DNA of 64,000 nucleotides from Gammaproteobacteria bacterium. GTDB taxonomy: Bacteria; Pseudomonadota; Gammaproteobacteria; Coxiellales; Coxiellaceae. The notes under the pieces are model-generated. The model worked only from the letters and a program-made list of their open reading frames with translations, made no database searches and had not been told where the DNA came from. A program made the position numbers and the translations under genes. The stretch lies in assembly GCA_026399315.1 (NCBI GenBank), contig JAPLRF010000033.1:16260-80259 (forward strand), given 5' to 3'. Positions 1 through 64,000 of this stretch are shown here, piece after piece (the stretch's first letter is position 1; every line of letters begins with the position of its first letter).

Positions 1-2
1 AA

Positions 3-2456
3 TTTCACATCAACACACTAAAAATTGACACGTTATATTTTTCAGACAAAAACAATATACCTAAAAATTGGGATCCAACTTCAATTCAACAGCTGATTTC
101 AGAAATCAAAAAACAAACATTACCTCTTAATATCACGATCGATAAAGCCACTGTTCTCAATAGCGAATTTTTCGACGCTAAAACACAAACACAATTTCGC
201 ATAAAACAGCTATCGCTACACACTCTACTTACCCAAAAAAGGTGGGACACTGAATTTTCAGCGTTAATAGAAAAACCGAAACCTTTTCAAATTCATTTTC
301 AATTAACGGGAAAACCAATAAATTACACCGTTAATTTTGCAATAACAGGTGACAAAACCGACTGGAAATTGATTGGGACAGGCGATCAAAATACAATAAC
401 GCTGCACACACCCAGTAAATTATTTTTAAGTGGCTCCCTTGATGCGGCATTAAACATAGACTGGAAAAATGCTTTTCAATGGAAAGGGAAATTAACCGCA
501 AAAAAAATTAATTTTTCGATGCTTGATCCGCAATGGATACGATATTTATCGTTCAATATTAATAGCGCAGGAAATAACAGCAATCATTTTAATACTGAAA
601 ATGATTTGGATATTAAGACATCAAACGCAGATTTACAACTTGTCATAGCGCATAAAAATACATGGCACATAGAATGGCATTTAGCCATTCACACCCTGAA
701 AGCGTGGCTTGATAAAACGCAAGGTAATTTAGTGTCACATGGAGAAATCAATGGCAATCTTGCTGACCCTCATTTCAATATGGATTTAAAAGGTCGCTTG
801 CACGATGCTGAAAAAATTCGCAAAATAACATTGAATTTAACAGGGGATTTTAATCATCACGTACTGCTTGCTGACATGAGCATACACCGCAACGCCATTC
901 ATCTCGAAATCGACGGCCATGTTAATAAAGACAATCAATGGCTGGGGAAGTTACAACAACTGTCTATTGGCATAAATCGCAAAATCACCTGGCAATTAGA
1001 AAAAACAGCTGCACTTTTTGCTTCTAACAATCAAATTCATCTTGATACTATTTGTTTACGTTCCGGCAAAGCAGGTGATCTTTGTCTTCAAGGGGAATGG
1101 ACCAAGGAAAAAATAGTCGGCTCTGCAAAAATGAATGTCCAGCATTTTGAGTGGCTACAGGATTGGGTGCACAATGTACGCATTCCAACAGGTCAACTTG
1201 TAGCTGAATTAAAGGTGAATGGGACGCTTAAAAAACCCAACATCACCGGAAATATAAATTTAAATAATGGCAGTGTTAATTTTCCACGCTTGAATGTCAC
1301 ATTAAATAAACTCAGCGCCTCCATCACCGGCGACGGAAAAAAATTAAATTTCGACGCGCGTGCTTATTCACAACAAAACCCCCTTAATTTAAAGGGCTAT
1401 GTTGATTTTACGCAAGCCGGACTTCCCACGCTAGCAACATTAACAACCGATAACGCCGTGATTGTGAATACGCCTGAATACAAGGCAACAATTACCTCTA
1501 ATTTAACAGCGAAAATCCAAAGCAGAAATATTGCCATCACAGGTGATATCACGATTCCTTCTGCCACGATCACACCAAACGATTTTCAAAGCACAACGAC
1601 CTTACCTATTGATGACGTGGTATATGTAGGCGAATCTGCACCAAGCGCCCCATTCTGGTCTGTTAATACGAACATTAACGTCAATATTGGCAACGACGTC
1701 AATATCAAGGAAGCCAATATATCTGCAAAATTGGGTGGCTCACTGCATTTGATCCAGGCGCCCAATCAAAGTGATTTATTTGCAAGTGGCGAAATAGCGA
1801 TAGAAAAAGGGACCTTTGATTTGTATGGACAAACACTCACACTTTCACCTGATTCCTATCTCAGCTATACGAATAATTTATTAAACAATCCCAATTTGGA
1901 TGTCAGTGCGAGCAAAGAAATTCAATCAGTCGAAAACATGGGGATTTCCAATTTTTCAGAAAGTAAATTGCAAGTGGGTATTTTACTCCGAGGCTCTGCA
2001 AAATCACCCAAAATTACTTTCTTCTCTAATCGCGCCCGATTATCGCAAGCAGATATTTTATCGTATTTATTGCTGGGTTATGCCAATACAAGCAATACGC
2101 CCGGCAATACAGACTTCTTATTACGCGCCTTGTCAGCCGTCAAAATTTCAAGCCAGGGATTATTGGGCAAGCAAAATATTGCAACACAAATTCAATCGGG
2201 TTTAGGTTTAAATGAAATGGGCGTTGAATCAGACACCACAACTGATGCGCTCGGTAATCCACTTAATCGACAATCTGCTTTTGTTGTCGGCAAAAATCTG
2301 ACACGCAAAATTTATGTTCGCACAAGCATTGGATTGCTTGATCCCGTTAACGTCTATGAATTACGCTATTTATTAGATAATCACTGGACCACGCAAATAA
2401 ATTCCAGTTCATTAGGCGTCGGCGCAGATGTGCTCTACACGACGACGCGAAAATAG
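3..2456 (+). CDS. tamB: TamB (translocation and assembly module subunit B), C-terminal ~818 codons. The 5' end lies outside the window.
   Basis: Frame 3 has no stop from nt 3 up to the listed TTG at 369, so the ORF is cut by the window edge. The C-terminus (SQADILSYLLLG ... VVGKNLTRKIYVRTSIGLLDPVNVYELRYLL ... GADVLYT) matches the DUF490/TamB C-terminal signature as I recall it from E. coli TamB. Confidence 0.8.
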   Translation, partial: FHINTLKIDTLYFSDKNNIPKNWDPTSIQQLISEIKKQTLPLNITIDKATVLNSEFFDAKTQTQFRIKQLSLHTLLTQKRWDTEFSALIEKPKPFQIHFQLTGKPINYTVNFAITGDKTDWKLIGTGDQNTITLHTPSKLFLSGSLDAALNIDWKNAFQWKGKLTAKKINFSMLDPQWIRYLSFNINSAGNNSNHFNTENDLDIKTSNADLQLVIAHKNTWHIEWHLAIHTLKAWLDKTQGNLVSHGEINGNLADPHFNMDLKGRLHDAEKIRKITLNLTGDFNHHVLLADMSIHRNAIHLEIDGHVNKDNQWLGKLQQLSIGINRKITWQLEKTAALFASNNQIHLDTICLRSGKAGDLCLQGEWTKEKIVGSAKMNVQHFEWLQDWVHNVRIPTGQLVAELKVNGTLKKPNITGNINLNNGSVNFPRLNVTLNKLSASITGDGKKLNFDARAYSQQNPLNLKGYVDFTQAGLPTLATLTTDNAVIVNTPEYKATITSNLTAKIQSRNIAITGDITIPSATITPNDFQSTTTLPIDDVVYVGESAPSAPFWSVNTNINVNIGNDVNIKEANISAKLGGSLHLIQAPNQSDLFASGEIAIEKGTFDLYGQTLTLSPDSYLSYTNNLLNNPNLDVSASKEIQSVENMGISNFSESKLQVGILLRGSAKSPKITFFSNRARLSQADILSYLLLGYANTSNTPGNTDFLLRALSAVKISSQGLLGKQNIATQIQSGLGLNEMGVESDTTTDALGNPLNRQSAFVVGKNLTRKIYVRTSIGLLDPVNVYELRYLLDNHWTTQINSSSLGVGADVLYTTTRK

Positions 2457-2475
2457 GATCAGGGACCGATAACTT

Positions 2476-3666
2476 TTATAAAAAAGGCAATAAGAGTAAT
2501 GCCGGCAATCCGATAATCGCCGTGAAAATATAAAAATCAATCCACCCGAAATGCTGCACAATCACAGCAGAAACAGGGCCGATAAAAATTCTACTGAGCG
2601 CCGCCACCGCTGAAAATAGCGCGTATTGTGTTGCGGTATAACGCAAATCACACAAGCCCATCAAATAAACAATCAACGCAACACTTGCTAATGCGCCGCA
2701 AAAATATTCTCCAAAAATCGCAACGCCCATTAAAAGAATATTTTTTCCGACAAAGGCTAACCACGCGTATAATAAATTAGATGACAGTTGCAACAATCCA
2801 AAAATCCACAATGCACGAAAAACACCTAAATAAGGCATTAACAATCCACCAACCACACTGCCCAGCACTGCACCCACAATGCCGGCCATTTTACTGATGG
2901 CGCCAATTTGAATTAAACTGAATCCCATGCCTCGAATTAAAAATGTGGTGTTTAAGGATAAAGCCATCGCATCGCACATTTTATAAAGCATAATAAAAAC
3001 GAGAATTAATACGGCATTTTTTTTCGAAAAAAAGGCGCGCATCGGGGCAATCATCGCTTCTTTCAAACTACTGAGTTCTGATTTTTCAATTTTTGGATTT
3101 GGCGAAATGACAGTAATCCACATTAAGCCTAAAAAACAGGCCGCCATTATTAAATACATCGCGCGCCAACTGATCAGCGCCGCAATAATTAGCGCAAGCG
3201 CACCCGACACCATCATCGCCAATCGATAAGCAACCATATAAACCGAGGTGCCAACCCCCCGCTCTTCTATCGTTAATAATTCCGTACGATAAGCATCAAA
3301 TGCCGTATCTTGTGTTGATGAAAAAAATGCGACAAGCAAAGCTAAAAAAGCCAAGAATAAAGGCGTTTTGGCAGGATGTGAAAATGCCATTATTGCAAAT
3401 GTAGCGGCCAACGCCAACTGCATGAGTAAAATCCAGCTGCGTCGACGGCCATACTTCAAGGGCGTCCAGCGATCCAAAAAAGGCGCCCATAAAAATTTGT
3501 ACGCATAGGGCTGCCCCACTAAGGTCAACCAGCCAATCGTTACCAAGCTTACGCCGGACACGGTGTACCATGCTTGTAATGTCGACCCGATTAATCCAAG
3601 CGGCAGTCCAGATGAAAACCCCAAAAATAAAATAGTGAACATGTGGCGGCTAAAGTACTTTTTCAT
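2476..3666 (-). CDS. ampG: AmpG-type muropeptide MFS permease
   Basis: FLGFSSGLPLGLIGSTLQAWYTVSGVSLVTIGWLTLVGQPYAYKFLWAPFLDRW parallels the E. coli AmpG N-terminus, and the protein is polytopic and hydrophobic throughout. I chose the start at the MKKYF ATG (3664-3666). The 18 extra codons in the ORF track run into a repeat element. Confidence 0.8.
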   Translation of the reverse strand: MKKYFSRHMFTILFLGFSSGLPLGLIGSTLQAWYTVSGVSLVTIGWLTLVGQPYAYKFLWAPFLDRWTPLKYGRRRSWILLMQLALAATFAIMAFSHPAKTPLFLAFLALLVAFFSSTQDTAFDAYRTELLTIEERGVGTSVYMVAYRLAMMVSGALALIIAALISWRAMYLIMAACFLGLMWITVISPNPKIEKSELSSLKEAMIAPMRAFFSKKNAVLILVFIMLYKMCDAMALSLNTTFLIRGMGFSLIQIGAISKMAGIVGAVLGSVVGGLLMPYLGVFRALWIFGLLQLSSNLLYAWLAFVGKNILLMGVAIFGEYFCGALASVALIVYLMGLCDLRYTATQYALFSAVAALSRIFIGPVSAVIVQHFGWIDFYIFTAIIGLPALLLLPFL

Positions 3667-3707
3667 AGATCCCTCTGCTTTAATGCAAAAATTATAACAG
3701 TGAATAG

Positions 3708-3868
3708 GTATCCGCTCCATTTTTCAGAGTGACATCAATATTATTGCTGTTGCTAGAAGTTATCGGGGGTCTGCTGTCAGGGATCAGTATTCGTATTCTG
3801 ACACCGATCTCTGATCTCAGATCCCCGATCACTTTTCAATCAGTGCAATAGATAAAAATATCCGTTAT
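3708..3868. repeat. Interspersed ~160-bp element, 'family D' copy D1, with imperfect terminal inverted repeats (GTATCCGCTCC ... AAATATCCGTTAT)
   Basis: The left half (GTATCCGCTCCATTTTTCAGAGTGACATCAATATTATTGCTGTTGC...) recurs inverted at 59931-60007. The right half (..GATCAGTATTCGTATTCTGACACCGATC..CCGATCACTTTTCAATCAGTGCAATA) recurs at 40380-40505, 54719-54899 and 59578-59674. Confidence 0.7.
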
Positions 3869-3903
3869 TATTCGACCATAATCTACACTGTCAGAGAATA
3901 GTC

Positions 3904-5304
3904 ATGGAAATTAGCGTATTCGATTTGTTTTCAATCGGCATTGGTCCTTCCAGCTCGCATACGGTTGGACCGATGCGTGCCGCTTATGATTTTATAAAAC
4001 AACATTCTGCGGACGAATTAAATGAAATCACGCGCATTACTGCACGATTACACGGCTCACTTGCTTTTACGGGAATTGGCCACGGCACCAACAAAGCAAT
4101 CTTAATGGGATTTTGTGGCGAACTTCCAGAATCTATTGATCCTTTTACCATCGATTCACGCGTTGAAACAATTTGCGAATCTAAAAAAATAAATATATTC
4201 GGAAAAAATAATATTAATTTCAATAACGAAAAAAATATTGTATTTGATTACGAAAACTTATTGCCACACCATTCTAATGGCATGACCTTCACATCATTTG
4301 ATCAGAATGAAAAAATAATCCATCAAGCCATTTATTATTCTGTTGGCGGCGGATTTATTGTGTCAGAAAAACAGCTGCAAAATCCCGCTGAAATTGCATC
4401 ACACACATTACCCTATCAATTTGATTCTGCCGCTGAATTATTAATACATTGTAAAAAATTAAATTGCACTATCGCTGAATTAATGATGAAAAATGAATTA
4501 TCCTGGCGTGATGAAAAAACGATAAAAGAAAAATTAATGCGGATTGCTGATACGATGGCTGAGAGCATTAACAATGGCTGTATTACGGCAGAAACTATTT
4601 TACCAGGCGGATTAAAAGTAAAACGGCGTGCACCCAAGTTATACGAGAAATTAATGAAGGCAGGTGATGCCAAAATGCAAGGCATCTTGTTAATGGAATG
4701 GTTGGATTTATATGCCATTGCCGTGAATGAGGAAAATGCCGCGGGTCATCGCATTGTGACAGCGCCAACGAATGGCGCTGCAGGTATTATTCCATCTGTA
4801 TTAGAGTATTTAAAAGTATTTTATTTAAAAAGCGCGGAAGCGGAGGCTTGCTTGCAAACCGCGCAAAACAAAATTTGTGATTTTTTATTAACCGCCGCAG
4901 CCATTGGTATTTTATACAAAAAAAACGCCTCGATTTCAGGTGCGGAAATGGGTTGTCAGGGGGAGGTCGGCGTTGCCTGCTCAATGGCAGCAGCAGCATT
5001 AACTGCTGTTTTAGGCGGCAGCATTTACCAAGTTGAAAATGCCGCTGAAATTGGAATGGAACATAACTTAGGCCTAACTTGTGATCCAGTTAAAGGACTA
5101 GTACAGATTCCTTGCATCGAAAGAAATGCCATGGGCGCCGTCAAGGCGGTTAATGCAACACAATTGGCGCTTGCTGGAGATGGCGAGCATAAAGTGTCAC
5201 TCGACATGGTTATTAACACGATGCGAGAAATTGGTAATAATATGAGTACAAAATACAAAGAAACTTCTTTGGGTGGTTTGGCTGTCAATGTGATTGAGTG
5301 TTGA
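3904..5304 (+). CDS. sdaA: L-serine dehydratase (iron-sulfur, single-chain)
   Basis: [70 protein letters not shown] and [21 protein letters not shown] are collinear with E. coli SdaA. Confidence 0.9.
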
Positions 5305-5312
5305 GAAATAAA

Positions 5313-8300
5313 ATGACGATTATAAAAATAGCTATAAAGATAGATGAAGAAGAAAAAGAATGGTTATTAGATAATGAAGCGCTGACAAACGCATCTACAA
5401 ACTATCTAGATTTGGGTATCGGTGGTGATGAGGGCAATTTACGCGTAATGGGTTTTCGCTCATATCATCATAAAATCACTCAAGAACTTAACAAAGACCC
5501 TCGCGGCATAAATAATATCCGTGATTTCATACTGCTTATTTGCACCGTTGTTTTTAGAAGTGCGTTTATTAGCAATCAATTCGGGGAAATGATACTTCAA
5601 CATTTAAATCTTCATAGGAATGAACTAGGAGAAATTCAGTCAGCACTTGAAATAACAGATGAGGCCTGCGGGAAATTGGAAGCCATATTAAGAATGCCGC
5701 TAGATAAAGACGGCATTGTTTCCGCCATTGGCAATAAAAACAATATTAGAGCTGCTCCTTTTTTCAAGAGATTGGTCAACTTTCTAGAAAGATATCCTTT
5801 TCAAGCAGAAAGACCGTGCAATGAAAAAAAAGCCACCATTAACTTATTAGAAAAACTAAATCAACTGCAAAGATCTGAAACACCCAATGCGCTCACTCCT
5901 ATTTCTCTGCTAAGTGATCCTGAGTACGAAAGATCAAACATTATCGACCAAGCCAAGGTTAACCAAATGATAGCGACGTATATGCTAGCCTTGTTTAAAG
6001 TCACGTCATCTTCATTTCAAAACACACTCTTAAGCAACATGGGAGTTACTCATGACGCCTTAATTGTGATTGAAAAAGCATACCGCGACATTTTAAGTAA
6101 TGAAAATGATTCTTATGTATTACAGAACAGCATTGATTTATCAGCAGCATTAACAGCTGACATTGAGAAAAAATACAGTATGCTATTATTTAAAAATTAC
6201 CCTCATATTATACCAAAGCAATTTACCGCATCACTTTACGCCGTTAAATATTATTTATCTGAATGCGCCGACAGCATTGGGAAGTTTGGAAAGCACGACC
6301 GGGCCGGTTACATTCGCGCAAGTCATTTGGAGTTTTTTTTATTGGCTATGAAATTAAAATTGGAATCCCATACGCCAGAATCAAATCCACTTACTATGCA
6401 CCATGATGATTCAAAAGAATTTTACACGCTCATTTTCGCGCTTGTCTTTAAATCAGGGTCAACAGATCTCAAAACAAGAATTATATGGGCACTTGGCTTA
6501 AATGAATATCAATTAAAAAATCTACAAACGGAATTAAAGGTCGAAGATGCAGCCATTCTTCATTGCGCTGAAAAATTAAATAAATCATTTATGCCGATAA
6601 ATAATGTTGAATGGATTGCATTTAAGAAAAAACTGGTTTTGGGTGTCAATAATTACAGATCAACACATTCTGGCGGTAAGGCTGGCAAAACAAGGGCTAA
6701 TCATTTCAATGCAGCCTTAAATAATATTAAATTTGAAAACAGCGTGACAATCGGGCAAGACGAAGGCCGTGATTTATTGAAGCTTATTTATTTGCTTATT
6801 CTGCACACCAACTTAAATTTCAAGAAAAAATTTAGAGATTGCCTATTAAATGAAATTTTATGGACAGTGAATCAAGTGAAAACCTTGCCAGATTTCTATC
6901 CCTTGTTATGTGGTGATTTCCGAAATTTAAGCAAAGCCGATGCAGATAAAATTTTTACCGACTGGAAACCAAAAAGAGATGCCAGTAATTTTTTATTGGC
7001 AAAAGAAGAAGAACAAATCCAAATTAGCAAATGTGATATTGAAAAATTAAAAGAACAACTGTTACTTGCCATTACTGCATTTCAAAAATCAGACCTGGGC
7101 AATAATGAAGAAAAAGTAATTGCCCATAACCTAAAGATGAAAATTAATGCGCTAATTGAAATTTCATCACATGAAGAAAGAGCAACCCTCGTTTTATATG
7201 CAACTTACTCAATCGCAACGGTTGGCGTAGAAAATTTACAAGAAGCCATTTTAGATTTTATTTCTGTTGCACCGCTTAAGATTGAAAAAAAAGAATTACA
7301 TACTTTAAGACAACAATATGGCTTGCCGAATTCATGCTATCGTGAATTAAAAGAAATACTAATTGAAAAACACACCAGTTCAACGAGAAAACCAAGAGAA
7401 TGCCTCGACGAAAGGGAATTGGAAGATGCCGGCATAAATCCAAGCAGCGTGCGTTCCTGTCACCAAGAATTAAATGATGAAGATCAGGCGCAAGAAAATG
7501 TAGAGAGATTTTCAGTTGGAATGTCAGTTGCAGCAGATCGCTACCTGATTACAGAACGCGGTGGCATCAGTGGTGTTGGCGAAATGCGTGCTTATTATCT
7601 CAAAAAATCTATAGGAGAAGTCACTCATTCTTCCCTATCTGCCATTGAAAAAGAAACATTATTAATTCACATTATGCTGGCGGTTGTTTTATACGCTGAA
7701 CCAAAATCAACCGTGTTGCGCAATAAAATATTAACTCATGTTGGCATTAGCCTTTCGTCAGTTTCAGCACTGGAAGTGAAGTATCCCCATTCAAAACAAA
7801 CAGCCATTCAAATTCAAAAAAAATTAATTTCATGGGATGAATTGAGTTTTCAACAACCATTTTTCACACATAATCCACCTAGTTTAGCTGAATTTCAAAT
7901 GAGCATGCCGATTAATTTAAATCGCAGTGTTTTTTGGAGAACATCGACTGCACCACAATGCGACATTATCGCTAATCATAATCAATTTAAAAAAGCTATT
8001 TTAGATGCTGTTTCAATTTATTTAATTGGGAATGAGGAAGGGGTCAAAACGATTTATACAGCCATCAACAATAACATCTCTTTCGATAAAAAATTAACCG
8101 GCGTATTAAAATCGCTTATTTTGATTGAAATGATTAACCAAATTGGGAATACAAACAATCTAATCGAAAAGAAAAAATTAATTTTATTCGCTTGTTCGTT
8201 TGTTCTATTTGCTAAATCTATTGGATTAAAGGATAAGATCATTGCACAAACAAATATTACCGAGCCACAGTTCCAGGAATTAAAAAATGCGTGGGGCTTA

Positions 8301-8429
8301 AGTGAGAGCGAATGCAAAAATCAAGCCGCTGCATTTGAAAAAAGAGAAACGCTGCAGAAAATAGTAGCCGATAAAAATGCTGGATTAATGCATCTCCAAG
8401 CCCTTGCTGCCAGTGTGGCATTGCGATGA
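5313..8429 (+). CDS. Large orphan protein (~1,038 aa), alpha-helical, built from divergent internal repeats
   Basis: Long uninterrupted ORF. I prefer the ATG at 5313, because the TTG at 5298 overlaps the sdaA stop. I recognise no family. It is more AT-rich than the flanking core genes. Confidence 0.6.
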   Translation: MTIIKIAIKIDEEEKEWLLDNEALTNASTNYLDLGIGGDEGNLRVMGFRSYHHKITQELNKDPRGINNIRDFILLICTVVFRSAFISNQFGEMILQHLNLHRNELGEIQSALEITDEACGKLEAILRMPLDKDGIVSAIGNKNNIRAAPFFKRLVNFLERYPFQAERPCNEKKATINLLEKLNQLQRSETPNALTPISLLSDPEYERSNIIDQAKVNQMIATYMLALFKVTSSSFQNTLLSNMGVTHDALIVIEKAYRDILSNENDSYVLQNSIDLSAALTADIEKKYSMLLFKNYPHIIPKQFTASLYAVKYYLSECADSIGKFGKHDRAGYIRASHLEFFLLAMKLKLESHTPESNPLTMHHDDSKEFYTLIFALVFKSGSTDLKTRIIWALGLNEYQLKNLQTELKVEDAAILHCAEKLNKSFMPINNVEWIAFKKKLVLGVNNYRSTHSGGKAGKTRANHFNAALNNIKFENSVTIGQDEGRDLLKLIYLLILHTNLNFKKKFRDCLLNEILWTVNQVKTLPDFYPLLCGDFRNLSKADADKIFTDWKPKRDASNFLLAKEEEQIQISKCDIEKLKEQLLLAITAFQKSDLGNNEEKVIAHNLKMKINALIEISSHEERATLVLYATYSIATVGVENLQEAILDFISVAPLKIEKKELHTLRQQYGLPNSCYRELKEILIEKHTSSTRKPRECLDERELEDAGINPSSVRSCHQELNDEDQAQENVERFSVGMSVAADRYLITERGGISGVGEMRAYYLKKSIGEVTHSSLSAIEKETLLIHIMLAVVLYAEPKSTVLRNKILTHVGISLSSVSALEVKYPHSKQTAIQIQKKLISWDELSFQQPFFTHNPPSLAEFQMSMPINLNRSVFWRTSTAPQCDIIANHNQFKKAILDAVSIYLIGNEEGVKTIYTAINNNISFDKKLTGVLKSLILIEMINQIGNTNNLIEKKKLILFACSFVLFAKSIGLKDKIIAQTNITEPQFQELKNAWGLSESECKNQAAAFEKRETLQKIVADKNAGLMHLQALAASVALR

Positions 8430-8618
8430 AAGGCGATCGGAAGTCGCACGAAGCGCAGCGCTTCCAATGGATTCATTGTGCGGGTAACGTAATGGGTTTT
8501 ACCGAATATTAAATACCAGCAATCTTATCTTCATGATTCATAATGCTTTTCTTAAGCGTACAGATTCGCTATGATATCGATGTTCGTAAATTTTTTCACA
8601 ACCAAAAGGAGTATTCGC

Positions 8619-8774
8619 GTGAAAAATAACCATGATGACGAAGCGCTCGCAGTGATTGAGAGCCTCGAAGAAGATGAGAATGCAGGATGCCAAGTAAGGC
8701 GCAAGATCGAGGACTATCTTGAACGAAAACGCGATAAAGACGAACTGGGCGAGCTCAGTGAGATTACGGAGTAA
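8619..8774 (+). CDS. Small acidic protein (51 aa) with an RRKIEDYLERKRDKDELGEL motif
   Basis: GTG start at 8619, preceded by AAAGGAG 7 nt upstream. The motif resembles a small conserved gammaproteobacterial family (PA3496-like), recalled from memory only. It is in frame with the longer ORF listed at 8571. Confidence 0.4.
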   Translation: MKNNHDDEALAVIESLEEDENAGCQVRRKIEDYLERKRDKDELGELSEITE

Positions 8775-8889
8775 CGTCGGAACTCGGGGTCTGGAGATGT
8801 TATCAATATTGTCAGACCCCAACCGAGCAACAGAACCTGATCACAAAAATAGAGCATGGTTCAAAAACCGCCCATTTTAGGTTACGAAT

Positions 8890-8914
8890 GACGCGACAAA
8901 TCGCGTCGCTTCTT
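8890..8914 (+). terminator. Possible intrinsic terminator hairpin
   Basis: GACGCGA-CAAA-TCGCGTC followed by GCTTCTT. The stem is 7 bp and perfect, but the T tract is weak. Confidence 0.3.
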
Positions 8915-9216
8915 AAAAAATTAACGACGTACTTTTTATTTTACAATTTACGATTATTTTTATTTAAGCGGCGCGCTTAAATCGTTCGACCCCAAGTATT
9001 TCTAACCATCGGGCAAACCCCATTTTTTTATTGGCGTAAAATACGAATTATATCAGTTGGAGCTGACCACATTATGGATTTTGAGATGATTGACGGCGGT
9101 CAACAGGGGTGGAAATCAAGTTTTTGAGTGTAACCCGGGTTTGAACCGGGCCCAAAAAAGTAACCAGTGAATAAGTTGCTTATCATGAAGATACACCTAT
9201 TAGGGAGATACACGGA

Positions 9217-9531
9217 TCATTTCTTTTCTTCGGGTTTTTCTTCGGTAGCTTGCTCAACTGCTTTTTCAGCCTTTTTCTCCGCGCGCAATATTTCAATATC
9301 TTTAAATGCAGCGTTTAATAATTCATTTGTCTTTTCTAAATTTCTAACCTGTTCTTGTTGTGCATTCGTCATCTGTTTTATCAATGTTGCAATTTGCGCA
9401 ATTTTCACACCCAACGCATCATCAGGATCAACATCAGGCGTGCTGCCGCCAGGGTTGATCATGGACTTCAAACTGCCCATTAACCCCCCTGCGCTTTCTT
9501 TCAATTTGTTCATGTCAAATTTGTCTACCAT
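9217..9531 (-). CDS. Hypothetical 104-aa coiled-coil protein with a Lys/Glu-rich tail
   Basis: ATG preceded by GAGGGGGAG. The composition is sensible, unlike the antisense ORF 9167-9553, which is Cys/Phe/Ser-rich. Confidence 0.5.
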   Translation of the reverse strand: MVDKFDMNKLKESAGGLMGSLKSMINPGGSTPDVDPDDALGVKIAQIATLIKQMTNAQQEQVRNLEKTNELLNAAFKDIEILRAEKKAEKAVEQATEEKPEEKK

Positions 9532-9645
9532 AGCGCTCCCCCTCGAACCTTAATGAACATTATAGCAAGAAATTCAAGAAAATTGACTTACAGACGCTAA
9601 CTTGTTAAAACTATTGCACATTCAACAACACAGAAACACTATTTC

Positions 9646-10236
9646 ATGCGCACTCCAGTCATCGATATTGATGCTTTCAGCAAAAAATTCAGCTACATTA
9701 CGCTTGTTAGCAAGGAAGCTAAAACACGCTTTGGGCGATTTTTAATGGCCTTTAAAAACACTGAATTAACGAAAGCATTAACGCAAATCGCAATGACACT
9801 ACAATTTGAAATAAAAAAAGCGCAGTCAAATAAATCTTTTCTGGAAGCGATTGACAAAGCCTTGAAAAATGCTTGCATGGAGAGGTGGGAAGCTTTTGAA
9901 AAAAAGAATCCGAATGATTCAGAGATATTAAAATTATATTATTATATGAACACCCACAACCACATATCATTATCACCAGGACGATTTGAAAAAGAAATTA
10001 TCCGCTGCTTAACACTCGCGCGCGAATCACTGAACACACAGCAAACGATACTGAATTTGCAAAACGCTTGCACCATTGATAACGCTGATATACGCCGCAT
10101 CAATCAATTAATAGAACAAGCGAAAAATCCAAACACAATACAAATCATTGATCGCATTGTTCCTGGCGCAACAAATGCAAACGAAGCAAGAACATCCGGA
10201 TTAGGCTTGCTAGAGAAAAATCCCTTCGACATGTAA
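9646..10236 (+). CDS. Hypothetical 196-aa protein
   Basis: ORF only; AT-rich. Its 3' end overlaps the 3' end of recJ by 27 nt (convergent). Confidence 0.45.
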   Translation: MRTPVIDIDAFSKKFSYITLVSKEAKTRFGRFLMAFKNTELTKALTQIAMTLQFEIKKAQSNKSFLEAIDKALKNACMERWEAFEKKNPNDSEILKLYYYMNTHNHISLSPGRFEKEIIRCLTLARESLNTQQTILNLQNACTIDNADIRRINQLIEQAKNPNTIQIIDRIVPGATNANEARTSGLGLLEKNPFDM

Positions 10237-29075: not shown

Positions 29076-29864
29076 CTACCGGGCGCGTTTCTGAACTATT
29101 TGAAATAAACTTCTGAAGTTGTCGCTTGTTGCAGTTGCCACTTCTTCAATGGAAATATTTTTTATCTCAGCGATTTTTTCAGCGACGTAACGAACGTATT
29201 TTGGTTCGTTTTGTTTTCCACGGAAAGGCATGGGCGCTAAATACGGAGAATCCGTTTCAATTAATATTTTATCAAGCGGGACATAACGCGCAACTTCCAC
29301 TAATTCTTTTGCGTTTTTAAAAGTAATAATGCCAGAAAATGAAATATAAAAATTTAAATCCAGCGATGCCTTTGCCATTTCCAAACTTTCAGTGAAGCAA
29401 TGCATCACGCCACCCACCTCATTGGCGTTTTCATCACGCATTATTTTCAAGGTATCTTCACTTGCATTGCGCGTATGGACAATTAAAGGTTTTTTTGTTA
29501 ATTTCGCAGCGCTAATGTGATCGCGGAAACGTTGTCGCATCACTTCTAATTTATCGGAATTATAATGATAATCTAAACCGGTTTCACCGATGGCAACCAC
29601 TTTCGGGTGTTTTGCTAACTCACATAAGGTTTCAACGGATAAATCATCTTCTTCTTTTTCGCTGGGGTGTGAACCGACAGAGCAATAAACGTTTTCGTAT
29701 TTTGAAGCGATTTCAGCGCATTTTTTCGCGGAAATCATATCGACGGCAACGCAGAGCATTGCGTTTACCCCGGCTTGTTTTGTTTCGAGCATGAAGCGGT
29801 CGAAATTGTTGTCATAAGAGGGTAAATCAAGCATGTAGGGGTGGCAGTGTGAATCGATGAACAT
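29076..29864 (-). CDS. ycfH: TatD-family metal-dependent hydrolase (YcfH-like)
   Basis: MFIDSHCH..., GETGLDYHY, HTR.A and DSPYLAP motifs, with the conserved position downstream of holB. The last ~6 codons lie in a GC-rich repeat. Confidence 0.85.
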   Translation of the reverse strand: MFIDSHCHPYMLDLPSYDNNFDRFMLETKQAGVNAMLCVAVDMISAKKCAEIASKYENVYCSVGSHPSEKEEDDLSVETLCELAKHPKVVAIGETGLDYHYNSDKLEVMRQRFRDHISAAKLTKKPLIVHTRNASEDTLKIMRDENANEVGGVMHCFTESLEMAKASLDLNFYISFSGIITFKNAKELVEVARYVPLDKILIETDSPYLAPMPFRGKQNEPKYVRYVAEKIAEIKNISIEEVATATSDNFRSLFQIVQKRAR

Positions 29865-29994
29865 TTTAATTTCTCTTGGTTAGGAATACATACATTTCAA
29901 AATGTATGTTTTTATAAAATTCTGCGCCACCCGCTAACGCGGGGGCTTCCGTGCTAATTCACCAGCTCATTGATGAATATTTCTTCATGCAATA

Positions 29995-31056
29995 TTACGC
30001 ACAAGCTACTGAGCGCGTTTCTGAGCTGAATTTTATAAAAATACTTTCTAGGCATAACTGGGTGTTTAAATTAATCCCTCTGGATAAAAATAATTTTTTT
30101 TCATTAAGATGATCAATACATTCCTGCAATTTTATGGGTAATATTTTTTCTGCAATTTTTTCAAGCAGCGGGAAAATATCGTTATTTAAAATATAAGTTA
30201 TTTCTACTTTATTGTGCATACGAGAAATATCGACGCACAGCAAGGTGAGTATCTCCAATATTAAATTAATATCTTGTTTTAACCAAGCGGCTATTGGCGC
30301 AATGGGATTTGCGCGATGTAAAATAATTTGTTCAAGGTGATTTGCAATTTGGTCGCGCAATTGTAAATAATGGTTGTCGGATAGTATTTTTACTTTTAAA
30401 GGTGCATTGCCCGATAAACGCAACAAAATTGCACTGTCTTTTTCAGTGGGCATTTCTTTTGTCAGCCAAGTTAAAGCACTTTTTTCATCAGCAGAAAATA
30501 ATATTTTTTGGCAACGGCTATAAATTGTTGCTGGCAATGGGTGTTCTTGGTTGTCGATTAAAAAAATAATAACCTTACCGCTGGGTTCTTCAAGTGTTTT
30601 TAACAAGGCATTCGCCGCTTGCACTGGCATAGAATCAGCAGGTGAAATAATAATAACTTGATATCCACCTGCGTGGGATGTTCTGGAGATTTTTTCAGTG
30701 AGTTCGCGGATTTGATCTATTTTAATTATTTTGGATTTTTCTTCGGGACTAATCATTAAAAAATCGGGGTGGGTGTTTGCGGAGAATTGTTTGCAGGATT
30801 TACAGGTGTTGCAGGACTGCGCGGTCGCTATCGCTTCCGCTTCCATACGCTTCGTAGAAAGTTCGTTCAGAGAATACTGCGCGGTTGCTGTCCCTGCATT
30901 TTGAGAACACAGTAAAAAACCCGCAAATTCATGCGCAAAATCAGTTTTTCCTAAACCTGATACACCCGATAATAAATAAGCATGCGCTAAACGATTTTGC
31001 AAAAATGCACTATGCAATAAATTAAATTGTTTTTGCTGCCAAGGATAAATCATCAT
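29995..31056 (-). CDS. holB: DNA polymerase III delta' subunit
   Basis: YPWQ start, HAYLL.G..GLGK, the Cys cluster C..SCNTCKSC, ANALLKTLEEP and SRCQ motifs. It overlaps tmk by 4 nt. It carries an in-frame repeat insertion (30811-30897). Confidence 0.8.
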   Translation of the reverse strand: MMIYPWQQKQFNLLHSAFLQNRLAHAYLLSGVSGLGKTDFAHEFAGFLLCSQNAGTATAQYSLNELSTKRMEAEAIATAQSCNTCKSCKQFSANTHPDFLMISPEEKSKIIKIDQIRELTEKISRTSHAGGYQVIIISPADSMPVQAANALLKTLEEPSGKVIIFLIDNQEHPLPATIYSRCQKILFSADEKSALTWLTKEMPTEKDSAILLRLSGNAPLKVKILSDNHYLQLRDQIANHLEQIILHRANPIAPIAAWLKQDINLILEILTLLCVDISRMHNKVEITYILNNDIFPLLEKIAEKILPIKLQECIDHLNEKKLFLSRGINLNTQLCLESIFIKFSSETRSVACA

Positions 31057-31670
31057 AATTTTTCCAGCGCAGTTTTTATTTGTTGCTGCACTGATTCGAG
31101 TGATTGTGTTGCGTCGATAATCACAAAACGCGCTGGAAATTGTTTTGCACGTTCCAAATACGTAGCGCGTACCCGTTCAAAAAAATCAGTTTTTTCTTTT
31201 TCGATACGGTCTTTTTCACCGCGCGCAGTCATGCGAGACAAACCAACTTCAACTGGCGCATCAAATAACAAGGTTAAATCAGGCTGTAAATCACCTTGCA
31301 CCCATTCAGATAATGTTTTCAGTTGGGTCATCGACATTTGTCGTCCGCCCCCTTGATAAGCAAAGCTGGCGTCAGTGAAGCGATCGGAGATAACCCATTT
31401 GTTATTATCGAGCGCAGGTTGAATGACGTGCGCAATATGTTGTGCTCTGCCTGCAAACAATAACAATAATTCGGTTATCGGTAAAATAGCTTCTTGTTCA
31501 TGATGTAATAAAATTTTACGAAGAGATTCTGCGACGTCAGTGCCACCAGGTTCGCGCGTAATAGTAAAATCAATATTTTTTTCGGTTAAATAATTTTTTA
31601 TGTAATTGAGTGCGGTGCTTTTGCCGACACCTTCGACGCCTTCGAGGGTGATGAAGAAATTTGTTTTCAT
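31053..31670 (-). CDS. tmk: Thymidylate kinase
   Basis: FITLEGVEGVGKST P-loop and the DRF...AYQG motif. The start is set at MKTNFF (ATG 31668-31670). Confidence 0.9.
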   Translation of the reverse strand: MKTNFFITLEGVEGVGKSTALNYIKNYLTEKNIDFTITREPGGTDVAESLRKILLHHEQEAILPITELLLLFAGRAQHIAHVIQPALDNNKWVISDRFTDASFAYQGGGRQMSMTQLKTLSEWVQGDLQPDLTLLFDAPVEVGLSRMTARGEKDRIEKEKTDFFERVRATYLERAKQFPARFVIIDATQSLESVQQQIKTALEKL

Positions 31671-31756
31671 GATAAGGGTTCTCGTTGTTCGTGTCATTCT
31701 GCTAAAAAGGTATTTACTGCGATATCACGCGCACCCTACCGGGCAGCGCTTCCGAG

Positions 31757-32767
31757 CTATTTTATTAGTGTATTGCGATATTCTTGCACTTGCTGTAAAT
31801 GCTGCGCATATGTCGCTGAGAAATTATGGCCGCCTTTTCCTGTTGCGACATAATATAAATAATCTGTTACAGCGGGATGTAGCGCTGCTTGTATTGATGA
31901 TTCACTGGGCACACAAATTGGGGTTGGCGGCAGTCCATCCATTAAGTACGTATTGTAGGGCGTTTTTGATGTTAATTCTTTTTTGGTAATGGGGTTATTA
32001 AAATTTTGATTTGCACCATACTGTACTGTTGGATCAATTTGCAGGCGCATATTTTTCGCCAAACGGTTTACAATAACACTGGAAATTAAGGGTTTTTCTG
32101 CCGCCACAGATGTTTCTTTTTCAATTAATGAAGCGACAATCAATGCTTGATAGGCATTTTGATAGGGTAAATTGGCTGCTCTGTTAATCCAATCCGTTTG
32201 TAATATTGTCTGCATTTTTTGATAGGCTGTTTTCAATACAGAAAGATCCGTATTTCCCCAAGTAAAAAAATAGGTGTTGGGATAAAACAATCCTTCAATA
32301 TGTTGCTCGGGCGCATTTAATTTTTGTAATATTATTTGATTCGACTGATTAATTAAAGTTTGATTTAAATCAGCGTCTTTCAATAATGCAGCGCGGATAT
32401 CAGAAAACGTCCATCCTTCAACGATGGTTAAACGGTGCTTCACTAAACCCGTTCCGGCCTTCATGTGTTTTAACAATTTCCATGCCGTCATCGGATATTT
32501 GATTTGATACTCGCCATAACGCAATTGAAAGCGATTGCTTGTGATCGTCACCAACCACGCAAAAAAATCAGGGTAGCGAATAATATTTCGCGCGTATAAA
32601 TGCGTGGCCAGCATAGTCACATCTTGACCTGGATATACTTTAACAGCTATTTTTTCATTTTTTTTAACCAAGGGGACGCGAAAAAATTGGTAGGTTAAAC
32701 TGGTGAGCACAAGGAAGACAAGAGTAGTGAGTACGAGGATAAAGGCGAGAAGTTTGTGTTTGGTCAT
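31757..32767 (-). CDS. mltG: Endolytic murein transglycosylase MltG (YceG-like)
   Basis: An N-terminal TM anchor plus the YceG domain (ASLIEKET, NTYL..GLPP.PI..P). Conserved position between fabF and tmk. Confidence 0.85.
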   Translation of the reverse strand: MTKHKLLAFILVLTTLVFLVLTSLTYQFFRVPLVKKNEKIAVKVYPGQDVTMLATHLYARNIIRYPDFFAWLVTITSNRFQLRYGEYQIKYPMTAWKLLKHMKAGTGLVKHRLTIVEGWTFSDIRAALLKDADLNQTLINQSNQIILQKLNAPEQHIEGLFYPNTYFFTWGNTDLSVLKTAYQKMQTILQTDWINRAANLPYQNAYQALIVASLIEKETSVAAEKPLISSVIVNRLAKNMRLQIDPTVQYGANQNFNNPITKKELTSKTPYNTYLMDGLPPTPICVPSESSIQAALHPAVTDYLYYVATGKGGHNFSATYAQHLQQVQEYRNTLIK

Positions 32768-32827
32768 GATTACTCGCTTTGATAGTTTGAACTTATGGGA
32801 ATGAAAAACGACTTATCGCTCATTCGC

Positions 32828-32937
32828 GCGAGGGCTACCGCCCCCGCTTCTGTGCTATCCACGCGCTCGGAGCTTTGAGGCTCAACGCTTTGTTATGATT
32901 CCACTCGCTAACGCTCGGGGCTCTGAGGCTCGGCGCT
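32828..32937. repeat. GC-rich short-repeat cluster in the fabF 3' flank (families B and A)
   Basis: GCGAGGGCTACCGCCCCCGCTTCTGTGCT is followed by two tandem units related to CCACTCGCTAACGCTCGGGGCTCTGAGGCTCG. The same motifs occur at 35266-35294, 44351-44386, 46366-46404, 56049-56165 and 57393-57477. Confidence 0.8.
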
Positions 32938-34178
32938 TAACTGTATTTTTTAAATATTAGACTACCATTGGTGCCGCCAAATCCAAAGGAGTTGGATAAC
33001 ACGCAATTAATTTTTGCGGATCGCGCAATGTTGGGAACCAAGTCCATGTCACAGCCTTCACCAGGATTATCTAAATTAATAGTGGGTGGCGCTACTTGAT
33101 CACGAATCGCTAAAATAGAGAAAATCGCTTCGACCGCACCCGCCGCACCCAATAAATGGCCTGTCATCGATTTCGTTGAACTCATCATGCAATGATTTGC
33201 GTGATCACCAAATGCCTTTTTAACAGCCAATATTTCAAGATGATCAGCCGCTGGGGTTGATGTGCCGTGCGCATTCACATAATCAATGTCGCTTGCCGTC
33301 ATTTTTGCATCCTGCAATGCATTTATAATGGCTTGCGATGTGCCGCGCGCGTTGGGTTCAGGGGACGTTGTATGATAGGCATCCGCACTCATTCCAAAAC
33401 CCATTAACTCAGCATAAATATGCGCGCCACGTTTTTTTGCAAATTCTAATTCTTCTAACACCAAAACACCCGCGCCTTCGCCTAGCACAAAACCATCACG
33501 GTCTTTATCCCAAGGGCGACTCGCTTTCGTGGGATCATCGTTACGCGTGGACAATGCTTTAATAACGTTAAATCCACCCACACCCAATTCGGTAGTGACC
33601 ATTTCTGTGCCGCCCGCTAACATTGCATCAGCATCGCCATAGGCAATCATGCGCGCAGCCGCGCCAATGTTATGTGCGCCAGAGGTGCAAGCCGTCACAA
33701 TAGAAATGTTAGGGCCCTGTAAATTGTGTTTCATAGACACAAGACCAGGCGCCATATTAACGATGGAACCAATGATAAAAAACGGAGAAATTTTACGTGC
33801 GCCGCCTTCAATGAAAGCGTCACGATTTTTTTCTATGTGCAGTAGACCGCCAATCCCGGAACCAATTGCACACCCTACGCGAGGCGCAATGTCATCGGTA
33901 ACGATTAAGCCGGAATCCAGCATGGCTTGTCTGGCTGCCTCTGCCGCATATAAAACAAATGTATCTAAGCGACGCGCCTCTTTAATATCAACCGCCAATA
34001 AAGGATCGAAGTTTTTCACTTCGGCTGCAAAACGCGTGGGGAACGAAGAAGCGTCAAAACGCGTAATGGGCCCAACAGCGCTTTTTCCAGCAAGCAGCGC
34101 ATCCCATGTATCAGGGGCAGTGTTACCCAAGGGACTTAGCATCCCTATTCCAGTTACGACAACGCGTCTTTTAGTCAC
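32937..34178 (-). CDS. fabF: 3-oxoacyl-ACP synthase II
   Basis: 413 aa. The active-site region [13 protein letters not shown] plus the NAHGTSTP and [10 protein letters not shown] motifs. Confidence 0.9.
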
Positions 34179-34199
34179 ACGGCTATCCTCAGCTTAAAA

Positions 34200-34439
34200 T
34201 CAAGCAGTACGCGCTTTGATAAAATCAACCGCCAATTGAACTGTGGTGATTTTTTCAGCTTCGTCATCTTTGATTTCGATATCGAATTTTTCTTCTAATG
34301 CCATAACCAATTCAACTGTATCCAAGGAATCAGCGCCTAAATCATCGACAAAAGAGGAAGTGAGTTTTACTTCTTCTTCTTTTACACCCAATTGTTCAAC
34401 TACGATCTTCTTAACGCGATCTTCAATACTTGCTGACAT
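34200..34439 (-). CDS. acpP: Acyl carrier protein
   Basis: [18 protein letters not shown] phosphopantetheine attachment motif; 79 aa. Confidence 0.95.
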
Positions 34440-34520
34440 TGTTATTTCCTCTTGTTGTAATTTAACCTAACGGACACTTATTCTTATCCGAAAACGCGAA
34501 TTCTAGCATTTTCAATTGTG

Positions 34521-35237
34521 TTATGCCATGTACATTCCACCATTAACGTGCAGCGTTTGCCCGGTAATGTATGCCGCCTTTTCTGAAGCCAAAAATAATG
34601 CAGCATTGGCAATGTCAGAAACATCGCCCATCTTTTTAGCTGGAATTTGTGACAAAATTGCTTCACGTTGTTTGTCGTCCAATTTATCTGTCATGTCAGT
34701 TTGAATAAACCCTGGTGCAATTGCATTCGCTGTTATACCCACACCCGCCATTTCTGCTGCCACCGCTTTTGTAAAACCAATCACGCCAGCTTTTGCGGCA
34801 CAATAATTTGCCTGCCCAGGATTACCCGTTACGCCCACAACCGAAGTCAAATTAATAATTCGCCCCCAGCGCGCTTTCATCATCGACCGCAAGGCTATTT
34901 TTGTTGTGCGATACACAGCATTTAAATTGGTATTGATCACACGATCCCATTGTTCGGGTTTCATGCGCAATACCAAATTATCTTCTGTGACACCCGCATT
35001 ATTAATTAATATCGCAGGCGCACCAAACTGCGTTTGAATTTTTTCAAAAAGCGCTTCAATCGCAGCAGCGTCACAGACATCTAAAACAAAACCATGGCCC
35101 GGGATATTTTTCACGCCAGATTCTGACGTGGCTGTTCCAATGACAATGGCATTTTGCTCTGCAAATGCCTTTGCAATGCCATGACCAATTCCGCGGCTGG
35201 CGCCGGTGATTAAAATGATTTTGTTTGTGAATGGCAT
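34521..35237 (-). CDS. fabG: 3-oxoacyl-ACP reductase
   Basis: SDR motifs TGASRGIG, NNAG and YCAAKAG, with fab operon context. Confidence 0.9.
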   Translation of the reverse strand: MPFTNKIILITGASRGIGHGIAKAFAEQNAIVIGTATSESGVKNIPGHGFVLDVCDAAAIEALFEKIQTQFGAPAILINNAGVTEDNLVLRMKPEQWDRVINTNLNAVYRTTKIALRSMMKARWGRIINLTSVVGVTGNPGQANYCAAKAGVIGFTKAVAAEMAGVGITANAIAPGFIQTDMTDKLDDKQREAILSQIPAKKMGDVSDIANAALFLASEKAAYITGQTLHVNGGMYMA

Positions 35238-35294
35238 GGGTTCTCCAATTCTGTGCTGTTTAAAATTCCACTCGCTGACGCTCGGGGCTGTGAG

Positions 35295-36230
35295 TTAAAG
35301 ATTAATAATATCTTTTGAAATTCGTTTATTTAGTCCCGCCAATACTTTTCCTGGCCCGCATTCATAAAAGGTGTTGACGCCATTGTTCATCATATACTGA
35401 ATGGTTTCGACCCAACGCACTGGTGAAATTAATTGTCGGACCAAAGCGTCGCGAATATCAGTGGAAGTGTGGTGAATTTTTACATCGGCATTTTGAATAA
35501 CAGAAATTGCAGGGGATTTAATTTCAATGGATTTTAATTTTTCTGCCATGGCATCCGCAGCACTTTGCATGAGGGCACAGTGTGATGGCACACTGACAGG
35601 GATTTTTTTTGCTATTTTCGCGCCTTTTTCGTCTGCTAATTGAATGGCTTTTTCAACGGCAGATGTATTGCCTGCTATTACTATTTGGCCGATGGAATTA
35701 TAATTGGCAGGACTGACTGCGCGGTCGCTATCGCTTCCGCTTCCATTCACTCTAGATAATTCATCGCTTATGTATTGACTGGCTTGCTTGCAAATTTCTT
35801 CAACGACGTGATCTTCTAATCCCACAATCGCGGCCATTGCGCCCGCCCCCGGCAAAACAGCTTCTTGCATAAACTTTCCACGCGCAGAAACCAATGAAAT
35901 AGCATCATTAAAATGAATGGCCTCAGCACAAACCAGCGCAGCATACTCACCCAAACTGTGACCCGCTAAAAATGTTGGTTTTTCATCGTGTGATAATTTC
36001 CAACATTCGTATACGGCGATATCTGCCGCTAACAATGCCGGCTGTGTAAATTCAGTTTGATCTAATTTTTCTGCGGGGCCATTTTGCGTTAATTCCCATA
36101 AATCGTAATGCAAAATATCGGATGCTTGATTAAATAATTTTTTTACGCAAGCATGTTGCACAGCTAATTCAGATAACATGCCGATGGATTGCGAACCCTG
36201 ACCAGGAAAGATAAGTGCGAAGTGCGTCAT
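35295..36230 (-). CDS. fabD: Malonyl-CoA-ACP transacylase
   Basis: FPGQGSQ, GHSLGEY and VSVPSHC motifs. It contains a ~16-codon GC-rich insertion (about 35717-35764). Confidence 0.9.
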   Translation of the reverse strand: MTHFALIFPGQGSQSIGMLSELAVQHACVKKLFNQASDILHYDLWELTQNGPAEKLDQTEFTQPALLAADIAVYECWKLSHDEKPTFLAGHSLGEYAALVCAEAIHFNDAISLVSARGKFMQEAVLPGAGAMAAIVGLEDHVVEEICKQASQYISDELSRVNGSGSDSDRAVSPANYNSIGQIVIAGNTSAVEKAIQLADEKGAKIAKKIPVSVPSHCALMQSAADAMAEKLKSIEIKSPAISVIQNADVKIHHTSTDIRDALVRQLISPVRWVETIQYMMNNGVNTFYECGPGKVLAGLNKRISKDIINL

Positions 36231-36248
36231 AAAAAATCCAAAAGAGTG

Positions 36249-37208
36249 CTAATAAATAATTAACGCTGATCCCCAAGCAAATCCAGCGCCGAATGCTTCT
36301 AACAATAATTTGTCACCGCGTTTGATTTGATTATTTCTCACCGCGAAATCAAGCGCCAATGGAATGGATGCAGCAGACGTATTGCCGTGCTCTTCAATCG
36401 TCAACACCACTTTATCCATCGACATGTCTAATTTTTTTGCCATCGCTAAAATAATTCGCATGTTAGCTTGATGTGGAATAAACCAATCAATATCGTGTTT
36501 ATCGATGTTGGCTTTCGCGAGCGTTTGATCGACAATTTCACCGAGCTTCGTTACGGCAATACGAAATACTTCGCTACCTGCCATTTGAATATAATTTTTT
36601 GCTTCACCTGAAAATAAGGCATTTTCAGCGAATAATAACTCCGTGTGTTGCCCATCAGAATGAATATGCGTTGCCAATAATCCCGGTGTTTCACTCGCCT
36701 GCATCACAACTGCGCCAGCACCATCACCGAATAAAATACAGGAAGAACGGTCCGTCCAATCAACAACGGCCGATAAAGTATCCGCGCCAATAACCAGCAC
36801 ATTTTTACACGCACCGGTTTTAATAAATTGATCTGCGATATTCATCCCGTAAACAAAACCCGCACAAGCTGCACCCAAATCAAAAGCAGGACATTCATTG
36901 GTAATACCCAATCGTTTTTGTATTTCACATGCAACGCTGGGAAATAAACGATCTGGCGATGCCGTTCCCACAACAATCAAATCAATATCATTCGGGTTTA
37001 AATTTGCGGAAAGAATCGCAGCGCGCGCTGCTTCAAATGCCATCGATGCGGTTGTATCACCACTGTCAGCCACCAAATGACGACAGCGAATACCGACGCG
37101 TTTCACAATCCATTCGTCTGTGGTATCAACCATTTTTTCTAATTCAGCATTGGTTAATATTTTTTTAGGGAGATAGCTGCCAGTGCCAGCGATTTTAGAA
37201 TAAATCAT
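36249..37208 (-). CDS. fabH: 3-oxoacyl-ACP synthase III
   Basis: AACAGF active-site Cys, HQAN and GNTSAASIP motifs. Confidence 0.9.
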
Positions 37209-38221
37209 AGGGGATCCGTTAATGCAGTTCTAATTAATTCAGGGATGTTTTTTTCAAGTTCTAAAACAGCTTGTTCAATGGCCGAAGAAAAGGATATTTC
37301 ATCTGCGCTACCATGACTTTTAATAACAATGCCATTTAATCCAACTAAGGATGCGCCATTGCGCAAACGCGGGTCGATACGATTTTTAATATTATTTAAT
37401 AACGGAATGGCAGGAATGATGGATAATTTCGTCCACCAATGTCGCTTTATTTCTTCGCGCGCATAAGCGGCAATTAATTTTAACGTGCCTTCACATGCTT
37501 TCAATACTGCATTTCCAACAAATCCATCGCAGACTACAATATCGGCTTTCGCATAAAAGATATCATCGCCTTCAACAAATCCAACATAATTAATGGTTTC
37601 ACATTGCGATAAAAGCTCAGCGGCATTTTTAACTTGTTCGTTGCCTTTGATATCCTCTGAACCAATATTTAAAAGTGCCACGGTAGGATTTGAATTGTTT
37701 TCAAGCGCTTTCGCAACAATGGAACCCATGATTGCAAACTGTAATAAATGTTCCGGAGAAGAATCAACGTTCGCCCCCAAATCCAGAACACGCACAATTT
37801 TATTGTTCATGGCAGGAAGGCAGGCCATGATTGCAGGACGATCGATTGAAGGGAGCGTTTTTAAAACGAAGCGTGCCGTTGCCATTAAGGCGCCGGTGTT
37901 GCCAGCGGAAACACAGGCCTGCGCGCGACCTTCTTTAACAAGATCAATGGCAACCCGCATAGAAGAATCTTTCTTGGAACGCAATGCCGTTGAAACGGAT
38001 TCATCCATCGCAACAACTTCTGTTGCCAATTGAATTTCACAGCGATCAGCAACATCAGCGCCTTGCTTTGCTAACAAGGCTTGCAATGGTTCTGTCAATC
38101 CAACCAAAATTAATTTTAAATCTGGATGTCGGCGCAAAACACGAAGTGCAGCCGGAACGGTGACGGAAGGTCCGAAATCGCCGCCCATGGCATCAATTGA
38201 GATTGTTTTTGAAACAAGCAT
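37205..38221 (-). CDS. plsX: Phosphate acyltransferase PlsX
   Basis: [10 protein letters not shown] start and GFVGNAVLK motif. It overlaps fabH by 4 nt. Confidence 0.9.
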
Positions 38222-38289
38222 TTGACAATCCTGAGAAAAAACACATCGTGATAATCAAACGCAGCCTTTCAGCCACGTTTCTGTGCTAT

Positions 38290-38487
38290 CTATTCTTCAG
38301 ATTCGTCTGAAACAACATTTTTTGCAATCACTTCACGGCCACGGTGATAACCATCTGGTGTGATGTGGTGACGTAAATGTCTTTCGCCAGTTTCTAAATC
38401 TGTTGTCACGCTGCGTGCTGTTAAAGCATCATGCGAGCGACGCATGCCACGACGTGAACGGGTAACTCGGCTTTTCTGTACGGCCAT
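38290..38487 (-). CDS. rpmF: 50S ribosomal protein L32
   Basis: [22 protein letters not shown]. Confidence 0.9.
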
Positions 38488-38615
38488 GGTAAAAACTCCA
38501 AATCTGTTAAAAATTTCGTTGGAAGTATAACAGTTTATTGTTTAACTGCAACAAACTGTTGGACGCCAGTCGAAAAAAGCATGTCTGTCTAAGCGGGCAG
38601 TTTTTTAATCTAAAA

Positions 38616-39032
38616 TCAACATACATCGGAATCGTGCTTCGGCACCATCGGCAGCGCTAATAGTATCTCATCTTCGATCATATCAATCGCGGATACACAT
38701 TCGTTTTCCATCGCAACCGGCTCATAACGCTCAGAAAGATTTTTAGCACGCTCGTCAGACACGACGGGGCTCAACGCAAATTCAGCGTCCATTTCATATT
38801 GCATGGGCTTATTACAGCGCTGACAAATGAGATTAATCTTCGTTTTGATTTTGCCATTGATAAAATAAGTGCGCCGCTCATCTTGGCCAAACTGTAAATG
38901 AATTTTCACAATAGCATCAGCTTGCTCGCTGATTTCCTGCAAGCGTGGCATATTTTGCAAGAGAAATTCACATTGCATCTCGGCATTTAATTTGCCTAAT
39001 TTGATTGGATCAAGTGTTTTGGGTAGCTGCAT
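38616..39032 (-). CDS. yceD: YceD/DUF177 family protein (23S rRNA accumulation protein)
   Basis: LPKTLDP start, the CQRCNKP Cys motif and IEDEILLALPMVPKHD. Conserved position upstream of rpmF. As I recall E. coli YceD, this copy is shorter at the C-terminus. Confidence 0.7.
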   Translation of the reverse strand: MQLPKTLDPIKLGKLNAEMQCEFLLQNMPRLQEISEQADAIVKIHLQFGQDERRTYFINGKIKTKINLICQRCNKPMQYEMDAEFALSPVVSDERAKNLSERYEPVAMENECVSAIDMIEDEILLALPMVPKHDSDVC

Positions 39033-39037
39033 AATCT

Positions 39038-39952
39038 TCAGCGCCCCCCTTTTTCAATAGGCGTGATAAAATCCACTGGCGCCACGAAGCGATATTTTTT
39101 ATTACCAAGCGTGAACGCCAGTTTTTCTGCGTGCAAAAACAAACGTTTGTCGTGATTTTTTTCAGCGAAATAGCGATTGAATTCCCAGTCGCCGTACTTA
39201 CCATCACCCACTAGCGGAAAACCAGCATCCGCTGCGTGTACGCGGATTTGATGGGTGCGACCGGTGATTAATTTTGCCCGTAACAAAGTGGTATTATGGA
39301 AAAATTTCAGGGGTTCGAAAATCGTTTCAGATGGCTTTCCATCAACATCAGAAACCACCACGCGCTCACCCGCCTGTAATTTATTTCTACTTAATGCGAG
39401 CTTGATATGCTTTTTCCCCAAATCCCAACGCCCCTTCACCAGCAACACATAATATTTTTCAATGCTGTGCGCTTTCTGCAATGTTTGCAGCGCCAATAAG
39501 GTCACGCGATTTTTTGACAACAACAAACAACCAGAGGTGTCTCGGTCAAGTCGATGAACCAACTCTAAATCTTTGATGTCTGGACGTATGAAACGAAAGG
39601 CTTCGATCAACCCACAGGCCACTTCACTGCCGCCATGCACCGCCAAGCCAGGCGGCTTGTTCAACGCAATGAGATTATCGTCTTCAAAAATAACCGATTT
39701 TTTCAAACAATCTTGCAGCCCTTTCGAAGGCTTCGTCACCGTTACTTCTGAAATACGCAAGGGCGGCAAACGCACCTGATCGCCTATCTTAAGTTTATAG
39801 ACCGCCTGAATTCGGCCTTTATTGACGCGAACCTCACCTTTGCGCAAGGCTTTATATATACGCGAGTGTGGAACGCCCTTGAGCGCCGTTGCTAAAAAGT
39901 TGTCAATGCGTTGGCCTGCATGAGATTCGTCGATTGTTACGATGGTTGCCAT
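39038..39952 (-). CDS. rluC: 23S rRNA pseudouridine synthase RluC (RluA family)
   Basis: An S4 domain (RIDNFL...SRIYKALRKGEVRVN) plus the HRLDRDTSGCLLL catalytic motif. It is divergent from rne, as in E. coli. Confidence 0.85.
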   Translation of the reverse strand: MATIVTIDESHAGQRIDNFLATALKGVPHSRIYKALRKGEVRVNKGRIQAVYKLKIGDQVRLPPLRISEVTVTKPSKGLQDCLKKSVIFEDDNLIALNKPPGLAVHGGSEVACGLIEAFRFIRPDIKDLELVHRLDRDTSGCLLLSKNRVTLLALQTLQKAHSIEKYYVLLVKGRWDLGKKHIKLALSRNKLQAGERVVVSDVDGKPSETIFEPLKFFHNTTLLRAKLITGRTHQIRVHAADAGFPLVGDGKYGDWEFNRYFAEKNHDKRLFLHAEKLAFTLGNKKYRFVAPVDFITPIEKGGR

Positions 39953-40102
39953 AAAGCGTCAGTTATCGGTTATCAGAGATTGGCTGTGATTGTATAGATT
40001 TTTTTCATAAAAACAATCTTAATCACCAATAAATTTAGGGGGCCCGCATTAAAATTTGAACAACTTTAACAATTAAGCGTAAGAAATAAAACAATAGGGA
40101 AT

Positions 40103-40242
40103 GATAAATTGGCTTTGGATGATTATTCAGAGGTGTTTTTGAAACACGCCGTAAACCCATCCATGGGGTCTCGTCATTGGCCGTCCGGGCCAATGACGGT
40201 TTCAAAAACACCTCTTTCATAATCATCCACGCCAAATTTATC
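40103..40242. repeat. 140-bp palindromic element, 'family F'
   Basis: ~43-bp inverted termini: GATAAATTGGCTTTGGATGATTATTCAGAGGTGTTTTTGAAAC versus its complement at the other end. The core ACGCCGTAAACCCATCCATGG...ATTGGC...GCCAAT is related to internal modules of the family E MITEs. Confidence 0.75.
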
Positions 40243-40379
40243 ATGCTTAATTTTAAATAAAATATGCTTAATTTTAAATAAAATCACTTTAATGCAAAGT
40301 TCACAACGCGCAATGAAGCAGTGAGTGTGTGCGAAGGTGGGGACTAAACGAACGGGAACAAAGCGATAACATTATAATT

Positions 40380-40505
40380 GTATCCGCTCCAAATTTTAAG
40401 GCGACGAAAATAGTATTGCACTAACTGAAAAGTGATCGGGGATCAGTGTCAGAATGCGAACACCGATGCCCGATGCCCGATGCCTGATCTCCGACCATCG
40501 ATCCT
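40380..40505. repeat. Family D element, partial copy D2
   Basis: GTATCCGCTCCAAATTTTAAGGCGACGAAAATAGTATTGCACTAACTGAAAAGTGATCGGGGATCAGTGTCAGAATGCGAACACCGATGCCCGATG. It is near-identical to 59578-59674. Its upstream flank (40338-40379) matches the inverted flank at 60008-60050. Confidence 0.7.
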
Positions 40506-40814
40506 TCTTGCGAAGCAATGCCAGGCTTGCTACTATCAGCAGGTTATTCACCCGCAATTTATAAAAAGCGGCTAAAAGACTGGCAACACTTTATAAAGAC
40601 ATGCCAAGACCATAAGCGTTGAATGCACAAATGTACGTCACGTCCGCCACGGATAAAACCAAATGCGCAGTGACATAAATTATTAATCGCGCTCACAAAG
40701 ACAGCGAAAAAACAGGTTGCGAATCTAGAATGAAACAATTTCGAACATATTCCACAAAAAAACCTAATATACGCGAGGCCTTGTTGAGCGTCTAACTTAA
40801 AATTAGGCGAAAAC

Positions 40815-43187
40815 ATGATAAAAAGAATGCTCATTAACGCAACGCACGGCGACGAACTGCGCGTAGCGATCACAGCGGATGCTGTGCTGGTTGATTTGGA
40901 CATCGAACACCCTGGTCAAGAACAAAAAAAATCGAACATTTACAAAGGCAGAATCACCAGCATTGAACCGAGTCTCGGCGCTGTGTTTGTGGATTATGGC
41001 AGCGAACGCCATGGTTTCTTGCCACTCAAAGAAATCTCCCCTGAATATTTTTTAACATCGGCTGACGGCCAAGCAGCGGAAACGATCGACATCAAGCGCG
41101 TTCTCAAAGAAGGCCAAGAAATTGTCGTTCAAATCGATAAAGAAGAACGTGGAAACAAGGGCGCTGCGCTCACTTCATTCATCGCTTTGGCGGGCTGTTA
41201 TTTGGTTTTGATGCCGAACAATCCCGACTCTGGCGGTATTTCGCGCCGTATCGAGGGCGATGACCGCGATCAACTCCGTGAAATCATCGAACAACTTCCC
41301 ATTCCTGAAGGCATGGGCATTATCATTCGAACCGCGGGCGTGAGTCGTTCTAAAGACGAATTGGAATGGGACTTGAAAGTATTGCTGCGTTACTGGGAAG
41401 CGATCAAACAAGCCGCTGTAGCAAGACCCGGCCCTTATTTGATTCACCAAGAAAGCGATGTGATTATCCGCGCGGTGCGTGACCATTTGCGCCAAGACAT
41501 CAGCGAAATCGTCGTTGATAACGAAGATGCTTACAATCGCGCAAAAGCATACATTCAACAAGTGCGCCCTGATTTTATCGAACATTTGAAATTATACACC
41601 GACTCAATGCCCATCTTCAGTCGCTTCTTAATTGAAAAACAAATTGAAGCAGCATACCAGCGCGAAGTGCGATTGCCTTCTGGTGGCGCAATTGTGATTG
41701 ACCATTCAGAAGCCTTGGTTGCGATCGACATCAATTCCGCACGTGCAACAAAAGGATCCAGCATCGAAGAAACCGCACTGCAAACCAATTTAGAAGCAGC
41801 TGACGAAATCGCAAAGCAACTCCGCATTCGCGATATCGGCGGATTGGTTGTGATCGACTTTATCGACATGACACCTGCTCGCAATCAGCGTGAAGTGGAA
41901 AATCGTTTGCGCAATGCTTTAAAAATGGATCGCGCACGCATTCAAATTGGCCGCATTTCTCGTTTTGGATTGCTGGAAATGTCGCGTCAACGCTTACGCG
42001 CATCATTAAGCGTTTCATCAGAAACTGTTTGCCCCCGCTGCGAAGGTCGCAGCACAATTCGCAGCGTAGAGTCTGTTGCCATTGCGCTCGTTCACTTGAT
42101 TCAAGAAAATGCATCGCGCAGCAATAATGCGCAAATTCAAGTTCAATTACCATTGGATATTGCTACTTTTGTGATGAATGAAAAACGTGACGCGATTAAA
42201 GAAATTGAAACACAATCCTCTGTGAAGGTTATCATCATCCCCAATGAACATTTAAAATCGCCGAATTTCCACATCAAAACCATTCGCGATGACAGCAATA
42301 AAAACATGCCGAGTTATAAGCAAGTGCGCGTGCCAAAACCAGAACTGATTGTCAGCAAATCAGCGACAACTGTAGCAGCGCCTGAACCTGCTATTCAACA
42401 ATACTTATCCAATGACATTCAGCCGCCCGCACCAAAACCACAAAGCAACGGGTTAATTAAACGCTTATGGGATGTGATGTTTGGTAGCGAAACACCCACA
42501 GTAAAAAAACCAGAAAGAAAATTTTCGAACGGAAAACGTCAACCTTCACAACGACAAGAACCTATTTTGCCGCGCGTGAGTGGCGACAGTCTTCGCGATG
42601 ATCGCGGAGGCCGTGCGCGAAACAACAACAAACCACGCAGACCACAACCACAACGTGATGGCGCAGCAGCACAACCCAGACGTGACGATCGTACCGGTGA
42701 CCGCAACAATCGCACGCGCGATAACCGTGATCGGAACGTAGATCATCGATTGCCTGCAAAACCCGCAGTCACTTCCCCTGTCAGTCCTGTTGAGAAGAGC
42801 AGCGCATCAGAAGTGCCTGTAACAGAAAATCTCAAGCCAATATTGCCGCCAGTAATTGAAAATCACAGCGCAGCACCAGAAAAGGTGATGGAAAAAGCGC
42901 TTGTGAATGAAAAACCGATTGCAAAAGCGCCTGAAAAACCAGCGGTAAAAGCAGTGGAAAAAGCCGTTGAGAAAGTGATTGTGGCTGAGAAACCTGTTGA
43001 AAAGGCAGTGATCGCTGAATCAGCACAGCCCGCTGCGATGATCCCTGCAGCAGCACAACCAGCAGTAGCAGTAGCACCACAACAACCCACAGCACCATCT
43101 GTTCCAGCTGCAGCTTATCAAAAGGATTACAAAGGATTGTCGTCAGGTAAAAAACCGTTACAACAAGTGACAACGAAAAAAGAATAA
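40815..43187 (+). CDS. rne: Ribonuclease E
   Basis: MKRMLINAT start, the S1 domain, the catalytic-domain motifs DINSARAT and GGLVVIDFIDM, and the CPRCEGRS Zn-link. The C-terminal half is low-complexity: Arg-rich, then EKAV/EKPV and Ala/Pro-rich. A long non-coding leader lies upstream. Confidence 0.9.
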   Translation: MIKRMLINATHGDELRVAITADAVLVDLDIEHPGQEQKKSNIYKGRITSIEPSLGAVFVDYGSERHGFLPLKEISPEYFLTSADGQAAETIDIKRVLKEGQEIVVQIDKEERGNKGAALTSFIALAGCYLVLMPNNPDSGGISRRIEGDDRDQLREIIEQLPIPEGMGIIIRTAGVSRSKDELEWDLKVLLRYWEAIKQAAVARPGPYLIHQESDVIIRAVRDHLRQDISEIVVDNEDAYNRAKAYIQQVRPDFIEHLKLYTDSMPIFSRFLIEKQIEAAYQREVRLPSGGAIVIDHSEALVAIDINSARATKGSSIEETALQTNLEAADEIAKQLRIRDIGGLVVIDFIDMTPARNQREVENRLRNALKMDRARIQIGRISRFGLLEMSRQRLRASLSVSSETVCPRCEGRSTIRSVESVAIALVHLIQENASRSNNAQIQVQLPLDIATFVMNEKRDAIKEIETQSSVKVIIIPNEHLKSPNFHIKTIRDDSNKNMPSYKQVRVPKPELIVSKSATTVAAPEPAIQQYLSNDIQPPAPKPQSNGLIKRLWDVMFGSETPTVKKPERKFSNGKRQPSQRQEPILPRVSGDSLRDDRGGRARNNNKPRRPQPQRDGAAAQPRRDDRTGDRNNRTRDNRDRNVDHRLPAKPAVTSPVSPVEKSSASEVPVTENLKPILPPVIENHSAAPEKVMEKALVNEKPIAKAPEKPAVKAVEKAVEKVIVAEKPVEKAVIAESAQPAAMIPAAAQPAVAVAPQQPTAPSVPAAAYQKDYKGLSSGKKPLQQVTTKKE

Positions 43188-43280
43188 GTAACCAGGATGT
43201 GAGGGCTATCGCCCTCACGCAAAACTCAGAGGCGAGCGTCGCGCAAAACTCAGAAGCGAGCGGCGGCAGCCCTCGCGCGA

Positions 43281-44288
43281 TTAAACAGCGCCATATCTCG
43301 GTTCTTTATTATTATGCAATGGCGTCTGTTTATCATCCGCCGAACCAGGACAACATTTTTTCACCCCAGCAAACAACGCTGCACCACCCGAATAAACCAC
43401 CGATCCTGTCGCAGATGCTCCTGAAGCAAAACCACGCCCTACCGCAGGCACTGCTTGAAATAAGAATTTATCCGCAATAACCGCCAACCAAATTTGCCCC
43501 GCAAAAACCAAAAATGCATTTTGGTAAAACGCATCTAAAGCGGATGCAAATTTATTGTCTTTTTGGAAATCTGGATAGCCTGCAAAAACACCATTTGTTA
43601 TTTGCAGTCCGTATGCCACAAGGAAAAACATCACCGCTTCTCTGCGTGTGAGTGATTTAAACTTTAAATAAGGCACATGCACCAATAAATTATTTTTTTC
43701 ATGCGCAGGTAATTTATTAAAAGGGATTTTAGATCCTAATAAACGCGCATTATATTTAACGCAATCGTTACTCCCTTGTGGTTGATCAATTTTTAATTGC
43801 GAAGCAGAACGTATAATATATTCCAACCCCGTCAAAAATAAAGACACCATGATATTAAAAACAGGAAATAAGGCCTTTTCATGAGCGCCTAAAAAACCAA
43901 ACATGTTTAGCATGAATTTAGAAATACTTTGAAGACCAATCGCACTGAAAAAAGCCATCGCGGTTTCAGGGAATGAGCCGTTCATAAAAATATGGCCTAG
44001 GGCGCGATCCGCTGTAGCAGCGCCTACGCCAACAACCAAGCTGCGCGCTGATTTAAGCACAATCCAATTAGGACTAATTTCCGTCTGGAGCGCATTTGAT
44101 ATCGACCCCTTACCATTATCGGTTGCCATCGATTCAGCGGAAGCATCGGATCCACCTGCTTCAACGCGATTGACTTCATCTTGTTGCGCTATTTTCCATT
44201 GCTTGTCTTTTTCAGCTTGTTCAGCTGCTTCGACCTTAGTGATAATATCTTCGCGTACTGTGTATCCTGGATTAAAATACTCTCTCAT
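43281..44288 (-). CDS. Orphan integral membrane protein (335 aa)
   Basis: ORF with an acidic N-terminal ~70 aa followed by multiple hydrophobic helices. No recognisable family. Confidence 0.5.
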   Translation of the reverse strand: MREYFNPGYTVREDIITKVEAAEQAEKDKQWKIAQQDEVNRVEAGGSDASAESMATDNGKGSISNALQTEISPNWIVLKSARSLVVGVGAATADRALGHIFMNGSFPETAMAFFSAIGLQSISKFMLNMFGFLGAHEKALFPVFNIMVSLFLTGLEYIIRSASQLKIDQPQGSNDCVKYNARLLGSKIPFNKLPAHEKNNLLVHVPYLKFKSLTRREAVMFFLVAYGLQITNGVFAGYPDFQKDNKFASALDAFYQNAFLVFAGQIWLAVIADKFLFQAVPAVGRGFASGASATGSVVYSGGAALFAGVKKCCPGSADDKQTPLHNNKEPRYGAV

Positions 44289-44401
44289 AAAATCACCTAC
44301 CCAATATTAAATTGAAAAAATCCTGGTTTAATTCTCCTGACTTTTTTAGAATTCCACTTGCTAACGCTCGGGGCTCTGAGGCTCGATCATTCCATTCGAA
44401 T

Positions 44402-45166
44402 TTAAATCTGCGCTCTGACACGATCCATGTCAGCTTGCGTATCGACACCGGCAGGCACCGCAATATCAGTGATACCGACGTGCATTTTATAACCATTCCA
44501 TAAAATGCGCAATTGTTCCAGCATCTCTATTTTTTCAATAGGGCAAGAAGGCCAGTTGGTGTACGTTTCAAGAAATCCAGCACGATAAGCGTACACACCA
44601 ATATGGCGTAAATAAGCGTCCGTTAATTTTAATTTTTTCAAATCAAGTGTTTTTAAATCGGGAAATTGTTCGCGATCCCAAGGAATCGGCGCGCGTGAAA
44701 AATAAATCGCATAATGACGGTGGTTCAAAACAACCTTCACAATATTTGGATCAAATAATTCTTCTGCGTGTGTTAATTTTGTTGCGAGCGTTGCGGCTTT
44801 GACGTGATCATGTTCCGCTAAATTTTCCGCTAATTGAAAAATCAATTTTGGCGACATTAAGGGTTCATCCGCCTGTAAGCAAACGACAATATCATCTTCA
44901 TCCAACGCCAATGTGCTCACCGCTTCAGCAATTCTTTCTGTACCTGAAAGATGTGAACTTTCCGTCATACACACTGTCGCACCAAAGTCACTTGCCACTT
45001 TAGCTATCGCGTCATTGTCTGTTGCAACAACAATGGTCGATGCGCCCGATTGCAATGCGTTTTCATACACGTGTTGTAACATCGGTTTTCCGCCGATATC
45101 CATCAATACTTTTCCAGGCAAACGAGATGAGTTTAAACGGGCGGGAATGATAACGGTGAAGTCCAT
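44402..45166 (-). CDS. kdsB: 3-deoxy-manno-octulosonate cytidylyltransferase
   Basis: VIIPARLNSSRLPGK, ATD and NLQADEP-like motifs. 254 aa. Confidence 0.9.
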   Translation of the reverse strand: MDFTVIIPARLNSSRLPGKVLMDIGGKPMLQHVYENALQSGASTIVVATDNDAIAKVASDFGATVCMTESSHLSGTERIAEAVSTLALDEDDIVVCLQADEPLMSPKLIFQLAENLAEHDHVKAATLATKLTHAEELFDPNIVKVVLNHRHYAIYFSRAPIPWDREQFPDLKTLDLKKLKLTDAYLRHIGVYAYRAGFLETYTNWPSCPIEKIEMLEQLRILWNGYKMHVGITDIAVPAGVDTQADMDRVRAQI

Positions 45167-45203
45167 AAAAGGTTTCCATATATTTAGGGTGGGTTGTTAG
45201 AAA

Positions 45204-45377
45204 TCAGAGATCAGTTGATAAATCACGCGCCTCATCAGGCAACATAACCGGCACATGATTGCGAATGGGGTAAGCCAACTTATCAAAACGGCAAATTAAT
45301 TCTTGCGCGCTGTGATCATACAATAATTTTCCTTTGCATAAAGGGCAAACTAAAATATCAAGCAGGGTATGGTTCAT
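45204..45377 (-). CDS. ycaR: Trm112/YcaR-family small protein (UPF0434), 57 aa
   Basis: Not in the ORF track because it is under 60 aa. My translation is [57 protein letters not shown]. It has the conserved L.ILVCP.CKG.L ... YPI..GIPVML.DEAR pattern and sits immediately upstream of kdsB, as in E. coli. Confidence 0.75.
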
Positions 45378-45438
45378 AAAATATCATCGTAAAAATTTTG
45401 GCAACGGTAGCACTCTTAAATTGTAAGCGCAATAAATT

Positions 45439-46146
45439 TTAATGTGATTGAGTAGATTGCGGACGCAACTGCTGCGTTGCAATGCAACCAATTAATTTCA
45501 GGTATATTTCTTCCGCTTGATCCTTAACATAAATAGGATCAATTACTTTATCGGTCAGCAATGTACACACTTCAGATAAGTTAGAAACACTTTTTTGTTT
45601 CACATTCGTATCCTCATCATCAGAACAAGAATCGCTTGCCGCATTTGAAACAAGAAAAGCCTCAATCAAAGTCGCCACTATGCGTGTTTTTAATGATGCG
45701 CGCCCCAGCCCCAATGAATGACCCGCGATCGCCCACCCGCCAATTTCTAGTTTATCGAATGACAGAAAAAAGGTTTTGGCATTCTCAGACGTGATTTGCG
45801 ATGATTTTTCTCGAAATTGTTCGGCGCTATTGGAAAGCGCTTGATGGGTGGTTGCCGCAAAAAAAGAACGCCCCCAATAAAGCGCTGTTGAGGCAGCATC
45901 CTGAAGTGGCGATTCTGTTGTGGGCGGGGCTACCGGTTTTCCCAATCGATTGACCGCATCGTCGCGCTCCTTTTCATACACATCAATGGCTTTATTGATT
46001 ACCACAGACAACCGACTCGCATTTTTGGGGTCGACAATCCATTCCGCTAATAATGAGGATAATTTTGAAATGGCCAATGCAATTTGTTCGCGTGTAACGG
46101 GTGTTGCTTTAGCAGAAAAGAGTGATGACAGCATTTTATTTCCCAT
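45439..46146 (-). CDS. Hypothetical 235-aa protein
   Basis: ORF only. A good sigma70-like promoter lies upstream. The second ATG (46134) has a better GGGAAA spacing. Confidence 0.5.
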   Translation of the reverse strand: MGNKMLSSLFSAKATPVTREQIALAISKLSSLLAEWIVDPKNASRLSVVINKAIDVYEKERDDAVNRLGKPVAPPTTESPLQDAASTALYWGRSFFAATTHQALSNSAEQFREKSSQITSENAKTFFLSFDKLEIGGWAIAGHSLGLGRASLKTRIVATLIEAFLVSNAASDSCSDDEDTNVKQKSVSNLSEVCTLLTDKVIDPIYVKDQAEEIYLKLIGCIATQQLRPQSTQSH

Positions 46147-46175
46147 TAATTCATAACAAAAAGAGTGTTTTACCG

Positions 46176-46204
46176 ATCATAACGCGTGCTTTGCTTATTT
46201 GCAA
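46176..46204 (-). promoter_or_regulatory. Sigma70-type promoter TTGCAA-N17-TATGAT
   Basis: The minus strand reads TTGCAAATAAGCAAAGCACGCGTTATGAT, ~30 nt upstream of the 46146 ATG. Confidence 0.4.
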
Positions 46205-46326
46205 AACTGATTGAAAATTCCAGGACACCCACATTAAAATTTAAAAAAACAGTATTGTTGACGTTCACATTGGATTTTAACAGTGTCAATGAAAATGCGA
46301 ACCTCAAGCAATGAACGATCAAAAGC

Positions 46327-46404
46327 GGTGGGCTAATGCACCAGGGTTGTGCATTGCTAGAATCGCGTGAGGGCTACCGCCCCCACTTCTGATAGTTCAT
46401 CGCT
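46327..46404. repeat. Family B palindromic repeat, left copy, flanking the 1,281-aa gene
   Basis: GGTGGGCTAATGCACCAGGGTTGTGCATTGCTAGAATCGCGTGAGGGCTACCGCCCCCACTTCTGATAGTTCATC. Its reverse complement, with ~6 mismatches over 75 nt, is at 50477-50551. Confidence 0.85.
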
Positions 46405-49400
46405 AAATTGACATTTTCATTGGTAATGACTGTAGTTTATCAACAGGGGAATAGCGACACCTTTGAGAAGATCTACTGCCTTGTTCCCTGAAAAATCCAG
46501 CGTAATGAGGACTACCCTTTGATGCAGAATCGTCTCGAAATGATGTATTTAAATGAGGAGTATCATCGCCTTCCACATTATTCGAATGTGATGGTTTTTC
46601 TGCTGGATCACCATTCGAATCAACCGGACTAACAGCAGAAGAAACGGACCCGTGTTCTGCACTACGCGGCGATGTCATTTGATATGTTCGCACAATTCCG
46701 AGCGCTACTGGATTTTTCCCCGTTAATAATTCGCAAACAGCTGATGTAGCAGGAAGTAAATCACCACTTTCATTCACAGCAGCAAACACAGCGCGAAATG
46801 CAGTGCGAATATTATTTTCAGAAATCGAGTCCTTACCAAGCTTCTTACTTATATCGTCGTTAAATTTATTTCGAGGTTCATTAATTGGTTTTTCTTCTTT
46901 GTCACTTTTATTTTTTGGATATAGCGTTTGCAAAACGAATGAAGTGATATCAGTATGTTCTACAAACCCCTTAGCCATAAAATTTCCACATATACTTCTT
47001 AATGCAGTAACCAATGTCGATTGATCTTTGCCTTCCTTGTTTCCGATATTGAGCTTGTCATATTCCACTAAAACAGCTTCAAGCACAAACAAGTAATCCT
47101 TAACATCAACAGTCCGCACTACTTTCTCGTGCGTGGTTGCATCATAAAATGGCGCATTTGATGTTGCTCGCGGTCTAGCTGTGTTAGGACTGTTTGCATT
47201 TCCCAACTCATCACGTTGTGCTTGCTCAAGTTTTTCGATTTCTGCACAAGCCTCATCTGTTTTTTCACACACTTCTTCTGCCAATTTTTGCGTTGGTGAT
47301 AATCGATTGAAATCAAATTCGCAGCCCGCCAATGCGTTAACAAATGCTTTGCGTTGATCTATAGATTCCTTCGTATTATTAGATTCCTTCGTATTATTTT
47401 CTACTAACCTAAACGCTTCAAAAAACGCGCCATTACCTGACAAATCAGCGCTCGCGCCCTCACTGGATTTGCATGCCGATAATTCTTTGCGGAATAATCG
47501 TTGCAATGAGGCCAACATAATAGAATCACGTTTTTCGTGAAGGGTGATTCTTTCCTCATCCATTTTTTTGTCAATCATTTCCACTTCATCGCGAAACAAT
47601 GTTTTCAAAATAGTTAGGGTAATATTGCTATCACCGTTAATATTTTTATTAAACGATTTTAAACGCAGTAAGGGAACAGATCGCGTCAAACTTCCTTTGA
47701 ATTTCGCTAAATTATCAATAACTTTTTGAAGTGAAGCAAGATGATTACCTTGAATTGAAATAGCACTTGCAGCGCTAAGAATATGCTCCGATAGAACATC
47801 ATCATTATCATGCGCAAAAGAATCACTTTCTTTCTTAACTTGAGGCATCACCAACCTCACTTCCGCCATCGATGCGCGCCACAAGGGCACATTATCTGGG
47901 CGTTTGGTGCTGGCAGCGCGGGTTTTCCCTACAACCCAGCGCGCAAAACGCGTAAATCCAGAAACAACAGGTGCCTCGGCATCACTGCCTGTTGCGCGCA
48001 TAACCGCAACCACCGGAGTTGATACTGCGTAAGTCGCAAGACGAAATGGCCATGTTATTATTGCACGCAAGCCATCGATCACGCCTGCCGCATTATTATA
48101 ACCAGAATATTTATCCCATACTCGCAAAGTAGTGTGGTCCGCATCGAAAAAACGCATTGCTGCATGAATCGGCACGCCGATCACCAAACCAAAACAAGCA
48201 TGCACTAAACGAAAGACGCCGCCCACTAAAGTTTCTGTCATTTCTTTTGCAAGCTGCCATCCGCGACTTGTTTGCGGTATTGTTTTTTTCTGTTCGCGTT
48301 GCACTGAGTTACCTTGCGTTTTTAATTTTTCAATACGCGCAAAAAATTTATTTTCGTCTTCACTGCTGATTTTGATTTCAGGATTCGCTGATTTTAAAAA
48401 ATGATACAGCGGCAATAATTGATCGAATAAAATGGTGGCAGGTTTAATGGACGCCGTCATTTCATCAAATATTTTCCAATTGCCTTCTGAGCTTTGTTCA
48501 TGCATTTTTAAAATCATCACATGGCCCATGGCGTAAAATGCCGCTGTTCCTGAAACAGGATCACGTCGACCCATATTTTCAAACACGCCTGAAATAGCGC
48601 TGGCAATATGATAAATGGTTGCAAATATACTTGAACGCAAAAATAAGGGACCTTGTTTGTGGTCGGGTTTAGCAAGAATGGGATTTAATTTATTTTCTGC
48701 AAGCATCAAATCCGTCAAATCCGTCAAATCCGATAATTTTATTTCATTTTTAGTTTCTAATGGATTAAGTTTAGAGCACAGTTCTCGCGTTTGCATTATT
48801 TCTGATAGCTTGAAAAACGGAGATAAATGTTTCTGTAAATGATCATTGTTGACAGTGAGTTTTTTATAATTTTCATCTAGTGCTGACAATAAAGCATGCA
48901 AAATAATATTTGCACGTAATTTTGTTTTTTTATTGTTATCATAAGTAGCATATGAATCATTAATTTCTTGTTCAACCTTATTGCAAAAAGCAGCGTAATA
49001 ACCTGCATCATCCAAAATCGGTTTCCCCTCCTGACCAATCGATTTCAATATTTTCCGTGCAACATCTTTCGCTTCTTCTTCTAGCGCAGAATCAGGCGTC
49101 ATATCATAGGCTTTCGTCACATTGCGGGGTTTCAAATCATCTTTCACTGCAAAAAACGCTTTTCCAATCGCAGCGCCACATAAGGGAAGCAGTAACGCGA
49201 GACCGACTGTAAGATTAACCACTGTATTTACGGTATAAACAACACCGCGCGCAAAGAATTTGCCAATGCGTTTTACATGCCCATCAGCTCTATTCGCACG
49301 TAGCATGCTGGGTAATGGGTCTGGTAATTGCCACACACTGATGCCAACGCTTGGTTTGATATTTTCCACCTGCGCTTTAAATTCTTTTTTATTAGCATCC

Positions 49401-50248
49401 GTTAGATTTGAAAATTCTTTTTTGAGTAAATAAGCATGCACCACATTATCGCGACCTTCTGCAGACAAAGGTTTTGTATTGCTATAACTTACATAGCCTG
49501 GAAATTTTAATTGATCGGCTACGGTAACTTTAAGATAGCCATTATTTTCAGCATCAAAAGGCCATTTAAAATCTTCAACCGCTTTTATCGCATCTAAAAT
49601 AACATCATCCGCATGACGTGTTGTTTTTGAACGGCCATCCGTTTGACGTAGTACACCCCGCAAAGTCGCTAATACTTCTAATACACCACCACGAATAATT
49701 TCTTGCTGTTCGTGTGAGTTTGGGTCTGTTTTTAATTCTAACGCGTGAAATTCTTTTAATTGTTTTTGGATAGCAATTATTTGTTTGTATTTATGTGTGG
49801 CGTTTGGATCTTGATTTAATTTTGCAAGATCATTACTTGATAATTCAGCTTCACCTTGATTATTTAATTTAGGTTGAAGTCCAAAAGAACGTTCGACATC
49901 GGCAATATATAAACCCAATGTGGAAATCGCAAGCGTGACCAGCGATGTTGCATCTAAACCCAAACCACGGTCAACCGCAGCATTCCATTCTTGGCTGTCA
50001 AAAGTAATGGGGTCGACATTCAATGATGTGATTAAACCGAATAAATGATCGTCATGGTGAAAGCCGAAAATGTCAGGTGCTGATGATTGAGTTTGTGGTT
50101 CAGCATTTTCACGAGGGCTATTTTGCGTGCTGTCTGCTTGCGAAATGCGAAATTCAATGATATCGCCATCGTTTTTTTTATAAACAGTTGATGCGATTTG
50201 AACATCATTTTTCTTTTTAAAATTACTTGGCGTATTAGACATATACAT
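46403..50248 (-). CDS. Large orphan protein (1,281 aa) with central hydrophobic hairpins (candidate membrane-targeted effector)
   Basis: Uninterrupted ORF. Hydrophobic stretches include VVYTVNTVVNLTVGLALLLPLCGAAIGKAFFAV and GGVFRLVHACFGLVIGVPIHAAM. In-frame tandem duplications are present. A PmrA-type promoter lies upstream. Confidence 0.7.
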   Translation of the reverse strand: MYMSNTPSNFKKKNDVQIASTVYKKNDGDIIEFRISQADSTQNSPRENAEPQTQSSAPDIFGFHHDDHLFGLITSLNVDPITFDSQEWNAAVDRGLGLDATSLVTLAISTLGLYIADVERSFGLQPKLNNQGEAELSSNDLAKLNQDPNATHKYKQIIAIQKQLKEFHALELKTDPNSHEQQEIIRGGVLEVLATLRGVLRQTDGRSKTTRHADDVILDAIKAVEDFKWPFDAENNGYLKVTVADQLKFPGYVSYSNTKPLSAEGRDNVVHAYLLKKEFSNLTDANKKEFKAQVENIKPSVGISVWQLPDPLPSMLRANRADGHVKRIGKFFARGVVYTVNTVVNLTVGLALLLPLCGAAIGKAFFAVKDDLKPRNVTKAYDMTPDSALEEEAKDVARKILKSIGQEGKPILDDAGYYAAFCNKVEQEINDSYATYDNNKKTKLRANIILHALLSALDENYKKLTVNNDHLQKHLSPFFKLSEIMQTRELCSKLNPLETKNEIKLSDLTDLTDLMLAENKLNPILAKPDHKQGPLFLRSSIFATIYHIASAISGVFENMGRRDPVSGTAAFYAMGHVMILKMHEQSSEGNWKIFDEMTASIKPATILFDQLLPLYHFLKSANPEIKISSEDENKFFARIEKLKTQGNSVQREQKKTIPQTSRGWQLAKEMTETLVGGVFRLVHACFGLVIGVPIHAAMRFFDADHTTLRVWDKYSGYNNAAGVIDGLRAIITWPFRLATYAVSTPVVAVMRATGSDAEAPVVSGFTRFARWVVGKTRAASTKRPDNVPLWRASMAEVRLVMPQVKKESDSFAHDNDDVLSEHILSAASAISIQGNHLASLQKVIDNLAKFKGSLTRSVPLLRLKSFNKNINGDSNITLTILKTLFRDEVEMIDKKMDEERITLHEKRDSIMLASLQRLFRKELSACKSSEGASADLSGNGAFFEAFRLVENNTKESNNTKESIDQRKAFVNALAGCEFDFNRLSPTQKLAEEVCEKTDEACAEIEKLEQAQRDELGNANSPNTARPRATSNAPFYDATTHEKVVRTVDVKDYLFVLEAVLVEYDKLNIGNKEGKDQSTLVTALRSICGNFMAKGFVEHTDITSFVLQTLYPKNKSDKEEKPINEPRNKFNDDISKKLGKDSISENNIRTAFRAVFAAVNESGDLLPATSAVCELLTGKNPVALGIVRTYQMTSPRSAEHGSVSSAVSPVDSNGDPAEKPSHSNNVEGDDTPHLNTSFRDDSASKGSPHYAGFFREQGSRSSQRCRYSPVDKLQSLPMKMSI

Positions 50249-50279
50249 TTCCCGGACAATACAGTTAAAAATTTCCTCT

Positions 50280-50311
50280 ACTTTACGCGAGGAAGCTTAA
50301 AAAAGTATTAA
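50280..50311 (-). promoter_or_regulatory. PmrA-type tandem box plus -10: TTAATACTTTTTTAAG-N10-TAAAGT
   Basis: Read on the minus strand, TTAA lies at 50308-50311 and 50297-50300, and the -10 at 50280-50285. It is ~32 nt upstream of the ATG at 50248. Confidence 0.55.
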
Positions 50312-50476
50312 ATTAACGCTTAATTTTTTCGAATTTACGTAAATCCCCCCGGTTTTAAAGCGAACTATTTTATTGCACATTTAGACAAAATTGCGCTTTA
50401 TAACCGCCCCCTTTTTCAAAGGGGGGTGATCGCATTGTTCAGATAGTCCCATCGCCAATGAAGATGCGAATTCAGA

Positions 50477-50551
50477 GATGAACTATCAGAAGTGGGGGCG
50501 GGAGCCCTCACGCGATTCTAGCAATGCAAAGCCCCGGTGCATTACCCCACC
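50477..50551. repeat. Family B palindromic repeat, right (inverted) copy
   Basis: Reverse complement of 46327-46404 (see that entry). A related fragment lies at 50588-50630, and a partial copy at ~53976-54023. Confidence 0.85.
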
Positions 50552-50704
50552 CCTTTCCTGCTTTTTTAAAAATATTTTGTGTGTTTGCGCGAGGGCTACC
50601 GCCGCTCGCTTCCGTTGGTTCGTCGCTAGATTTTATCGCCACCGCTTTTGGATGTGTTAAATGAAATTCATCGGCAGATTGAGTTGGGTATCATTTGAAT
50701 TATT

Positions 50705-50778
50705 TCGGGACAGCAGGATTTGAACCTGCGACCCCTTGCACCCCATGCAAGTACGCTACCAGGCTGCGCTATGCCCCG
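50705..50778 (-). tRNA. tRNA-Pro (anticodon GGG)
   Basis: The minus strand reads CGGGGCATAGCGCAGCCTGGTAGCGTACTTGCATGGGGTGCAAGGGGTCGCAGGTTCAAATCCTGCTGTCCCGA. It folds as a cloverleaf with acceptor CGGGGCA/TGTCCCG, anticodon stem CTTGC/GCAAG with loop AT-GGG-GT, and T arm GCAGG-TTCAAAT-CCTGC. CCA is not encoded. Confidence 0.9.
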
Positions 50779-50840
50779 AAAAGAAAAACAAGATTACTGG
50801 ACGTCATGATAATTTGCAAGAAAACTGTCAGCGTAATAAT

Positions 50841-51233
50841 TTATATTTCTTCAAGCTCTTTCACAATGATTTCAAGTTGCGCAACAGTAGATTGTAGTGC
50901 CGCATGCGAACGCTGCATTTTTTGCAATGAAATACTTTCATCGCCTGACAATTGCAAGCGCGCACCTTCAATGGTGTAGCCTTTTCCATATAATAAGCTT
51001 TTAATCTGACGCACCAGCAATATATCTTTGCGTTGATAATAACGGCGATTGCCGCGTCTTTTTGATGGCGTTAACTGGGGAAACTCTTGTTCCCAATAGC
51101 GCAAGACATGTGGCTTCAATTGGCAAAGCTCAGCAACTTCGCCAATTGAGAAATACAGCTTATCGGGAATGGGTGATAAATCAGTATCACTCGTTTCGAT
51201 TTTCTGAATCGCTTTGTCCTTGTGATCCGGCAT
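50841..51233 (-). CDS. MerR-family transcriptional regulator
   Basis: HTH: [25 protein letters not shown]...RRGNRRYY. It sits directly downstream of ihfA and overlaps it by 47 nt. Confidence 0.8.
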
Positions 51234-51516
51234 AATTCTCCACCCTGGATTTTAATTTATGACCTGCTCGGAATGTCACAACGCGACGCGCTGTGATTGG
51301 AATTTCTTCACCCGTTTTTGGATTACGCCCCGGACGTTGATTTTTATCACGTAAATTAAAGTTGCCAAATCCGGATAATTTAACCGATTCGCCTTTTTCC
51401 AAAGACATGCGAATTTCTTCAAAAAAATATTCGACCAGTTCTTTTGCTTCGCGTTTATTTAGCCCAACCGTATTAAACAAATGTTCAGCCAAATCCGCTT
51501 TTGTGAGTGCGCCCAT
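51187..51516 (-). CDS. ihfA: Integration host factor alpha subunit
   Basis: LTKADLAE...[52 protein letters not shown]. Confidence 0.95.
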
Positions 51517-51518
51517 CG

Positions 51519-53915
51519 TTATGCCCTCAAAGTTGCGTTCAACTCCCGTTCAAGCGCGATGACAACACCATGAATTATCGCGTTTATTTCCTCATCTACT
51601 AGAGTGCGTGATGGATCTTGAAACGTCAAGCCCAAAGCGATACTTTTTTTGCCCAATTCTATATTTTTACCTTGATAGACATCGAAAATCATCACATCCT
51701 GAAGCTGAGAACCCGCCTGCTGCTTAACTAAAGTGCTTATTGCAGCGGCCGAAGTTGCCTCATCAACCACAATCGCCAAATCACGGCGAACCGATGGAAA
51801 ACGTGAAAAAGTTTCATAATGCGGCACTGAGATTCGCTTAATCGCTTCCAAATCGAGCTCGCAAACGATGACCGGTTGGCGAATATCGAAGTGATTGAGG
51901 ATCTGCGGATGCACTTCGCCCAGATAGCCGATGAGCTTGCCGTCGCGCATGAGCGAACACGAACGCCCCGGATGCAATGCAGTATTAACAAGGCTTTCAT
52001 TAGCATGCATGGAAACGGAAGCGACAGCGACCGTGTGATCGAAAAGAAGCGCTTGAATATCCGCTTTTAAATCATAAAAATCCACCGCGCGCTTTTTCTC
52101 ACCCCACTGTTCTGACACTACGCTACCGGTAATAACCATCGCCAACTTCGGCGTTTGCGCATCACCAGAAAAACACAAACCCGTTTCAAATAAACGCACA
52201 CGTTCACATTGATGGCGCAAATTCAGTTGAACTGCTTGTAATAAACCTGGCAATAAACTATCGCGCATCACAGACATATCTTGTGATAAAGGATTTTTCA
52301 AGGTAATTGGTTTTGCCGCCGGTGAAAACAAAGAAAACAATTCCGGAGAAATAAAACTATACGTAATGGCTTCATGATAATCGCGATCGATTAAAAAGTG
52401 GCGGATTTTTTTGTCACTTAATTTTCCTTCTGCGTGCGATTTCATGCTTAAATTCGCCACCATTTCCAAGGAAGGAATCGTATCGTATCCGGTCATTCGC
52501 GCTAATTCTTCGATTAAATCAACCGGCAAACTCACGTCAAAACGAAAACTGGGCGGAATCACTTCCCAGCCATTTTCCAGCGATTCTACAATGAAACCCA
52601 GTGATTCTAAAATTCGCACGACATGATTATCTGCGATAACAATCCCCACTGTTCGCTGAATTTGATCGCGCGCTAAAAATATTGCTTCACGCCTTGGTAA
52701 ATTATTTTCTGAAACCACTTCAATTATTTCTTCTACCGTACCACCCGCAATCTCTAAAATTAATTGTGTCGCGCGCTCAATTGCCTCACGCGGCAAACTA
52801 AAATCGACACCGCGCTCGAACCGATGTGAACCATCGCTCGTAATACTGTGTCTTCTTTTACTTAAGCAAACTGTTTTCGGCAAGAAAAAACACGCCTCTA
52901 GAAATATATCTTTTGTATTTGTTGTTACGCTCGAATCAACGCCGCCCATCGCACCCGCTAATGCCAGCGGCTTTTCTTCATCTGCAATAATTAAATCGTT
53001 TTCTGTTAATGTAATGAATTGCTCGTCTAATAATTTTATTTTTTCATTTGATTTGGCGCGACGTACAATAATGTTATTTTTAATGGTTGATAAATCGAAA
53101 GCATGCATCGGCTGACCCAATTCCAACATGACATAATTTGTAATATCGACAACAGGATTAATTAAGCGCGTGTTGGCGCGTTGCAAGGCATGTTGCATAT
53201 AAGACGGTGTTTGCAGTGTATTATTCACATGACGAATAACGCGACCGACGTAACGTGGACAGTCTTCTGGGGCTTGTATCGAGATTGACAATGAAGATTG
53301 GGAGCTTGTGATTGGTGTTATTTTTACTGATTCCTGATGTTTTATCGCTGATCCCTGTATCGCTGCTGCCAAATCACGTGCAACACCGCGAATACTCAAT
53401 GCATCGCCGCGATTCGGCGTGATATCCACATCAATAATGCAATCATTTGATTTGAAATAATCATTAAAATCATCGCCGATTTTTGCATCAGCGGGCAATT
53501 CTATAATGCCATCAATCAATGATTTCCCCATTTCCAATTGCAATTCTTTTGCGGAGCACAACATGCCTTGCGATAATTCACCGCGCAACTTAGCTTCTTT
53601 AATTTTAAAATCACCCGGTAAAACTGCACCAACGGTTGCAACAGCCACCTTAATGCCTGCGCGCGCATTGGGTGCACCACAAACGATTTTCAATAATTCT
53701 TTTTCGCCAACATTCACCTCACAGCAAGATAATTTGTCGGCATTGGGATGCTGAGCACGCGTGACGATTTCACCAATGACAACACCGGAAAATTTTCCAG
53801 CAACAGGCGTAATGGCATCGACCGTCAAGCCAAGCATCGCCATTTGTTCGGTTAATTGTTCTGTTGTTAAGGCAGGGTTCACCCACTGACGTAACCATTG
53901 TTCGCTGAATTTCAT
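51519..53915 (-). CDS. pheT: Phenylalanine-tRNA ligase beta subunit
   Basis: [14 protein letters not shown] start (ATG 53913-53915), with tRNA-binding, B3/4, B5 and FDX-ACB regions in order. ~798 aa. Confidence 0.9.
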
Positions 53916-54139
53916 CGGTGAATTCCTCATTTATTTAAGCGCCCATCATACCCCGATATTTTACAAAAACAAAACCGTTCGTACTGTGAAAATGCGAATT
54001 TAACGATGAACTATCAGAAGTGGGAGCGGTAGGTATAAAATTAAAGTCATCTTTTCCTTTCGGAAATTTATATCGTTTAAATTGTCAAGAGCCATAAAAT
54101 ACGTTATATCTGTACAGATGCTTTACAAGACACATAGGA

Positions 54140-54703
54140 ATGGATGCCATGAATAAAACCATCACGTTCAGCTTAATGGGATTAAGCTTAATGATGAGCA
54201 GTGTTTCAAACGCCCAAAACTGCGCCTGTCTTCACCGTGGCGGCTGGCAAGGCAACAATACTTATTTTCGTTGCGAACAAAATTCGTGTCTTTTAAACAG
54301 AATTCCCAATGGCAGCACCGGCGCTGTTTGGACGGTCGACAACACCGTCAATTTCCTCAAGCAAGGCGTTGATTACGTTTCCCAACCCGATGGTTCAATC
54401 GCTTGCCCTAAAGCTTACAGACACGCTAATCCAGGTATTGCCACACAATGTCAAAATAATAAAGCGGAAGTGCATCGTAACGGTCTACCGCAGTGCGCAT
54501 TCCCCGAAGACTGGAAACCCAGTGAGAATAACACTGGCGAATATTCTTGTGATATCGACAAAACAACCACAGTCCGTTGCGCGTATGATGTCATATCAGA
54601 AGGGGTGAATCTCAGCAGCCCAACCTCGCTGGAATTGGATTGTGCGACACTGGAAGCAAGCGCAAGCCCTTTGGAATGCGCAAAATGCTTTAATCCACTT
54701 TAA
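54140..54703 (+). CDS. Secreted cysteine-rich protein (187 aa, 12 Cys)
   Basis: Signal peptide MNKTITFSLMGLSLMMSSVSNA|QN. The mature part has 12 Cys. No recognisable family. It lies on the opposite strand between pheT and pheS. Confidence 0.6.
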   Translation: MDAMNKTITFSLMGLSLMMSSVSNAQNCACLHRGGWQGNNTYFRCEQNSCLLNRIPNGSTGAVWTVDNTVNFLKQGVDYVSQPDGSIACPKAYRHANPGIATQCQNNKAEVHRNGLPQCAFPEDWKPSENNTGEYSCDIDKTTTVRCAYDVISEGVNLSSPTSLELDCATLEASASPLECAKCFNPL

Positions 54704-54718
54704 GACCACGCCAGGCTC

Positions 54719-54899
54719 GTATCTACTCCAAACTCAGAGGGTAACTGAAATAGTTGCTGTTAGGGGTATCAGGGATCAGCTGTCTGGGATCGGTGTTCGC
54801 ATTCTGACACCGACCCCCGATCTCAGATCCCGGATCCCGGATCACTTTTCAGTTGGTGTATTGCTATTTCCGTCACCCTCTAATTTAGAGCGGATACAT
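54719..54899. repeat. Family D element, full-length copy D3 (~180 bp)
   Basis: Termini are GTATCTACTCCAAA ... TTTAGAGCGGATAC (inverted). The interior matches both halves of copy D1. The right end abuts the pheS stop codon. Confidence 0.75.
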
Positions 54900-55966
54900 T
54901 AAAACTGCTCAAGAAAGCGTAAATCATTTTCAAACATAACGCGCAAATCATTAATACCATAATGCAGCATGGCCAAACGTTCTAAACCAATACCAAAGGC
55001 AAAACCCGTATATTTTTTTGAGTCAATCCCAACATTTTCTAAAACATTAGGATGAACCATGCCACAACCCAGCACTTCAAGCCAGCGGATGTGCGCACCA
55101 CAAGCTTGTTGCACTACGGCAGATTCATTACCCGTTCGCGCGCAGGCTTCCGCCCCCGCTTCCGTTCTATTTGATTTCCACTCAATATCCACTTCCGCAG
55201 ACGGTTCTGTAAACGGAAAATAACCAGGGCGAAAACGCAAAGGAATTTCTTTTTCAAAAAAGGCGTTTAGGAAATTCTGCAACAAACTTTTTAAATGCGC
55301 AAAATTACAATGCTCATCCACTACCAATCCTTCTAATTGATGAAACATGGGCGTGTGTGTTGCGTCATAATCTCGGCGATATACCCTACCCGGCGTGATT
55401 ATTCTAATCGGTGGCTTTTGATTTTTCATGACGCGAATCTGCACGGGCGATGTATGCGTTCGCAATAATTTTCCATCCGGGAAATAAAATGTGTCTTGTG
55501 ATTCCTTTGCAGGATGATGATCAACAAAATTCAATGCGGAAAAATTATGATAATCGTCTTCAATTTCTGGGCCTTCTTCTACAGAAAAACCCATTTGCGC
55601 GAATAATTCAATAACACGTTCACGCACGCGCGTGACTGGATGCAAACATCCTGTCGATTGTTGCCCACGACCCGGCAAAGTAACATCAATTTTTTCCGAT
55701 GATAATTTTTCGTTTAATTCAGCAGTTTTAAATTGATTGTCTTGCGCATTTAATAAATCTTGAATTTGGGTTTTAGCATCATTAATTAACTGCCCTACTT
55801 TCGGACGTTCATCAGCGCTCAGCTGACCAAGCTGCTTCATTAATTCAGTGAGGTCGCTTTTTTTACCTAAATATTTAATACGGAGGTCTTGAATATCGGC
55901 TACGTTTTTAGCGGAGGCGATGAGGGATTTTGCTTCGTTGATGATGATGTTTAATTTATTCTGCAT
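54899..55966 (-). CDS. pheS: Phenylalanine-tRNA ligase alpha subunit
   Basis: Collinear with E. coli PheS ([57 protein letters not shown]). The start is set at the second ATG (55964-55966), which has GGAG 6 nt upstream. It carries an in-frame GC-rich insertion. Confidence 0.9.
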
Positions 55967-55978
55967 CACAGACTCCAT

Positions 55979-56005
55979 AAAAAAACCCAGCGAGTAGCTG
56001 GGTTT
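55979..56005 (-). terminator. Intrinsic terminator hairpin abutting the pheS start (rplT terminator and/or pheS attenuator)
   Basis: The minus strand reads AAACCCAGC-TACTC-GCTGGGTTTTTTT, and the T tract runs straight into ATGGAGTCTGTGATG of pheS. Confidence 0.65.
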
Positions 56006-56048
56006 GAATTAAATACTCAGGCGAATAGGAGTGTGTGCATTGGTTATT

Positions 56049-56165
56049 TTCCACTCGCTAATGCTCGGGGCGCTGAGGCTCGGGGCTCTGAGCGCTGAGG
56101 TTAGTTTCCACTCGCTGACGCTCGGGGCTCTGAGGGCTCGGGGCGCTGAGGCACGAGCGGTGAGC
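56049..56165. repeat. Tandem array of GC-rich family A repeats in the rplT 3' flank
   Basis: Two ~55-nt units: CCACTCGCTAATGCTCGGGGCGCTGAGGCTCGGGGCTCTGAGCGCTGAGG and CCACTCGCTGACGCTCGGGGCTCTGAGGGCTCGGGGCGCTGAGG. Confidence 0.85.
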
Positions 56166-56522
56166 TTACACCAACGCAGCAGATGCCTGTTTCGCCAATG
56201 CCGCAAATCCAATTTTGTCATGCACTGCTAAATCAGCCAATACTTTCCGATCTAATGTGATATTCGCTTTTTTTAAGCCATTCATAAAACGGCTATATGA
56301 AAGACCATGCGGTCTTACTGCGGCATTGATACGGGTGATCCATAATGCGCGGAATTCGCGTTTACGTTGACGACGATCGCGATACGCATATTGTAATGCT
56401 TTGATAACGGCTTGTTTGGCAACACGGAATACGCGGCTACGCGCACCATAATACCCTTTTGCCATTTTTAATATTTTTTTGTGACGTGCTTTCGCCGTTA
56501 CACCACGTTTTACTCTTCCCAT
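56166..56522 (-). CDS. rplT: 50S ribosomal protein L20
   Basis: [39 protein letters not shown]. Confidence 0.95.
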
Positions 56523-56581
56523 TGTCTTACTCCACTTTTGTTATACACCTTCGCTTTCGCTGAGTGTGGGTTTTAAAAGAA

Positions 56582-56779
56582 TTACCGAACACACATCATG
56601 CGTTCAACTGACAATTTGTCACACTCTTTCATTGTCGTTTTACCGCGCAATTGACGTTTACTTTTTTGCGATTTCTTCGTCAAAATATGGCTGCGTGTTG
56701 CACGACGTTTTTTAAATGTGCCATCACCACGCGCTTTAAAGCGTTTTTTGGCACCGCTGTTTGTTTTCATTTTTGGCAT
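56582..56779 (-). CDS. rpmI: 50S ribosomal protein L35
   Basis: [15 protein letters not shown]...; 65 aa. Confidence 0.9.
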
Positions 56780-56845
56780 AGTATTCTCGCTTCATTCACT
56801 CATTCAACTAAATACAATCACAGATCCCAGATAACAGACCCCCGA

Positions 56846-57379
56846 TCACTTCTTACCCATCGCCACTAACATCGTAATTTGACGACCTTCCATTTTCGCT
56901 TCCTGCTCAACTACCGCTCCTACAGGCAAATCTGCTTTCACGCGGTTAATAAATTCAACACCCAAATCTTGGTGCTGTACTTCGCGACCACGAAATCGCA
57001 AACTGACTTTAACGCGATCACCGCGCTCTAAAAACTCGGCGATTTTGCGCATCTTAATGCGATAATCACCGATATCTGTTACTGGTCTGAACTTTATTTC
57101 CTTGACCTGAATTTGTTTTTGATGCTTCTTTTGCTGTGTTCGACGCTTACTTTGATCAAACACATATTTTCCGTAATCCATGATCCGACACACTGGCGGC
57201 TCATCATTCGGTGAAATCTCAACAAGATCAAGCATGACGCGTTTGGCCTGCATCAAAGCATCTTCAATGCTCACAATACCGACTTGCTCACCATCTTGAT
57301 CAATCAAACGCACTCGCGGCACACGGATTAAATCATTAACACGTGTATTTTTACTTGCTCTGATGTTGGTTTCCTCCAA
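56846..57379 (-). CDS. infC: Translation initiation factor IF-3
   Basis: VRLIDQDGEQVGIVSIEDALMQAK...DLVEISPNDEPPVCRIMDYGKY. There is no ATG or GTG near the N-terminus. The candidate starts are TTG (57377-57379) or ATC (57362-57364). Confidence 0.9.
   Translation of the reverse strand: MEETNIRASKNTRVNDLIRVPRVRLIDQDGEQVGIVSIEDALMQAKRVMLDLVEISPNDEPPVCRIMDYGKYVFDQSKRRTQQKKHQKQIQVKEIKFRPVTDIGDYRIKMRKIAEFLERGDRVKVSLRFRGREVQHQDLGVEFINRVKADLPVGAVVEQEAKMEGRQITMLVAMGKK

Positions 57380-64000: not shown

What the first reader, a model, noticed from the sequence alone, without database searches (positions are those of the whole stretch)
30811..30897. 87-nt repeat inserted in frame inside holB, within the zinc-module loop of DNA polymerase III delta'
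Seen in sequence: GCAGGACTGCGCGGTCGCTATCGCTTCCGCTTCCATACGCTTCGTAGAAAGTTCGTTCAGAGAATACTGCGCGGTTGCTGTCCCTGC is 29 codons long and clearly more GC-rich than the gene. Its termini are inverted (GCAGGAC...GTCCCTGC), and it contains an internal direct repeat CTGCGCGGT[C/T]GCT.

It encodes AGTATAQYSLNELSTKRMEAEAIATAQSC between LLCSQN and NTCKSCKQ. From memory, E. coli delta' has only C-x8-C-x2-C-x2-C at this point.

About 40 nt of the element recur inside fabD (35707-35745), where they are read in a different frame.

Established knowledge: Rickettsia palindromic elements (RPEs) insert in frame into essential genes.

Inference: this is an analogous selfish-repeat phenomenon in this lineage.
Basis: partly seen in the sequence, partly recalled or inferred. 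Interest (0 to 1): 0.75.

Follow-up and report, generated by a model that had tools for sequence, protein, structure and literature searches.

The report
REP repeat inserted inside holB gene
A short mobile-type DNA repeat (a REP, the kind spread by a RAYT transposase) sits in frame inside the clamp-loader gene holB of an uncultured Coxiellaceae-like bacterium, adding a floppy loop to the protein; this kind of in-gene repeat is already known from other bacteria.

Summary
holB (29995-31056, minus strand) carries a GC-rich segment (57% vs 35% GC). It adds about 24 residues between the first two zinc-ligand cysteines of DNA polymerase III delta'. Close orthologues have only 5-10 residues there.

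The repeat unit is not an 87-nt element with inverted termini. The insert is about 1.4 tandem units of a repeat whose core is ATGGAAGYGGRAGCGNYAGCGACCRCG. One supposed terminus is host Ser-Cys codons.

The core recurs in fabD and pheT in the window. About 40 copies were found in the sampled Coxiellaceae MAG loci, roughly three quarters of them intergenic and the rest in frame inside genes such as carB, dnaK and fabD. In three sampled MAGs the repeat lies next to a Y1/HUH transposase gene (JGI name "RayT"); inverted copies flank that gene in two of them. In related metagenome contigs it forms inverted doublets (REPINs).

So this is an intragenic REP of a REP-RAYT system. It works like Rickettsia RPEs but is not one. 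Intragenic REPs, often in replication and repair genes, were described in 2013.

Extras:
- The insert is conserved at DNA level rather than peptide level.
- Paralogous copies evolve in concert.
- The same delta' loop holds a different GTAG-REP in a sister lineage.

Verdict: new member of a known kind, moderate interest.

The parts
29995..31056 (-). holB (DNA polymerase III delta' subunit), 353 aa, intact ORF that hosts the insert
   Evidence: ORF listed. It is 100% identical to NCBI MAG protein MCX7121037.1 / NTZ67_04595, with Pfam PF13177 + PF09115. It aligns to E. coli delta' 1A5T at E 7e-35. The AF2 model has mean pLDDT 87 and pTM 0.82.
30814..30897 (-). REP-derived in-frame insert (residues ~A54-S81). 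It consists of a full unit at 30814-30873 and a partial upstream unit (3' ~24 nt) at 30874-30897.
   Evidence: The family profile matches 30815-30869 at E 2.7e-10. The direct repeats are 60 nt apart. GC is 57% vs 35%. Residues 58-77 have pLDDT <50. The segment is absent from orthologues P0003/4/5/8 and from most others.
30820..30846 (-). Conserved REP core ATGGAAGCGGAAGCGATAGCGACCGCG with a small hairpin GCGG..GC-GATA-GC..CCGC
   Evidence: Exact pattern match at 30823-30844; 0.00 matches expected by chance. Covariation on A3: three pairs show compensatory double changes and none shows a one-sided change. The fold is thermodynamically weak.
35711..35790 (-). Second copy, in frame inside fabD (35295-36230, minus strand). 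It adds 16 aa (YISDELSRVNGSGSDS) relative to L006 and E. coli FabD. Core at 35720-35746.
   Evidence: E 5e-12.
51985..52035 (+). Third copy (core 52009-52035, 1 mismatch) inside pheT (51519-53930, minus strand). It is in the opposite orientation to the gene and is read as TVAVASVSM. Net length gain is only about 4 aa versus E. coli and P. aeruginosa PheT.
   Evidence: (E 2e-6; this copy was not among the profile seeds).
29995..30028 (-). A degenerate copy of a second, related REP family (repeat family D2). It overlaps the last ~10 codons and the stop codon of holB (tail ...ETRSVACA*).
   Evidence: Repeat family D2. Sister copies form 8-bp hairpins. The C-terminal residues 348-353 have pLDDT <50. 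C-terminal tails vary among orthologues.

Best explanation
The segment is a REP (repetitive extragenic palindrome-type repeat) of a REP-RAYT system that landed inside holB. The host is an uncultured Coxiellaceae-like gammaproteobacterium.

Shown:
- The insert is about 1.4 tandem units of a dispersed repeat with core ATGGAAGYGGRAGCGNYAGCGACCRCG.
- In related genomes this repeat is mostly intergenic, forms inverted doublets (REPINs) and tandem arrays, and lies next to a Y1/HUH tyrosine transposase (RAYT) gene (inverted copies on both sides in two MAGs).
- The copy in holB is in frame. It lies in the loop between the first two zinc ligands of delta', and it is predicted to be disordered.
- It is shared with orthologues in at least two related lineages (L001, L004), and the copy-specific 5' sequence is the same. 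The insertion is therefore old and vertically inherited.

Inferred:
- The RAYT moved the repeat as single-stranded DNA, as in IS200/IS605-type transposition.
- Only insertions that kept the frame and fell in a permissive surface loop survived, because holB is essential.
- The core has no stop codon in four to six of its frames, depending on the variant, which makes such survival easy.
- After insertion the copy was trimmed by in-frame indels. Its nucleotide sequence was kept REP-like by gene conversion with other copies or by selection on the DNA, not by selection on the peptide.
For: Family and copy number:
- The core pattern gives 20 exact matches on contigs of one Coxiellaceae MAG (MGXU01) and 8 on another (MGXR01). 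Single matches in 30-odd unrelated genomes are roughly in line with the ~17 chance matches I estimated for this pattern.
- The profile finds 42 copies in 298 kb of sampled loci. About 10 of them lie in long ORFs.
- The window has 3 copies where 0.00 are expected.

RAYT link:
- L058 5170-5757 encodes a 195-aa protein that hits Pfam Y1_Tnp (31.4 bits, cutoff 23).
- It carries an HUH motif that aligns to IS200 transposase 2F4F.
- Inverted REP copies flank it at 5111-5172(+) and 5755-5812(-). The same arrangement occurs in L056. In L081 one copy directly abuts the C-terminal end of a homologue.
- JGI names the homologues 'REP element-mobilizing transposase RayT'.

REPIN doublets:
- L087, L091 and L099 carry inverted doublets. 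The L087 doublet folds as DNA at -83 kcal/mol, z -17.9.

Hairpin:
- The core hairpin shows compensatory changes.

Insertion rather than ancestral loop:
-.
- The window and L001 inserts share copy-specific 5' parts in both holB and fabD.

Constraint at DNA level:
- Synonymous third positions are conserved at 22/23 sites in the inserts and 311/500 in the rest of the genes (Fisher p 3.5e-4). Amino-acid identity is lower in the inserts.
- Both window copies share CGCAGT, whereas both L001 copies share CGTGGT.

Tolerance:
- Residues 58-77 have pLDDT <50 in an otherwise confident delta' model.

Precedent:
- Intragenic REPs, many in replication and repair genes, are described in PMC3733652.
Against: - No RAYT gene lies in the 64-kb window. 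The rest of this MAG could not be fetched. A RAYT homologue with a nearby GenBank accession (MCX7120327.1, against HolB MCX7121037.1) is only circumstantially from the same genome.
- The single-REP hairpin is short (4+2 bp) and no more stable than shuffled sequence (z -0.6 to -1.3).
- The canonical 5' GTAG tag of classical REPs is present in only a subset of copies. It is absent from the holB copy, which has CTAC instead.
- All three window copies are intragenic, unlike the mostly intergenic pattern elsewhere.
- In carA, mnmE and pheT the REP-coded residues give little or no net length gain against distant references. Simple insertion is therefore not demonstrated for every intragenic copy.
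- Transposition by the RAYT has not been shown for this family.
Confidence: 0.8

Rival explanations
1. It is a classical MITE: an 87-nt non-autonomous transposon with terminal inverted repeats, mobilised by a DDE transposase and flanked by a target-site duplication. This is what the reader's description of inverted termini implies.
For: GCAGGAC and GTCCCTGC do sit at the two ends of the quoted interval. The window is rich in other short repeat families, some of them MITE-like. The related pathogen C. burnetii has MITEs that overlap ORF ends (PMC5896051).
Against: The termini are not shared by any other family member (A3). One terminus is made of host codons that are conserved at empty sites. 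No target-site duplication is visible. The family instead lies next to a Y1 transposase gene (inverted copies flank it in L058 and L056) and forms REPINs. QMITE1 and QMITE2 are 150-400 bp and have a different architecture.
Confidence: 0.04
2. The repeat sequence entered holB, fabD and pheT by recombination or gene conversion from genomic REP copies that overwrote a variable loop, and not by RAYT-mediated transposition into the gene.
For: Paralogous copies share lineage-specific dinucleotides, which indicates ongoing conversion between copies. In pheT, carA and mnmE the REP-coded residues replace native loop residues rather than add to them. In holB and fabD the REP-homologous stretch is about 15 nt longer than the net length gain.
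Against: Conversion needs pre-existing homology at the site, and the empty sites in L006 show none. The holB and fabD gains of 24 and 16 residues are most simply explained as insertions followed by trimming.
Confidence: 0.1
3. The extra loop is an adaptive, lineage-specific extension of the delta' zinc module that is selected for its peptide. The DNA similarity to repeats is secondary.
For: The insert has persisted across lineages whose HolB proteins are only 67-78% identical. The same loop has been hit repeatedly. Di Nocera et al. speculate that REPs in replication and repair genes may change protein activity.
Against: The peptide is less conserved than the rest of the protein, while its synonymous sites are more conserved. 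The loop is predicted to be disordered. Its length varies (31, 18, 23 and 24 residues) and it is absent in the nested P0003-5 lineage. The same DNA is read in other frames in other genes.
Confidence: 0.05

Closest known systems
REP / REPIN-RAYT systems (Nunvar 2010; Bertels & Rainey 2011, PMC3116915; Di Nocera 2013, PMC3733652), including the intragenic REPs catalogued by Di Nocera et al.
   Same: It is a short GC-rich dispersed repeat with a hairpin. It is mostly intergenic or at gene 3' ends. It forms inverted doublets with long hairpins. A Y1/HUH transposase gene is flanked by inverted copies. Occasional in-frame copies sit inside genes, notably DNA replication and repair genes.
   Different: The single-unit palindrome is unusually short (4+2 bp). 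There is no consistent 5' GTAG or CGTC tag; a G-N-Y-A-G motif sits in the loop instead. The family also forms direct tandem arrays (period 56-60 nt). The hosts are uncultured Coxiellaceae-like MAGs, and in this window every copy is intragenic. No paper in the searched library mentions REPs or RAYTs in Coxiellaceae, and 'holB' and 'polymerase III' do not occur in the main text of PMC3733652 (its supplementary gene list was not checked).
Rickettsia palindromic elements (RPE; Ogata et al. 2000/2002, as summarised in PMC3733652)
   Same: Repeats are inserted in frame in essential genes of an intracellular-type bacterium. They are tolerated as surface loops, inherited vertically and decay slowly.
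   Different: From memory, RPE-1 elements are about 100-150 bp. They belong to alphaproteobacterial families with no associated RAYT reported. Here the unit is about 27-60 nt and is linked to a RAYT. Sequence relatedness to RPEs was not tested because no RPE consensus was available.
Coxiella burnetii QMITE1/QMITE2 (Wachter et al. 2018, PMC5896051)
   Same: The bacterial family is the same. Small repeats overlap ORF ends, and QMITE2 contains a GTAG REP.
   Different: QMITEs are 150-400 bp with direct repeats at their ends, and the reported overlaps are with ORF 3' ends only. The core pattern gave no hit in C. burnetii in the genome-collection scan.

Membership tests
REP / REPIN-RAYT system | Short repeat present in many dispersed copies per genome | tested here: met
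   20 exact core matches on MGXU01 contigs and 8 on MGXR01. 42 profile hits in 298 kb of sampled loci. 3 copies in the window where 0.00 are expected.
REP / REPIN-RAYT system | Each unit is an imperfect palindrome (hairpin) | tested here: inconclusive
   The stem GYGG..GC/GC..CCRC is paired in 98% of cells. Three pairs show compensatory double changes and none shows a one-sided change. The stem has only 6 bp, and folding energy is no better than shuffles (z -0.6 to -1.3).
REP / REPIN-RAYT system | Conserved GTAG (or CGTC) tetranucleotide at the 5' foot of the palindrome | tested here: not met
   GTAG lies upstream of the core in only a subset of MGXU copies. The holB copy has CTAC and the fabD copy has CTAG (A3). 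The criterion comes from PMC3733652.
REP / REPIN-RAYT system | A Y1/HUH transposase (RAYT) gene flanked by inverted REPs | tested here: met
   L058: 195-aa Y1_Tnp protein between REPs at 5111-5172(+) and 5755-5812(-). L056: frameshifted homologue between REP arrays. L081: homologue adjacent to a REP. The NCBIfam REP_Tyr_transpos model scores only 25.5 bits, below its cutoff of 80. Homologues are named RayT by JGI.
REP / REPIN-RAYT system | Inverted REP doublets (REPINs) that form long hairpins | tested here: met
   Doublets in L087, L091 and L099 have a 114-nt start-to-start spacing. The L087 doublet folds at -83 kcal/mol, z -17.9. Inverted pairs also occur in L037 and L006. None occurs in the window itself.
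REP / REPIN-RAYT system | The cognate RAYT is present in the same genome as this copy | not testable with these tools
   tblastn with the RAYT gives no hit in the window. The MAG is absent from the searchable DNA collections. The only hint is RAYT homologue MCX7120327.1, whose accession is 710 away from HolB MCX7121037.1.
Rickettsia palindromic elements (RPE) | In-frame insertion within intact ORFs of essential genes | tested here: met
   holB, fabD and pheT in the window. carB and dnaK in related MAGs, plus carA and an mnmE-like GTPase where the REP-coded residues sit in frame without net length gain.
Rickettsia palindromic elements (RPE) | Sequence membership in one of the RPE families, with units of about 100-150 bp | not tested
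   No RPE consensus was available. The unit here is 27-60 nt. No Rfam family matches it.
MITE | Terminal inverted repeats shared by family members, plus a target-site duplication | tested here: not met
They are partly host codons. No duplication flanks the insert.
DNA polymerase III delta' (HolB), the host gene | AAA+-like N-domain plus delta' C-domain, and a four-cysteine zinc module | tested here: met
   PF13177 + PF09115. 1A5T alignment. C50, C82, C85 and C88 are conserved in at least 90% of the aligned orthologues.

The most novel reading that the evidence does not exclude
Intragenic REPs may not be dead fossils. They may stay in the genome's REP population: they show concerted evolution with other copies and constraint at the nucleotide level. 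The zinc-module loop of delta' may also be a recurrent landing site for REPs, since at least two independent hits by this family plus one by an unrelated GTAG-REP are seen in sister lineages. That would hint at a mechanistic tie between RAYT activity on replication-fork single-stranded DNA and replication genes, or at REP-driven tuning of the clamp loader. A linked point is that the same REP core and a homologous RAYT (~40% identity) occur in Pyrinomonadaceae (Acidobacteriota). That would imply either cross-phylum transfer of a REP-RAYT pair or extreme conservation of it.
Probability: 0.12. Interest if true: 0.6.

Novelty: new member of a known kind. Interest (0 to 1): 0.38.

Why it matters
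- It extends in-frame REP insertion, known from Rickettsia and a few free-living bacteria, to uncultured Coxiellaceae-like bacteria and to the clamp-loader delta' subunit.
- It offers a tidy natural experiment. The same loop is filled, trimmed, emptied or occupied by a different REP in sister lineages.
- The insert is more conserved at synonymous sites than the host gene. This is direct evidence that selection or homogenisation acts on the DNA element rather than on the peptide.
- For annotation, such segments explain odd loop insertions and C-terminal tails in MAG proteins.
- None of this overturns current understanding. Intragenic REPs in replication and repair genes were described in 2013.

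Tried and rejected
- **Exact-protein look-ups.** HolB of the window, its identical NCBI entry P0001 and the probable same-MAG RAYT P0129 are not on record. The rest of this genome could therefore not be censused.
- **RAYT homologues without usable DNA.** P0130 returned no DNA and P0151 was not on record.
- **A more distant RAYT homologue.** P0153 (L085) is flanked by a different repeat, so it does not link the Acidobacteria motif to a RAYT.
- **Terminal inverted repeats and the MITE reading.** Rejected, because the termini are not shared by the family and are partly host codons.
- **A strong single-unit hairpin.** Not supported thermodynamically. Only covariation supports it.
- **Whole-insert RNA fold.** z -2.5 as RNA and -0.6 as DNA, which is not informative.
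- **Rfam.** No match at gathering score or at E<=1.
- **QMITE1/2 of C. burnetii.** Considered and rejected on size and architecture.
- **Assembly artefact.** Rejected, because homologous inserts occur in independent assemblies from other samples (L001, L004, L084).
- **A clean insertion in pheT, carA and mnmE.** Alignment to distant PDB references shows little or no net length gain. Only holB and fabD (against close relatives) and carB (+7 aa against E. coli) are demonstrated net insertions.

Full report
**1. What is in the sequence**

They lie inside a 353-aa ORF on the minus strand, 29995-31056.

The product is identical to NCBI MAG protein MCX7121037.1 (locus tag NTZ67_04595, 'Gammaproteobacteria bacterium'). 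It carries the delta' Pfam domains PF13177 and PF09115, and its nearest named relatives are Coxiellaceae MAGs. Neighbouring genes are tatD, tmk, mltG/yceG and the fab cluster.

The window also encodes a WipA-like phosphatase and a 2833-aa protein with SecA-like domains. This fits a Legionellales-type intracellular bacterium.

The segment has 57% GC against 35% for the rest of the gene. The internal direct repeat and the fabD copy are real and far beyond chance.

**2. It is an insertion in the zinc-module loop**

- Alignment to E. coli delta' (PDB 1A5T) breaks between E. coli residues 55 and 57, that is between Zn ligands C50 and C59. About 24 query residues are left unmatched.
- Among the 75 top-ranked HolB homologues tabulated, 65 show the CxxCxxC motif. 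In 58 of these the spacing between the first two cysteines is 3-11 residues; 7 have 14 or more.
- This protein has 31. P0002 has 18, P0007 has 23, P0012 has 24 and P0006 has 14.
- An AlphaFold2 model built on alignment A1 is confident overall (mean pLDDT 87, pTM 0.82). The exceptions are residues 58-77 (the insert) and the last six residues, all below 50.
- The insert is therefore most simply a disordered excursion from an intact delta' fold. All four cysteines are retained.

**3.

DNA of the orthologues was fetched and compared.

- The shared, conserved part is a core ATGGAAGYGGRAGCGNYAGCGACCRCG, preceded by a weakly conserved ~20-30-nt leader (A3).
- The holB insert is one full unit plus the 3' ~24 nt of a second unit upstream, 60 nt apart.
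- A true tandem array of the same family, with period 56 nt, exists in L056.
- The 'inverted termini' are not a family feature. On the gene strand, GTCCTGC supplies the conserved Ser-Cys codons of HolB.
- In fabD the same letters are the conserved V-S-P-A codons, which are also present at the empty site of L006.
- In fabD the 5' half of the unit is read in the same frame as in holB (DELS / NELS). The core is read one frame off (NGSGSDSDRA against MEAEAIATAQ) because of a 2-nt indel.

**4. It belongs to a large dispersed family**

A degenerate core pattern was scanned against one genome per GTDB species. My own estimate for a pattern of this information content in about 1.2e12 positions is roughly 17 chance matches.

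- 20 matches fell on contigs of one Coxiellaceae MAG (MGXU01).
- 8 fell on another (MGXR01). Other Coxiellaceae-type MAGs had single hits.
- Single hits in 30-odd unrelated genomes are of that order, somewhat above it.
- A profile built from these copies finds 42 copies in 298 kb of sampled loci.
- About three quarters are intergenic or at gene ends.
- About ten lie inside long intact ORFs: holB (window, L001, L004, L084), fabD (window, L001), carA and carB (L054), dnaK (L060), an mnmE-like GTPase (L036) and pheT (window, opposite orientation).
- Two sense frames recur: MEVEAxATT and GSGSASDH.
- The core has no stop codon in any of six frames in its commonest variant.
- No Rfam family matches it.

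**5. It is the REP of a REP-RAYT system**

- In L058 two inverted copies (5111-5172 + and 5755-5812 -) bracket a 195-aa ORF.
- That ORF hits Pfam Y1_Tnp above threshold. Its HUH motif (NHMHVVV) aligns with an IS200 transposase of known structure.
- The homologous gene in L056 is frameshifted and sits between REP arrays. In L081 a homologue abuts a REP.
- Database homologues come from Coxiellaceae and Gammaproteobacteria MAGs. Where they are named, JGI calls them 'REP element-mobilizing transposase RayT'.
- A metagenome scan for the C-G variant carried by the window found 13 loci of 37-42% GC (one outlier, L092, at 49%). Copies there are mostly intergenic.
- Three of those loci hold inverted doublets with a fixed 114-nt spacing. 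The one folded (L087) gives a ~52-bp DNA hairpin (-83 kcal/mol, z -17.9). These are REPINs.
- The single-unit hairpin is short and thermodynamically unremarkable. Even so, its stem shows three pairs with compensatory double changes and no one-sided change across 38 copies.

**6. History of the holB and fabD copies**

- The window and L001 (HolB 78% identical) share the copy-specific leader sequences in both genes. Each insertion therefore predates their split.
- L004 (67% identical) shares the dimer architecture in holB.
- On an unsupported NJ tree, the insert-bearing proteins P0001, P0002, P0006 and P0007 form a clade together with P0003-5 (7-residue loop, nested inside it) and P0008 (7-residue loop, the earliest branch). 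This implies a later loss in P0003-5.
- P0012 (L084) lies in a different clade. It carries a single unit with a different leader in the same loop, which implies an independent hit.
- In P0006 (L002) the loop instead contains GTAGAGACGCGATTTATCGCGTCTC. This is a classical GTAG-tagged REP (-10.8 kcal/mol, z -5.6) that recurs at other sites of L002 and L078.
- The loop is thus a repeatedly used permissive site.

**7. Constraint is on the DNA, not the peptide**

This comparison is between the window and L001.

- The inserts are 84-86% identical at nucleotide level against 76-79% for the rest of the genes.
- Synonymous third positions are conserved at 22/23 sites in the inserts against 311/500 in the rest (Fisher p 3.5e-4).
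- Amino-acid identity is lower in the inserts (0.68-0.71 against 0.78-0.85).
- Both window copies read ...CGCAGT and both L001 copies read ...CGTGGT. The same dinucleotide difference at two unlinked loci points to concerted evolution (gene conversion) or to co-adaptation with a genome-specific factor. This step is inference.

**8. Caveats**

- The RAYT of this particular genome could not be retrieved. The only hint is an accession-number neighbour, MCX7120327.1.
- The family lacks a consistent 5' GTAG tag.
- In pheT, carA and mnmE the REP-coded residues replace variable-loop residues rather than add to them when compared with distant references.
- Transposition itself is inferred from the architecture, not shown.

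**9. Comparison with what is known**

- Di Nocera et al. 2013 (PMC3733652) already reported REPs entirely within ORFs in several species. Many of those genes are DNA synthesis and repair genes, and the paper equated some Rickettsia RPEs with CGTC-REPs.
- REPIN-RAYT biology is well described.
- C. burnetii QMITEs are larger and different.
- This finding is therefore a new member of a known kind: an intragenic REP in a lineage and a gene not previously noted in the library I could search.
- It has three useful extras: a DNA-level conservation signature, concerted evolution of intragenic copies, and a loop hit by two REP families.
- It works like an RPE, but membership in the RPE families was not tested and is unlikely given the unit size and the RAYT link.

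**10. Verdict**

The 87-nt inverted-termini anatomy is wrong. Interest is moderate (0.38).

Noticed in passing
window 29995-30028 and 29065-29098: Copies of a second REP-like family (repeat family D2, consensus roughly CAGAAxCG-stem-GGTA-stem') overlap the last codons and the stop codons of holB and tatD. The C-terminal tails (…ETRSVACA*, …QKRAR*) are therefore repeat-derived. HolB orthologues have different or no tails, and the tail has pLDDT <50.
   Followed up: partly
window 19934-19967, 32824-32857, 38255-38288, 46349-46397, 55136-55169: Further D2/D4-family copies lie at gene ends. They fold into 8-bp hairpins whose stems differ between copies in a compensatory way. By eye, the 32824-32857 copy and the holB-type core are 19/28 identical without gaps and share the same leader-stem-GNTA-stem layout. 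This looks like a sister REP family.
   Followed up: partly
window 32888-32932, 35255-35299, 44341-44385, 56038-56139, 57405-57482: A third short repeat family (D1, ~45 nt, TTCCACTCGCTAACGCTCGGGGCTCTGAG) has 8 copies, some in tandem. One copy overlaps the fabD stop codon.
   Followed up: no
window 28751-29007 (related copy 29916-29972): A 124-nt inverted repeat, 85% complementary with a 9-nt spacer, lies just downstream of tatD. A related 57-nt copy lies between tatD and holB.
   Followed up: no
window 3688-3850, 40338-40502, 54767-54912, 59558-59676, 59929-60049: A family of ~100-200-nt repeats occurs in both orientations. It is rich in GATC-type motifs (GATCGGGGATC...) and looks MITE-like (families D5, D6, D8, D10, D11 and I3-I9).
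   Followed up: no
window 11967-12311 and 59674-59929: Two stretches, 160 nt at 92% identity and 97 nt at 97% identity, are duplicated 47.7 kb apart (D3 and D7).
   Followed up: no
window 46322-46428 and 50450-50556: 107-nt inverted repeats (88% complementary) bracket a 1281-aa ORF (46403-50248, minus strand) that has no Pfam match.
   Followed up: partly
window 20073-28574 and 15186-17645: A 2833-aa ORF has only a SecA DEAD-like domain and a SecA P-loop domain, both in its middle part; a 2948-aa counterpart follows tatD in L002. An 819-aa protein carries a WipA-like phosphatase domain, as in a Legionella effector. Both suggest a host-associated lifestyle.
   Followed up: partly
L002 3489-3513 (also L002 1556 and 14210; L078 2184, 5038, 5084): In a sister lineage the same HolB zinc-module loop holds a different repeat in frame (VETRFIASQ). 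It is the GTAG-tagged perfect palindrome GTAGAGACGCGATTTATCGCGTCTC, and it is dispersed elsewhere in that genome.
   Followed up: yes
L010, L023, L029, L041, L042, L046, L053, L070 (Pyrinomonadaceae SMAG_U933); L018, L022, L040, L051, L063 (Bryobacterales SJ270); L052, L075, L083 ('Verrucomicrobia' BWMinHeated MAG4): The same 22-nt core motif is multi-copy in Acidobacteriota genomes. Among the ~40%-identity relatives of the Coxiellaceae RAYT, the only ones that carry an organism name are from Pyrinomonadaceae or Acidobacteria. This may be a REP-RAYT pair shared across phyla. The link between RAYT and REP in those genomes was not shown.
   Followed up: partly
L056 618-755 and 1315-1564: Tandem arrays of the REP unit (4-5 copies, period 56 nt) flank a frameshifted RAYT homologue.
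   Followed up: partly
L001 4133-4981: The gene called fabG in L001 gives 282 aa, against 238 aa in the window and 237 aa in L006. This may be another repeat-derived extension or a start-codon call.
   Followed up: no

Follow-up and report, generated by a model that had tools for sequence, protein, structure and literature searches.

A probable small palindromic repeat, similar in behavior to REP and RPE sequences, is translated in different reading frames within essential genes of a Coxiellaceae-like bacterium

The repetitive elements RPE-1 to RPE-10 include in-frame insertions in housekeeping genes of Rickettsia (Ogata et al. 2000, via PMC10969869 and PMC3733652), with a length of about 150 bp (PMC10969869). 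Intragenic REPs, encoding 20–30 residues, have been described in several species, where many of them lie in genes for replication and repair (Di Nocera et al. 2013, PMC3733652). Further systems of reference are the REP/REPIN sequences (Bertels and Rainey 2011, PMC3116915) and the elements QMITE1 and QMITE2 of Coxiella burnetii, which measure 150–400 bp and carry terminal inverted repeats and direct repeats of 2–11 nt (Wachter et al. 2018, PMC5896051). Here, we analyze a sequence shared by fabD, holB, and pheT, which probably belongs, as a single unit, to a small family of dispersed repeats, REP/REPIN- and RPE-like, in a Coxiellaceae-like host.

The stretch of DNA analyzed, termed the window, comprises 64,000 nucleotides of a gammaproteobacterium whose named relatives are Coxiellaceae MAGs. 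The genes fabD and holB belong to a conserved minus-strand cluster, plsX-fabH-fabD-fabG-(acpP)-fabF-mltG-tmk-holB-tatD. A nucleotide profile of the unit (nhmmer) detects exactly three copies in the 64-kb window, all of them in essential genes. The relevant features are as follows:
29995..31056, minus strand: holB, DNA polymerase III delta' subunit, 353 aa (open reading frame; PDB 1a5t, E 6.6e-35)
30817..30900, minus strand: holB insert region, codons N53-Q80, between Cys50 and Cys82 of the zinc module
30817..30852, minus strand, sense: repeat unit copy 2, in holB (nhmmer E 2.8e-10), read as M-E-A-E-A-I-A-T-A
30876..30894, minus strand: partial second copy of the 3' end of the unit, 19 nt, GGGACAGCAACCGCGCAGT (family D9, spacing 60)
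35295..36230, minus strand: fabD, malonyl-CoA:ACP transacylase, 311 aa (open reading frame; PF00698 relatives; PDB FabD entries with E down to 3.8e-98)
35718..35777, minus strand: fabD insert region, codons Q152-A171, net +16 codons, translated QYISDELSRVNGSGSDSDRA (from codon-level comparison with the filled site of L001 and the empty site of L003)
35717..35755, minus strand, sense: repeat unit copy 1, in fabD (nhmmer E 2.2e-12), read as N-G-S-G-S-D-S-D-R
51519..53930, minus strand: pheT, phenylalanyl-tRNA synthetase beta subunit, 803 aa (open reading frame; PheT Pfam architecture in homologues)
52000..52038, plus strand, antisense to pheT: repeat unit copy 3, in pheT (nhmmer E 1.7e-10; blastn 23/25 at 52009-52033)

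A preliminary description of this locus had claimed that one GC-rich core occurs in both fabD and holB and is translated in two different frames. The coordinates and sequences are exactly as it gave them: fabD 35707-35745 and holB 30811-30845 match except for a 4-nt ACTG indel, and an ungapped block is identical at 32/32 nt between 35715-35746 in fabD and 30815-30846 in holB. The two copies have the same orientation and are 4.9 kb apart. Codon-level comparison also bears out both frames, the core being read as MEAEAIATAQ in holB (...KRMEAEAIATAQSC) and as NGSGSDSDRA in fabD (...RVNGSGSDSDRAVSPA). The limits of the core had been drawn too widely, as the trailing codons GTC AGT CCT GCC ("GCAGGAC") code for V-S-P-A, which is also found in insert-free orthologues, and therefore belong to the host and not to the element. 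The element proper ends at or before ...GACCGCGCAGT in fabD, and the ACTG indel, described as a duplication, is positioned at the junction between element and host.

The 6-nt periodicity of the core (GGAAGC GGAAGC GATAGC GACCGC) and the low complexity of its peptides could recall chance similarity or a convergence of Gly/Ser- or Ala-rich linkers. Such an origin, or an artefact of MAG assembly, is hardly credible. From the base composition of the 64-kb window, the expected number of exact 32-nt repeat pairs is only 3.7e-10. When the window is searched for a 27-nt core with as many as three mismatches allowed, only the fabD and holB sites match, and none of 100 dinucleotide-preserving shuffles gives a match. 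The peptides differ from gene to gene, so that convergence at the protein level cannot yield identical DNA. Finally, the orthologous fabD insert recurs, in frame, in L001 and L002, which were assembled independently from two other samples, and this refutes an assembly artefact.

The preliminary description had also proposed, by comparison with the Escherichia coli protein, that this FabD is about 16 residues longer at the repeat. Indeed, HMMER alignments with the FabD structures of Coxiella burnetii (PDB 3tqe, E 3.8e-98) and Vibrio cholerae (PDB 3hjv) place a 16-residue gap exactly there, opposite FabD residues ~152–170, and the 16 residues are absent from E. coli FabD as well. Of 30 close homologues that were aligned, the majority have ...CKQAS-xxG-(I/V)VSPANYNS at this site, and extra residues are present in only four of them: the window protein, P0002, P0003, and P0010. 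P0002, the nearest FabD relative (83% identity), carries the insert, while P0003, with a shortened NGSGSAR, and P0010 have shortened or diverged forms. Judged from these sequences, the insert is a lineage-specific addition and not a conserved feature of FabD, contrary to what would have refuted the preliminary description. The empty fabD site of L003 reads GCG TCG AGT AAC GGT ATC GTT AGC CCT GCA AAT; the filled site of the window reads GCC AGT CAA TAC ATA AGC GAT GAA TTA TCT AGA GTG AAT GGA AGC in its first part and continues as GGA AGC GAT AGC GAC CGC GCA GTC AGT CCT GCC AAT.

The AlphaFold2 model of FabD has a mean pLDDT of 93.9, with a sole internal dip, to ~80, at the insert. In the model, helix 140–161 is extended and followed by a loop (residues 162–166), a short helix (167–170), and then the strand 172–179. 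When superimposed onto E. coli FabD (PDB 1MLA), the model gives TM scores of 0.91/0.93 and an rmsd of 1.2 Å, and the fold is thus predicted to be retained despite the insert. In the homologue alignment, the catalytic motifs are invariant: GHSLGE (Ser92), Arg117, and SVPSHC (His217).

HolB carries its insert in the zinc module Cys-x(n)-Cys-x2-Cys-x2-Cys, where the first spacer is 31 residues long versus eight in L003, in P0243-245, and in E. coli. The alignment to 1a5t is split into two pieces, with query residues 56–79 left unmatched. The insert is bracketed by direct repeats, formed by the full unit and the partial copy 60 nt upstream of it, and this bracket is kept in the insert of the relative L032. 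L032 and L033 (~52% protein identity) carry holB inserts in the same position and phase, and L031 has a decayed one; in a neighbor-joining tree, such inserts are missing from lineages placed among insert carriers. An inverted repeat at the holB insert, GCAGGAC...GTCCCTGC, was considered as terminal inverted repeats and rejected: its fold is no better than that of shuffles (z −0.6) and the corresponding bases in fabD are host codons.

On the 5' side of the core, the two inserts show a weak similarity of 13/25 nt, and this part is read in the same phase in both genes, as QYISDELS in fabD and QYSLNELS in holB. The core differs in phase because of a 2-nt indel immediately 5' of ATGGAAG, where holB has two nucleotides more than the family consensus.

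The third copy, 16 kb away, stands in place of a variable loop that precedes the conserved ALHPG of PheT, and adds four residues net. None of 20 PheT relatives has the unit, not even the closest (P0122, from the L030 locus). Compared by eye on alignment rows, the pheT copy and the intergenic copy of L020 are identical at 33/40 positions. The initial statement that the element occurs in at least two frames in two essential genes is correct for both and is extended by the antisense pheT copy to three of the six reading modes: GSGSDSDR in fabD, MEAEAIATA in holB, and antisense TVAVASVSM, including AVAVASVS, in pheT. The 28-nt core is free of stop codons in 5/6 frames in its GATAGC variant and in 6/6 frames in its GACAGC variant. 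The phases in use give small, flexible peptides rich in Gly/Ser/Asp, Glu/Ala/Thr, or Ala/Val/Ser; the unused readings would include WKRKRQRPR and RGRYRFRFH.

Alignment of eleven or twelve copies defines a unit of ~40 nt with the consensus TAGAATGAATGGAAGYGGAAGCGAYAGCGACCRCG. Within it lies an imperfect hairpin of 20 nt, GYGG-AA-GC-GAYA-GC-GA-CCRC, with six pairs, for which 95.6% of the alignment cells are paired. Compensatory double changes are observed in three of these six pairs (GC>AU once, CG>UA twice), the hairpin score is reached by 0/500 shuffles, and the signal collapses in slid controls. With a small sample of related copies, these data are supportive, not conclusive, of a real hairpin. 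The intragenic copies, which are single units with no partner arm, fold no better than shuffles (z −0.6, −1.3, and +0.4).

Copies are also found outside genes in relatives of the host. L003, in which both the fabD and holB sites are empty, has four intergenic units in 20.9 kb: two adjacent inverted units at 5089-5173, forming a hairpin of −23.9 kcal/mol (z −7.8), and inverted units ~55 nt apart at 18804-18935, between holB and tatD (z −3.3). Such inverted intergenic pairs fold into palindromes of 80–140 nt. L033 has a further unit between holB and tatD, and single intergenic units are present in the Coxiellaceae-type MAG contigs L020, between sufD and sufS, and L023. The three units in 64 kb of the window compare with none in the 22.5-kb L030 and 8.6-kb L029 loci. 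Of 19 matches to GGAARNGGAAGCGANAGCGACC in 185,579 species genomes, only L020 and L023 are relevant; the other 17 are unrelated and stem from a gene conserved in Massilia and related high-GC Burkholderiales or from chance. Among three matches to GGAAGYGGAAGCGAYAGCGACC in JGI metagenomes, only the L020 contig is relevant.

In L020, the intergenic unit (3400-3440, minus strand) lies just upstream of sufS and forms a nine-codon open reading frame, ATG GAA GCG GAA GCG ACA GCG ACC GCG TAA (MEAEATATA-stop), which ends 4 nt before the sufS start. Its assignment as a leader peptide was dropped, the stop codon not being conserved in other copies.

With REP/REPIN sequences, which come in tens to hundreds of copies per genome together with a cognate single-copy RAYT (Y1 transposase) gene, the unit shares an imperfect palindrome of 20–40 nt with compensatory changes in the stem, an arrangement in inverted pairs with a spacer in L003 (L020 and L023 have single units), and an occasional location in genes, replication genes in particular. 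It differs in that the GTAG/CGTC tag is lacking, the alignment showing GGAA 5' and G(C/T) 3' of the stem, with a conserved TAG ~12 nt upstream that stands in (T/C)TAG and not in GTAG. The stem of the unit is also short and interrupted (4 + 2 bp), the observed copy density is low (3 in 64 kb), and a Pfam scan of ten small or unassigned open reading frames of the 64-kb window revealed neither a transposase nor a RAYT. At gathering score, Rfam finds two tRNAs only in the window, and a permissive Rfam scan of the L003 palindrome gives only miRNA hairpins at noise level.

The likeness to RPEs lies in behavior: a family dispersed between and inside genes, where it is in frame, leaves the open reading frames intact, occupies surface loops, and decays by indels, in a host clade rich in intracellular bacteria. 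The host here is a Coxiellaceae-like gammaproteobacterium, however, and the family is at best an analogue in behavior. In addition, the unit is ~40 nt long, with 48–69 nt inserted, versus ~150 bp for RPEs; it lacks their long palindrome (~100–150 bp), as the intragenic copies are single units and only the L003 intergenic pairs fold strongly (z −7.8); and a single unit is read here in three phases and orientations. QMITEs are likewise small, non-autonomous repeats of the Coxiella lineage, some of which overlap annotated open reading frames. Identity with them was rejected on size and architecture as described, the unit having 40–80 nt and no consistent flanking duplication. Nor do the direct repeats around the holB insert suggest a MITE, since they are part of the unit itself. 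We class the sequence among the small palindromic repeats that colonize coding sequence, outside the families that have been named.

The fabD and holB inserts are common to the window and to the sister genome (L001/L002), and are thus older than that split. Between the window and L001, nucleotide identity is ~80% for fabD and 76% for holB, with ~60% at third codon positions, and the changes since the split include indels of 6, 9, 18, and 24 nt and substitutions that freely alter residues. The orthologous fabD inserts of the two genomes differ at 5/32 core positions and at 6/51 positions overall. The fabD and holB copies of the window both end in ...ACCGCGCAGT, and those of L001 end in ...ACCGCGTGGT in both genes. 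As copies within a genome are more alike than the same insert in the sister genome, gene conversion is suggested; this argument has as its basis 32 nt and two shared substitutions, and the chance of full 32-nt identity under independent evolution since the split would be at most ~0.88^32 = 0.02. We infer that copies within a genome exchange by gene conversion, or that they are renewed by copying from a master.

Such exchange might be the whole story, fabD and holB being related by a local ectopic conversion or templated repair with neither a repeat family nor mobility. The 32-nt identity of two genes 4.9 kb apart in a shared orientation agrees with this, as does the within-genome homogenization seen in L001. 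We regard it as improbable, given the antisense unit in pheT, 16 kb away, and the intergenic units of L003, L020, L023, and L033, which contradict a local event as the sole explanation. A fabD-holB conversion probably did take place, acting on a pre-existing family.

Like those of holB, the fabD inserts are patchy in distribution, yet always in one site and one phase, here in four lineages. A single old insertion, inherited vertically and then lost or replaced by another allele in places, would account for this pattern as well as repeated entry or ongoing mobility would. It is conceivable, though we think it unlikely, that the inserts are old, vertically inherited and possibly useful loops, and that selection on a hairpin of RNA or DNA in the mRNA, such as a protein-binding or processing site, and not selfish spread, preserves their nucleotide identity. 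This would agree with the same-site, same-phase holB inserts down to ~52% protein identity, the same-phase fabD inserts of four lineages, the compensatory changes in the hairpin, and the conservation of third codon positions in the fabD insert (14/17 versus 0.60 gene-wide). It agrees poorly with the decay of the inserts through free residue changes (G>E, D>A, R>S, and a 6-nt deletion; the L031 insert is almost unrecognizable), with their absence from a close relative with intact genes (L003), with peptides that are wholly different between genes, and with intragenic copies that have no significant fold.

The dispersed repeat family keeps our preference, and its history may have been as follows. 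Copies would have entered essential genes, and purifying selection would have spared only insertions that keep the frame, are located in loops, and are benign. The in-gene copies do keep the frame and occupy surface or variable-length loops; together with the open frames and the benign peptides, these locations fit a survival of harmless insertions only. Later indels of 2, 4, 6, 9, and 24 nt would have reshaped the copies, and gene conversion may be ongoing among them within each genome, which would explain why the fabD and holB copies are identical. The likeliest agent of spread would be a trans-acting transposase acting on single-stranded DNA hairpins (RAYT or IS200-IS605 type) or microhomology-mediated template switching. 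For the intragenic copies, no target-site duplication or terminal inverted repeat is definable.

AGTC..CTGCAA is common to the 3' flanks of three copies, those in fabD and holB and one intergenic copy of L003, and CCTGCA is present in both empty sites of L003 (two sites in one relative). CCTGCA was considered as a target site; the idea comes from these two empty sites, and in holB the hexamer is specific to the L003 lineage. A more active scenario, which we hold to be unlikely, is that of a site- and phase-selective element, or of the substrate of a hairpin-recognizing enzyme, that repeatedly enters the same permissive loops (the small-domain turn of fabD and the zinc-module loop of holB), perhaps guided by microhomology through the 3' tail AGTC..CTGCAA, and that is kept uniform in each genome, coding sequence included. 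If true, it would be a gammaproteobacterial counterpart of the RPEs with a definable insertion mechanism.

Besides this probable family, the window and its relatives contain other repeats in coding sequence. PheS of the window has ~16 extra residues compared with the solved PheS 4p71, which correspond to an in-frame copy of D2/D4, a GC-rich hairpin repeat. The features concerned are as follows:
54899-55978, minus strand: pheS
55122-55170: second repeat family D2/D4 (e.g. TCGCGCGCAGGCTTCCGCCCCCGCTTCCGT), in frame in pheS
32888-32932, 35255-35299, 44341-44385, 56038-56139, and 57405-57482: D1 copies

The reverse complement of D2/D4 shows a GGAAGC hexamer periodicity and ~65% identity with the unit of fabD, holB, and pheT. 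The genes holB and tatD run at their 3' ends into D2 copies, at 29995-30028 and 29065-29098, which provide their last codons and stop (...SSETRSVACA-stop in holB and ...VQKRAR-stop in tatD); the C-termini of both proteins differ from those of relatives. The D1 family (TTCCACTCGCTAACGCTCGGGGCTCTGAG) has eight intergenic copies in the window, and three tandem in-frame D1 copies, (EPRALVSENKPLVTS)x3, add 44 residues to pheT of L030 (10001-12541). The peptide SLRE(S/P)TPF(Y/F)KGG occurs both in the P0126 insert, in the same PheT loop, and in an N-terminal extension of the FabD protein P0009, which suggests yet another translated repeat family in the clade. In-frame repeats in genes are thus a general phenomenon in this Coxiellaceae-like clade.

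Larger repeats are present in the window as well. A 124-nt inverted repeat, 85% complementary with a 9-nt spacer, lies at 28751-29007 between tatD and a 2833-aa open reading frame, and arms related to it are found at 29916-29972. The 2833-aa frame itself (20073-28574, minus strand), which adjoins tatD, is unusually large for its position; its L031 counterpart has 2948 aa with SecA_DEAD and P-loop_SecA Pfam matches. A repeat of ~260 nt occurs twice (11967-12311 and 59674-59929) with 92–97% identity, and also at 40136-40235. Inverted partial copies accompany it, and the GATC-rich family D5/D10/D11 (ACCGATCTCTGATCTCAGATCCCCGAT) lies on its flanks.

Within 64 kb, insertions of this sort affect no fewer than four essential genes: fabD, holB, and pheT by the unit described here, and pheS by the second family. 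The clearest prior case of in-frame gene colonization is that of Rickettsia, in addition to scattered intragenic REPs, and the present one is from an unrelated, uncultured Coxiellaceae-like lineage. It extends a phenomenon of the RPE type to a new lineage and is a clean and instructive case, not a new principle or a new kind of element. In practice, such inserts inflate protein length, give rise to spurious segments of low complexity, and can lead the alignment of orthologues and the annotation of MAGs astray. They also offer a natural experiment on the tolerance of protein loops, on the "pre-adaptation" of repeats that are free of stop codons and encode small residues, and on gene conversion in coding sequence.

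Follow-up and report, generated by a model that had tools for sequence, protein, structure and literature searches.

The gene pheS lies on the minus strand of a 64-kb stretch of DNA (the window) from an uncultured freshwater Coxiellaceae-like bacterium (Table 1). An alternative in-frame ATG at 55978, upstream of the pheS start, would extend the product to 359 aa. When compared with P. aeruginosa PheS (4P71), the product matched at E=9e-128; the ORF is intact, the residues invariant in the family are all there, and the gene order thrS-infC-rpmI-rplT-pheS is the canonical operon context. Given both domains, the invariant residues and the rplT operon, the product is the alpha subunit of a class II phenylalanyl-tRNA synthetase.

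The surroundings of the gene are rich in repeats. The rplT-pheS interval (55983-56165) contains tandem units of a repeat designated family A (~56040-56165, GC up to 0.68) and, right before the pheS start, a strong hairpin (56005-55983, minus strand) that resembles a terminator, T-run included, and could be the terminator of rplT or an attenuator of pheS. Directly downstream of pheS is a copy of another dispersed family, rich in GATC and CCGATC (54767-54858), which recurs at 3761-3850, 40434-40502, 56811-56862 and 59632-59676. The genes pheS and pheT are adjacent in two relatives (L204, L005) and ~970 nt apart here (53931-54898), the gap being taken up by repeats and by an oppositely oriented, Cys-rich ORF of 187 aa (54140-54703), whose product has a hydrophobic stretch at its N terminus and matches no Pfam family. 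A 59%-identical homologue of this ORF is found behind pheS in the relative L203, and a thymidine-phosphorylase-like gene takes that place in L002. Elsewhere in the window, a repeat of ~260-350 nt occurs twice at 92-97% identity (11967-12311 and 59674-59929); inverted ends (GTATCCGCTCC...) are present near its second copy (59566-60019), and it is possibly a larger MITE.

A reading of the window made without database searches (the sequence-only reading) had described 55085-55183 as an insertion of 33 aa into pheS. Translation of the minus strand bore out the 33 residues encoded by these 99 nt, and GC content reaches 0.62 across the insert, compared with 0.40 for the window. PheS relatives were searched for among 5.8 billion proteins, and 120 homologues were aligned. 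After the window's own 355-aa protein, the top matches were from MAGs annotated as Coxiellaceae or Gammaproteobacteria, and the closest relatives, each of 331 aa, share 76-82% identity by BLASTP, or 81-88% in the alignment. As judged from the alignment, the entire surplus of 24 residues (72 nt) falls in this one loop, which comprises 9 residues (EW plus 7) in the closest relatives, where it reads EWNTGTTTKW, AWGTSSPVRW or EWNTGDTIKW up to the conserved Trp, vs. 33 residues in the window protein. The insertion is therefore real, but smaller than had been proposed. The six residues MGKNGK that the sequence-only reading gave for E. coli PheS are indeed present at the loop in 3PCO, and P. aeruginosa PheS (4P71) has a Cys-rich knuckle of 17 residues. 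Among the 120 homologues, loop length has modes of 5, 9 and 17 residues, the last corresponding to a CxxC...CxxC knuckle; most loops are 5 to 19 residues long, and the 33 residues of the window protein are the longest. Repeat-free relatives with a homologous insertion of the same size were looked for, and no relative in the PheS alignment carries one. A scan of metagenome contigs with PheS yielded only relatives of <=60% identity, reflecting one conserved motif, with neither a close relative nor an empty site among them; an empty-site allele from the same species was likewise not encountered.

The 17-residue knuckle occurs in about one third of the 120 homologues (P0064-P0120) and has been lost in the Coxiellaceae-like clade, which has 5-9 residues instead. 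The same loop has also been enlarged independently in two related lineages, to 28 residues in L202 (P0057) and to 27 in L005 (P0010). Within the P0057 insert is an almost perfect palindrome that begins with GTAG (GTAGAGACGCGATTCATCGCGTCTAC). The P0010 insert (CCGCGCGCGG) has TCAGTA direct repeats at its flanks, and matched neither the repeats of its own 7.9-kb locus nor those of the window.

To place the loop in the enzyme, we used an AlphaFold2 model based on the 120-sequence alignment (mean pLDDT 82.7). The core of PheS was predicted with confidence and its fold matches solved PheRS alpha chains, while pLDDT fell below 50 at residues 266-275 and 279-290, stretches that are bracketed by strands 253-264 and 293-304. 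According to this model, the insert would sit at the end of a beta-hairpin that belongs to the class II catalytic sheet and shortly precedes motif 3, the one position at which the length of homologues varies. The sequence-only reading, which had put it in the catalytic core near motif 3, was thus right about the domain and the neighbouring motif, with the qualification that the site is predicted to be the tip of a hairpin of naturally variable length.

Part of the enlarged loop belongs to a family of dispersed repeats. A profile HMM trained on the window's ten further copies, with the pheS copy excluded, matched 55135-55172 at E=1.2e-6 (25 bits), and a separate, earlier HMM, also built without the pheS copy, gave E=3.2e-7. 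These results support the earlier view of a GC-rich, repeat-derived segment lying in frame within an intact pheS. The match to some copies extends to 55174, and when contigs from other loci (metagenome samples X1 and X2) were placed on the pheS insert, their matches were confined to 55134/5-55172/4. The 34-mer originally singled out does belong to the family and occurs once, at 55139-55172 and not, 2 nt off, at 55137-55170. Its other named members proved to be true copies at 19934-19967 and 32824-32857, the third (29916-29972) being a more distant variant (E=3e-4). The copy nearest to that of pheS is 32823-32858 (25/28 identical in the core). The pheS hairpin has a predicted energy of -15.2 kcal/mol. 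A scan of genome contigs with the 18-nt core GGCTNCCGCCCCCRCTTC, a short and GC-rich pattern, produced nothing beyond isolated chance matches in high-GC genomes.

The extent of the unit was evident from the source metagenome run (X1), in which 24 contigs, of ~6x depth like the window, match the copy at 32823-32858. Aligned on 32805-32875, these contigs lose similarity at either end no more than a few bases from 32823 and 32858, which sets the unit at 36 nt, or 12 codons. The window holds 11 copies, that of pheS included (Table 1), vs. none in ~58 kb from five relatives. Nine of the ten copies outside pheS are sense-oriented and lie 0-224 nt behind a gene; four of them overlap a stop codon or sit <=8 nt from one, and a fifth, at tatD, has the stop within the unit. 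The one plus-strand gene with a plus-strand copy behind it indicates that the orientation of the unit follows the gene. Once all 11 copies are brought into one orientation, their alignment shows a common 8-bp stem with a tetraloop (GGTA, GGAA or GAAA). In this alignment 93% of the stem cells are paired and five of the eight pairs show double compensatory changes, a result matched by 0/500 shuffles. Frequent G.U pairs, which would be A.C on the opposite strand, assign the hairpin to the sense strand. Predicted energies of the copies range from -8 to -17.5 kcal/mol. The terminal tetranucleotide is ATAG in five copies, TTAG in one and another sequence in five (n=11), so that TAG is present in 6/11. 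At gathering thresholds, Rfam recognized only two tRNAs in the window, and the hairpins have no Rfam family.

Table 1. Coordinates of pheS, the parts of its enlarged loop and the copies of the 36-nt unit in the window
Feature	Position	Strand	Description
pheS CDS	54899..55966	minus	355 aa from MQNKL; Pfam PF02912 and PF01409 (precomputed)
Enlarged loop segment	55085..55183	minus	99 nt, 33 codons (EW...HIR); ends at conserved strand WLEVLGCG
Repeat unit in pheS	55135..55170	minus	36 nt = 12 codons; sense strand ATAGAACGGAAGCGGGGGCGGAAGCCTGCGCGCGAA; by HMM
Hairpin core of pheS unit	55140..55159	minus	8-position stem, 7 pairs and one G.G mismatch; GGAA tetraloop
Rest of enlarged loop	55088..55134	minus	remaining 32-36 extra nt and some ancestral loop codons
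TTCCACTC	55176..55183	minus	native Glu-Trp-Lys codons of pheS
Unit copy	19933..19968	minus	107 nt past stop of 2833-aa ORF
Unit copy	29064..29099	minus	tatD stop (TAG) in its loop; last 7 residues of TatD unit-encoded
Unit copy	29994..30029	minus	holB read through to TAA at unit end; last ~11 residues unit-encoded
Unit copy	31723..31759	minus	leading TAG is stop codon of ORF 31757..32767
Unit copy	32823..32858	minus	81 nt past stop of ORF 32937..34178; then family-A units
Unit copy	38254..38289	minus	directly after TAG stop of short L32-like (rpmF-like) ORF, named by eye
Unit copy	43246..43282	plus	61 nt past stop of plus-strand ORF 40815..43187
Unit copy	46362..46397	minus	8 nt past stop of 1281-aa ORF; inside ~107-nt element
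Unit copy	50480..50515	plus	sole copy not sense-oriented behind a gene; part of 107-nt element
Unit copy	50584..50619	minus	weaker (E=9e-5); downstream of tRNA gene 50705-50778

Some copies are part of larger arrangements. The ~107-nt element around 46362-46397 recurs in inverted form at 50450-50556, and a large palindromic composite at 28751-29007 has arms of 124 nt that are 85% complementary, lie 9 nt apart and contain unit-like cores. The composites at 28751-29007 and 46322-46428/50450-50556 belong to the same superfamily, in which they are doublets resembling REPINs or MITEs. One X1 contig joins 55162 to 56106, that is, the core of a hairpin unit straight onto a family-A unit; hairpin and family A repeats thus adjoin at other loci too, as they do at 32823-32936.

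Of the 72 extra nt, only ~36-40 are attributable to the repeat family, and to this extent the proposed repeat origin of the whole segment stood. The rest of the enlarged loop (55088-55134) is rich in short palindromes (GTAG, CAACAAGCTTGTGG, GTGCGCAC) and had no match in the window or in the X1/X2 metagenome contigs at >=80%. A duplication of flanking pheS was considered as its source and rejected, the best local score being equalled by 84/500 shuffles. Since 72 is 2 x 36 and the stretch is palindrome-rich, it may possibly be a second, decayed unit. Neither target-site duplication nor terminal inverted repeats were found at the pheS junctions. Three mutually incompatible placements fit for the 7 ancestral residues among the 31 that separate the two Trp. 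Removal of the 36-nt unit leaves GAG TGG AAA TCA ACG GGT (E W K S T G) opposite the E W N T G of relatives; MAFFT sets GGT AAT GAA TCT GCC GTA (GNESAV) against GGT ACA TCG TCT CCT GTT (GTSSPV) of the homologue P0002; and in the third, the C-terminal ...HIR is ancestral, the version of this region in sample X8, TSSPHIRW, resembling TSSPVRW of P0002. Owing to these competing placements, one event of 72 nt and two events of about 36 nt fit the data alike.

The octamer TTCCACTC at the edge of the loop had been taken for the start of a family A unit, an assignment that did not hold. It is the reverse complement of GAG TGG AA, and repeat-free relatives read GAA TGG AA at the same place. Chance alone would produce this 8-mer about once in the window, and the AATATCC that follows departs from family A. 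We also considered the octamer as microhomology for a recombinational insertion, and rejected this as no donor locus supports it.

Related sequence is present in other genes of the window. An identical GC-rich stretch of 32 nt, ATGGAAGCGGAAGCGATAGCGACCGCGCAGTC, lies in frame in both holB (30815-30851) and fabD (35715-35751), essential genes unrelated to each other, which read it in different frames as KRMEAEAIATAQS and RVNGSGSDSDRAV, respectively. Aligned by hand, the stretch shares 66% identity and its hairpin layout with the pheS unit, and seems to represent a subfamily of that hairpin repeat. Compared with solved structures, FabD has 16 extra residues relative to the best-matching FabD (3TQE), and HolB about 24 relative to E. 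coli delta prime (1A5T). The earlier description of pheS as a third essential gene with an in-frame, repeat-derived segment is therefore supported, with the repeat of holB and fabD being of a related subfamily. In pheT, a related stretch at 51978-52039 was matched at E=2.7e-5, and PheT is 9 residues longer there than in a relative; this gene is probably affected by the same phenomenon.

The pheS insertion persists across samples and strains. Its sequence is identical in Logan contigs from X1 (1581 nt) and X2 (452 nt), two samples of one study, and from X5 (228 nt), which belongs to a second study. A lake-water run of a further study (X8) provided a 345-nt contig over 55046-55390 that differs at 16 positions (~95% identical) and has no gap, showing that the insertion is common to strains about 5% apart. 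With three studies and four samples in agreement, the insertion is not an assembly artefact. The codon comparison with X8 covers 12 listed differences, seven in the insert and five in the flanks. Six of the seven in the insert are nonsynonymous (A>P, G>S, C>S, A>T, V>A, E>G), whereas all five in the flanks are synonymous third-position changes (0/5 nonsynonymous; Fisher one-sided p=0.008). Synonymous-only flanks point to strong purifying selection there, and hence to a pheS that is in use. The insert itself is kept in frame and otherwise free to vary, and we regard this relaxed constraint as established. All 16 stem nucleotides of the hairpin are unchanged in X8, and its loop differs as GGAA>GGGA (-14.1 kcal/mol). 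The lone synonymous change in the insert replaces CGGAAGCG with the family consensus, CAGAAGCG.

Cumulatively, our findings make it likely that a REP-like unit was copied into a permissive loop of pheS, where it is translated and tolerated as a passenger. A short, mobile or recombining repeat of 36 nt, present in dozens of copies in the genome and usually at home on the sense strand, overlapping or closely following stop codons, would have been copied into the pheS coding sequence; the direction of the event, insertion into pheS, is what we infer. Mobility of the repeat is suggested by its dispersal, and movement may have involved a RAYT-type single-strand transposase or recombination between copies. 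The unit amounts to 12 codons and its one internal TAG would be out of frame in pheS, so that the ORF stays open. It would be translated as ~12-13 residues, with 11-12 more residues without a traced source beside it, and the tip of the beta-hairpin would thereby be lengthened from 9 to 33 residues. Because the tip is a naturally length-variable surface loop, the enzyme would tolerate the insert; translation and tolerance are also suggested by the essential nature of PheS together with the intact ORF. No particular amino-acid sequence would be required of the insert, which would drift as a passenger while the rest of PheS is under strong purifying selection.

The conservation seen at the hairpin invites a different interpretation, namely that it is kept in pheS for a role at the level of nucleic acid, possibly in ribosome pausing, as an RNase or processing site, as a binding site for a protein that modulates pheS/pheT, or as a site at the DNA level, with the encoded peptide being irrelevant. 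In keeping with this, the X8 hairpin has an intact stem and a loop change that preserves it, while the adjacent 26 nt took five substitutions; the X8 peptide is altered at 6 positions; and the pheS hairpin equals the extragenic copies in stability. We nevertheless consider such a role unlikely. The counts are tiny (2 changes in 36 nt vs. 5 in 26 nt), the stem already contains a G.G mismatch, neither a U-tract (T-run) nor a terminator-like tail follows the hairpin, the RNA fold of 55060-55210 is not more stable than that of shuffled sequences (z=-1.15), and relatives manage without the hairpin.

Growth of the loop by lineage-specific indels, slippage or duplication of neighbouring sequence, the likeness to the repeat being mere convergence of GC-rich sequence, would be in line with the independent expansions in P0010 and P0057 and with the half of the insert that has no relative among the repeats. 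It is hard to reconcile, however, with an HMM match at E=1e-6 that covers the full length of the unit and has matching unit ends, with the X8 variant being even nearer the family consensus, and with the absence of significant similarity to flanking pheS in the shuffling comparison, and we hold it to be highly improbable. It is scarcely credible that the assembly is chimeric here, that this pheS is a pseudogene in decay, or that the segment is an intervening sequence, whether intein or intron, excised before the protein becomes active. Nothing speaks positively for any of these, although a second pheS beyond the 64-kb window on which our view is based is formally possible; against them stand the (near-)identical contigs in four samples from three studies, the canonical operon, the intact ORF with its invariant residues kept, and flanks that differ from X8 only synonymously. 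For an intein or self-splicing intron, 72 nt would also be far too short, and no Rfam family was matched.

Considering known repeats, a close parallel to the copying of a unit into pheS is provided by the Rickettsia palindromic elements (RPEs; Ogata et al. 2000), which are found in frame in housekeeping or essential genes and add an extra peptide at a tolerated site (PMC10969869, PMC3733652). In common with RPEs, the insertions described here are in frame, at sites compatible with the fold, and in several unrelated genes of one genome (pheS; holB, fabD). In contrast to RPEs, which are about 100-150 bp long, occur in Alphaproteobacteria and encode a conserved peptide, the unit is 36 nt, resides in a Coxiellaceae-like gammaproteobacterium and encodes a peptide that is not conserved; nor is there any sequence relationship. 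The pheS unit hence works like an RPE but is not one, as size, host and peptide conservation all differ. A more far-reaching reading, which we find rather doubtful, is that this lineage independently evolved an RPE-like system, in which 36-nt units repeatedly enter PheS, HolB, FabD and perhaps PheT within one 64-kb window. The hairpin and not the peptide would then be conserved across strains, being retained for a role in RNA or DNA or as raw material for loops.

REPs (repetitive extragenic palindromes) form GTAG/CGTC-tagged superfamilies, their terminal TAG is often the stop codon of the upstream gene, and a minority of them lie wholly inside ORFs (Di Nocera et al. 2013, PMC3733652). The present family resembles REPs in being a GC-rich, imperfect palindrome of 20-40 nt with many dispersed copies, mostly behind genes, some of which donate TAG stops. 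It differs from them in the tag, having ATAG or TTAG in 6/11 copies in place of GTAG or CGTC, and no Y1_Tnp (RAYT) domain or transposase was seen in the window among ten ORFs scanned, mostly small or unassigned, RAYT being the Y1 HUH transposase whose gene accompanies REPs and is flanked by them. In Coxiella burnetii, QMITE2 and a small REP form reside mainly in 3' UTRs, with overlaps of a few bp with C-terminal codons (Wachter et al. 2018, PMC5896051). QMITE2 is 150-190 bp long with terminal inverted repeats, direct repeats of 7-11 nt and a GTAG REP, and its truncated copies are REP-like (PMC5896051). The host of QMITE2 is of a related bacterial family, and placement in 3' UTRs and overlap with C-terminal codons are shared with our unit; unlike the latter, QMITE2 is not reported inside essential genes. 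Small non-autonomous repeats of the ERIC, BOX and QMITE1 type create in-frame fusions with, or extensions of, host ORFs (reviewed in PMC10969869), but these are >100 bp, often have ORFs or promoters of their own and mostly affect non-essential or hypothetical genes. Finally, MITEs measure 50-500 bp, in contrast to a unit of only 36 nt whose pheS junctions, as described above, lack the hallmarks of such elements.

The phenomenon itself is already known from Rickettsia and from REP elements, and the pheS case is a new example of it. It extends the occurrence of selfish DNA in protein-coding genes from Rickettsia and scattered REP cases to a gammaproteobacterium related to Coxiellaceae, and to the catalytic domain of an aminoacyl-tRNA synthetase. 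The contrast between strains, with an insert that drifts and flanks that change only synonymously, is unusually clean and depicts a permissive loop absorbing foreign sequence; beside this contrast in selection, the main interest is that a single lineage has inserts of this kind clustered in several of its essential genes. They make proteins seem more divergent than they are, and annotation, phylogenetic markers and structure prediction can all be misled by them; the PheS loop is a natural candidate site for engineered insertions.
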